From NCBI GenBank assembly GCA_039545335.1, contig BCIN01000001.1:1286604-1350603 (forward strand): a stretch of DNA of 64,000 nucleotides, in the 5' to 3' direction. Positions 1-64,000 of the stretch are shown here, piece by piece. The DNA is from Kondoa subrosea. Lineage: Eukaryota. The translations under genes were made by a program, and so were the position numbers. The first letter of the stretch is position 1; the number at the start of each line of letters is the position of its first letter. The notes beneath the pieces are model-generated. The model searched no databases. It saw only the letters and a list, made by a program, of their open reading frames with translations, and had not been told where the DNA came from.

Positions 1-311
1 CATTCAAGGGTTGAAGGGAGATGATGATGAATAACAGTGAAGAAACGAGTACTCTACACTGAAGCGAAACTGCGATGATCGAAGCTGTTACGGTAGCTAT
101 ACAAGTCAATTTCCGGTCGAGCAATGTCGCTGGACCATGAGGTCAATCTCTTCACCGTTTTCACCCTGCAAATCGATGGACGATCAGCTGTGCCACCTCA
201 TACTAGTCAAGCTAGGCTGTACTAGCAAATGGAACACAGCTTCAAGGCGAACTTTGAAAGGTTGATGGAACTGGAATCTGTGTAAATGAATGTACAACTC
301 ATGTAATACCA

Positions 312-331
312 ATCATCATCATCATCATCAT
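312..331. repeat. (ATC)6 microsatellite
   Basis: atcatcatcatcatcatcat read directly upstream of the first gene. Confidence 0.8.
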
Positions 332-419
332 ATTAACCCTATTCAGCGCGTCCTCTCTCAACTGGTGCTTGCCATCCAAATTTCCCTTTGAGCTCTCATC
401 AGCGAACGTCGACTCCATC

Positions 420-1521
420 ATGCCTATTACAATCATTGATTCGCTACCTACTTATACTACATTAGAAGAGCATGAAGCTCATCAGCAAACGACTCCTACT
501 TCTTTCGATATTCCACCAGTGTTGCGTAGAAAAGAAGTAAATGTTCATGTCACTTTAACTCCCTCTGTTGAAGGTTGGCAAGAATTGCAACAAGGTATAC
601 AAGGAGATCTTTATATTTCAGAAGGGTGTGCATGTCTCTCTGTCTCTCAATGGTGAAGTCAAGGCTAATAACTTGCATTTTGAACAGATCATTAGTCTTT
701 TATTGCAATGAGAAGAACAAAGGCATTCAAGTCTCTTATCCTACTATAACATTGCATGCTATTTCTCGTACACCAATACAACCTTGGACTGGTCCATCAT
801 CATCGTCGACAGAGGATACAGCAGTAACGTCTAATGGAAGCTCAACTGAAGGAGGACCTTGTATTTTCTGTCAGTTGGATGAAAGTGAAGGGAAAGCTGA
901 TGATGAGGAGAATGAAGGACAAGAAGAGTATGAAACGAGGGATTTGATCATTACTCCAAAACAACCAGAAGATGGTCAGTCCGTACAAAAGCTTGAGACC
1001 GGTTTAAAGTCTCAACTTTTCGCGGGATGTGACAGTGGACGCGATCTTTGAAGTCCTCAGTTATTGCGCTAGCTTGTTCCCTTCGGAAATGAGTGAAGAT
1101 GATGAAGAAGAAGGACAAGGGATATTTGATAATCCCCCAGATGATGCGGATGTGAGCACTGTTCCTTGTTATATTGTCTCTGTTTGTAGGATCCGAAAAG
1201 CTGATGCTCTTTCTTTTGCTAGTTGTCGGCAGCTGGAAGGGTAAGATCAGATTTCAAAAATCCAGTCAGTTCTTTTTCCTTATTCTTTCTCTTACTTGGA
1301 AGAAAAAGTGGATTGACTGAGTTACTTGAATGAACAGCATGATCGATTCCAACCTTATTGAATAGAGTGCTCGAAATCATTTGGAAAGCTTGTTTGATTG
1401 GAATGATGTGCCTAGTGATTATCGTCCTCAGTGGTTCAGAGATGGAAATGATGATCCGAGTACGGAAGATGCGGTTGAAGGAGATGTACCGAGGGCAAAT
1501 CAAGTCAATGGAGCATCTTGA
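420..1521 (+). CDS. LOT5: pICln/Lot5-like protein (regulator of volume decrease / methylosome subunit), multi-exon
   Basis: Spliced MPITIIDSLP...TPTSFDIPPVLR, GDLYISE, YPTITLHAISR, CIFCQLD, acidic tract, AIFEVLSYCASLFP; last exon ...HLESLFDW...NGAS* ends at 1521. Confidence 0.8.
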
Positions 1522-1588
1522 CCTGTTGCAACGATCTTTGATTCCCTTTTGAACCTAATCCTCTTCAGCTTCGATCAGGTCTAAAGAG

Positions 1589-3037
1589 ATGCGATTGGAA
1601 GATCTACCTCCAGAATTAGTAGCTCAGATCTTTACGCGATCGAATTTCGTCAATCAGTCCTTTGAAAGCAGTCGCCCTTATGTCAATAGCTGCTTGAATG
1701 CCTTGCAAATCTCTCGAACATGGAGAAACTTGATTGAACCTATTCTGTACGGCTCAATAGACTTGGAAGCTTGCATTTCGTGCGCCTTTCTTTGAAACTT
1801 GTCATTTACCTCGAACTGTGTACCAATGCGAGTTGAATTAGTAACAAACGTCGTGCTATCTTACCTGCCGTATTGGCTCTTTCGTGTTCTCTTCTTGCTC
1901 AAACTCTTTCTTCTCGATCAGAATTAGGCGAATTCGTCAAATCACTGAATCTACCAACTTTGGGTTTATCAGCAGAGAAAAGACCTCATTATGCTCAAGC
2001 TTACAAAGATATGGAGAAGATCTTTTCACTCTCGCCGAATTTGCTCAATACTCGATTGGTCATACATCGACCTAGACCTTTTGAAGAAGAAGAAGAAGAT
2101 CAATTTAAGAATCAAGTGGATGATGGAGATACCAACGCAGCTCAATATCAACCTCTTTTCAGTAGAATGAAGTTTCAAGATCTCTTCTCACTCTCGCTTT
2201 GTGAGTTTTCTGCCCGTATTGTATTTGTAAATCGATCCAAACAGGTGATTTCTATAGCGGACGTCAGCGACTTCAACCCACCTCTACCCAAACTACCATC
2301 GAATCTCTGGAGTCAATTGACAGACTTACAATGTCAGGACCTTTTGTCTAATTGTTTTCTCCATTTGTAATTGACATAACAACGCACAGTAAACGCTTTC
2401 GGTCTCTTTTCAGCTAATGATATTTCTTCCCTCACTTCACTTCGCTCACTCTCATTAAAGAATATGGAAATTTCTACAGAAGCTTTTTCTGCTCTTCTAC
2501 AGCAAAACAGTTCGACTTTAAACCGACTGGACATCGATTCTCCTAGGACGGATAGCGATGCTTCTTTCTGGTCTGCTATAGAATACTTGCAAGAATTGAA
2601 TAGATTGGAAATCCGAGTAATTCATACTACTTTATTGAATGGGTTGAGTGAAGTCATACAATCAACCAAAGGGATCAGGTATTTGGTTTTAGGAGGACAA
2701 ACTGCCGAGTTTGTTGCTATGCTCAAGAATATAAAACATGAAAATGTTACGAGGTTGGAATTGGATTCTTTTGAAGATGCGCGATGTCCAGTGAGTTGTG
2801 GACTTTCGCTCGCCTTCGTACTTCAAGCTTAAAGTCGTTGCGCAGATCGATCAACTTATAAGCAACGAACCTGAACGTTGGCCAGCTTTGAACTATTTCT
2901 CTATAACGGACTCTAGAGATCCGGGAGCATTATACAACGCTTACAAAATGAATCGAATTTTTACTCGACTTTGGTCTACTCCCGTTGAGATTCATCGTGG
3001 TCCTCTCAGCATGGATAAGTCGACTTTGACAGTGTGA
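1589..3037 (+). CDS. F-box-like protein with leucine-rich repeat-like C-terminal region, multi-exon
   Basis: N-terminal MRLEDLPPELVAQIF...ISRTWRNLIEPILYGSIDL F-box pattern, followed by Leu-rich exons (LTSLRSLSL, LQELNRLEI). Confidence 0.7.
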
Positions 3038-3152
3038 GGTTTGCATATTTGCATAATCGATTTCAATAAGCTGAACTACATGTCATCAAGATCCCGTTCT
3101 ACACCTTAGCGATGTTCTGGCGATCCTGTTTATGGCATTGCATTATATCAAC

Positions 3153-5282
3153 TCATGTGCTGTTCCCCAAGGGATGGATCTGAAGCTGACCTGAAGGATA
3201 ATTCGGATGTGGACTTATAGGAAAGAGGTTACTACTCTTCGAAGGCGGAGCATTGAACAAACTGAGCAAATTCGCTCTTTGTTGAACTTTAGGTGGACTG
3301 AAATCTTGAGGTGGTGGAGGAGATTGGAAATTGGCGAGCAGAGGAATAGGTCGGATAGCTGTAGGTTGCGAAACCTGTAAAGGTGGATATTGTTGTGATT
3401 GTTGTTGTTGTGGCTGAAGAGGGAAGACATGAGGTTGATAAGAAGGTTGTTGCATTAGATGCGGATTCATATGTGCTTGTTGCTGTTGTTGGTGTTGTAT
3501 TAGGTGAAAGGGAGGAGGACCGTGTGAGCTGTATATCTGGCCAAAGGTTTTACCTGGCCCTGCTCCTGTTTGTAGCGAAGCCGGCAGACTGCGCGAACCT
3601 TCCGCTTGACTTGTGTGATTGAATTGAGATCCATAATTCGGCTGAGGTTGCGGAGGTCTAGCTGTAAGAATATTGAGCAGCCTAGTAGCTTTCTGAGCTT
3701 TCATTTGAGGCGAATCTTCTTGATGCCCATTTGACATCTGGTGCAGCCCATTGTGCAACTGATGAGAAGGTGAGGATTGCCGTTGAAAAGGCGCTTGCGA
3801 AGCGAACAACGTTTGCAAGCCGTTGTGCGATGGAATCTGTTGTGTAGATTGACCTAGACCAGTAATCATGTCCAAGTTTCGCATTAATTCATTCCGTTTC
3901 TGATTACGCTCTTCGGCGTTCAATATAGTAGACGGAGCTGCTTGCCAAGTCGGTTGGCTAGATTGCGATTGACCTGAAGGTTCTTGCGAGGAATGCGATA
4001 TAGCTGGACTAGGTTCAATCTGCTGCCTATTTACATTGTCGGTTGAAAGAAGACGTAAAAGTTGATCATGCCTTGATTCTTCTTGCGGTGGAGGAGAATC
4101 ATCTAGTAACGAAGGGAGAGATTCAGGTACAGGTTGAGCTGGGGGTAAATCAGAGCCAAAGAAGAGAGCATGAAGAGCTCGATTGCCTTCTTCTACATTC
4201 TCGAACGCTCTCTTGGCTTTCTCGGTCGCTTGTAACATTGGTTCTGCTTCGGCAATGTCTTGAGATGTGGCTTGCGCTGTCTGTGGTTGACGAGGCTTCT
4301 TCCGTTGCTTATGTGATGATATCCAAGCTTTGAGAGCACTGAGATTAGAGCATAGGTAAGACCAAAAGAAAGCACGAGGGAATTCAAAACGGACCGAATA
4401 ACCGGAAAGACCATATAAAACCTCTTGCTACCTAGATCCTTCTTATTCCAGCCAGGTAGATCTTTCAAAGCATGCCAACTGATCTGACTAATCTCCTTTC
4501 TGGTCCTTGTCTCGAAGACAGTATCTTCTTTGACTCCAGGCACGATATAGAAGCGAACCATTTGAGAATGCACATTGACATCTATATAATCATCCACTTC
4601 TTTCAGACCTCTAGGTAGAGAGGGAGGGTTCGAGTGAGAATCCTGGGGATGAGATTTCCTTGATGGATCGAAATGAGGAGCGATATCGTAACCGGTTTCT
4701 TCCCAAACTTCTCTAACAGCACAATCCCTATCCGATTCGTTCTGATTGATTTTGCCTTTTGGGAAACCCCAAGCAGCGTTTGCTTTCCAACCTTTGACTA
4801 AAATCGCTTTATCCCAAGTTGGGTTGATGAGAATCGCACCACGAACAGGAACGGAAGCTTTGTATTGCAAGAAAGCATCATAAGCTGTTGCTGGATCGAA
4901 AGAGAAAGCTGAAAGATGAGTTGAACAAGCTGCTAAGAAATGTTCAGAGAAGCGACGGAGATTGTAAGCTGGTAAATCTGGTCGAATAGGTCGAATGAAA
5001 TCTTCGTAGAACCAATGCGATTGTTCTACTTGGAAACAGATGCGCTCTATGGATTCCAATTCTTCCGCTGGTAAGTTGACAATAAACCGACTATTTGTAT
5101 GTACGAAGCCGTTCACATGGGCATGCATGGAAACACAAAGTGAGATAGGAAGAGGAGAAGAGGTAGGCAGCACAATCAGCTGTAGCTCAGCCTTTGTAAC
5201 AGAGCAGCACTTGCGATGCTAGTTCACTGAACACGTCTTGAAGCGACATGCCCGCATAATGCGATGACACATTGGCTTCCAT
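3153..5282 (-). CDS. DCP2: mRNA decapping enzyme catalytic subunit (Box A + Nudix, Q/P-rich tail)
   Basis: ELASRFIVNLP, ERICFQVEQSHWFYEDF, WGFPKGKIN...CAVREVWEETGYD Nudix box, TRKEISQISW; introns 5091-5214 and about 4340-4395. Confidence 0.95.
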
Positions 5283-5480
5283 TATTGAGGGTATAGCCTC
5301 TCTTCTAAGGGTAATGTAGCAGTCCTGGTATGCTCCAGCAAGTGGTCTCTGGTATTCGACTTCAGTCGGTTGTTGCTCTCTTACCAACTTTATTACAAAA
5401 CATTACTCGGCTCAAGCTATTCTCCTTTCTGCTTTGACAACGAGCAGTGTGCAGCTGTATTCGAAGCCCGACTAGCGACC

Positions 5481-6936
5481 ATGTCACCTCATTCTTCCTT
5501 TTCTTCGGTCAAACTCTTTTCAGGCAGTTCGCATCCAGAATTAGGCGAGCTTATATCTAGGCGGTCAGCTCTCGGATCAGGCTCAGACGTTAAGGAACAC
5601 AATTGACGGGTATTGTTAGACTTGGTATCCCATTAACGCCCTCAAAATGTCGAAGACTGCCTTCAGGTGAAATTTCCCTTGATCTAAAAGACAGCGTGCG
5701 GGAAGCAGATGTCTATATCATCAAGTTTGTGTCCTTCCGTTTTTATTGTTTGCATGTGTCTGATCATTACGGAATTACACACAGCACTGCTTCATCTTCA
5801 ATAACTGCTACCAACCCCGCTTTGATGGAAACGCTTATCATGGCTCATGCATGCAAAATAGCTAGCGCAGGTCGAATAACAGCTGTTGTAAGTTTAATCT
5901 GTTCTCCCTATTATAACTCTACTAAGCAACAAAGCAATAGCTACCTCATTTTCCTTACGCTCGACAAGATAAGAAAGATAAATCAAGAGCACCAATTACC
6001 GCTAAACTAGTCGCCAACATGCTCGTAGATTCGGGAGTACAGCATGTAATCGTATGCTTTCGCTTTCCTTCCTTGTTTCGTTTCTTGTGCTTAGCCGTTC
6101 GGGCTAGACAATGGATCTACATGCTTCACAAATTCAAGGCTTTTTCGACGTACCTGTAGACAAGTAAGAATCTCTCTTCTTCTACCGTACTAGCGCATTG
6201 TCTGACCAAACCCTGCAAAGTTTATATGCTGAACCCACCATGACTCAATATCTTCGAGAAAACGTGGATGTAAAGAACGCAGTCATCGTTTCTCCAGATG
6301 CCGGTGGTGCGAAAAGGTCCGTTCTGATCCTACTATGTGCTTTGTCAAAAAGCTTACATGGGCTGATGTTGGACAGAGCGTCTTCACTTGCTGCGAGATT
6401 GGATTTGGATTTCGCTCTATTCCACAAAGAAAGAAAGAAGGCAAATGAAGTTGCTAGAATGGTTCTTGTTGGAAAAGTAGACGGCAAGACTGCTATTCTT
6501 ATAGATGATATGGTTCGTCAGATTACTCTCAACTGAAATTTATCAGTTAGATAGTAATTGTCGGCGAACAGGCCGATACTTGCGGCACATTAGCAATGGC
6601 TTCGAAACATCTAATGGAAGCAGGAGCCAAACAAGTCATTGCGCTAGTAACGCATGGAATTCTTTCTGGTCCTGCTTTTGAGAAAATCGAAAACTCAAGT
6701 TTAGAGAAAATCGTAGTCACAAACACTATTCCACAGAATGCGAACCTCAAGAAAACGGATAAACTGGATTGTGTTGATGTAAGCCATGTTTTGGCGGAAA
6801 CTATTAGAAGATCGCATTATGGAGAATCGATTTCATATTTGTTTGTCTCAATTCCGTTGGGACAACAGATGTGGTATGCTGATCTAACTGATTTAGATTC
6901 GATGCTGTTCCCTTTTCGAACCCTATCAAGCTGTAA
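5481..6936 (+). CDS. PRS: Ribose-phosphate pyrophosphokinase, multi-exon
   Basis: [68 protein letters not shown]; spliced C-terminus [15 protein letters not shown]. Confidence 0.95.
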
Positions 6937-7165
6937 GCAATGCCTGGGCACATCTGTGGAAGCCATTGACGAGTCAATAGCGACTCGCCGGCCGAGGAGA
7001 GCAATAGAGAGGAAGAAGATGAACACATGAAGAACTCAAATGGGTCAAGAGCATGATTCCGTCCTTCGAGGTGTAATGCAATTTGTACAATTTTAAACTA
7101 CTTTAGACGATACAAAAAAAAATGCGATGTCTGGCGTGCGACTGTGCAAAAAGACCACGGCAGCA

Positions 7166-8459
7166 TCAATCGCTATCACTGTCATTCTCTTCCTCACTTC
7201 CATTATGATCATCCAGGTCACTATCTTCGTTTCTGCCTTCCGGAACAATTCTTCTCCTTCTTGTGTAATCACCTTCCACCCAAGCTTGATCGATCGCCTC
7301 TAACTCATCCTCACTAGCTTCCGCTTCCTGTTCAGGGTAATCGTTCTTGTAAAATTGCTCATCGTTCGAATCTTCATCTTCTTCTTGATCGGATTCCGAG
7401 GAAGAAGAATAGCCTGTTGATGTTGTTGGGTCGTAAATGAGATCGGCAGGAGTGAGACCGGATCTAAATAACGTAGTTGGTCAGCTTGGCACAGATGCGA
7501 AAGAAAAAAATCCTTACAATTGACCAACTCGAGCTAAATGCAAATCGTCCGGCATAAGAGGTTGACTTGTTGGAAGTGGTGCAGAACGATAGTAGACATC
7601 ATAAACATAATCATCATCATCTGCTTCTTCTTCTGCTGATACTGCTGAATTGGACGAATTGCGTCTAACTGGTGTTCCAGCTGGTGTGATAGTGGGGGAC
7701 ATATCATTCACTACATCTGGTATTCAGCCAAGGTACTTCACTTTGCAGAGGTAACTGACGAGAAAGATATTCCTGCAGCATTGGCACAAAGTTCTTCATC
7801 ACATCATCCTCTTCGTCCTCATCTTTATTTCCAACAGTATTCAACCTCACTTGCTGCCTTTGTTTCTCCTTTGCAACACCTAGAGGGCCTAAGGATTTCC
7901 TCCCTCTACTACCAGCAGCAGTAGGTTTGGAAGGAGTGTTGTCACCTAAATCCTCTTCGATATCAACAATCTTCATCGCTTGCTTCTTCTCTACAGCTGG
8001 TGGTTCTTTCAACCTCTTGATCCCCGAAGCAGAAGGTGAAGAAGGGAAAGAAGCCAAAGATCTCTTTTGCTGAATGACTCTGTACCTAGCTTGTTTCGTC
8101 TGTTCTACATATTGATCGCCTTTGTTGTTGGATTCATTGACATGTTGTGTTGCTAAAGAAGAGATAGAAGAAGGTCTAGCAGTAGGAGAAGCAGGATGTT
8201 TGAGTAGAGATGTGATCCTTTCGCGTAGAGCTCGAGTTTGACTTTCAGAAGTGAAAGAATCTAAAGAAACGGTATCAACCAGACGAAAGATAGGTTTCTG
8301 AACACTGGCTGAGCTTGGTAAAGGAGCTGCTGCTGCTGCTGTTGTTCGACTTCGTTTTGAGGGAGTCTCTTGAAATGATTCGTCCACTACCAAGGCATCC
8401 AATTGCGGCGCTCCTCTCTTGCGTTTCAGTCGAATGATAGACACGTTAGGGCTATCCAT
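7166..8459 (-). CDS. IWR1: RNA polymerase II nuclear import factor Iwr1-like
   Basis: N-terminal IIRLKRKR...DALVV, DDYVYDVYYR, and C-terminal DEDSNDEQFYKNDYPEQE motif. Confidence 0.85.
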
Positions 8460-8552
8460 TGCCTTTATCAGCCTGTGACTGACTGTTATTGGAAAAGGTC
8501 ACGAAGTTATTGATCTTGGCGAGATCCTGCAATATCGCGGCTGCAGTGCATT

Positions 8553-8874
8553 ATGCAGCTCAGAACTTTCCTCTACATCGTTTCTTTCATCTTCTTTGCT
8601 TTCCTAATCTTCCTCTGTGTGTTTTCTTCTTCTTCTTCTGTCAAAGCATCGCTGAGTGCAGTAAGCAGTGCTCTCAACCTGCTTAGGCGAACCTATCTCC
8701 GCCTGGGCTCAATCTACATTCAATAGCGCTTTACGTCAAGCGGAACAATCAAGTACTAGCTATAAGAGAAGTTTGAAGGATTACAATCGATTAGGAAGCA
8801 GTTTCGAAGAGATGGAAATGAGTAGAATTTACGAGTATCAGGATGAACCGCCTATGACGCCTAGAAAAAGATAA
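8553..8874 (+). CDS. Small (89 aa) single-pass membrane or signal-anchor protein, 2 exons
   Basis: ATG 8553 MQLRTFLYIVSFIFFAFLIFL, 52-nt GT-AG intron 8617-8668 with GCTGAG branch site, joining in frame to ORF ...LSTCLGEPISAW...PMTPRKR*. Confidence 0.6.
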
Positions 8875-8989
8875 AGGGTTTAGACTAATTGAAGTTTCGC
8901 AGTATGGAGATGTGAACGCAAGTAAATTTGATATCGAATGGGGGATGTCCATTAGTCTATAGCATTGTTACATATCTATTACACACATT

Positions 8990-10015
8990 CTAATGTTGCT
9001 TGTGCGCAGCAGCTTCTTCCGCTGCATGTTTCTTGGCTACATCGTGCGGTGAACCCTTTTTCCATTTGTACATCGAGTCTTCTTGAGTGAACCTTTTCGC
9101 ATCGCTATCATCTCCATTGGAGACCGCTGTAGGTAGTGACGATAGACCGGCACTTGCTAGGAGAACAGCTACTGTCAGCCCTTGAGCGTACATTCTGAAA
9201 AAAGGTTGTCAACCAATATGTCAGTTGGAGATGCTGGAGACTGACCTCGCTTGAACTAGCTTCTGAGCTGTAGAAAGAGGCGATCTGGCAATAAGAGCGA
9301 AAGCTGTACGCGAAAAGTTGACTCAGATGTGATTCATCAAAGTCAGCAATCACACGCACATCCGACCATCGAAGCGGCCCAAGCGCCAAAGACGGTTTGA
9401 TATCGATGTTCTTTAAAGTATTCGATCGCAGCATCCGTCCTACTTAGTTGCGCGTAATCTGCCACCCCTTGTTTGACTCTCGGGTCGTTTTGACCTAGAT
9501 TGAGCTTCTTCTCGATGATGGATTCTGTAAGAGCTCGCCTGATTTAATCATACTATGATATGTTCAGGCATGACTCTTTACCTTGATTGATCTTTCCTGG
9601 ATCATACCGTGCTGCTTCATGAGCTGCTCCTGCTCGATCCGCTCCAACAATCAAAGTGAAAACAGTTACACTGACCCTGAGATAAGCGACACATATACAT
9701 CACTCGACCTGATCTAAGCTCACGCAGTACATCCGAAAGCTTTTAAAGGTAAAGTGAGATTTCGATAAGCAGGAAAGAAGCGTTGAGCAGCGACTGAAGC
9801 GCCGACAGATGTCGCTAGACCAGCTCCACCATATTTTAGTCCACCTCGAACAGTTGCTGCTTGCTGCCTGTTTGTTGCAAATTGGATCAGCAAATGCGCA
9901 TGACGCCGATGCGAAGGGAAGAACTCGCTCGTCTTGTTCTTTCTGTGATATCAACTATTGGCCAATCTCCCTTAGTTTCTCATACAATTTCTGACGAATC
10001 CAAGCTCACCTTCAT
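8990..10015 (-). CDS. RCF2: Respiratory supercomplex factor 2 (HIG1 domain), multi-exon
   Basis: 6-nt first coding exon ATGAAG, then LISQKEQDE...GGLKYG...PAYRNLTLPLKAF, ending QKLVQARMYAQGLTVAVLLASAGL. Confidence 0.85.
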
Positions 10016-10106
10016 CTTCGTTCGATGTCAAGAGTTGCTGCGAAAAATATGCAAGGGTCGTCAGTATACCACGATTACCTTTGAAAGCTGGATCGATACC
10101 ACTTGA
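10016..10106. promoter_or_regulatory. Putative bidirectional promoter between RCF2 and RIM2
   Basis: Only 91 bp separate the two divergent start codons. Confidence 0.5.
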
Positions 10107-11382
10107 ATGCCTGTAGCTGTGCCCGAGAAGGCTCAATTACAGCGAGTAACACCAGGATGGCTTCATATGGTAGCAGGAGGGTCAGTGCTCTATGAACACT
10201 TTAAACAATAAAAAGGTAGCTGGCTGATGTCGAATCCAATGAGAGCAGAGTTGGAGGACTTGCTGGAGCATGTGTGACTGCACCTTTTGATTTGGTAAAG
10301 ACAAGATTGCAATCCGACGTCTTCAGCTCAAAGAGTCAACTCTACGCTGCTCAAGCTGCAAATCAACGTAAAGGCATTATCAAACTTTTGTATCATTTCG
10401 TAGAGACTGGTGTTATACTCAGGTGTGCGTCTCATCTACCTTTTTACTAATCTAATGTGACTGATTTCACCTTGCGTGCGCACAGAGACACTTATCGTTT
10501 AGAAGGTCCAACTTCACTCTTCAAAGGCTTAGGTCCAACATTAGTCGGCGTTATCCCAGCTCGATCTATTAATTTCTTCACTTATGGCAATGGGAAACCA
10601 ATCTTCACTAAATTGTTGACTTCGGATGGGAAAGAAAACACTTCAGTTCATTTAGCTTCTGCTGCTACTGCTGGAATCGTTACTGGTACAGCTACGAATC
10701 CTATTTGGGTCGTCAAGACTCGTTTGCAATTAGAAGAGAGGATAGAAAAGAAACCTTCTCCCATCACCACCACAATACCCTCGTCGACAACATCTTCCTC
10801 CCGAGCTTATTCCACAGCAACACTAAATAGAACAGGACCAATGAATTCTTTGGAATGTATACGGTTGATCTTCAAGACTGAAGGCATCAAAGGTTTCTAT
10901 CGAGGTCTTTCAGCTTCGTATCTGGGTGTAACGGAAGGAGTGATTCAATGGACTTTGTACGAACAATTCAAGAAGATGGCCGCGAGAAGGAAACAACCTG
11001 GAGATGGTGAAGGTTATGCTGGGAAAGGAGCTGCAGCTGGTTTAGCTAAATTGATAGCTACCGTCATTACCTATCCACATGAGGTTCGTTTCACTTTTGA
11101 TGATCAGCTTTCGAGTTGTTCACAAGAGCGTGGAATGGACAGGTCGTAAGAACAAGACTAAGGCAAGCACCACCGCAGAATCAAGCACCGCGGTATACTG
11201 GTCTGCTACAAACTTTCAACCTCGTCATTAAAGAAGAAGGTTTCGCTACCCTTTACTCAGGACTCAGTCCGCATCTCTTAAGAGTCGTACCGAACGCTAT
11301 TACCCTCTATATAGTATACGAGGGTATGCTTACATTCTTCTCGAAGGAAGTACCGGTAGATGCAGATGCGGAAGCTTTGTAG
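10107..11382 (+). CDS. RIM2: Mitochondrial pyrimidine nucleotide carrier (SLC25A33/36 type)
   Basis: Three carrier motifs PFDLVKTRLQ, PIWVVKTRLQ, PHEVVRTRLR; GLGPTLVGVIPARSINFFTY; YRGLSASYLG. Confidence 0.92.
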
Positions 11383-11659
11383 GCAGTAAGGCTTGGCTTG
11401 ACTAGAAGAAAATTGTAGATCTAGATACTAGATATGTAACAGAATCCCACTTCCCCTTTGTAATCTTACTTGCTTGGTCGAATTGCTTACGCGATGCACG
11501 GTGCATATTTTATCACGGTGTCTCGAACCACGAGCTTGCTGAATACTTTTGGTGAATACCCATTGCAGCGAAGAAGGGAGATGCCCTTAGGGTGCCCTCA
11601 TAGATACCACGAGCTCCTAGATTGACTTGACTTTGATATACCCTCTTTCTCCGGTCGAG

Positions 11660-14600
11660 ATGTCGTCTCAGCATAACTACTTCGCTACTGGACCTGCTGC
11701 TCATCAGAATTATCGTTATGGAGCAAGCATAGCCAACAATGAGCAGCCTAGGGCTTCAACGGAAAGCGCTGGTTGGGAGAATCTATACAGTCAGATTGAA
11801 CAGCAACTCGATATTCCTCCTCAACATGGTCTATCTGTTGCTAGCAACACCGGTACATCGACAAACAGAAACTCTTCTACTGGTAGTGGAATTATTGCCA
11901 TGTATTACGGAGATGACACTTCCACTTCACCTCCTTCGCATTCACCTCCAATCAATGAAAGACTAGAGAGATCACAAACTCAAGTCGCAAGCTCTAGCAA
12001 CAGCAGAGATTATGCTTCTTCTGCTTTGACAAGTTCTAGAAGTATGTCAAATGGTTTACCTAGTCGACCACTTCCTCGAACAGCACATCCCTCCGGCCCG
12101 AGACCTCTTGGATCTTCAACCCAATCAACATCGGGTCGATCCATATCCTCCTCTTCAACAACAACCTCTTCTTCTTTGTATGCTGGAAGAAATGGGTTAT
12201 CAGAAAGACAGGCTTCAAAATTACCCATGAGAGAAGAAAGCTACCCCTGGACTTCTGCTTCTCCATCAATACCTGGATCCCCATCAGACCGAGTCATAGT
12301 TCAATCAAAACCTTTACCTGATCCATCCAACTATGGAAGAAACGGTTACGAAACTCGACGTAGTCCCAGTATAGTTGCAACACCGCCTGCCACAAGCGGA
12401 GCAGAAGAACAGAATTCTCCTTCACGCTTTCCTTCAAGGTCAAACACTCTTTCCCCTATTTCCGCTTCTTCCTTTTCTCACCTCAATCGAAATCATTCAG
12501 CTACGACAGTCACTTCTTTAGCAACTTCTACAATCTTATACGAAGATGAAGTGATTCATATCAATCAAGCCTTACTTACGAATTTAGCAGTCTACCTACG
12601 TGATCATGTACCAAGAGCAGAACACACTCGTTCATCCATTCCTTTCCCAATGTCTTTCACCGGTTCAGATCTAGTTACAACTCTTTTAAGAGCTTTACCG
12701 GACGTACACAAGAATCGTCGTTCAGCTCTCGATATAGCTCGTTCTTTGCATGAACAACTCTTCTTCTTTGAAGTGAGAAACAACCCAAATGCTATTGAAG
12801 ATGGTTTGGATCAAGTTTATACTTTTGTAGAGGATGAACAACCTACTTCTTCTGCTTCTAATGGACAGAGATATAATAACAACAATGATTGGGAAGAATT
12901 ACCTACTGGTGTTTTTACTGAAGTGACTAATTGTTATTCACCCATGTGCGCAAGATTGAGTGCGTTTGGTTCGGGAGGTGGTGGTTGTTATAGTCCTAGT
13001 TGTCCAAATAATCTTCAGGCGGTAAATTTCCTATCCCTCTTCATGGCTAGACAAGCAGAAATTGATACGGATTCTTAGGCTTTATTGAAGAGACATGCAA
13101 GTACGGTCAGCGAAGCACCAACAACAGCACCTTCTATAGTGAGCTTTCGGTGCAAGATATCAAATCCTGGATAGCTGATACATTCAATCAGGATCTGAGA
13201 CCTTGGGCTGAATTGCAAACACCAGAATTACTCGCTCACCTCATGTCCCAACCTGACGAAGGCAAACGAGAAATAGACCGACAGAATATGATTCATGAAT
13301 TGATCACTACCGAAATGAAATACGTGCATGAGTTGGAATTGCTTCGTTCGGTTCGTTTGTGGTCTTAGCAGATTAGCTTGTGCTAATACTTCTGGTCACA
13401 AACAAACAGGATTTTCTCGAACCTCTTACAGAAGCAGATCCGCCCATCATCGCTCCTGATGCTCAATCTTCCTTCTTCTCTGAAGTTTTGGGCAATTTCT
13501 TCGATATTAAAGAACAAGCTCAAAATTTCTCTGAAGCTCTGTTGAATCGACAAAGAGAGCATACCGATGTCATACAGAATATTGGAGATGTTGTTCTCAA
13601 TGTTGCTCTCGATTGGGGACATACGTATAAGAACTACGCAGGTCATTTTCCTTTCGCCAAAGCTAGTTTACATCAAGAGAAAGCTCGCAACCCAGCCTTC
13701 GAGCAGTTCGTGAATGTATGTTCGCGTTCGAAAAGTTTGCCAGCCTGCATTAATTGTTGCTGTTCCAGACCTTTTCTCGTCGACCTGCAGCCAACAAACG
13801 CGATCTAGATGACTATTTACAAAATCCTACAAAGCGCTTACCTAGATATCTGCTCATGCTCAGAAGTATATTAAAGAAGACACCTCAAGATCATTCAGAT
13901 TATGTTGCTCTGGAACAAGTGATTGAATTACTGGATGGGCAAGCGAAAGAAATGAATTTCGCTGTTACTGCCGCCGAAGCGGTCATTACCTGTCGGAACT
14001 ATCAACAAAGCTTAGTTGGACACGGCGGTGTGATATCGGTCAGTAGAATTGGTGTTGGCTTCATGGCAAAATCTCAGTCTGAACGTGGTTTTAGGATCTG
14101 GATCTATTTAGCGAAAATCGACAAGTGCTCAAAGTCGATCGAATGTACCGCAGATCAGAAAACAGCGGCTTCAGCGGGACAACGACGCTCCATGTAATCC
14201 TCTTCGATCATTATTGTGAGTTCGAGATGCGCAACAGCCTAATTCAAGCTTACATGCAAGCTCCTCTTACAGTGGTCCTGACGAAGGTCATAAATGGCAA
14301 GGGAACAGAGAAGAAACATCACATCAGTCGTAGAGTAAGTACTGCCTTCAGTCGACAGAACTGCGGCCTAATTTCGAGCAGCCCATACCCCTTGAACTTC
14401 TTACAGCTATTGGATGGGATGAGCCACCTCAACCTCGGCAGAGTCGTTTGCATTTACTACGTACGACAACTGACAATCAGTCGGTTTCTTCGAATGTGCG
14501 CGATGGTAGCGATAAGATGCTTTACCCCATCACTTTCAACTACCTTGGTCGACAAGGTGGAATCTTCGTTCTCTTTGTTGACTCAGACAAGAGCAGGCAA

Positions 14601-16220
14601 GAATGGCGCTCGAAGCTAGAAGAAGCTCAATCTCTGCGCAGAGCGGTTCTGGAAGAGAATCGCATCTTCGAAACAGTTACTATGAGCGCCGAGACGTTCA
14701 GTGCTAGATCAAGTAGAATATCTGACCAGACTCGACGAGATGGAAGTCTGGTCCCCATTGGTCGACCTGCATGCTCGGCTTTCTTCTGTAGGCTCGCTAC
14801 CATTTATTGCTATCCTTAGCTGATGATCCCTACAGCTACACCTGAAGGTCATCCACTAGTAGCTATAGGTCACGATGACGGCCTCTGGATAGGTCTCCGA
14901 CACGATCCTTCATCATATCGACTAGTTTTACATCTCAAATTCATCACTCAATGCGCTGTTTTACAAGATTTTGGCCTACTCCTTGTGTTGGCCAATAAAG
15001 TTCTCATAGCATATCCTCTCGAAGCTCTGGTGCCTTCCGCCGCAACAGCAGCCTCAAGGGAAAACAAAGAACCTCAAAGATTGAGCGGCAGCAAGGATGT
15101 ATTGTTCTTCAAAGTCGGCGTGATGAAGACTCGTCTGCTGGTCATCTATGTCAAGAAGGACGGCGTCACTCAGACTGTCTTCAAAGCGTTGGAACCAATT
15201 GCTATAGCTGATCGAGGCACTAGAGGTTTCATGCGAAAGCGCCAAGATTGGTTCAGAGAATACAAGGTCCGTGTTAGAAGTGATGAGTTGAGTCTCGGCT
15301 CATGTCTCGTCGCTTTGTTTCGGACAGGAATTCTTCATACCTTCAGAGGTATTTGGCCTGTTCTTCCTCAAATCGCAGTTATCTATTGTTTGTGCTCGGT
15401 GAGCAATTGCATCGTGATCCATGTACTATATAGCAGTGACTGACCATTTTATAGTGGATTCGAGCTTCTTCCAATCGACCGAGAGCCTCTACGGGCGGAG
15501 AGCTTTCCAGATTGGTCAAAATTACGTTCAGACCCCAAAGCTATGGATTTGCAGAAACGATGCAACGACTCAAAAGCAGTTGCTATGTTCAGAATTACAC
15601 AGACTGAGTTCCTCTTCGTCTTTGAAGGTAGCTTAAGGTTCTCCGGATGGTCTAAAGCTGACATCGTGGTGTGACAGACCTCGCTTTCTACACCGACAAG
15701 CATGGCGATCCATTACCTGGTCGATACAAAGACATCATCGAGGTAGATATTGCTGCCTGTATTTGCTGATCTCGACTGACATCGGCAATAGTTTCAAGGA
15801 ACGGCTCGCAGTGTTGCTTATTGCAAAGGCTATCTTCTGGCTTTCGATAGCAGTATGTATGATTAGCATCTGATCTGAAGTAGTGTTGATGTTCTTGGGG
15901 CAGGCTTCGTCGAAATCAGAGACGCTCTGACCGGCAAGCTTGTACAAATCATTCAAGGCAAAGAAATCCTCTGCCTCAATGACGGACAAGGTCTGGGTGC
16001 AGATAGCGGAAGACAGCGGTCGCATGATGACGGAGATAGAATTGTGCACATCGCTATGCGGAATCATGTTTCTGGAAAGGGAGATTTTTATTCAGTGGTG
16101 CGTTGACCTCTGCAATCTAGTGCTTCAGGACTTTAACGTTAATCTGTCCAGGTCGAGCTTGTGCCAGCACGTCATTTGATGGACATCCCGTCATCTCCGG
16201 CTCCTTCCACCTTTTTATAA
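11660..16220 (+). CDS. ROM2: Rho1 guanine nucleotide exchange factor (DEP, DH, PH and CNH domains), multi-exon
   Basis: Ser/Pro-rich N-terminus, SFTGSDLVT DEP region, ELPTGVFTEVTNCYSPMC, REIDRQNMIHELITTE, PTKRLPRYLLML, ITQCAVLQDFGLLLVLANKVLIAY CNH region. Confidence 0.9.
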
Positions 16221-16428
16221 TTCTTGGGCTTTCTCACATCTCTTGTACTATGTCGTTCTGTATTCGTGAAAGGGGAAAAGGGGCAAGTAGAGCGCAAATT
16301 GAATGCGATATTTTGGAGTGTTTGTATACTACTGCTACTCTGTATGCGATGGTTGCCTATCTAGATACTGTTTTGACCAAAAACTTAAATACCCATGTCT
16401 ATCTGAAGAATGCTTCGCAAGAATTGAG

Positions 16429-18306
16429 CTAAAGAAGAACCTCGTTGGCACATGATTTGGTGATAGACTTGTGAGGCAGAACAATGCAGCTGTGCGTGCA
16501 AACGCGACCTCTTTAGCTCTTGCTCGAGCTGTAAAGGTACTTGTCGACGCACCTTCTGACAAGCACTTCTGAAGCGACTGAAGTATCTTTGCCCAAAATA
16601 GCAATAGTCTGCTTCTCTTTGCCTTCTTCATTCATAGTCAACGGACTACCTTCCACTCTAGCCCAAGGACCAATCTTGCAATCTTCCGAAATGATGGAAT
16701 AAAGCGCACAAGAGTTCTTTTCCATTACTGTGTTATCCAGAATGATGGATTCTTTCACTCGACAACCATAACCAATCTTAACATTGGCGTTGATGGATAC
16801 ATTGGGACCAATTTTGGCTGTTGGATCTACTTGAGCAGTCTCGTCGATGAAGCAGGGCTTGGTTCAATACTATCAGTGAAGCTGACAACGCTTCGAAGGC
16901 TCTACTCACTTCGATAATTTCACACTGCAATCAAGAAGCATAGATATGAGCGAACAAGATAGCTCCCACTAAGGAGAAGTTTGACATACCTTGATGCGGG
17001 AAGTATCGTTGGCTACTTGAGCAGGCGTAGCATCAGTGACTGTTGGTGAACGCCTTCGAAGTAGAGTTGGGTTGAAGGATTTGTAAGAAGCTAGAACTAA
17101 GGCGTTTGCAGGCACTGCGGAACCTGCAGTCTTGATCTGTCGCCATGCGGTTTTGGGGGAAGTGTAAACGTAAAGCTTTCTATCAGCTACTAAAGGTGCA
17201 ATGACATCTTGTTCGAGACGAAGTTCTTCAGAATCTAAGGTTTGAAGTGGATCGTCGCTGGAAAACTACTTCGTCAGTACATTTCCCAAACCTAACATGA
17301 TTGACCTACGCAGCACGAGCGGTCTTGACGTCCATCGCCTGCTTGATCTCATCGAAGAAGCTCTTGTCGAATATGTCTGAGCCGAAGGTTAGCAGATGAC
17401 AAGGTTAGACAATGGCTCATACGTACAAACACCTCCATTGATAGTGTCACTGATGAAGTTCTCAGGCTTTTCAACGTAATGCTTTGCTTGGTTGGATTCA
17501 GGGTCGACCACAATGCAACCGAATTTGGTAGCGACTTCCTTTGCAACCTTGATACCCAAGATTGTGCCTACTCCACGATGACGGTCGTGGAATTGTTTAA
17601 GCTCAGCCAAAGGGTAAGAGCAAGCGATATCGGCGTGAAGGACGTAGATTTGGTCAGGGTTGCCTTTGAGGATAGCGTCACGGAAATGATAGAGTCCACC
17701 AGCCGTGCCTGTATCCAAATCAATAGTGCCAGGCGCATCCTGACCAGAGAAGCTAACCTAGAGCTTGGAATTCTCGCAGGTATCTGAAGATTGGTCAATG
17801 CCTCAGGAAGGCGCATTGACTGCGAAAGCCTCACCTGATCTTGATGTTTGGAAAGTCACGCTGAGCATCCTTTACGAAAGGAGCAAAGACGGCATCGTCG
17901 TAGAAACCAATGAGAATGACTGTAAAGAATCGAATTCAATGCTGATACGCGCTGGAAAAGACCTTTGCTACCTTCGTCCAAGCCTTCCAGTCTGCTGAGA
18001 CTCTGTATTCCGTGCCAAATGATGGCTGAATGAATAGCATAGCCATAAGCATAATCGAAGGAGTCGCGCAAAGGCTCGCAAACATACGTCTGGCTCAACA
18101 ATCAGCAACGCATTTGAATGCGAACGCGAAGAGACACTCACCGACCAGCTATCCTGAAGAGAGGCTTGGGAATGTCCAACGAGAGAGGCCTGACGAGACG
18201 AGATGTCTTAAGCTTGGGCACAGAATAACAAGCAGTAGGTCAAAAACCTCATTCGAGTTCCCTTCGAAGGCCCTCCGCATAAGATAACAGCTTTCGAATT
18301 GCCCAT
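16429..18306 (-). CDS. GMPPA: Mannose-1-phosphate guanylyltransferase alpha-type (GMPPA-like)
   Basis: [72 protein letters not shown], C-terminal hexapeptide repeats. Confidence 0.92.
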
Positions 18307-18922
18307 GACTTGATAGTAGAGCGCGAAGATGGAGTCGACGTCGCGAGAAGAGGTGTCCTTGAAAAATCGCACTCTTCTTCACACACAGCGGCAAGATGTC
18401 TGCCTCCAATCCGTCTGCTGTGCTTGCGTAGCGTGTGTGCATGACCTGAGCCAAACAGGACCGATTGTATTGCCAGCAAAGCTCAAACGTTTCTGCAAAA
18501 TTCACATCGAATTTGAGCTTCTGTTGTTATACAGACCTCTGCTGCATGCATCTGGTCTGGCTGCATTGACGTATCTCTTAGAGAGGACAAGATTCTCCTT
18601 GATTGACTGAACAAGTTATTATTAAGTGCCTTGTTCCGCCTCTCTTTCTGCGAAGGTGCGGGACAGCTCGAACGCCTATTTCATGATCTGCTCTTGTGCT
18701 TCTCTGCTATCCTTGAGCCCAAAAAAGGTAGTATTCAGTTCCCGCTTGAAATCATCCAAGACGCGTCGAAATCAGTTGAAGCTGGCCCTGCTTGCCTTTC
18801 AACCACCGTCCTGTCTTTTCGGCTTTCAATTGACTCTTGTGTTTTGTGTCTATTCAGCTGTGCTGTTCATCCTACGCAATTCCGATCAAATTTCCATTCT
18901 TTCAAGCATAAACAAAAATACA

Positions 18923-19860
18923 ATGTTTTCGTCAATCCTTCTCGCCCTCGCTTTCCTGTCCACTGCAATCCTTGCAACACCTGAAAATCGCAACGATCCA
19001 ATTCGCGTAAATGTGAATTTGGGTCTAGCAAATATTGGAGCAACCGTTTCCAGTACCAACACTAAAATCCAAGTCGGCGCGTCTGATTTACCCACCACTT
19101 CAGATGGGATTATATCAGCTGCTCAAACAGTGGATGATGGCGATTACATCTTGACAAATGTTGGAACGGGAGCAAACCTTACTTACTCAAGAGGTTCAAG
19201 AGGTCAAGAATTATTCCCTGATGATGGAGCTGGTTCTCCTTTGACCTTGAAGACGATGGGCGATAGTTATACCGTCATCAAACCTAGAGATGCAAACAAT
19301 AAGTGAGCGCTAGCATTTGCTTTCCAGAATTGGGTGCTAACGTACTTTCGACAGATGCGCTTCCGCTCAGTGGGACTACGAGACCGAAGGTGGTGTAGAT
19401 TGGGCTGCAGCTCTTTGTGAGTTTAACTTTGTAAACCGTAGAATATAAAGTGCTGACATTCCTTGATATAGATGCATGCAAAGTCTTCAACTTCAGCAAC
19501 AACAAAAGGCAGCTACCCAACAGGATTGATGTTCGCGCCGTACAGCTCCGATTAGCTAAGCAGTATTGGTACTGTGAGTCTATTACCTCAGCCTGTCATG
19601 AGGTCTTGCTCAGAATTGCCTTAGTAATTCCCGCCTCTACCGATGGAGCGTACAAGATCATACCAGTCGATCATCTTCTGGATATGAGTCCTCGAGCAAT
19701 GGATTCAGCCACTCGAATTGCTACCTCGAATGGTCAATCTCGTTACCCTGCTTTGAACCTTTTGGATAATGTTAGTCGTTTTCCTCTCGCTTAATGTGTG
19801 TAACTAATTCATCTGCATCAGACTGATCTTGCTCAAGAGTGGTATCTCACATCAGCTTAA
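18923..19860 (+). CDS. Secreted protein with ricin-B/beta-trefoil-like features (paralogue 1), 5 exons
   Basis: Signal peptide MFSSILLALAFLSTAILA; GDYILTNVGTG; KCASAQWD; KQYWY; terminal QEW (QxW-like) motif. Confidence 0.75.
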
Positions 19861-20121
19861 ATTTACGCACCCGCTGGTACTTCGGGAATTACATTGATTG
19901 TAAATCTGTTACTTTTTGCTTGTATCTTAGTTTTTGTCGCGTTTAGTTGCAATTGAGCTAGTTCTCTTGACTTGCAGTACACTTTCACGCGCCAAGAATA
20001 GAAAATTAATGCACGACGCGTTTGTCGAGCGGACATCCTAAAGAAAGCTTGTCGTTCCTCATCAACGGGATCCAGCTGTGCTGCTTGTCTTTTTTCTCGT
20101 CTCTCATTGTTCACCTTCGTT

Positions 20122-21306
20122 ATGCATTTCCTTTCTTTCCTGTTCTTAAGCGCTGGCTCGCTTCACACTTTTGTTTTCGCTCATTCCATTGCCGCATCGT
20201 TTGTCGCTCTTGCTTTCTTCAGAATGGCGTCTTATCCAAGCATGTAGAGCAACCACAATTGGCCACGGCAAATACACAATACGTAATGCACAAACGTCCG
20301 CGTCCTTTTGAGCATGCTACTTTGAGAAGAAAATCTGATGCGCGGTACAGCGGACAAGCGCTCATATACACAAGAGATGAACGAGGTCACTCCCTTTCTA
20401 CATCATTATCGCAAGAAGGCAGCGCCTTCTCTGTGAAAACGCTGGGTCACTATAGCGTGATCTCGCCGACATCCTCCAAGAACAAATGCCTCAGTTCGAG
20501 TATGTCTTCGCCTTTTGTCGTGTCTACACAGGGCTTACGATTGAGCAGTATGGGACACAGAGCAGAAAGCAGCGGTACGCTGTCTGAATACTAGCTTGGG
20601 AGCAAGATCTGACCATGAGAAATAGACTGCTGCAGCTCTGGTACGCTCATTTTGCCTAGTGTCAGTTCAATGAGCTTACGTTAGCTACTGATCAGTTCGT
20701 ATGTCGCGCTACGGATTTCAAGCGGAAAAGACGTCTAGGTCGAGATGCTTTCCCAGGTAAGTTCCGTTTTGCTCTGACGTGATCGGTGAATGTAGTTAAA
20801 ACTGTGGAACTACAGAAACGGATCGAGAAGGAGCACGTCAATCTATCTTTGAAAGTCGCGCAGACTTCCAAAGCCGCAGATGGGAAGAAGCAGTCCTGGA
20901 GGATCATCGAGCTCTGGCGGCTATGGAGGCTTATGAAGAGAAGGGTACAATATCGAATTACCTGACTAAGCAGTACGTCTTCCAACAATTGCTGTTTGCT
21001 CGCTAATAAGGCGTGACAGGTATTTTTATCTTTTGGCTGGATCTCAGAAGAACTCGTGCGTTTCCTTGTGACATGACTATACGATTGCTTACCAGGTATT
21101 TCAGGTTCCGTATTCTGCCGGTGGATCATCTAGTTGGCAGCCAGAAACCGCGAGCGATGTCTGCTAGAACTCAAGCCAAAGACGGTGCAACAGCCATGTC
21201 ACTGGAAGAGCTTGATTTGATGGATGTAGTGAGTCCTCTTCTGTACATCACTCGCTCGTAGCTGAAAGCCTCATAGTCGCAAGAGTGGATCATTACTAAG
21301 CAATAG
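20122..21306 (+). CDS. Secreted ricin-B-like protein (paralogue 2), about 10 exons
   Basis: Manual splicing gives MHFLSFLFLSAGSLHTFVFA...GKYTIRNAQTGQALIYTR...KNKCLSSIWD...AAALFVC...KQYFY...ILPVDHL...PRAM...QEWIITKQ*, colinear with paralogue 1. Confidence 0.7.
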
Positions 21307-21961
21307 TGGAAGTGATTTCCCCGTATCTTTGATGTAATATTGAGATGATGAGATCTGTTGTACAAGAGCAATCGTCCGGCAGAGCATGTAGCCTACTTGC
21401 CTCCAATTCAATTATCGAGATTTCCCTGAGAGCAGGTTGACTGCAGACCAAATCGTCTCGAACGGCCCATTACACGGGCTACTGTATCTCTCCATTGTCT
21501 TGCTCTTCACATGACATAGATTACTTCGCTCGTGCTTCTGGGTTACTCCGCCGTTTCGCCTACCGGTTTCATGGCCTCTGGCTTCTCTCCGAATGTGTGT
21601 GCAGCTTCAAGAGTGAATCACCTGGTGTGTATAACCTAGATCAGCATCGCTGTTCACTTCGCTCCTGCCAGATAGCTGCAATACTTCGTTTTAAGTCTCA
21701 ATTTCATTCTGGTCGACGGGTATAAAAAGATCCCTTATGCAGTATCAGACAATGGCCGACGGTGCGCTGACAAACGTCTAAAGAGGGCAGTCTGTGCGCA
21801 CATTTCGGGACAATGTGTGATTTCCATGCAAATCCTTTTCTGCCGGTTTCGCACGCAGTAAACTAAAGGCGCAGCTAACCGGACCTATGTATCCTGTCCT
21901 TGGCCAGGCTTTTCTCTTCCTAAAACCACACTCTTTTTCCCCTTTCTCTCGTTTCCTGTTC

Positions 21962-24900
21962 ATGATGCTCCTACCATCTTTATTGGTCGCTGCATTCGCA
22001 ACCAGTGTCATCGCAGCACCTAGCGTTGACTTCGAAATGCTTCCTAGACCTGGGCCTGATCAGCCTGCCGTTCGTCCTCCTCTTCCTCACCTTATAGATT
22101 CGCCTGGTCCTCATCCTGTTGCGCCTGGTCAATACCAGCCGTGTGATGAAGGAACTCCGATCTCTCGCGTTCGCAAGCCTCAGTGGGATCAATTAAACAG
22201 GGCAGTCGAAGTAAATGTCTATCGTCTGCCGCAAAGAACTGTCTGATTTGATCAAAGGGTCGTTTATTTGCTGGAACTCCATTGGCTGCACCATGCTTCA
22301 AGAAATTTTCCGGCCAAGCGTTCAGGCCGAAATATGATGTCGAGCAATGTGCTGTCATTCAGAAGAATTGGTCAATCGATAGTGAGCTTTGCACTCTTAC
22401 AGCCTAGGCAGAAGTTTACGTCCCGTCTCTAGCTACTCAATCTGGTTCTATCGGTGGCTATACGCAGTCTCAATGGAGTGGATGCATTGCGAAAAGCGAG
22501 CAATGTATCCTGAACTATGTCATGCCAAATGATACTTCAGCGACTTCCGGTGTTTGCAGTCAAGGCGAGCTGAGTCGACATAAGTGATGATTAGATTCTA
22601 AGGTTTTTTCTTCTTTAGGCGCCGTTTCACCGTACTATGTGTGTTTGCATTGCTTTTTGCGTTTGACGATGGCTCTGAGATTCCTCGCAGATCAATGTGC
22701 AAAAAGCTTCGGATGTCATGGCTGCTTATGACTTCTCAATCGCTACCGGTGTTCCACTCAATGTCAAGAACACAGGTAAGCTTGCTACATAATTGGAGCA
22801 AAGGTAGACCTTATCGGTCGTCCAGGTCACGATTACGAAGGTAGATCAAGTGCACCAGATTCTTTAGGCATCTGGACACACAATTTGCGCGCAATGACCC
22901 ATACCGACAAGTACAGGCCAGCTGGCTGCGATCAAACCTTGCCAGCTATGACAATTGGTGCTGGACAGCAATGTAAGCAAATAGAGCTTTACTTGGGCAG
23001 AACCTGATATGTGCTGTCAGTCGGCGCGATTTTCAAATATGCTGATCAGAACAACTTTACGGTCGCTGGAGGTTCCAGCGCCGGTGTTGGTATGAGGTAT
23101 GCAAATTCTTTGCTGTCTCCTCTTTTTCGATGCACATAACAGCCAATAGTGGAGGTTGGGTGTTCGGAGGTGGTCATTCGCCGCTCTCTCCTCATCTTGG
23201 TCTCGGCGTCGACAACGTGTACGTCACAATCCTAGCATGTTTGCGGAAGTATAGCTGATCAGACTGAACAAATAGCCTGGAGTTCAAAGTCGTCACACCC
23301 GCTCAAGGGCTTTTGACTGCATCTCGCTGCCAGAACAAGGATCTCTTCTTCGCCCTCGCTGGAGGAGGACCCGGTACTGTCGGCGTTGTTATCGAATCAA
23401 CTCATAAAACGCATGCTCCAATGCCTTTACAAGTCGCTTTCCATGGCATTATTACACCGACTGTTGAGGACTCCCTGAAGTTTGTCGAACTGGCTGTCAG
23501 CCGATCTCGTGAATTTGTCCAACGGTAAATACTTGTCCGTCTTCTGTCAGAATCCATATTGAATTGTCTTCACAGGGGTTGGGGAGGGTAAGCTACAACA
23601 ATAGTACAGTCAAAGATGCTGACGGTTTCGATAGATATCTCGCCATCACTCCAAGTGGGTTCTGGTTTCTGCTGGGCTGGCCATTATAGTTCTGATTTGC
23701 TTTCTCAGGAATCGGCGAAGTATCAGCTGTAAGTACTTCTGATTTTCTCGCCCATCAGATTGATTGATCAAACCTTATAGATCATCCTGGTCAACCCTGT
23801 CTTAAGCAACGAGGAAGCTGCCAAAGATGTCAAACGCAAGTCAAACCCATTCCCTGTCGCCTACTAGTCGAATTAACCTTGACTATAGCCATCAGCGACT
23901 GGATTGCTACTTTTCCCAAGGAGACTATCGTTACGAATGGTGTATTCCCTGTGAACACATTCTACGAAGCCTGTCAGTCCGGCAATTTCTAGGAGTGCTC
24001 ATGCCTGACGTAAAAGACACTTGCAGTCACGCAATTTCTGGTCGGACCCACAGGTGAAGGTATGTCAAGAGTCTCTCCAGTAGCAACTCCGTTCGCTCAT
24101 GTCTATGCTTCTTGCCTACCATAAAGCTGCGTTCGTTAATCTCGATCCTAGCAAACGCCTTCTGACATTTGAGTAGACCAATTGGACAACCTGCAGTGGT
24201 TGGGTCACGCTTGATGACCGAAGAGCTCTGGGAGCCAGACATGGTCAACACCACCGTCAAGTTAGTGTATCTCTTCTGATCTTACTACTGTGCTCATTCT
24301 ACTTCCAGAGCTATGCAAGATTACATGTTAGCACTCAACCCCGATCCAAAGGAAGAAGTGTATGGCCCAGGTAAGTTGATCAGAACTTTCTCGACGAGAC
24401 TGACCTTAGTCTGGATCGGCAGGACTCCAAGCTTGCTTAGTTGGACCCGTTAGGACTCCCTACTCTGGCATGACTGCTGAACCCAAAGCTTGGAGAAAGA
24501 CGATCGTGCATCTTTCAGGAGCAGTCGGTGAGCCCTGTCCCTTTTCGGCCCCGAATATTCTTAACAGAGCTCTACAGCCTGGTCTGTCGATTCGACATTG
24601 GCGTACAAAAAAGATCGCCTAGTAACTCTGAATAAAGCTTTAGACATTCTGAGAACCCTTACGCCTAATGGATCAGCTTATATAAATGAAGGTTTCTACA
24701 ACGAGCCTAATTATGAAAGCACTTTTTGGGACGTATGTTAAGAGCCTCTCTTCATCAGCGAACTCCTTTTGCTCATGTCTATGCTTCTTCATCGCCACAG
24801 CGACCTGTATACGACAGATTGGTTGCTATCAAAGCTAAGTACGATCCTATGCGTCTCCGTATGTCAAAAAAACTTTTGAAAAGCACTTTCGTTCGCTTAT

Positions 24901-25043
24901 GTCGATGTTTCCCCTTAGTCAACTGCTTCAAATGCATTGGCTGGAAGGGAGCCTCTGATCCAAAATTCTCTGTGAGTGTCAAACACCTTTCGTAGTGCAC
25001 TCATAATGACTAATTGATGTTACAGTGCTATCCCCAAGTTTAA
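21962..25043 (+). CDS. Secreted FAD-binding oxidoreductase, berberine-bridge-enzyme-like, many short exons
   Basis: Signal peptide; VKNTGHDYEGRSSAPDSLGIWTHNL; GGGHSPLSPHLGLGVDNV; DLFFALAGGGPGTVGVV; AYINE; YDRLVAIKAKYDP...NCFKCIGW. Confidence 0.9.
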
Positions 25044-25462
25044 ATGACGCATAATACGTCAAATAGCTACACATATTCATCGAATATAATACATTCTTTG
25101 CTCGATCAACCGGATGCGCGCTTGATTATCAATCGTAGCGAGCGGAAGCGACATGAATTCATGAACAGCTGAGACTTACAGATTACTGAAAACGAAGAAG
25201 AAGAAGAAGGGCTAGTTTTTCCCAAAACACAAGACTGACGCCAAAGCATACATAACGAGGCAGAAGAATAGCACATAAGAATGCATGCACCGATGACTCG
25301 CTGTAATTTTTGGTTCGTGTCTTCTCGAAGCCAACAACCGTCTAGCTATACCCATTGACAGCCCTGGCGTATTGCAGAATATATACCAGACGTGTTCCTC
25401 TAGCTTCTTTCCGTGTTTCCTCCTGGCCAACAAGTTTCGCTCGACCAAATTTCTACAACAGC

Positions 25463-27704
25463 ATGAGCACGACTTCTATTGATGCTGAAATAACAAAGCA
25501 AGGCGATGTGATTCGCCAAATGAAAGCTGACAAGGCAGACAAGAGTGAAATTGATGCTCAAGTCGCTGTTCTGTCCAAACTGAAAGCAGATAAAGCTGCA
25601 TTGACTGGTCAGTGAGAAAGTGAATTGGAATGCAAGGAGGGAAGAAGCTGATCATCCGAATGCAGGAGAAGCTCCTGCTGCTAGTGGAAGCAAAAGCAAG
25701 AAAGGCAAGCAGCTCATTCAGCTCAAAGTGCCAAAAGTAAGTTAGGGTGTCGCTTTATCCATTGGATATAGCGTGATGCCTGGGAACTTACAGGGCACGA
25801 AAGATCATCTTCCTCATGAGATGCTGTTGCGAAATCGTAAGTCCAATGCAGTTGTACCAATTCAGTGTATGCTAAACTCGTCAACTAGAAATCTTCAAGA
25901 CCATTACCACTGTCTTCGAGCGTCACGGAGGCGTGACTATAGATACACCAGTCTTTGAACTGAAAGAAATCCTTTCCGGCAAATATGGAGAGGACAGTAA
26001 ATTGATCTATGATTTGCAAGACCAAGGCGGAGAGCTTTGTAGTTTACGCTACGATTTGACTGTGCGTCTATATATCTCAACATACACTCTTTACTAAGAT
26101 GCTCTGAAGGTTCCCTTCGCTCGTTTCCTCGCTATGAATGGCTCAACTTACCAAAGTATCAAACGATACCATATTGCGAAAGTCTACAGGAGAGATAACC
26201 CAGCTATGACCAAAGGTCGAATGCGCGAGTTCTATCAATGCGTGGGCTTCCGTCATTGAGCTTTTGTCCAAAGCTGATTTCTGTGCGTACTAGGATTTCG
26301 ATATTGCTGGACAGTACGATGCTATGGTTCCAGATGCTGAGATCCTCAAGATCGCCTGTGAAATCTTTGAAGGTCTGCAAATCGACGACTTTACGATCAA
26401 AGTGCGCCAGAGAGACGCTTAGCATAGTGAATTATGCTGAGGTGTCTTTATTGGAACGCACAGCTCAACCACCGTAAGATCTTGGATGGCATTTTTACTG
26501 TTTGCGGAGTACCGGAAGACAAAGTACGAACGATTTCCAGTGCTGTGGACAAGCTAGACAAGGTGAATTCTGCCCCTGCATCTTCAATGCTGAGCTAACC
26601 TCTTGCTACTAGTCTCCTTGGTCAGAAGTTCGGAAAGAGATGACAGAAGAGAAAGGTCTGGATGGAGATGTTGCGGATCAGATAGGAGAATACGTCAAGC
26701 TAAAAGGTGCACTCGGTCGCTGTGCAAGCAATCTCTTTTGCTCAGCACTGACTATCTTGCACAGGCCAGCAAGACCTTTTGGACCGCCTTCTTAAGGATG
26801 AGAAGCTTACGGCAAACAAGACTGCGAAAGAAGGTCTGGATGATATGGCGATATTCCTTAAATACCTCACAATCTTTGGTGTACTGCCTCGAGTAAGCTA
26901 CTACTGAATTTATAACGATCATTTGTGCTAATCTCATGTAGATCTCTTTCGATTTATCTCTCGCTCGAGGTCTAGATTATTACACAGGCGTGATCTACGA
27001 ATGCGTTACTGAAGCTTCTGCACCGCCTGGCTTCTCAGCTTCTTCCTCTACTCCTGCAATAACTCCCACACCTACTTTGACACCAGAACAAGCCAAATCT
27101 AAGCCTTCGAAATCTGATGGCGAAGAAGTGGATGAGAGTCAAGTTGGAGTTGGCTCAATTGCAGCTGGTGGTCGATACGATAACTTGGTGGGGATGTTCG
27201 CTGCTGCTGCTTCTACATCCAAAAACAAAGATGCTGGGAAAATACCTTGCGTTGGAATTTCGTTTGGTGTTGAGCGCATTTTCTCCATTTTGCAACAAAG
27301 AGCGATGAAGGAAAGAGCGGATCAGAAAATGAAGACGAAAGAAGTCGATGTTTTCGTCATGGCTATCGGAGGCGGATTATTAGAAGAGCGGATGCAGATA
27401 GCCAGTTCGCTTTGGGATGCTGGTATTCGAGTGAGTGTCTTATATTTGGTGTCTTGATTTCGCTCAGGCTCTTGTACAGACGGAGTACACTTACAAGGCG
27501 AAACCGAAAGCTGCTGCTCAATGGGACGCGATTGACAGAGATTCGATACCGTTTGTTGTCATTGTCGGACCAGAAGAAATCAAAGAAGGCAAAGTGCTAG
27601 TCAAAGAGCAAGTTGGAAAGGAAGCAGCAGAAGGACGAGGAGTACCTGTGGAGGTTCAGCAGCTGGTCGCGTACTTGAAGGAAAGGCTGCCGAATAGATC
27701 TTAG
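25463..27704 (+). CDS. HTS1: Histidyl-tRNA synthetase with N-terminal WHEP domain (cytosolic start; upstream extension discussed in findings)
   Basis: [81 protein letters not shown], anticodon-binding domain. Confidence 0.97.
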
Positions 27705-27713
27705 AATTGCAAC

Positions 27714-28904
27714 CTAGATATCGCTCGGTCGCGAGAAAGTGTTCCAATTCTCTTCCAATTGCTTGACCCTGTCTTGAAATAAGTTTGAGCTTCGGCAATA
27801 TAGTAAACACCCTCACGTTTGTTCCACTGTCCAGCCTTTAGCATGCGCAATCACCTCAACTATGTCCGCCATCTTCTCATCACTGCCCAAAGGTGAAGCC
27901 CAGTCCGATTCAGCCAAAATTTTGTCATCTTTACAAGCCTGAATCACGCTCTCTAATTTCGGACTTCTAGCGTTGATAGTGGTGGAGAATGAGGCGAAGA
28001 TATTTGATTTCTTTGGTTTCTGCAACTGCTTCAGTGTTTCCGCACTTCCTCCATAAGAATGCAGATCAATATTGATTTTTTCCCAAGCTGATCCATGTTT
28101 CTTTTGCATCTTTTTCAATACTTCAACTAATTGAGCTTGAGCCTGAACGCAATGAACAGATGCGTTTCTTTTCAACTTGACTGCTAGATTCAATTGAGCT
28201 TCTAAAACAGCTACTTGATGCTCTATAGGCGTTTTCAATTCCGTATACGTTATTGGCGCATCACCTCGATCTGGTATTGAATAAGGTGCTATTAATCCAC
28301 CATAAGTTGGGATCCGAAAAGATCGATCTAGGCCTATTTCGCCCAAAAATGCAGTTGGATAACGAGTCAAAAGGGATTCCAAGCGTTCCGCGAAAGTGGA
28401 GAGGAGGACTGGGTCGGGAAGACGATGGATCAGATCTTGAGTGAGGTGTGACGAGGACGAATAAAGTGAATTGTAGTGTGCTTCTTTTGCTGGTAGATCG
28501 GTTTCGAGTGATAAAGCGTGACAAAACCATGGATGAATGCCTTTTACTATTCGTAAGCCAAGAGTCTTTGGGAACAGAATCACATCACAGACCAAAGCAG
28601 GGAATAACTTTGTCGGGAAACGAGTTATACATGTCCTCAGTGATTTCCTGATTGACAAGATTCGAAGACATGACACAAATCTATAAGCCGGGGAATAAGG
28701 ATAAAGTGAAAAGGAGAGGTAAGATGAGCTCGCCTGCTTGCATGCTACATCAGCGACTTTAGCTTTTAGCTTCTCGTTGTACTTTGGAGAATCCTATGCA
28801 GCGAAACGGGAATAAGAAGACACAATGACTCTCGGACTAGAAGATCGTACATGTGGATGACAGTGGACATCATGAAGAGAAGAGAGATAGCGAGTAGTAG
28901 TCAT
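27714..28904 (-). CDS. TatD-family metal-dependent hydrolase (Scn1-like)
   Basis: DVHCHPH, FGIHPWF, LGEIGLDRSF, SVHCVQ, LHSYGGS, ILAESD; last exon TVKQLEENWNTFSRPSDI*. Confidence 0.88.
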
Positions 28905-29132
28905 GATACAGAGCTGAAACAGAACAGGCTCGAGTGAATCCGCCAAGCAGCGGTGTTCTTTCTCAATAGATTTATACAGAACTGAGAGGACACACGTTCG
29001 CAAGTCTGCACGAGCTCACAAAGGCAAAAGCAGGCCGTTCAAGACAAGGCATCTCTTTTCCAAAATCGACCAAGTTTCGAATTCCCTTGCCTCTACAGCT
29101 TGAGCCGCCACTCCTATACACGTAATACTACA

Positions 29133-30970
29133 ATGTCTGATCGCAAGAACGTCTTGAGTGAGTAGCTGTCTGGCTCAGACCAGCTCTGAGGCTGATATTG
29201 AATGTATAGTTGTGCGATATTATGATTTTTGCGAGACCCGCCGTGACTGACGCTATGGCTCATAGACTGGTGGTGCTGGTGAGTGATGGCCTCGCGTCTT
29301 CGTATTGAATTACTTGAACATCTGTGAACAGGTTACATTGGTCAATCACGTTTCTTGGCCCTGTAGACCTGCTGCTCATCTCGCGTCAATAGGCTCTCAT
29401 GTCGTGCTCTGCTGCTTGCTGGCCAAGAAGTATCGCGTTTGCACCATCGACAAGTAAGCTCACCTTCCGCTTGCCGACAAACCTTCTTATATCCCGAACT
29501 ATTGGCAGCTACCACAATTCTTTCCCTGAAGCTATCAAGCGCGTCTCTCAAATCGCTAGATCAGAATTAGGCGAATCCGCCTCAGAAGAAGATAAAGCTG
29601 CAACTGAAGTCGAAGTATTTAAAGGCGATATCACCAACCCTAAAGACATTGATGCCATCTTCGAAGCTTACAAGGACAAGGGAGGCATCTGGGGTCTGAT
29701 CCATATCGCTGCACACAAAGCTGTAGGCGAAAGCGGTGAAAAGCCTATCCAGTACTACAGAAACAACATCAATGCGACTGTAAACTTGATGGATGTCAGT
29801 TTGTCTTCCTTTGTGTGCTCTCTTTGAGCTCACGATCAAGTTGACTGACAGGCCTGCGATCGTTATGGAACAAGACATATTGTCTACTCTTCGTCTGCAA
29901 CAGTCTACGGAGCACCAACAACCATTCCTATTCCTGAAACCACTCCTTTAGTAGCAGAATCATGCTACGGTCGAACTAAAGTCATGTCGGAAATGATCTT
30001 GAAAGACATTTGCGATTCCGACCCAAAAAGTTGGAGATGCATCGCTCTTCGCTACTTCAACCCTGCTGGAGCTCATCCTTCTGGTCTGATCGGAGAAGAT
30101 CCAAGAGGAAGACCAGGTAACTTGCTACCTCTTTTGGCTCAAATGGCAGTTGGCAAAGTGGATGCATCAAAATTGGAAGTGTTTGGAAACGATTACCCTA
30201 CTCCCGATGGAACATGTGTTGTGAGTGGAAATGGATAAATTTTAGGGTGTTCTAATATTATCCGTGGTCGTAACTCACAGCGCGATTACATTCACGTAAG
30301 CTCACCCAACCTCTTCCCAAATGAAATCCGCTCAAAGGTCATATTATTAGGTTATGGATCTTGCTCAAGGTCACATCGACGCAATCAACGCACTAGACAG
30401 GGATGAAATCTTTGTTACCAAACAATCCGGTTCTTCTTTCGGTGGTTCAGGCGGAAAATTCAAGGCCTACAACTTGGGTAAAGGAAAGGGTATGAGTGTG
30501 CTCAAGTACGTATGACCATCTCTGTCTAGCATATATGCTAATTTGAGGAATAGCATGATCGAAGCCATGCACGTTGCCAGCGGATTCGATTACAAGTATA
30601 AGTAAGTATGATCTTTTGGAATAAGGAATTGCAGCTGAAGTAAGATGATAGGCTTGTTGGACGAAGGTGTGTAAAGACCTGTTCAGTCAGCATTCAGATG
30701 ATTGAGCGGAGGCTTATTGCACACAGAATCGGAGATGTGCCAGATTTGACTGCTGATCCAGCTTTGGCCGAAAAGGAGCTGGGTTTCCTTGCTAAGAATG
30801 ACTTGAAGACCATGTGCCGGTACGTCTGCGTTGAATGTCAGAAGTGCTAGCTAAATTTGGCTCGCTAGCGATCAATGGAATTGGCAATCAAAGAACCCTA
30901 AGGTATGTTGTGCCTATGTTCTGTAGACATTCACTCAAGTGCTGGGCAGGGTTACGAGACTTCTAGCTAG
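29133..30970 (+). CDS. UGE1: UDP-glucose 4-epimerase (stand-alone, no mutarotase fusion), micro-exon-rich
   Basis: Spliced [69 protein letters not shown]. Confidence 0.96.
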
Positions 30971-31193
30971 ACATCGGAATAGATGACAAGCAGCTGAACG
31001 AGGAACGAGGGTTTGAAGCAGTACTTTAGAGTTTTTAGAGGGTTTCTGTAGCGGCGTGTGCAAAAAGTTGACAATTTGGTCGCACATCTAGTGACAATAC
31101 GGAAGCCCGGTGCATATAATTTCCATTACAAGTTATGAAAGAAACACGAATCCCCTGTTCTGCCTAACCCTACTTTCACCGAGTCGATCCAAA

Positions 31194-32536
31194 TCAATGT
31201 TTTCTAGCCTTGACGAAAAGAGGAGCGAAGTCGTTGGGTACTTCAGCAAGGACCGGACTAAGCGAGAAGAGAAGAGTCAGACACGAAAGACAATTGGATC
31301 GAAGCACATGACTGACCCAGCAACGGTGTTCTCATCAGTTAGTCCTCCAGCGTCCTTGCTGGTAGAAACGACAATGTAAACTGTTCCACGAATAGGAGGC
31401 GAGATGAAAGAGTGGTTCTTCTTCATCTTGACGACATAAGGTTCCAAACCGGATAAGACGTGAGCGTAAAGAGGAGTGTTACCAACGTTGCATTCGAATT
31501 TAAGTTGAATGGTGCGTCCAACATCACCGACGATGGAAAGAGCTGGGAATTGTTTGACTGGAAGAGTTGGGTTGGTAGAAGGACACTTCTTGATGAAAGG
31601 AGCAGCCAAAGAGTAGACTTGAGAGAATCCTAGAGGAGTGTCGAAAGCGGAAGGGAATCCAATGCCACCGTTGATTTCAGCAATGACGGCTTGGTGACGG
31701 GCTGTACACCAATGGGAAGTACGATCAGTACACAGTTAAGACTTGTTCTCAAGCTGGTCTTGACAAACCTTCAACAGTGAGCTGATGTGAGATGCAAAGG
31801 TCAGTGATGAGAACAAAATCATCATCCGGAGAAGGCATACGATGGCTCCAGCGGCTCCAAGGTAATAGTCACTGGTGATAAGAGGAGCAGCACCTCTGCC
31901 AACCAGATTAAAAGATGATCAGCATGATCCAATAGCAGAGACCAGACTTACAAGTAAGCTGATACACCAACGGACTCGAGAACACGCGAGAGTCCCAAAG
32001 CTTGGTCGAGAGTGGTGTAAGGGAAAGAACTCCATGGTTTGATCAGCTTTCGATCTATCGGGGAAAGGATTGCACAAGAACATACTATTCACAAGCTTTG
32101 GTAGCTGATGCACCGATAACGCTCTGCAAAGTAGCTACGTGAACTGCTTCTTGGCGAGCGAGTTCAGCAACGCGTTGATAGACTGCTGCAGAGTAACCAG
32201 CTTTGGCGAATGCTTTCTGGTTGAATTTGGCAAGAATGCCAGCATACTATTCATTTCGTAATGTATAAGGAGGAAGTTGTCCAAAAGAAGAAGAAGAGCT
32301 TACGAAGTTGGCCTCAAGGTGTTCAAGAGCTGTGTAATAAATTGAGCCCAGTGAGACTTCCATCAGGATGGAAACTGACTTAAGGCATATTGAAGAATAG
32401 TCTATTCCACTCATTTAGTCAATTACCGCGCAAAGATAGATTATTGTAGGCTCACAGTATCAATGTTTGGTTGAGCAGATTGAGCGGCTACAACGGCGGC
32501 GAAAGAAGCGACGATGGCTGCAGCAGTGATCTTCAT
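31194..32536 (-). CDS. Secreted ferritin-like domain protein (Rds1 / desiccation-related type)
   Basis: Signal peptide MKITAAAIVASFAAVVAA; ILQYALTLEHLEANFY; QEAVHV; LESVGVSAYLGAA; ILTVEARHQ; FDTPLG; PFIKKCP. Confidence 0.88.
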
Positions 32537-33214
32537 AATTGTTTGGTTTAGTGTTGTTGTTTAAAGGAGTGGAAGGGTGTAAAGGAGTGTGAGTTGTTGT
32601 TAAAGGAGTGTAGTGGTAGTTGGGGCTGGAGAAATGTGCTTGTTAGTGCTTGATGAAGAAGAAGAGAAGGAAGGAAGAAAGCGAACCTTTCTTAACCAAG
32701 CTTTGTTGTTTGTTGTTAAGCATGCTTGCCGTATAGATGCGAGGCGTAAGGCCTTAAAAGCGTAAAGTTGTCCCACGCCGATCGAAATCATCGAATCCCG
32801 TTCGAAATACCGTTCGAGCGGGATTGTAATTGGCCCATGGATTAGCCCCGGTTTACGCGACGGAAGAATGTGGAGACCAATGTCTACGATAACGACCAGC
32901 TGGCCACAGCCAGAAGGGGCAGTAGTGAAGATGACCATTAGCAGAAGAATCTCTTGGAACCACGCGCCAGTCCAAGAAATGAAAGAGATTGTCAGAATGT
33001 GCGACCTGGACAGCATGCAGGCATTGGGAGAGGAGAAAAGATGAGGAGATGGAGAAGGTGGTACTAGAGGAACAATGGGTATTAATGTTTCGAATCTCGT
33101 GCTAATTTTACAGTCTGTCGTCAATCGTTCAATTAACGGGAGATCGAATTTTTGAAGCAAAAGCGCTTACTACTGCTGTCGTCCCAGATCACACTCATCA
33201 CCCCTGTTTCCCTT

Positions 33215-33921
33215 TCACGCAACTGAGTTCTTTCTTAAAGGTTTCGTTACCACATCTTCCATTTTATGAAATTGAGCTGCTCCAGTCTGTTGAATCTTCC
33301 TAGCGGTTTCTTTGCCTCCTTGAATCATGGCATATGCAGCTACATATACGTAAATCAGTAAATCAAGCTGCAGAAAGCGGGGTTAAACCTTACCATCATC
33401 AGCTGAGAAAGTCTTATCCGTTTTGATTGTGAGTTTGTTGCTTTCCATTTCAACACCTTTTTGCTGTAGACCAGCTTTGGATTTCCTAGTAATGAAAAAA
33501 GTAACTCAGCAAAGAGGGAGAAAGCAGATTCAAGGTAGACATACGCTATTGATGCATCCAATGCCACTGGTACGGTGTAAAAGAGATACTAGAACCAACA
33601 CAAGGGTTTCAACACCAGAGCAGGGTTGTAACGAATGAATTAGAAGCAGCATACGAGTAAACCGGCGCATATGCCTAGAAAGACAGTGAAACCAACAAAA
33701 TCACCAAATGACAGTGGAGGTTGACTAGGCGTTACAGCATGCAAGACTGTCCTTGATCCTCTTCCTGTTATGGATAGTGCACTTGCTATTGTGTGTACGA
33801 TGCTTGAAAGAATACGGAATGGTGTATAGATGATCCAAAGCAGACCCATCAAAATAGCCATAGCAGTCGCTTTTGCGGTCCGAGCGATGTACACTATAGG
33901 CTTCAGATAAGAGTTGGGCAT
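33215..33921 (-). CDS. Hypothetical membrane protein, about 4 exons
   Basis: ATG 33921 MPNSYLKPIVY...; two hydrophobic segments; GT-AG introns join in frame to ...KPLRKNSVA*. Confidence 0.55.
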
Positions 33922-33995
33922 CTTTAGTGGTATCGCTGTCCGCAAACAACAGCTGACTTCCAACAATAATTCTTCGAGGTCTCCAGCGAACGGTC

Positions 33996-35376
33996 ATGTC
34001 AGCCTCTACGTCTCGTTTACTACCACGAGTGACTCCTAGAGCTGCATCAATAAAGTCAAGCACAGCTGGCAAGCAGCAACAAGTTCGAAATGCCTCTGAT
34101 TTGAGAGTTTCGCACGATGGAAGACCTTTAATCAGATTCGGTCCTGGCGGAAGAAGTACTACCACTGGTCAAGTAGCTACTGTTTTTGGTTGCACTGGCT
34201 TCTTGGGAAGATACCTGGTCCATAAATTGGGTCAGTTTGAAGTGAAGCTGTTCATATGAGTCTGAATAGCTTCCCATTGGTACATCTCACAGCCAAGCAA
34301 GGGACACAAGTAGTGATTCCTTACAGAGAAGAAGATGATAAGCGGCATTTGAAAGTGATGGGAGATTTGGGTCAGATTATACCAATGGTCAGTTCCTCTT
34401 AGACGCTGTCATATTGCCTGCAGTCTGAGCTTGATTGACAGGAATGGAGTCTACGCAATGATACTCAGATAGAAGAATGTCTAAGACACTCAAATGTAGT
34501 TTACAATCTAGTTGGCCGAGATCATGAAACCAAGTCAGTACAAGCTATACCTCTGTCTAGTATTATGTCGCTGATGAGAATGACAGAAACTATCGCTTTC
34601 CTGATGTACATGTCGAAGGGGCTCGACGAATAGCTCGAATTGCTCATCAAGCAGGAGTAGCTCGCCTAATCCACGTCTCACACCTCAACGCAAGACATGA
34701 TTCACCTTCTAAATTCTATCGATCTAAAGCAGAAGGCGAAGAAGCCGTCGCAGAAGCTTTCCCAGGAAGCACTATAGTTAGACCTGGTTGGTTGTTTGGT
34801 CATGAAGATCGTTTACTCAATACCGTTGCAAACTATCCAATGGCTTTCAGATTGAACAATCAAGAAACTCTAATTAAACCAGCTCATGTTTTGGATGTTG
34901 CTGAAGCAATGAAAATCATGATGAATGCCGATTCGACAATGGGCCAAACTTTCTCTTTAGGTGGACCGAAAACTTATTCTTTTGAAGAGATTATTGCAAT
35001 TGCTGAATTGGAAACTGTTCGAAAACTACAAGGATTCAACGTACCTAAATTCTTGGCTTCAATGGTTACTAGAGTTTGGGAAAATGTTTGGTGGCCTACT
35101 TTGAGTCCTGATGAGATTACGAGAAGATGTATGGATGATTTAGCGGATGAAAAGGGAACTTTGAGTTGGGAATATTTGGGAATGAAACCGGATTCTTTGG
35201 AAGAGTTGGCTGTCATTTACCTCAGGAGGCATCGTTCGGCTCAATACTATGATCGTGAGTAATCATTTGCATTCCCTTATGATTAAACTGATGCAATTGT
35301 TTTCCATTTTACAGGCCCTTCTGCTTTGCAAGGAGGATTGAAATTGAGGAAGCCTTCGTATCATACCATTGAATAG
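33996..35376 (+). CDS. NDUFA9: NADH:ubiquinone oxidoreductase 39/40 kDa subunit
   Basis: Mitochondrial presequence; GGRSTTTGQVATVFGCTGFLGRYLV; HLKVMGDLGQI; VVYNLVGRD; IVRPGWLFGHEDR. Confidence 0.95.
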
Positions 35377-35801
35377 CCAGACGATACTATGCAATTGATT
35401 CTACAGTGAAAAGGTAGACGAACGAACAAGCGATTACACAGGAATCTGACATCTCGCTAAAAAACTTTCAGCAATTGACATTAGCATCTCTTGTTAGATC
35501 CCCTGCATAGAATGGTAGATGTATTGTCTCCATAGGCATAGCGACTCGTAAGGATATGTGCGTCGTCGAATAGGCAGCGAATGCACCTTATACATCATCT
35601 ATACTCTCGCCGCGTTGCTTTATCCGGGACCCTATCTTAATGTTCGTTGCGTTCGGAAGCAGTGGCATCTGATTTGTCGAGCAGTCTTCTGTGACTAGAT
35701 CAATCTTGATGACAATTTGCCAAGTCATAAGAGCGCAACACTAAGTGAAGCGTCCAGGTCGGTCCTTGAACGAGTTCTGCTCGACGAGTCAGGTTAAGCA
35801 G

Positions 35802-36624
35802 TCATACTTCTATGATGAAGATTGCATGAGTAAAGGAGAATGCTTTGCAGAAAAGACTGGATTTTATGGTAGCAGAGACAATCTGGGAAAGGCAAGGAAT
35901 GAGGTGAATGAAAGCGAAGCAAGAAAAGACCAATGAGAACATCAAGAAGAAGACAAGAGGAAAGGAAAGTATAGCAAAGCAAATAAAGGCGAGAGGAAAA
36001 ACCTGTTCAACCGCAGCTAAAAGCTTCATTACGCCTTACTTTGCCTAGTTCAATTTGACGCTGAGCTTAGCTGCAAAACCTTCAATGATCTTGACAGTCT
36101 CATTAGCCAAAGCTTTGTGATCCTCGTCAGTCCAGGTGGCCTCGTTGATAGACTTGAGAAGGGTCATACGGTATTCCAGCAATTGTGCGACTACCGTTAC
36201 TTGGATTTGCGATTTCAACTTTGCATAGAGGGTGTACATCCAGAGAGCAGTGCCGACGAAACCGATGATGAGTACAATGAGGTTGGTGGTAGAGATGGAG
36301 AGGTTAGCTGTAATAGTTTTTAGCGCCTTGTCAGAACTAGAAGGTATTCGAGAGAGCAGCTTACCTCGAGCCATTCTAAGACTAGCACGTGCCTCCTTCA
36401 ACTCAACCGACTCTCCTGGCCTAATGACAGCGTTCTGGTATGTAGGAGGTGCTTCGTTCACGTTGCTTTCCTTCTTTGCACCTTGCCCAACACGTCTGTG
36501 ATTGATTTTGTTGCCATCGGCTGTGCTACCATGAAGTGGCGATAGTGGATCGATGCAGCCTGAGCAAGAAATAGCACATTGTCAGCAAAGAGAGGAGACG
36601 CCAAGAGAGCTGACTTGACGACAT
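35802..36624 (-). CDS. Hypothetical membrane protein with PPxY motif, multi-exon
   Basis: ATG 36624, intron, then ...EAPPTYQ..., TM segment LIVLIIGFVGTALWMY; intron 36003-36059 joins in frame to the hydrophobic VFPLAFICFAIL segment. Confidence 0.55.
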
Positions 36625-36901
36625 TGTGAAGATGTACTCGTGAAGATGATGGTGCAGGAAAGAAAAGAAAAGAAAAGGGAGAGAAGCCTCATGTCTTGAG
36701 AAGGTCACCGAATGTTTCTATGAGCAACCCGATATTCATGCAGGAACAGTAGAAGAATCCATTAGTTCAGATCGTGAAAGCAAGGACAGACAGGCGACAA
36801 GCATAGAAACAGTAGACGCGGCTCCTCATCATTGCATTCAAGCAAATATTAGGCATTCGATATATTGCGACGCAGCACTTTCCTTTCGAACGAGTCAAAG
36901 A

Positions 36902-38858
36902 ATGGAATTCTATACTCGATCAGCAGTAATACTGGACCAGCTCGAAGCGCAAAAGGGTAGCTTGAAGGGATTGGCCAGTAAAGCAGGGAAAGCGAATTCA
37001 AGAGATGACACAAAAAGATTGTTGGCATGTTTGATCGAGACTTTGAAATGCGAGCTGCTTCCTCATTGGCAGTCGGTGATGATGCTGAATATGCCTGATT
37101 AGACAAGGCCGTCCTGCTGGATCTAATTCTTCGCATCAATTTGGTCAAGGAAGAAACACCGCTGCTTGCAAAACTCTGTCAACCTGCTGTGGAACCCAGC
37201 AAGACTGATGCGAAAGGCAAGGGAACAGCCGATAAGAAGAAGTCGTGGAAGTCTACCCAATTACCTACCATTGTTTCTTTACTTCTTGTTCTAGTACATG
37301 ACCTTCTTTTCTCAAAACGAGGGATATCGTTACCCAAAGAACATAAGATTTACAAGAGTCTCTTGAGGCATCTAACGAGGTAAAGTTTTCTGCTTCTTCT
37401 TCCGAAATTAAAGCTAAAATCTTGAAAGACTCAAAGCTGAGAAAGAGCGAATCAAGATCAAGAATGGTTATACCAAAGATGAAGAGCTACAAACTCAATT
37501 GCAACTGGATCAATCAAATCATGGTACTGGAGAAGGCGAAGAAGGTTCTCTAGCTACCCGAGTTCGTTGGATGCGAGTAAACGAGATCAAATGGTCTGTG
37601 GAAGAAGCTGTTGCTTGGCTAGAAGAGCAGGGTTATACTCAAGTCACGTCTGAACAAGTTTTGTCAGCTTCACTGTAAGCTCGTTATCAACTTTCGCTTC
37701 TCCAGCGATAGCGTGATAACCTTGCTTACAGATCCACCGTCTTCGCTCTCGACGCACACATACCTTCCCTGATACTCTTTCCAAAACAACTACTTCTCAA
37801 GGGTTTCGCTCCATTCGAAGATGGTAGAATGATAGCTCAAGATAAGGCTTCTTGCTTTCCTGCATTCGTTCTGCTTGGGTCTGCAACAGAAGAAGAAATT
37901 GGTCAAGTAATAGATGCTGTGAGTCGGACGCCTGACTCTGCCGAACGGGGCTTAGTAGACTGTTTGCTTCACAGACAGCTGCTCCCGGTAACAAGACAAC
38001 GCATCTCGCTTCCCTACGCAAGACTGGTACAGTGAGTCTAGTGCTCATGCAAATCGTATAAGCTGATGCATTCCTAGATCACTGCATATGAACGAGATGC
38101 TACGAGATTCAGAACATTACAAAAGATGGTCTCGTCAGCAGGCTGCAAGAGTCAGCTTCTCTCTTTCTTCGCTGCGATCAATCACTAAGTATTATTATAG
38201 ACGTCAAAACAATCAAAGGCGACTTCTTATCTACCTCAGTCGAGGATGAAGCACATTCAGACGTTACACACATCTTACTAGACCCATCTTGCTGTAAGTC
38301 CTCTCTCTCTGCTATCTATGCTTACAATTTGATACTGAGGACGACTTTGATAGCCGGTTCTGGTACAATTCTCGATCGATTAGATCACCTCTCAGCACCG
38401 GGCGTGAAAGATCAAAAACGAGTCAATTCTTTAGCAGAATTTCAACTTACTATTCTCTCGCACGCTATGCGGTTTCCATCAGTAAAGAAAGTCGTCTACT
38501 CTACTTGTTCAATTCATGCGGAAGAAAATGAACACGTCGTTGAAAGAGCTTTGAGCAAACCGGAATTCAAGGATGAGTGGAAGTTGGCACCAAGGGAGAA
38601 AGTGATCCCTTCTTGGCCTATCAGAGGATTACCAGAGGCTTTCAGTGATCCGAGTGAGTACTCTCTATCGAAAATGTGTGTGACGGACAGCTCATCCTGT
38701 GACATGAAGCAATGGCGGAGAGTGTGATCCGATGTGAACCAGGCCTAACGCATGGTTTCTTCGTCGCTTGTCTAGTCAGAGATGTGCCAGCGGAAGGTGA
38801 GGAAGAGATCTGGTCGTTTGGAGGGGAAGTTACACGTATACCTATAAACAAAGCATGA
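36902..38858 (+). CDS. RCM1: 25S rRNA cytosine-C5 methyltransferase (NSUN5/Rcm1)
   Basis: MEFY...KGSLKGL, ETLKY, RWMRVN, QDKASCFPA, DA.AAPGNKT, LLDPSC.GSG, VVYSTCSIHAEENEHVV, GFFVA. Confidence 0.93.
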
Positions 38859-38874
38859 AGATTTATTACACATA

Positions 38875-40258
38875 CTACAGCTTTGACAACCTCGAAGGCG
38901 CTTCGCCAAGCTGTCGATCAGGTTGATATTCGCGCTTCGGAACAATGTAGTGATGTACGTCGAGCTGAAGATTGGCAATAGCTTCTTTGTACATCTCTTG
39001 CTTTATCAGACCCATGCACTATAAGCACATCCAATCAATTAGAGGACGACACGCTTTAAGAGAGAACAAGACTTACTCCCGCTTTAGCAAACGGTCCAAC
39101 TCTAGCTGCTGTCTTTCTCGCTTTGCTCAGGACTCCATCACCAGTCGAACCAAGTTCATTGACCAATTCTGCTTGCAAAGCTTCTTCACCTTGAAATCGA
39201 TGACCTTCAACGCAGATCTTATGGAAAACTCGATGAGAAGATTTTGCTCGCGCTACTGCGCACATCCCACTGTAACCTCATCTTCGTCAATAGATAGTAG
39301 TAGTTGGAGTAATATCGCTTACGCAGGCAGAGGTGCACCAAAATGGACCTGTCATATCCTTTAATTACAGATGATTTTGATAGCGAAATAGATAAACGCA
39401 CCTCATTAAGACAAAGCATCGCTTTCCCTCCTTTTCCTTCTGCGTTCTTGAGGATTCGATAATCATGAGCCAAAGCCAAAGTGAAACCGCCAGCGAAAGC
39501 GTGCTGCGGCGGCGGATTGATAAATACAAAGATGATTTAGCAAGAACACATATCTTACACCATTGATCGCTGCGATAGTAGGTATAGGGAAAGTCAAGAA
39601 GCGTTCGAGCATGTGATGGAAGGAGTAGCGAAACCATCCTCTGTAAGCGACCAGACTTAACGCTAGCTTTCGACGAGCAGTGCAAAGTAGGTCCTCACTT
39701 GAGGTTAGATGGTCCATCATCCAAATTCAGACCTATATCCTGCAAGTAAGTATAAGTCAGAATCTTGGCGCAAGACATACCATTAGAATAGAATCGATCT
39801 ACAAAGTCATCAGCCTGCGTCCAACAATCGTGCGAAGGAGACTGACGTGTATCTATTGCTCCACAAGTGATCAAAGCAGCTTGTCCAGATCCAGGACCGC
39901 CTGTGTGACCGCAAATCATCTCATGCACAAACTTGCAAAGACGGGTATTCGAAGCACACCTTCTAACTCTCCAGCTCGATCAGCTCTCCAAGCTCGTTCA
40001 ATATCGTTCAGAGCAGGCAAAATCTACAATTTCCGCCGGGTATCAGCTCGCCCGTTTCTGAAACCTGCGACAGTACGAACGCACAGCAGTATCGACCATT
40101 GCAGGAGTCAAACGATTATCAGGCCTGTTGTGTAGCTCCAATTGCCATAACACAGTCTGTCCATCTTGAGCTAGAGTATGAGTCAAGGTAGCTAGAGCTG
40201 ATGAAGCATCTTTTGCTGAAGCGGGGTAAAGCAACGGAGTAGGGAATTTAGGATGCAT
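38875..40258 (-). CDS. Enoyl-CoA hydratase/isomerase family protein, peroxisomal (PTS1)
   Basis: PDNRLT, FYSNGLNL, TFPIPTIAAINGHAFAGGFTLALAHDYR, LCLNE, EGHRF...EAL...LV; C-terminus ...PSRLSKL*. Confidence 0.9.
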
Positions 40259-40458
40259 GCTGAACACTGTGAGGTTGAGCGATACGTTCTCAGCTGCGAT
40301 CGCGCGAAAGACAGTGTGCAGCTTTGAGAGTTGGTTTGAGAAAAGTAGTTATGAAATAATCATTCACATGTCGACAGCGAGTAGGAGAGGTCAAACTAAA
40401 GCGCCCAAGCATGGTCAACACAGCATTAGAAGATAGTATTACATATATACGCATATCA

Positions 40459-41406
40459 TCACAAAGAGGTAGTTGCACTAGAAGGCTGTAAAGACTGATC
40501 CACTTCCATCGCTTCAATCTTCTCGTTGTCGCCCGTTTGCAAATGTGATCCAGCTCCCGCTTGTTCGACAACAACCTCTTCTGGTTTATTGCTATATATC
40601 CTGATAAGGTTAAGTCGTGGTAAGAAGGAAGGATCTCCGTTTGTCTTGTCTGACCAATGCCGTAGATTCAGTACAGAAGTTCGGTCCATAAGATTAGGCA
40701 TCACTGTACGTACACCAGTGCGTCAAGAGGCAGACTACTGCCAAATGAAGCCTAGTCACGCACTGAATCCTCCTTGACCATCATATTCGCCCTGCTCTCT
40801 CGCTCGTTGAATTTCCAACATCTCCTGTTTCTTGCTCTTCGGTCTACCCGCTCTCCGTAAATCTGCTTCTTCTTGTATCGCAGCATCGTGCCTTGAAATA
40901 TAGTCCAACGCAATTTGATGTAAATCGCTATGTTGCGTGAAATGCGTTACTTCAGGATCCAAAGCGAAACAGAACCATAATAGACCTGTACGTCGTCCAT
41001 GCCGCATAAATACCAGTATGGTATTAGGATGAATATACGAGGAACGCACGATCAACTTTATTGCTCATTGTCTGAGTTCGAGTTTTCCTCTGCTTGGCTA
41101 ATTTCTCTTCCCTTAAGTGAACTCGATCTAATTGAAGTTTTCGACGACTGTGCGGATGCACTGACCTGAAAGAAAGTGGTTCTGTTAGTTTCTGTACTGT
41201 TCAGCTTGAGTGAAAGAGGAGAAAGGGGGACTGACTTGCCCATGCGACCTTGTAGCGCCTTGGGCGTCTGATTGATGATTACTGCATTAGATAGGGCCCA
41301 GTATGTAGATTTCTGAATGAAGCTCACTTTTACTCTCTGCATAAAAAAATGGTTTTCATGAATAATGCACAATCGGAAAGGCTTAGCGACTCACGTTGTT
41401 AGGCAT
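40459..41406 (-). CDS. TMA16: Translation machinery-associated protein 16
   Basis: Spliced MPNNRVK...VHPHSRRKLQLDRVHLREEKL, RLLWF, YISRHD, RRAGRPKS, EQGEY..GFMMPNL. Confidence 0.85.
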
Positions 41407-41596
41407 ATCTGCTAATTGTCGCCCTGTCTCCGGGGGAATCAAGCTAGATCTGGGTATGCGAGAACTTGGTTTGCGAACAACAGCGATTCTCACAACTTGA
41501 TAAGGGAGTCTCGCGAATGAACAAGGGAAAGCACAAAGATTCATAGGATAGTCATACATTTCATACTTGTGCTGCATAAACCCATACATACAACGC

Positions 41597-42330
41597 TTAA
41601 CCGTCCATCTTTGAGTGGTCGTGAGCCTACGGCCCCAAGATCAGTAAAGCACGCCTGTTAACGATCAGACATCATACCTTGTAGTCTTTGCCGGCCTGCG
41701 AATATCCGTCAGGCTAGGTATGAGCATGACCGGGAAAAAACTCACTTCATATGCATCAGAGTTGGCAATCTGCTCGTTTGTCCTTCCTGCACCAGGTGCA
41801 ACAACACCCATAGCCTGTAGAGTCACAGGTCGTTGAAATGGCAAATAGCCAATCATAGCGCGATGACCTACCTTCTGTGCCATACCAGGCATCTTTGAAT
41901 CGCTTCCTGCACGTGCCATTCGCAATTTAAGCGAAATTCGCATATTGAAGCGATGTGAACGTACCCTTAGCCTTCTCGCTTTCGAGAATACCGTTGTCGT
42001 CGTTCACTCGGTCACTGTAAGTTGGTTATCATGAAAGATCAAAGCGATCAATTAGCGAAGCAGCTTACGACTTCTCGCCTACAATTTGAGAATCAGGCTG
42101 CGTGCAAAGAGTTCAAGTGAGAGTGGAGCGCACCTGAGTGAGAACCATGAGGTCTAGCGAGATCTGATTTGTCCTATTGTGGGTTGAATCAGCATATAGC
42201 ACTTAACACGCGAGATCACTGTGCTTACCTTTGGGGCATCAAAACCCCCATGCGAGCCCTGAACCTGTTTATCAGACAGGAACACTATGAGGAGTGCTAA
42301 GAGACCTACGTCGTGTTTGTTTAAAGACAT
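41597..42330 (-). CDS. Small hydrophilic Gly-rich protein (about 102 aa, 9 exons), hydrophilin-like
   Basis: Eight consecutive GT-AG introns splice into one open frame MSLNKHDVQGSHGGFDAPK...AHDHSKMDG*. Confidence 0.75.
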
Positions 42331-42540
42331 ATTGGTCTAATGTGGTTTGAGAAAGAGAGAGCAATGCGAATTCAAAGCGAGTCGCGAACTGCTTAATGAC
42401 GTCGGGAACGAATTAAGGAAGATCACTTCTTATCACGGCACAGTACGTGAATCAATGCCATGCTCTTACAGTAGTCATACATACATGCGAAACGATGTGT
42501 ACATACAGATAAAACCACCGCGAACCCAAAAATCTAAGAT

Positions 42541-45500
42541 TTACATCTCTGAAAGCATCTCTTCAACATGTTTCTGTCGCAGAGCATTGACGTCTTTTGG
42601 ACGAAGAGTGAGTTTAAGGTCTTCGCATGCGATCTACATAGACCCATCAGCCAAGGTTTGTGAAGGATGAAGTGAATTTACTTTGATCAATTGATCTGCT
42701 TGATGAAGGTTGCTAGTCATTCCACGCAAGAAGACGTAGAGATCACCAGCTGAATCATATTCCATGATCTCTGCTGTGTTCATCTTGAGAATAGCAATTG
42801 TGACGCGGAAGAGAACGATAGTTCCTTCTGCAAAGAAAACGTCCAGAACACGCAACAAAGTCTACGAACGTTACTTGTCAGTGACTACCGCATTCTACGA
42901 GACCATATACTCACTCGAATAGGGAGAGGTAGAGAGAACAAAGAGAGAAACCAGCCAAAGGTAACAGCTTCAAGCTCGACTCCAAGATCTTCGAAATGGG
43001 CATGCATCTTCGGTAGGAGTTTGGCGACCAGATCTTTGAGCACCCTTTGATCCGCCCTGGAGACTAGAAGCGTGCTGGTATAGTATTCGCTAGGCAAGAT
43101 GCGCTATAACACTGTCAGCCAAGCCTTGTAACATTTATGACGAGTACACCTACTTCAATGATACAGCACAAAACCCAGAAAGCATCTTCTTCTGTCGGTA
43201 GAGTCAAGAGCAGAGTACCAGCCACTAGGTTCATGCCTTGACAATAGCCAACTTCGGGATTGTGCCTAATTCAAGATCATGAGTCCAGCTGTCAGTAAGT
43301 CCAAGAAGCGACTGGCCATGAGTAAGCAATTAACACTCTCCGAAGCTTGTTTACACCTGGTCCGTCACCACCGAAGAAAATATTGCTGCCAAAAGTGCGA
43401 CCAACATCGGCATCTATCACAGTATAAGTCAGCTCCAAGAATCACGCATAGGGTCTGACACTCACTGATCTGCTTGATACACAAACTCTTGCCTCCTTCA
43501 TCTCGATTTCGAAGCAAAGTAGAATAGTAGCCAGGTTCTCGACATTCAGTGGCACCACAGAGTTCTGACCAAAGTGGTGGCCTTAGATTGATAGGTATTC
43601 CAGATCGAACGAGCTGCTTGAGTTCCTTCCAAGCGTCCTTTTCAACTTTACCTCCGTGACCCATTTGAGCTACACCTATCAAGTTTTCTGACCAACTTGA
43701 TTCCGTTGCATGTAAAGCATCATGTTCGGCTAAATCTGCGCTACCTTGATTAGCTAGACTAGCTGCCGCATTGCTTAAAGCTCGATCTTTGCGGGTAGTG
43801 AAAGGTGCGTCTGTAGCATGAGATGATTTAGCTCTCCGTTTCTTGAGGAATTGATCCCATGCCATTTGTTGGACTTTCTCTTGAGCATTGTTCATATCAT
43901 TCAATTGAGCTAAGAGTCGTTTAACGCTTTGTCCACCATCTGTTGGTTCCGCTTGAGTAACGGTTGAAGGGTTCGTTCCATTAGCCGCTTGATCGAGTTG
44001 ACGTTGTCTCAATTCCCTCAAAACTTTCATTCCATTCTTTTCGTGCATAAAGCCATATCGATCCACTAATTCTTCCATGCCTTGTAATTGCTCAGCAGCG
44101 CCGAAAGTAGGTGGTTTGGCTTCATGACTGGGCAAGATCGTGTCAAGCTCGACGGAGCTGGGAGCAGCGATATGTACAGGAGTGGAGTGATTGAGGGATG
44201 GGGGAGGAACAGGTCGACTCGCAACTGGTTGAGAAAGAGCGGCTTGAAAGACTGAGTTTTGTCGGGTAAGACCAAGAGTAGGTAGAGTGACTGTAGGTTC
44301 TGTTGGTCGATTGCCGTTCGTTTTGGTGAGACTAGGCGATCTCTTCTCAATAGGATTTGATCGAGTATAGCTGCTTGAATGATTTAGTCCAACAGCTTTG
44401 TTCAGAGGCCCTTTTGCAGGAGATGTAGCATGATGACTACCGGACGATTCGCCAGAAAGGCTGCGCAAAAGATCAGAAGGAGACTGTGGGTCGATACTAA
44501 GAGTTCCCTGTATATCGTTATCCGCTGAAGGAATTTGATGTGAGGCCAGGTCGTTCATCAGGTTGTAGGTCCAATTAGTAATGTTCGCGGAGACGCGATT
44601 AGGATGAGCGAGTACTTGTTTTTGGGCTTCAGTCTTATTTCCGCCTATGATCCACTTGCTAGCTGCCAATGCCAGAGCGGTAAAGTGAGTTGGTTGATTC
44701 TTAGTCTGACTCGTTCCAGAAACGGAAGTGAAGCTGGTAGATTGAGTGTAGCTTGGTCGCGATCTTGCGCTGATACTGCTGCTCCGGGAGGAGTATGTGT
44801 CGACAGTAGGTGATGTCACTCGAGAAGCTGGGTTTGAAAGATCAGGTCGAGCTGTTTCCGGGACTGACAGGACCGGTACATCAATTTGCTTTTTAGAGAT
44901 GAGCGAAGTGATGACATTGATTTTGGAAGAGGATTTAGGTGCAATGAGTGGAACAGAATTGGAAGGCGGAGAAGTATTTTGATCTTCGTTTGAGCGGACG
45001 CTAGGGAGAGTTGGAGCTGTTCCTGCCGTTCTTCGAGAAGAAGCGATCGTATTAAGAGTCGTGGTAGAGTCAGATGATTCGGAAGTATCTTCTCTTCGCG
45101 GAACATTCCAATCGTATGTTGATTCTTGAGCTACTGGAGTAGTACCATCAGGTGCGTCTTGCGAAGGCGCTTCGAGAGATTCAGCTACGATTGTAGCATC
45201 CAATGGCCTCCGATTTTTCTTCTGTTTTCGCCAACCACCAAACATACTAGCAGACCATGACACAGACATATCTTGAGGAGCGAGAGAGTCTGAGTCTGTC
45301 GAGGAAGTCCCACTATCAAAAGAATGTATACTAAGAGATCTGGCCTTGAGTTGATCATCAATCACTCCCGAATTATGAGTAGGAGTGGATGGAAGACTAG
45401 GCTTGAAGGATTCGCGGGCGATCGGTGTTTGAGCAGGAGACGAAAGTATAGAATTGGACAGACCGCCGAAAAGTCGAGCAGTCAGGGATGGTTGGCGACC

Positions 45501-46433
45501 TCGTTTGAGGACTTTACTGTCATCTTCATCCGCAATCACTGATGCAGCAGGGGCCATAGAGTATCCTTTCAACGATCCAACATCCGAAATATCGAATTGT
45601 GAATCAGACATGGCTTCTTGTAAGTCGACATCAATGAGTTTCTGTCAAATGTTAGAGAGATCTTTAGGCCCTTGCGCGTCGAGACTCACTACTTCAGTGG
45701 GTTCCTCTTCTAGATAGCTACTAAGCGTAAGATCATGCCGCGATTCACTCTCTTGGTCCCCTAATCTCAATTCCCATTTCCCTTTCTTCGCCTGAGGCAA
45801 AGAAGATTCCGCTTCAGCTTTTGCTCTGACCAAAGTACGTTCTACACTCTGTTCCGTTAATCCATAATCACGAAGCAAGACACCCAAGCTGGAGATCTGC
45901 GCTAAGCGTAATTGTTCCGTTTGAGTGTTTTGCATTTGGGCCAGAGATAGATCTCGAGATAAAGCAGATACGATAGAAGAGACTAATTCGATTGGTAGAG
46001 AAGATAACAGGTTTGTACTTGAAGATTCTGATTGCTGAGCGAAGTCTGACAATCCGTGCACGAGTTCTTGTGGTTTCATCAAGTGCGGAGCTCTAGGTAG
46101 ACGAAGAGTAGCATGCTCTAGACTGATAGACTCATCCTCTTCTGGACTGAAGAGAGGTATTCGCGCTAGCCGCGGACTTGCTGTGGTTTCATGCTGAACG
46201 TTGCAACCAGGAGTTGACGTTTCTGGCTCTGGCTCTTCGCTACTCAATAGACCATCGATAGATGCAGCAGATCCTGCATTGTTTTGCTTGCCCGGCTTGA
46301 GCGTGCTTGAGAAGTAATCTTTCGCTTCATTCAGATCAACCTCTGGCGATAGCGGATGGGAATGAGAGCTATCCGTGGTATATGACACAGATTGTGGTAA
46401 GACAGCAGGCTCTTCTGCCATTTCCGCGGTCAT
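42541..46433 (-). CDS. TBC-domain Rab GTPase-activating protein with long disordered N-terminus
   Basis: VDRYGF, LKQLVRSGIPINLRPPLW, DVGRTF, GYCQGMNLV, EEDAFW, VTFGWFLSLF, VFFAEG.IVLFRV. Confidence 0.92.
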
Positions 46434-46628
46434 CTTCTCATGATTGCTCGTTGTAGATCAAACGTCACAGAATCGCATTTAGTCTGCCATGAATAACCCC
46501 ATTCATCTGAGCACTGCTCGAAGTATTCCGAGTTCATATACAAAGAAACCATTCGTTCCTCCTTGTTTGTAGACTTCATCATAGTAAGGCCAACCCCAAA
46601 AATACATGTACAGGTGAAAGTTTCTCAT

Positions 46629-48233
46629 CTCTGTTGTGGAATTCAGCTGAACGCGTAAATCAAGAAGAAGTGAGATACTAACAATCGACGATAGCCAGAT
46701 CTCTTTTTCGATTAGGCGCATAGATGTTTTTGTAGTCACTTTGACAAAATCAGCGAGAGGAATTTTGAGCGACACTGTCGAGCTTACTCCCAAATCCTAC
46801 GTGATCATCAGTGAGTGCCAGAGAAATTGAAGAGAGATAGCATACCTTGTCAACTCTTCTATATACATGACTTGATACTGCTCCAACTCTTGCATAGTTG
46901 GTTCAGAACACTTCTGGACGCGTATCGGTCTACCGACTACTGACACAATAGGATGGCGGAAAGGCATCATTCCGATAGTATCTGTGAGTAGTGGCAGTCT
47001 TGAAAACTCGACAATGAGTTCGCGATGGCAGGAACTCACAATTGAAGATGCCTCTGCCAAAGAAGATGGCTTTCGGAGTATTAGCTCCACACGCAAAAGC
47101 GCTTGGTGCAGACACACGTAATGTAAAGCCAAAAGTTGCCTGAAATCGCTTCTGTATCGTCCTCAACTTCGATCTTTTCCTATTTGACAATTGATCGAAG
47201 ATCTGACACAAAGCTAAGCGCTGCAGACAAAATCTGAACCTGAGGAACTGACATCGTTCTCACCGAAGGAAAAGACAGGTACTAGATCTGCTCCTTCTCT
47301 TACGGCAAGCTTGATGAAACCTAGTCGTCTTCTCAGTACTAGATCTGCTGTGCCGGGTCTGGCTGAAAGCGATTCGGCTGCTCCTCCAACAACTATAGTG
47401 ATAGATGATCCCTGTCCTGCATGCGCACTCGGTTCTACACCTAGATCTACGATCAAAGTGAGACGTAAGACATACCTTGAGCCAGCACATTTCGACAAGC
47501 TTGATACGCTACGCTGCAGATACCCAAAGCCATCAAGATTTCTCTGTAGATTGGTATGAAGAAATTGGTGCTACGGCTCTCTTTCAGCTCGGACCTTTGC
47601 TGATGTCCGCAGCGACTAACCTCAGTGTCAAAAGATGTGGTTTGATTCCAGGAAAGAGTTCCGAGAAGCCTGTTGCTGTGGTAGAGCGGCAGTAAGCATC
47701 GAGCCGACGCGAGAGATAAGAAGCTGACCATCTGAAGCGAAGTTGCTCATTGCTCCAACTCCAATAATGCCATGAGGATGTATGCCAAAGACGTATGTTC
47801 GATCAGGAGGTAGATCCGCAGTCTTGACTAGAGAAATGGGAAAGTATCTATTCTTCAATGAGCCTCAATTCAATCCACTTCATGCTAAAATGTAACTCAC
47901 CCAGCGAAGAGTTTCCAAAATCCAGCTTTGCGTAACTTTTCATTCGGACGACCACCGTTATCAGGTGCTTGATCCAGTAAAACAAACCAGAAAATGTAGG
48001 TGAAAGCGATTGGCCAGAACCGAGGAAATGAGCAGAGGTAGAAGAATGCAGCGACTGTAATGCCTAGTGTGGACGCCCAGAGGACAACAACAGCTGTCTG
48101 TCTTCTGCGCTTCGTTGGGACATGCAGAGGAGCGAATCTTACGACGTAGAATCAGCGCGACTTTCATACAATGGTACGCGCTAGATCGGCACCTGATGGC
48201 TAGGCCTGAGGTTGTAGCAGGTGCTTGATTCAT
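46629..48233 (-). CDS. DGA1: Diacylglycerol O-acyltransferase, DGAT2 type
   Basis: RFAPLHVP.KRRRQT, YFPISLVKTADLPPDR, HPHG motif, VVGGAAESL, RRLGFIKLA, LVPVFSFGEND, GRGIFN, VVGRPI. Confidence 0.95.
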
Positions 48234-48369
48234 CTAAGAATCTCGCAGACTGTGGAAGAGCAGCATGCAAGTCGAGGTATTGAAACAAGCTTCATTCGGA
48301 CCTTTGGCTTTCGAAGTGACGCAAATTAGAAGCATGGCCAATCAAAGCGAGACATTGAGCATTAATTTC

Positions 48370-49000
48370 AGAGGATAACAATCTCTATATCCGTCCAAAA
48401 AAAGTGGGATTCTCTTCTTTCGTTATCGTTCACCGACTATATTTGCTATTACCATGTCAGCATGTCATTGGATACAAGCGCAAATAATCCATACCTTGAC
48501 AGTTTCCGTGTGAATGTACGCTTCCATTTTAGACAAAATCTGTAAGGCGAACAAGACTGTTTCAGTCGAAAAGGCACGAAAGCAAAGCATGAATCAGATG
48601 CAAGAGATTCTGGCCTTGCCTATCAGACAGCTATCCGCCAGCAAGCAAATGTATTGCTCAAGCAAGAACATTAACAAAGCAGCTGACAGAGGACCAATCG
48701 AGCGCTTGAACGAAGAATCGCTAAGGCTTTAAAATCCAGTCTAGGGAGTCGCAAAAAGGTCGCAGAGCCAGAAATGACACTCGTCCGACCCAACACCGCC
48801 CGGCTGACCCAGGTCGATTGTGTGGGTCACCAAATCCTTGAACCGAGAACTCATACTGCCCACAAAGAGGACAGTAGAGTCTCCAAGCCCAAGGCAGGCT
48901 GGGTTGACTTGTGTATTTTGGCTCTGGATCAAGGCCAGAGTCTGAAGGAACGCAGCACATAAAAAGAGAAAGGTTTGACTTCGGTATGTAGAGTTCATGG
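48370..49000 (-). CDS. Probable multi-exon hypothetical gene, model unresolved
   Basis: Several donor, branch and acceptor signals plus short open frames on the minus strand; no unique reading frame could be fixed by eye. Confidence 0.25.
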
Positions 49001-51333
49001 TGAGGAAGAAGGGAAGAAGGCTTGGTTGGAGTGAAGGTCGTTCACTTCTAGCCACATAGGAGTTGCAGTGATGGCTGACAGGCACTAAACTGCATCTGGA
49101 CTGAGTGGACTGAAACTAGCAAACGCGAAGGGAAGTCAACAGCAAGGAGCACAGCAATCGCATGCGATAGGTTTGAAGAGAATCGGAGAGAGGAAGACAG
49201 CGAGGGACACGCGACATCACGCGATTTCTGCTCTCATGCTTTTACGGCTGATTGATGTGTTGAAAACGTCCATTGAGGGAATCCCAATCTCCAAGCCTCG
49301 CTGCTGGCGTTGACGCTACATAACTCTTCATTCTTGATGAGCTCTACAAGCAGGACTTTAGAGCGAAGCAAAGAAAGAACCCATGCGAGTTGAATGAAGT
49401 CATGGTAAATATCAATCTGACTTGACGAGCATAATGAGCATAAGTGGACGTATGGTGTCCACGTAATTACATATCAAGCATCAGGGAATGGGCAACTGCC
49501 AGCTCGACACTTCTTTGATTCCACGCTCAGCACGTTGAGCCCTTGTCGAACGAGAGGTCACCTAAAGCCAGAGCCATCGTTGATTGATTAATTCTGACGC
49601 TTCCAGAAGGTTCTAGTATCGCAAGATCATGAAGAGCGCGCCAATCAAGGATCCAATTTCTTCTGTTGAAAGTCTTGACATGCTCTGCCCTTGCGGATGA
49701 CTATGGCTTCGGAGCTAGTCTCAATGATAGGCAGTCTGTATCTTGGGAGTTCGAGCTAGAGCAGAATGTCCAGGAGGCAAATTTTGGCCGTACAGAGCAA
49801 GCTGGCTTGACCTGGAGCAGTAAAGTGGAATGATTAATACCTCGACTGGAAGCGATGTCAGGCCTATGTATACCTTATATGACTGCTACAAGGCTGCTAC
49901 TGGTCACATCAAGCGAGAGAGAACGGCTTGATGAGCATGAAATTGAGATGGGTCGAAACGCTCAAGATGATGCAGCCGAAGGATGCGCCTTGCTTGCCTA
50001 TATACACCAAGAAGATCTCATGCGACTGCTGCTTTTGATCGCTGTCCTACTAGTGCTTTACATCTCGTGTTTCGCCTGGGCGTGACCTTTTGAACTCGTC
50101 TGAATGGCTTGAAGGTCTGCTTGGAAGGGCTCTGATCTCATCACATACTGCTCTATGTATCCTTACATCAAGTGCTGCAAGAAGTGATCGCCATATTGCT
50201 TCGATGATTGTCGCTATTCCTTTCGAGTGCCTGAACCTGCATATTAGCTTGAAGACTGTACCACACAGCTATTGCAGTATCAGCTGAATCAAGCCTCTTT
50301 GCCACAATCTGCGCGAATGACCTTCGAAACTGCTCTTTTCCTCTCTTTTCCTCATCGAATCACCTTCAGGTTCGCCCTTTCAGATCACCCTTCTTTGCTT
50401 TTGGTCAGCTGACGACGCAACCACGACATCGACGGGTTTCCGCCGGCGCTACATACCTGAGCTCGCGCTTACTAGATTCGCTCGAACGCCGCGAGACGCC
50501 AGGGACAGCTCTCACCGCGAGATGCCTGTTTCGAACCAGGAGTACCGGCCTGTTCCTAGAACCTCGAGACTCTCTGCAAGATAAAGATAGATCTGCGAGG
50601 GCAAGCTGAAGACTGAAGATGGATTTCGACCGTTTTGGCATCTGTATCTACACCTATTTCCATGGCGCCTCGACAGCTCACCCCGTTTTCGTAAATTCTA
50701 GTTCCGCGGTGAATAGATCGAGCACCAAAGATAATGCCAGAGGCAGCTCTCTTGCTTTCGAGCTTGAGATGTCTGTTATGGACGGGAGAGGACGGCAGGG
50801 GCCAGAACCTCCGAAACTGCTCGCTAGACTAGCCGAGAACAGGGTTTAGAGGGCGAAGCGAAAGCTCTGAAGATTGGACAACTTTTCGATCATAAATGGC
50901 AATCGATCTTTACGATACCAGATAATTTTCGCCTTTCTCTCACATAGCTGCTGCTGGAACAAGACATCTGTTAGTTTTTCGCTCGGATATGATCACATCT
51001 TTATCTGATCGTTTCTACCTACTGACAGTTCTTTTGGCATATTTGCTCACTCGTCGCTGTCGCTGGTCGCTCATACAGAGAGCAACCAGAAGTAAGTCAT
51101 TTCCCCTTTTGCGAACTTCTGCTTGCGCTAACTAGATTGATCGCAATCTATCACCAGCGTCATACTCCGCCGCTTCGGTAGATAACGCGGGCCTTGGCTG
51201 ATGTCTTTCCGCGATTTTTGCCTATCTATCGGCTCGGCATGTCTCTCGCTATCTATCATTTTGCCGGCTGTAGCTCCTTGTGCTATATCACTCTTACACT
51301 CTCAGTCCTGAAGCCTACTACAGTATTGCATTC

Positions 51334-52352
51334 ATGAATATCACTACAAGCTCTCTTCTGCTATTGGCTGCGTCGGCCTTAGCTGTACCGTTTTCATCAA
51401 TACGCATGAAAGATACGGCTCTACTTCTGATCGACATTCAGAACGATTTCATAAACGGAAGTCTTGGATCAGATAGAGCTTACAACATCTTTCCCGCTGT
51501 CTACAACCTTCTCGACAACCATGAATATGGTCTTATAGTTGCTTCCCAGGGTCAGCTATCTCGAATTTTTTTGCCAGGCTTATCGCTAAAGTATTGTAGA
51601 TTGGCATCCGCCGAATCATATCAGCTTTGCGAGCAATACTGCTGGAACCAAGCCTCGTGATTCAATCAATCTCACCGTCGTTGGGGACTCTAGAGGCAAT
51701 ATACAAAAGCAGTCCGTCACTTTCGGTAATTTCACTTTGTAGCTCTGTTGTATTTTAGCTTAATGTCTAGCTCGTAGATCATTGCGTTCCAGGCACCGTG
51801 GGAGCTGAACTGGAATCCGGAGTGAAACAGCGCTTGCAATACCTCGAAGGATACGATACTTCAGGTTAGCAAGCAGATCTCGAACCTTTGCAATGCGCTG
51901 ACGATTCTGTAGTCAACTACATCAAGAAAGCTCAGAATCACTCTATCGACTCTTACTCTGCTTTCCTTGACAATATGGGCTTCCGCTATACCACACTCAA
52001 GGATGAATTAGCAGCGCATCAGATCAAGAAAGTAGTCATTGCCGGTCTAATCACATCGGCTTGCGTCCGTGGAAGTGCTATTGATGGTCATAAATTGGGC
52101 TACGAAATTACTGTGATCTCTGATGGAGTTGATACCGTATCGCAAGAGCTTCAAGACAAAACGCTCGATGAGCTTTCAGGCTTTTGGTGAGCTCATTACG
52201 CGGATTCAAATGTCGTTCTTTACTGATATCTACTTTTTAGGGGGATCAACGTCCAGTCCTATGCGGATTGGTCAAAGGATGCAAAATGGGTCAAAGGCTC
52301 TCAGCATGCTGAAATCCTTCATACAAAGCAATTGCGTCTTACCGATTTGTAA
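51334..52352 (+). CDS. Nicotinamidase/isochorismatase-family cysteine hydrolase with N-terminal signal peptide
   Basis: MNITTSSLLLLAASALA; ALLLIDIQNDFINGSL; SQDWHPPNHISFAS; DHCVPGTVGAEL; KKAQNHSIDSYSAF; GLITSACVRGSAIDG. Confidence 0.88.
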
Positions 52353-52439
52353 CATCTTATTTTTACTAGAAAATGATCGATACTAATCTTTAAAGTAAAG
52401 AATTTCATCTACAGTTCTCTCACTTCATTTGTGTTCTTG

Positions 52440-53297
52440 TTATGTTTGCCGGTCCATTGTCTTTATGACCCGCGCAGGATTACCAGCGACAACAGCTCGC
52501 TCGGGCACATCTTTTGTCTGGTCGGATGGGTGCTTAGCATTGACGGACATCTTGAGAAGCAGCAACCTACTACTACTGATCCCGCTCCAACAATGGCTCC
52601 TTTTCCTATTCTCACTCCTGGCAGAATAATACAACCCCCACCGACTATAGAGAGTCAGCAAGAAAGCCTGCATAATAAAGAGCATACAGCTTACGCCAAG
52701 CATCGTCTTCGATTGTAACAGGTTTGCCTAATTCTGGCCCGAACGATCCGTTGCGTTCTTCGGGTGAAAGAGGATGTGTAGCTGAACCGAAATCAGTCAG
52801 AGTACACTTGGAAGTACTGCATTGAGCGTACCGGTGTATATTTGAACGTTTGCAGCGATAAGAACCCGATCGCCAACTGTAATTGGGCAAACATTGATGA
52901 AAGTACAGTTCGGACCAATTCCTCCGTTGGTACCCATAGTAAAGTTGAAGCCCTGAAGAAGAAGAAGAGCATAAGACAGGGTCAAAGAGAGAAAAGTAAT
53001 GTAAAAGAGAAAGTACATATTCTATAGATATAGGTGCAACGCAATACCAATCTGCATCTTCTTTGATGTTGATGAAAGAGCGTAAGAGTTTCAAACGTTT
53101 CTCCTCTGATCGTTCATGATTGATCTCCCATAATTTGTCTGCCTCCGCGCTTCTTAATTTGCATATGTATGGATCTCGACCATCGTAAGGACCGCCTTTC
53201 AGCATTTTCTCCTAGCGACTCTTTACCTTCAGCGTGATCTCTGCATATCGAGAGATGTGCGCACAAATTCAGTTCTATCTTCCATCGGATCTGACAT
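52440..53297 (-). CDS. Maltose/galactoside O-acetyltransferase (left-handed beta-helix)
   Basis: EKMLKGGPYD, DRVLIAANVQIYT.THPL.PEER, GKPVTIEDDAW, IGAGSVVTKDVP..AVVAGNPARVIK. Confidence 0.92.
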
Positions 53298-53451
53298 TAT
53301 AGGAAAGCAGAGAGATCTCGTATCAAGACAGACACGAAGCAATGAGCTACAACAATGGACACAGTGCCCCGGTATTCAGCAGCACAGCAAGGCAAAGCTC
53401 GACAGAGAACAGCTTTCTTAACAACAAACAAGCACAGCAATTTCAGCGCCT

Positions 53452-54420
53452 ATGGATATTCTAGCAGGTTTAGGTGTAGCAACAGGGTCAAAAAGGAAAG
53501 CAGCGCCGATTGACACGGATGCAGAGCGTAGGAAATCAGTGAGAGGAGAATCAAGGGCAGAAAGAGATGCAAGATGGGAAAAACAGAGACTCGCAAAGAG
53601 GCGGCAGCAGCGGGTATGCTATGTTCTTCTGCGCAGATTCATGGTCATGATCTCACGGCGACGTGTCATAGGCGAAATCTTCAGACTCTTCCTCAGATTC
53701 TGATGCGGAAGTCTCAGTCGACATCATATCGACGAGTACTGTGGATCTCGAAGACAAGTCTCCGCGAAAGCCGAGTGAGTAGCTTACATCATTCCTCGTC
53801 ACTACATCTGATGACGCGATGCTTCACTGTAGATATCAGAAGCTATTGTCCGCCTGAAGTATATGGTCTTGACGAATTGGATGAAGAGGAAGCTTATATT
53901 CTCGCTATACTGAAGAAACAACCCAAGACGGGTACAGCAACGATCAAGCGAAAGATCGAAGAAGATCTAGCAGCAGCTTATCCGAAAACCAAGAAAGGTG
54001 GATCGAACAAGAAGCGCGATCGCTTGTACTCTTCTTTAAAATTCTATAAAGCCTTCTGTTCCAAAAGACAGATCCAACCTTTTCCTCTTACTACATTGAA
54101 AGCCGCTTTGTTCCTGAAAACGATTCTTGAACTTCTGACACGAGTTCAAGAGAATCAATTACCTCAATTATCAGAAATCGAAATGCATCAGCAACAAATG
54201 ATGACGGTCAGACGGATGCACGCGAAGTACTTTCCAGGTCAAAAGAAGGTATTAGAAGCAGAACTGAGGAAAGAACCGCTTATAATGGTATGTTTCTCTC
54301 GTTTTGTGAGGTTGTTTTGACAAATGTTTTGGCACGCAGGAATTGATTGAGAGAAGGAACGAAAATTTGCGAACCAGAGCAGCGAAAAGAGCGGAACAAG
54401 GGGCAGAAGACAGAAAATAG
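53452..54420 (+). CDS. Hypothetical basic, probably nuclear protein
   Basis: ATG 53452, NLS-like SKRKA/RRKS, three GT-AG introns joining in frame, ends ...AEDRK*. Confidence 0.65.
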
Positions 54421-54680
54421 TAGTATGGAATTCATGTAATATATTATGTTCGATAAACATGCGAGGTATTCCTATGGACTGTGATACCTTCTTCTGAGAT
54501 TGGAAATCCTTCCTATGCGACTTTAGGCCTTGTCTTCTACATCTAGTTGTAGAATGGGTCGACCAGCCAAGCCAAGGGTTGGATGAGGAGTCCAGGCTGC
54601 AGTCTGTTCACGTATTCTCTTACTGAAACAGTCCAGCAACATCAGGATAAGAAAGCTGCCCCGGTCTAGCGAACACTTAC

Positions 54681-55772
54681 TCAGTAAGCGGGTCGGTCTT
54701 TCCTAAGAGCAAAAGGCACGAGATCAAAGCTGAAGAGAGCAGATCATACATGATAGCTTACTTTCCAAGCAGAAAAGGTTCGACTTGAGCAGGATCGTCA
54801 AGGTCCGGTTCATCGAATTCCAGTTGTATGCAATCGATGTACTATTCAGATCAGCACATGTTTGTCGCAGTAGAAAAGATCACCTACCCTGCCCAATCGA
54901 TCCTCAAGAACCTTCTTCGTCGGCCATGTGTAGGCGGAACCGCCCGCTTTCTTGAACTTCTCAAGATGCTGGCCTTTTCTTGAAGTACCACACCAGGTCC
55001 CAGATCTACGGATCTTATCGGCATCACAACGGTCGTGTGATCCAGTAAGCCTTACGGGTATGCATTTGGGTGAAAGACAGGCGGAAAGAATTGCACTGAT
55101 AGTGCTTGTGAGCTGAGTTTCAGCAAAACGACGAAACAATTTTACCTTTCGGTACTTCGTCTGGTGTTGAAGCAAAAGGAGAGTCATACATGATCTGCTC
55201 TCAAGTCGCATGGTACGTACTCGTGAACTTCACGCGAGCAGTGAAAACCCCTTCGGCCCAATCCTGCGAGAGATTCCCTAAGCAGCTCTGTCGATACGAT
55301 ACGACAGCACTTACACCATATCGACCTGGTAGATTCAAAATCGAGGTCTTCATATCATAAATTTCTTCATCTGGATATCCCATTGGCCAGAATGTAGCTC
55401 CGAGCGAAGTCAACAAGTTTCGGCTATTGTAAAACTCTTTGTATGCCGCTCGACCGTCCTCGCTGACGAGAAGATAGTGAAGAGAGCGTAATAGAAACGG
55501 ACAAGAAAGGTAGCACACTCCATAGTGACAATTGTCTCTGGCGAAAGACACCAAGTGAAAGACAGCTCAACAGGTGATCTAGGCATCGACCTTTCAGCCG
55601 CATTGACTGCCTTGTAAGCAGCAGACAGAGCCTCTTGGCCAGCATTGTATGCATCCTCGTCGTACTCTGCCTCAGTATGGAAGATAGACAAAGCTTATTT
55701 CATAAGAGACGAAGCAGATTCAGAGTAAGACACCTCGCTAGCTCTTCTACGCTTTCTAGGATTAGCAGACAT
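54681..55772 (-). CDS. Hypothetical protein with N-terminal NLS-like KRRR, multi-exon
   Basis: MSANPRKRRRASE, several long open exons, spliced end ...KDRPAY*. Confidence 0.55.
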
Positions 55773-55834
55773 GGGTGACTTCTTCGACATTAAAAGTGGT
55801 CGAGCACTGTTGACCAGTTTCGACGAAAACCTAG

Positions 55835-58330
55835 ATGCGAGTCAACGCATCCAAGGCGCTGCTGCGTCAAACGAGGAGTGCATACATCTATGGTCGAGCT
55901 AGCAGACGAGTCAGTTCCTTTGCTTCGGAGGAGAGGGAACGGCCTGAAACTAACTTGTGCATGAACGCAGAATGCCAGCTCGTCTACTAAAGCTGTAACA
56001 GACCCAGTGGCAGAGACTCCAGCTATTCCTACACCTGTGGTACCTATAGTGGAAGTGAAGCCTATCATTATAAAGAAGAAGCGTCGACCTTTCCGGCGCT
56101 TTTTGATTTGGACTTCCCTGCTTGCTGCAACTCTTTATGGAGGTCTCACTTATGCATCAACACAGAATGAAAGGGTTAGAGAATTCTATACTCAAGCTAT
56201 GCCTGGAGCCTCGACCATTATGGATTCTTTAGATGAAAAGTCGCTTACCGCTCTGGGTGCACCTAAAGGCAAGAGTCGCAGCGTGAGCCAAGAAGCTTTG
56301 GTCAAGTCAAATGAGAAAGCTAGGCAGATAGGCATTGAAGCGAGAGAACGCAAAGAAAGGGCTAGACAGCATGCTGAGCGAACTGCTCAAGAAGCGAAAG
56401 ATGCTCTTGGTTCTGCTACACAGCAAGTTCAAGACAAGGCAAACTCAGTCAAAGATGCTGTGGTTCATGCTGCTTCTGCCGCTTCAGCTATAGCTTCCGA
56501 GAAAGCTCAAGATGTCAAGAACGCTGTCAATTCTCTCGCTCACGATGGGAAACAAACAGTCGACTCCCTTAGCAGAGATGGAAAGGCAAAAGCGAATACT
56601 TTAGCAAAAGAAAGCAAAGATGCTGCCAAATCAGCTGAACATTCAGCAGCTACCAATGCTCGAGATGCCAAACAAGCTGTTATGCAGAAAGCAGAATCAG
56701 CGGCTGACAAAACCAAAGCTGCACTTTCCTCTGCTGAAGCAAAGACCAAGGCCGCCTTATCAGATGTTGAAGCAAAGAGCAAGTCTGCTTTAGCCAGTGT
56801 CGAATCGAAAGCCAAATCCGCTGTAGCAAGTGCCGAATCTTCTCTCTCTTCTCTAGAAATTCAAGCAGAGGACGCTTTGCATTCAGCAGCCGACAGCATC
56901 AAATCAGTTCTACCTTCCGAACCGGGAGTACCTCAACCGCGTCGACCTCACAATGGCGAATTAGATCCTACTCCTCAGCCACCTATCGAACCAGTAGGAC
57001 AACCTTACACTGGTCCTCCTCTTCCAATCGGATCAGAACCACCACCAGGTTATTATCTCGCCAAACCCAAAAAAGCAGCACCAGTAAAAGCTGTGCCTCC
57101 TTCTCCTTTACCTTTAGTTGCTCCTACTGTATCGGAATTATCAGCTCAAGAACCTGTTCTAGGTCAAATTGCAAGCACGATTGATTCTTTAGCTGGTTTC
57201 CTCAACTCTTCACCTGCTGCATTGAACAATGATGGACCTATCAAATCAGTTTTACAAACTGCTGAACTGGATCTGAAATCACTTGGTGAACGACTAGAGA
57301 AAGTGAAAGAGGAAGAACATAAACTTTTGGAAGAAAGGTTAGACAAGCAGAAACAAGAGTATCAAGTTCAACTTGAAGAAAAGGAGAAGGATTTGTGGGA
57401 TAAACTTGGTCAGCAAGAAGAGGATTGGAGATCTGCTTTTGATAGCGAACGCCAACAATTAGCTGGAGCGTATAGAACCAAACTTGAAAAGGAGTTGGAA
57501 ACGCAAAAGGAGATCATTAATGAACGATTGAGGGAAGAAGTCATTGCTCAGGGTATTGAGATGCAGAGAAGATGGCTCAGAGACATCAAGATGCGTGTTG
57601 AGAAAGAACGAGGTGGAAGGTTGTCTAGATTGGAAGAGCTTTCAGGCAGTCTCAAAACCTTGGAGAAAGTCACTTTGGACAACGATGATTACCTTTCCCA
57701 GTCACTCAAGGTCAATACTCTGTGGTCTGCACTTCGCGCAACCCAATCTGCTGAAGGCCGACCATTCACTGATGAACTTCGGGCACTGAAGGAAATCTCA
57801 ACAAACGATTCAACCATGTCTACTGCATTGTCATCTATTCCTGCCGAAACTGCTTCAACTGGCATCACACCTTTCGCAGCTCTTTCAGCGTGGTTCACTA
57901 CCAAACTTTCACCTCGCATTAAAATGGCTGCTCTAATGCCTGACAACGGCGGATGCATCTCCTATGCCGCAAGTACTATTCTCAGTCCTCTTCTTATTGC
58001 TCGCTCTGGATTTTCGACCGGCGACGATGTAATGAGCGTGCTCAACCGGGCGAATTATTACCTCAACCTAAAAGATCTGGATCGGGCAGCCAGAGAAGTC
58101 AATCAGCTGACTGTACGTGTCATTCATCGCTATTCTTGTTGAAGCTGATGTTCTTCCGCAGGGTTGGCCGAAAATCTTGGCTCGAGACTGGTTGCAAGCG
58201 GCAAGGCAACATCTCGAAGTCAAGCAAGCGCTAGAGGTATGTCTCGTAGCCTTTCCTGACTATAGAGCTGACGTTCGTTCTCTAGATTATTGAAACGGAA
58301 GCAAAAATCAAGAGTTTCTCAATACTTTGA
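55835..58330 (+). CDS. MIC60: MICOS complex subunit Mic60 (mitofilin)
   Basis: Presequence MRVNASKALLRQ, TM after KKRRPFRRF, coiled coil, QGIEMQRRW..VEKERGGRLSRL, DLDRAAREVNQLTGWPKILARDWL. Confidence 0.95.
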
Positions 58331-58630
58331 GAAACGACATGAGATCGAGAACAAAAGGTGTAAGAGTGAGAGGTTTGAATAGTAACATAGCCTACGCAAA
58401 TGCAACATGCTGAAATATATGCATTTTCGAGTCAGTCGAATATACAAGTCTATGCTTTTAAAAAGAGGAACTAGTATCTTGCATGTTTTAACGGTATTTT
58501 ACAAAGATAAGCTTCTTTGCTAAGCAGTATGAGTCATGATTTATGCAGTATTTACAAATTTTTGATGAGATCGTTTGGGCGTAATCATAGAGAAAAGAGA
58601 AGATTGTCCGTTTATCATGCACTTGTTTCA

Positions 58631-60959
58631 TCAACGCAAAAGGAGCAAGGGTGAGAAGAGCGCGATACCAAGGAAGACAGCCAATGAGCAGAGAGAATTG
58701 ATTGTCGAAGGGGCGCTGGATGTGTCGCCTATGTACAGACCTCAGCATTTACCCTTAAATTGGGGTCAATTTTGTGACTTACGAGCTGCTACGTTTGGTC
58801 CGATTGTTTCCACCACAATGACTTGAGTCACAAGTACACCTCCTCTTGTACGAGTGACGGCTGCAAGCACATCAGCAAAATCCTATAAAACGCAAAAATC
58901 AACTCTTACTGATGGTTTGTCGGGTAACGAGGACTGAAGTTTCCGTAACAAAGACAGTTGAAGCTTCGTTGTCCGTAGCTGCAGCAGTGACGGTGATTAC
59001 TTGAGGCACAAGAACAGTGACGATTTGTCTAGCTCCAGAAATCAGAATGCAGATAATTTTGCATAAAGCGAAATTATTATTTACCCGGCAGCGTTCGTGG
59101 TAGTTTGTGTTGATGTTTGCGTCAAGGTCAGTGCTTCAGAAGTGACGAAGTCAGGCATGACAGCTAAAAAGCTGGGATTGAGCGAAATTCAAAGATTGAA
59201 GTAGATAGACCTCACTGAAGCTAGGTGATGCAGCATCGGTAGGCGATGCAGCTGGTGAAGCACCATTAGCACTATCTGTTTGCCCATTTGATCCTCCTCC
59301 TGCAATAATAGTCTGACCATTTTCATTGACTTGAGAACTGGCTTGAGCACCTCCTGCATCAGCCGTATTACCAGATTGCTGAGTTGGTTGAGCAGCAGTA
59401 GTCAGATCGCCATTAGCTGCGGTACTGGTTACTTGAGTTCCGCCAGCGACTTGGGTCTGAGAGCTGGCAACGGGCGAAGTTTGATCTACAGAAGCTTGGG
59501 CAGTGGAAGTCGAGCTAGAGATCTCAACGACTACAGCCGAGGTGGTAGCGGGTGCGTTGCTACATGAACGTAGTGAGCAAGAATAGATCACGACATAAGT
59601 GCGCAAACTGACCTTGTAGTCTGCTGCTGAGGCGCAGTAGTACTTTGGGCAGGAGTACCGTTTGATGTTGAAGGTGAGGGATTCGTCGGAGAAGGCTGAG
59701 TAGGTGAATTTTGGGTAGGCGAAGTTGAAGTTTCGCCTTGAGTAGGTGAAGCTGGAGATGAAGAGCCTTGCACAGGCGCCGTAGTCTGAGAGATAGTGGA
59801 CTGTTGCTGTGGAGTAGTTGGAGAATTGGTTGAGGCAGGCGTGGGCGAAGCGCTCGTCTGTTCAGTTGTTGGTTCGCGCGGGCTTGAAGAAAGTGAAGTA
59901 GCTGGCAGCTGAGTCGTAGGGGTCACATCGATTGCGATAGAGGTACTGGTCGTAGGCTGAGATGTTGGAGAAGTTTGAGCTGGAGCTGTCAATGAGGAAA
60001 TGGGTAAATCAGCGCTTGTTCCTTCACCAGTCTGAGTGTTTCCATTAGCAATCAAAGAATTTAGAGAGCCGGTCTGAACAAAAGGAGCAGAGCTGCTTGA
60101 GCGATGGGCCAGAGAAGATGAGGTAGATGCAGGAATTTCAGAAACGCCGTTGATTGATTCTTGCGATGGTAAAATGGTATACGTTTGGGTATAGGTGGTT
60201 TCCGACGAGCCCAGAACGGTATTAATTGGTAGAGTTTGCGCAGATGGCTCTTCTGTAGATGTGAAAGAGATGACTTGCGTCGTGGAAATGCTGGTCGTAA
60301 GTTGTGTTATAGTCCTCGTTATCTGATTAGTAGCTGGGAAAGGTGCGTTGAGAGTTGTAAAAGAGAGTTCGCGGGTAATAAAGGAAGAGGTTGATTCGGA
60401 AATCGACGACAGCAACTCACTAGTTTGCTCAGGCATGGTAGAGGCCGGCCTAGTGGAGGTCGTACGGTCTTCAGATGTCGTTCGCGGAGCATTTTGCGCA
60501 GAAGAGGTAGTGGGAACTTCCTCAATAGACGAAACTTCTCGTGTGCGCGAAGCTTCTTCGACCGTAGTCTGAAGCTGAGTGACTGGGCTGCTCGAAGCTT
60601 GCTCAGGAGCAGATGTAGCCTGATTAACAGCAGCAGCGGTAGCTAGAAGAAACAGCATGCTTCTTAGATTTGGAACTCCCGCAAAAGTTTCGCGCATGAC
60701 AAGGACAAAGTAGACGTAAGAGACGTCCAAGGGAAAGTGACGAAGAGGACGAAGAGAAAAGCTACTTACTGGTTGCTGCAGTCTCGCCTGCTTGTGTGGA
60801 TTCGCCTGCTTCACTTTGCCTCTTTGCAAGTTGTGCATAAGCTTGGATCTTATCGATACCGCCTAGTTCCCAGTTGTCGAGGTCTAGATCTCTTTCAGTC
60901 GGTCTTGCGCGACTCAACACCGCAGCCAAGGTGAAAATTGGGATGAAAGTAAGGCGCAT
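58631..60959 (-). CDS. Secreted Ser/Thr/Pro-rich mucin-like protein with predicted GPI-anchor signal
   Basis: Signal peptide MRLTFIPIFTLAAVLSRA, LAKR dibasic site, over 500 aa S/T-rich, C-terminus SSAPSTINSLCSLAVFLGIALFSPLLLLR*. Confidence 0.8.
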
Positions 60960-61608
60960 TGTGAAAGTTCGTTAAAATGCTTGATCGATGTAAGGGAATC
61001 AAATGCAATGCGATGGGTCGTAAAGGAGCTGATGAGTCGGGCTGAAAGAGAGAACCAGCTCTGTTTGTCGTCGCTGAAGAGAAGGAGAACATACGTACCG
61101 GGACATTTGGCAAAGACATTTATTACGTGAGCGACACATCGTGATTATTCCCGGCCCTTTCAAGCTGAGACTCCTGCTGTACCATAGTGAACGCTCATAT
61201 TCTAGGCAGGTGGTTCAGTCGAGGAGATCACGCGGAACACTTGGCAAAGACATGCATAAACTACGTGAGCGGTAGAAAAGATAGAGCAGGAGCGGTATAC
61301 AGGATTGCTACATGAATCTACGCTCCGATAAGGAATCCATAGTGTCTGCACATGTTCTTGACACACAAGGTGCATAAGCTCAAGCCGCTGCAAAGGGATA
61401 TTGAACTCACACCGTGATGGGGCCTTGCGGCCCCAATGAACGCATAAATTTCCTTCTGAAACTGCACTTTACAGTCAATGACGAGACACGCGACAGTCAG
61501 CTAAGCTGACTAAGCTGACCTTGTGAACATCGAGTTTGACGATCCTCAAAGCTCCATTGTTTGGCAAACTGTTAAAAGCCTGTTTGATCATTGCTGTCAG
61601 CGACATCT

Positions 61609-62091
61609 CTATCGCCGCTGTTGAGCCTGATTGACCTCTGTCACCTTTCGATAGGCCTCGCCAAGCTGTACAAATTTGAGCAGGTGTTTGTATAGCCTTT
61701 CCGCAGGATTGCTTACATCGTTCAACGTCATGTATATCTCGTTGACGTGAACCTCTGCATTGCTTGCCTGAACGGCATCGCGCCCTTTAGTTGCATGCCC
61801 GATAGCTGAGTCGAGCTTCTTTACCGCAGCTGCCGTCTATTCAAGAGTGATCAGAGTCCGAAATGTTAACAAAGGTCTAGGTAGAATACTGACTTGCTCG
61901 CAAGCTGTCGGAGCTACTTGCCCTCCGGGTGGAAGTCGAACTTGCACTTCCAAGGCTGTCTTCCTGAGCTCGGTAAGGGCATTAATGACATTCTTCTCAT
62001 GGTTGACGAAGTTTGCTTGCGTCCATGGACCGCCTGCCGAGGTGACGAAGGGCGTTCCTCGATTGGGAGTAAGGTTGAGTTGCTGAGACAT
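61609..62091 (-). CDS. Hypothetical helical protein (about 124 aa, 3 exons)
   Basis: MSQQLNLTPNRG...ACEQ|TAAAVKKLD...TLND|LGEAYRK...QQRR* with canonical GT-AG introns. Confidence 0.65.
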
Positions 62092-62136
62092 ATAGAAAGA
62101 TGTATATATAGGTCTTGGATATAATATGATTGCTTC

Positions 62137-62170
62137 GCTAGATATAGAGCGTCGGCTAGATATAGAGCGT
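62137..62170. repeat. Tandem 16-bp direct repeat GCTAGATATAGAGCGT x2 with 2-bp spacer
   Basis: Identical copies at 62137-62152 and 62155-62170, about 45 bp upstream of the minus-strand ATG at 62091. Confidence 0.85.

Positions 62171-64000: not shown

Follow-up and report, generated by a model that had tools for sequence, protein, structure and literature searches.

The dinucleotide TT at positions 29210-29211 of the window examined in this study (the whole stretch of DNA analysed, 64,000 nucleotides in length) is probably a real, constitutively included 2-nt exon of an intact, intron-rich gene of the GalE type. Canonical GT-AG introns directly adjoin the TT on both sides (Table 1), and the pieces, when joined by script, read MSDRKNVL, Ile, TGGAG, YIG, SH and onward. 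The coordinates and sequence strings that the preliminary description gave for 29133-29400 were checked directly in the sequence and are exact, and the script-joined exons 1-5 do give the NAD-binding motif that it had named. From the anatomy of this region, the logic of its reading frame and the fit of its product to homologues, all of which can be observed, we infer that both junctions beside the TT are used and that the two flanking introns are removed in sequence.

The full model of the gene contains 14 exons (25, 2, 13, 9, 61, 286, 369, 15, 155, 48, 15, 93, 34 and 21 nt) and 13 introns, all of which are 47-60 nt long. The spliced product is 381 amino acids in length with no internal stops, and it can be aligned over its entire length with the Cronartium quercuum protein P0066 (70% identity). 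Identity to the seven fungal homologues compared, three of which carry the source name UDP-glucose 4-epimerase and one no name, ranges from 66 to 71%, with P0020 (71%) and P0066 being the closest over the full length. When exon 7 was considered alone, 32 solved UDP-glucose 4-epimerase sequences matched it at E <= 1e-10 (best 3enk, E = 4e-42), and the GalE model TIGR01179 matched at E = 2e-42 with 145 bits, where the full-length cut-off is 262 and only one exon was scored. Pucciniomycotina proteins ranked first in the search with the epimerase exon. The strings SSSATVYG and YGRTK of exon 7 align with the same positions in P0066 and 3enk, and we take the Ser of the former and the Tyr-x-x-x-Lys of the latter to be the catalytic residues of the epimerase family. 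The beta-strand and the Gly-x-x-Gly-x-x-Gly loop for NAD binding appear only in the predicted spliced model that includes the TT, 13-nt and 9-nt exons. On these grounds, the predicted gene is an intact UDP-glucose 4-epimerase gene (GalE type, extended short-chain dehydrogenase/reductase). Since the full model is intact, carries the catalytic motifs and matches both GalE sequences and TIGR01179, the gene is under selection and needs a working N-terminus; because the next in-frame Met is residue 131, it cannot function without the present N-terminus.

The TT is accompanied in this gene by four other, well-supported tiny exons, located at 29266-29278 (13 nt), 29332-29340 (9 nt), 30281-30295 (15 nt) and 30652-30666 (15 nt). 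Each of these encodes part of a conserved motif, RDYIH and LVGRR being examples, and all four are required for the end-to-end alignment with orthologues.

Table 1. Positions of the epimerase gene and its parts, of neighbouring genes in the window, and of introns at the intron 4 position in metagenome loci
Feature	Position	Strand	Remarks
Dcp2-like Nudix protein	4193-5218	-	
Mitochondrial carrier	10451-11149	+	
Histidyl-tRNA synthetase with WHEP domain	25346-27600	+	
TatD-like nuclease	27813-28793	-	divergent from epimerase
Epimerase exon 1	29133-29157	+	25 nt; start codon, MSDRKNVL, then A as first base of Ile codon
Intron 1	29158-29209	+	52 nt; GTGAGT..GCTGAT..TATAG; CTGAT 14 nt from 3' AG
Candidate 2-nt exon TT	29210-29211	+	A+TT would form the Ile codon; frame and conserved residue would depend on TT
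Intron 2	29212-29265	+	54 nt; GTGCGA..ACTGAC..TCATAG; CTGAC 15 nt from 3' AG
Exon 3	29266-29278	+	13 nt; TGGA and first base of next Gly codon
Intron 3	29279-29331	+	53 nt; GTGAGT..AACAG
Exon 4	29332-29340	+	9 nt; completes Gly, then Y, I and first base of next Gly
Intron 4	29341-29392	+	52 nt; GTCAAT..AATAG; phase 1, within Gly codon after YI
Exon 5	29393-29453	+	61 nt; SHVVLCC to TID
Exons 6-14 to stop codon	29454-30970	+	29509-29794, 29852-30220, 30281-30295, 30351-30505, 30554-30601, 30652-30666, 30727-30819, 30869-30902, 30950-30970; intervening introns 47-60 nt
Second Rossmann-fold gene	34000-35300	+	weak RmlD_sub_bind and NAD_binding_10 matches
Mic60	55965-58142	+	one 725-codon frame
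Intron at intron 4 position, metagenome loci	L002 938-1010; L003 1749-1855; L010 3541-3605		also in L006

Introns 1 and 2 (52 and 54 nt) are similar in length to the other 11 introns of the gene, which range from 47 to 60 nt, and contain its clearest branch-like motifs (CTGAT and CTGAC, located 14-15 nt from the AG). When splice sites were scored with a matrix built from those other 11 introns, the two sites adjoining the TT were found to be among the weakest in the gene. Intron 1 has a donor of 5.2 bits and an acceptor, beside the TT, of 1.3 bits, and intron 2 has a donor (GTGCGA, beside the TT) of 1.7 bits and an acceptor of 6.7 bits. Between positions 29000 and 31000, 36% of the 134 AG and 31% of the 109 GT dinucleotides score at least as high as the TT-adjoining sites. 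Further sites of the gene are just as weak, among them the donor of intron 4 (2.0 bits), an intron whose position is kept in four other basidiomycete loci. The 108-nt stretch 29158-29265 comprises introns 1 and 2 and the TT; its inner 96 bases were shuffled 200,000 times to assess how likely such an arrangement is to arise by chance. An AG-NN-GT arrangement giving Ile, Val, Leu or Met, with both sub-introns 45-65 nt in length, was obtained in 5,188 of the 200,000 shuffles, while the same arrangement combined with YAG, a G at +5 and CTRAY upstream was obtained in only 68 of them, which argues that the TT arrangement is more than chance. It is also exceedingly improbable that a sequencing or assembly error in 29158-29265 mimics a 2-nt exon, since the 54 nt between the TT and ACT carry full intron signals at a typical length, unlike a small indel error, and the stretch contains neither an N nor a repeat.

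The number of ways in which exon 5 can be reached is small when introns resemble those of the rest of the gene. A backward search from exon 5, which admitted at most four introns, of the GT/GC-AG type and 35-500 nt long, identified three paths placing Gly-x-Gly-x-x-Gly directly before exon 5, and the sole compact path among them uses the 13-nt and 9-nt exons. If GT-AG introns are limited to 40-100 nt, the 13-nt exon can be entered by eight ATG-started, stop-free paths, and if they are limited to 45-65 nt, by two. Scored against a profile that covers the eight residues preceding the Gly loop and was built from the N-termini of 83 of 120 homologues, the TT path reached 14.0 bits compared to 2.1 bits for the runner-up among the eight. 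A lax enumeration, with introns of 35-500 nt, GC donors and three further introns allowed, produced 130,157 paths, of which the 126,049 with at least eight residues were scored; the top 16 all use the TT, and the next distinct peptide scored 11.3 bits. In an equally lax run, 1,712 of 120,207 paths ended in three hydrophobic residues followed by T/P/S-G. The assertion in the preliminary description that only inclusion of the TT yields the motif is thus borne out for realistic introns (eight paths at 40-100 nt and two at 45-65 nt) but is too strong combinatorially.

These 1,712 motif-like paths among 120,207 stop-free ATG paths (GT/GC-AG introns of 35-500 nt, up to three further introns), together with the weakness of the splice sites adjoining the TT, speak for another route to the mRNA, involving a different first exon or start codon or non-canonical splice sites, in which the TT would not be an exon. 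However, such a route is considered quite improbable. In addition to the ranking of the TT paths (14.0 bits compared to 11.3 for the next distinct peptide), the motif-like paths that avoid the TT need introns several-fold longer than those of the gene or exons located inside the TatD-like gene; more specifically, they need GC donors, introns of 62-490 nt (compared to 47-60 nt in the gene) or exons within 27813-28793 on the opposite strand. Furthermore, exon 1 as modelled here resembles the N-termini of homologues, such as that of the Cronartium model P0066. No ATG was found upstream of exon 1 when the sequence of 28980-29132 was read.

As the preliminary description had predicted, skipping the TT causes a frameshift and retaining intron 2 leads to a TGA; the stop comes after 42 codons in the former case and after 21 codons in the latter. 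Retention of intron 1 leads to a stop after 10 codons. If the 13-nt exon is skipped together with the TT, the loss of 15 nt leaves the frame intact, and the product, 376 amino acids long, is missing five residues of the NAD-binding loop, much as the Puccinia striiformis model P0038 is.

The sequence offers a single 108-nt GT-AG intron (29158-29265) whose acceptor is good (6.7 bits), and this, along with the weak sites around the TT, is what would be expected if the 5' end of the gene were defective, with exon 1 mostly joined to the 13-nt exon in a frameshifted message and the locus being either a decaying copy or one whose enzyme is supplied by another gene. This scenario is very unlikely, as the other 13 exons, including the four other tiny ones, are intact and conserved, and the position of the next in-frame Met (residue 131) makes a shorter functional product impossible. 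Additionally, an AG-TT-GT with this spacing, branch motifs and an accepted residue rarely occurs by chance (68 of 200,000 shuffles).

It was also suggested in the preliminary description that skipping of the TT could act as a regulated on/off switch for the gene. The stop after 42 codons would suit such a role, with TT-skipped mRNA probably being prone to decay, and weak flanking sites would permit inefficient inclusion; moreover, there is a report of a regulated micro-exon in a regulator from Trichoderma (PMC11121469). Nevertheless, regulation of this kind is judged to be quite improbable. The RNA structure around the TT is ordinary, the fold of 29140-29290 being no better than that of shuffled sequences (z = -0.78), so that sites paired by structure were not found there, and no conserved regulatory element was found. 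The reported ultra-short exons point the same way: constitutive inclusion is reported for the 1-nt exon of Arabidopsis APC11 (PMC4674806), and accurate splicing across several growth conditions for that of Fusarium (PMC12940212).

A metagenome scan yielded 80 loci, eight of which were inspected, seven in detail; the closest are 72-76% identical on exon 7 and belong to other basidiomycete lineages. The preliminary description had proposed a comparison of intron positions in orthologues of related fungi, and among these seven related loci the outcome was divided, with intron 4 present in four of them and introns 1-3 in none. The position and phase of intron 4 (phase 1, in the Gly codon after Tyr-Ile) are common to L002 and L003, which are Sporidiobolales-like, and to L006 and L010, which are mushroom-like, and in all four of these loci the coding sequence from the beta-strand to YIG is uninterrupted. 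A further intron, corresponding in position to intron 5, is found in L002 and L003. L004, L005 and L028 have no intron at the intron 4 position. The absence of introns at positions 1-3 from all seven loci indicates that these introns are not general in basidiomycetes.

The residue predicted to be encoded by A+TT is matched by Ile in the homologues P0020 and P0005 and by Val in P0066. Orthologue protein models disagree with each other at the N-terminus, as is seen in P0038, P0025 and P0042 (Puccinia striiformis, P. coronata) and also in P0011 (Mixia). One Puccinia striiformis model, P0038, is missing precisely those five residues for which the TT and the 13-nt exon code here, and P0025, P0042 and P0011 have unrelated N-termini up to the Gly loop. 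The garbled N-termini suggest that these fungi, too, may carry unannotated micro-exons; if rusts had the same tiny exons, this is the pattern that would be expected from gene finders. When L002 (approximately 878-937) and L003 (approximately 1689-1748) were read upstream from the beta-strand, no in-frame Met was observed before Pro-Arg-Lys; named homologues begin Met-Pro-Ser/Ala-Pro-Arg-Lys. The start codon of L002 and L003 may be located on a very short first exon of its own.

The short introns of this gene suggest how such an exon could be spliced. With all introns being approximately 50 nt in length, recognition would be expected to take place across the intron rather than across the exon, and introns 1 and 2 would therefore be removed as two ordinary GT-AG introns. 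The 2-nt exon would never need to be recognised as an exon, because a complete set of signals (donor, branch site, acceptor) is present in each of the flanking introns. Only 2 nt lie between the intron 1 acceptor and the intron 2 donor, so that simultaneous occupancy by two spliceosomes should be impossible; given this lack of room, the two removals would have to be consecutive, in either order, and the sequence favours neither. After the first removal, the remaining intron would adjoin an exon of 27 nt or 15 nt. In the resulting mature mRNA, A+TT would encode Ile and bring the beta-strand and the Gly-rich NAD-binding loop into frame. Strict recursive splicing and a stwintron were rejected as descriptions of this region, since the two T residues have to be retained in the mRNA and no new GT or AG arises at the junction when either intron is removed. 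An origin of the introns from an introner or repeat was likewise rejected, because only chance matches of 11-16 nt were found elsewhere in the window; introns 1-4 show no clear resemblance to one another (z up to 3.4, in part because their ends are shared).

A different history is also conceivable, in which an older exon of 15 nt would have been divided into pieces of 2 and 13 nt when intron 2 was gained in this lineage, the weak sites adjoining the TT would force an ordered, recursive-like form of splicing, and the 108-nt skip, followed by nonsense-mediated decay, would eliminate a considerable fraction of the transcripts. This combination is unlikely, although the Puccinia striiformis model without those five codons is a hint that rust fungi have the same coding stretch, likewise hidden. 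In that case, the efficiency with which the 2-nt exon is spliced would set the level of a central sugar-nucleotide enzyme.

The neighbourhood of the gene in the window is gene-dense and ordinary. A galactose gene cluster was considered and rejected, as Pfam matches on neighbouring frames revealed no galactokinase or transferase, only the histidyl-tRNA synthetase, the TatD-like nuclease and a Rossmann-fold protein. In the second Rossmann-fold gene (34000-35300), the Gly-rich motif lies in one uninterrupted reading frame; therefore, splitting of this motif is not general in the window. The best named relative of the Mic60 frame is from Cystobasidium minutum (47% identity), followed by Sporidiobolales yeasts, and one metagenome protein is 67% identical. 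From these matches and those of the epimerase exon, the fungus is placed in the Pucciniomycotina near the Cystobasidiomycetes; the collections searched contained no annotated close relative.

If the predicted splicing is confirmed, the TT would be a clean case of a 2-nt exon that falls within the best-known cofactor-binding motif of a housekeeping enzyme, in a poorly sampled branch of the basidiomycetes. There is also value for annotation, as gene finders will truncate or garble the epimerase, just as the rust orthologue models appear to be garbled, and phase mismatches in conserved motifs constitute a usable signal for finding ultra-short exons. The preliminary description called exons of this size rare and said that gene finders miss them, in agreement with reports from fungi and plants (PMC12230235, PMC12940212, PMC8831610), from which it is also evident that 2-nt exons are not unprecedented. 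Of the papers retrieved by the literature search made here, none dealt specifically with a 2-nt exon in an epimerase gene of a fungus.

Compared to systems described elsewhere, the proposed splicing of the TT exon is similar to recursive splicing and stwintrons in that two consecutive reactions act on abutting signals and one must come first (PMC6224609, PMC5639578); however, in the cases described in those sources either no nucleotide is kept or an internal intron interrupts a splice signal, whereas here 2 nt would stay. The plant micro-exons described in PMC8831610, along with the APC11 exon (PMC4674806), provide a second parallel, as these are constitutive, are also shorter than 3 nt, are flanked by two ordinary introns and are needed for the N-terminal part of the protein. 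The plant cases are distinguished by experimental splicing assays, RT-PCR and deep conservation (PMC4674806, PMC8831610). Plant micro-exons are reported to be widely mis-annotated, and aligners reportedly miss them unless they are supplied as annotation (PMC8831610).

The closest parallels are found in fungi. Fusarium CYP621A genes require a 1-nt exon, which was confirmed by public RNA reads (PMC12940212), and, like the TT exon, it was inferred from a phase mismatch in a conserved motif, has AG and GT flanks and is missed by automatic annotation; it differs from the TT exon in being 1 nt long, in belonging to an ascomycete P450 and in being conserved in 20-24 orthologues. The long-read annotation of Coprinopsis cinerea is reported to include 89 gene models with exons of at most 3 nt, with 57 two-nucleotide exons spread over 50 genes, along with 13 exons of 1 nt and 27 of 3 nt (PMC12230235). 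The Coprinopsis exons belong to an annotation built with long-read transcripts (PMC12230235), while the TT exon is predicted from DNA. With 1-2-nt exons already known in fungi and plants, the TT exon would add to a rare but documented class of features and involves no new mechanism. Similar to the 2-nt exons of Coprinopsis cinerea, it is found in a basidiomycete gene with introns of approximately 50 nt, is internal and would break the frame if omitted (PMC12230235); in contrast to them, it comes from a different subphylum (Pucciniomycotina-like) and sits in the NAD-binding motif of a housekeeping sugar enzyme.
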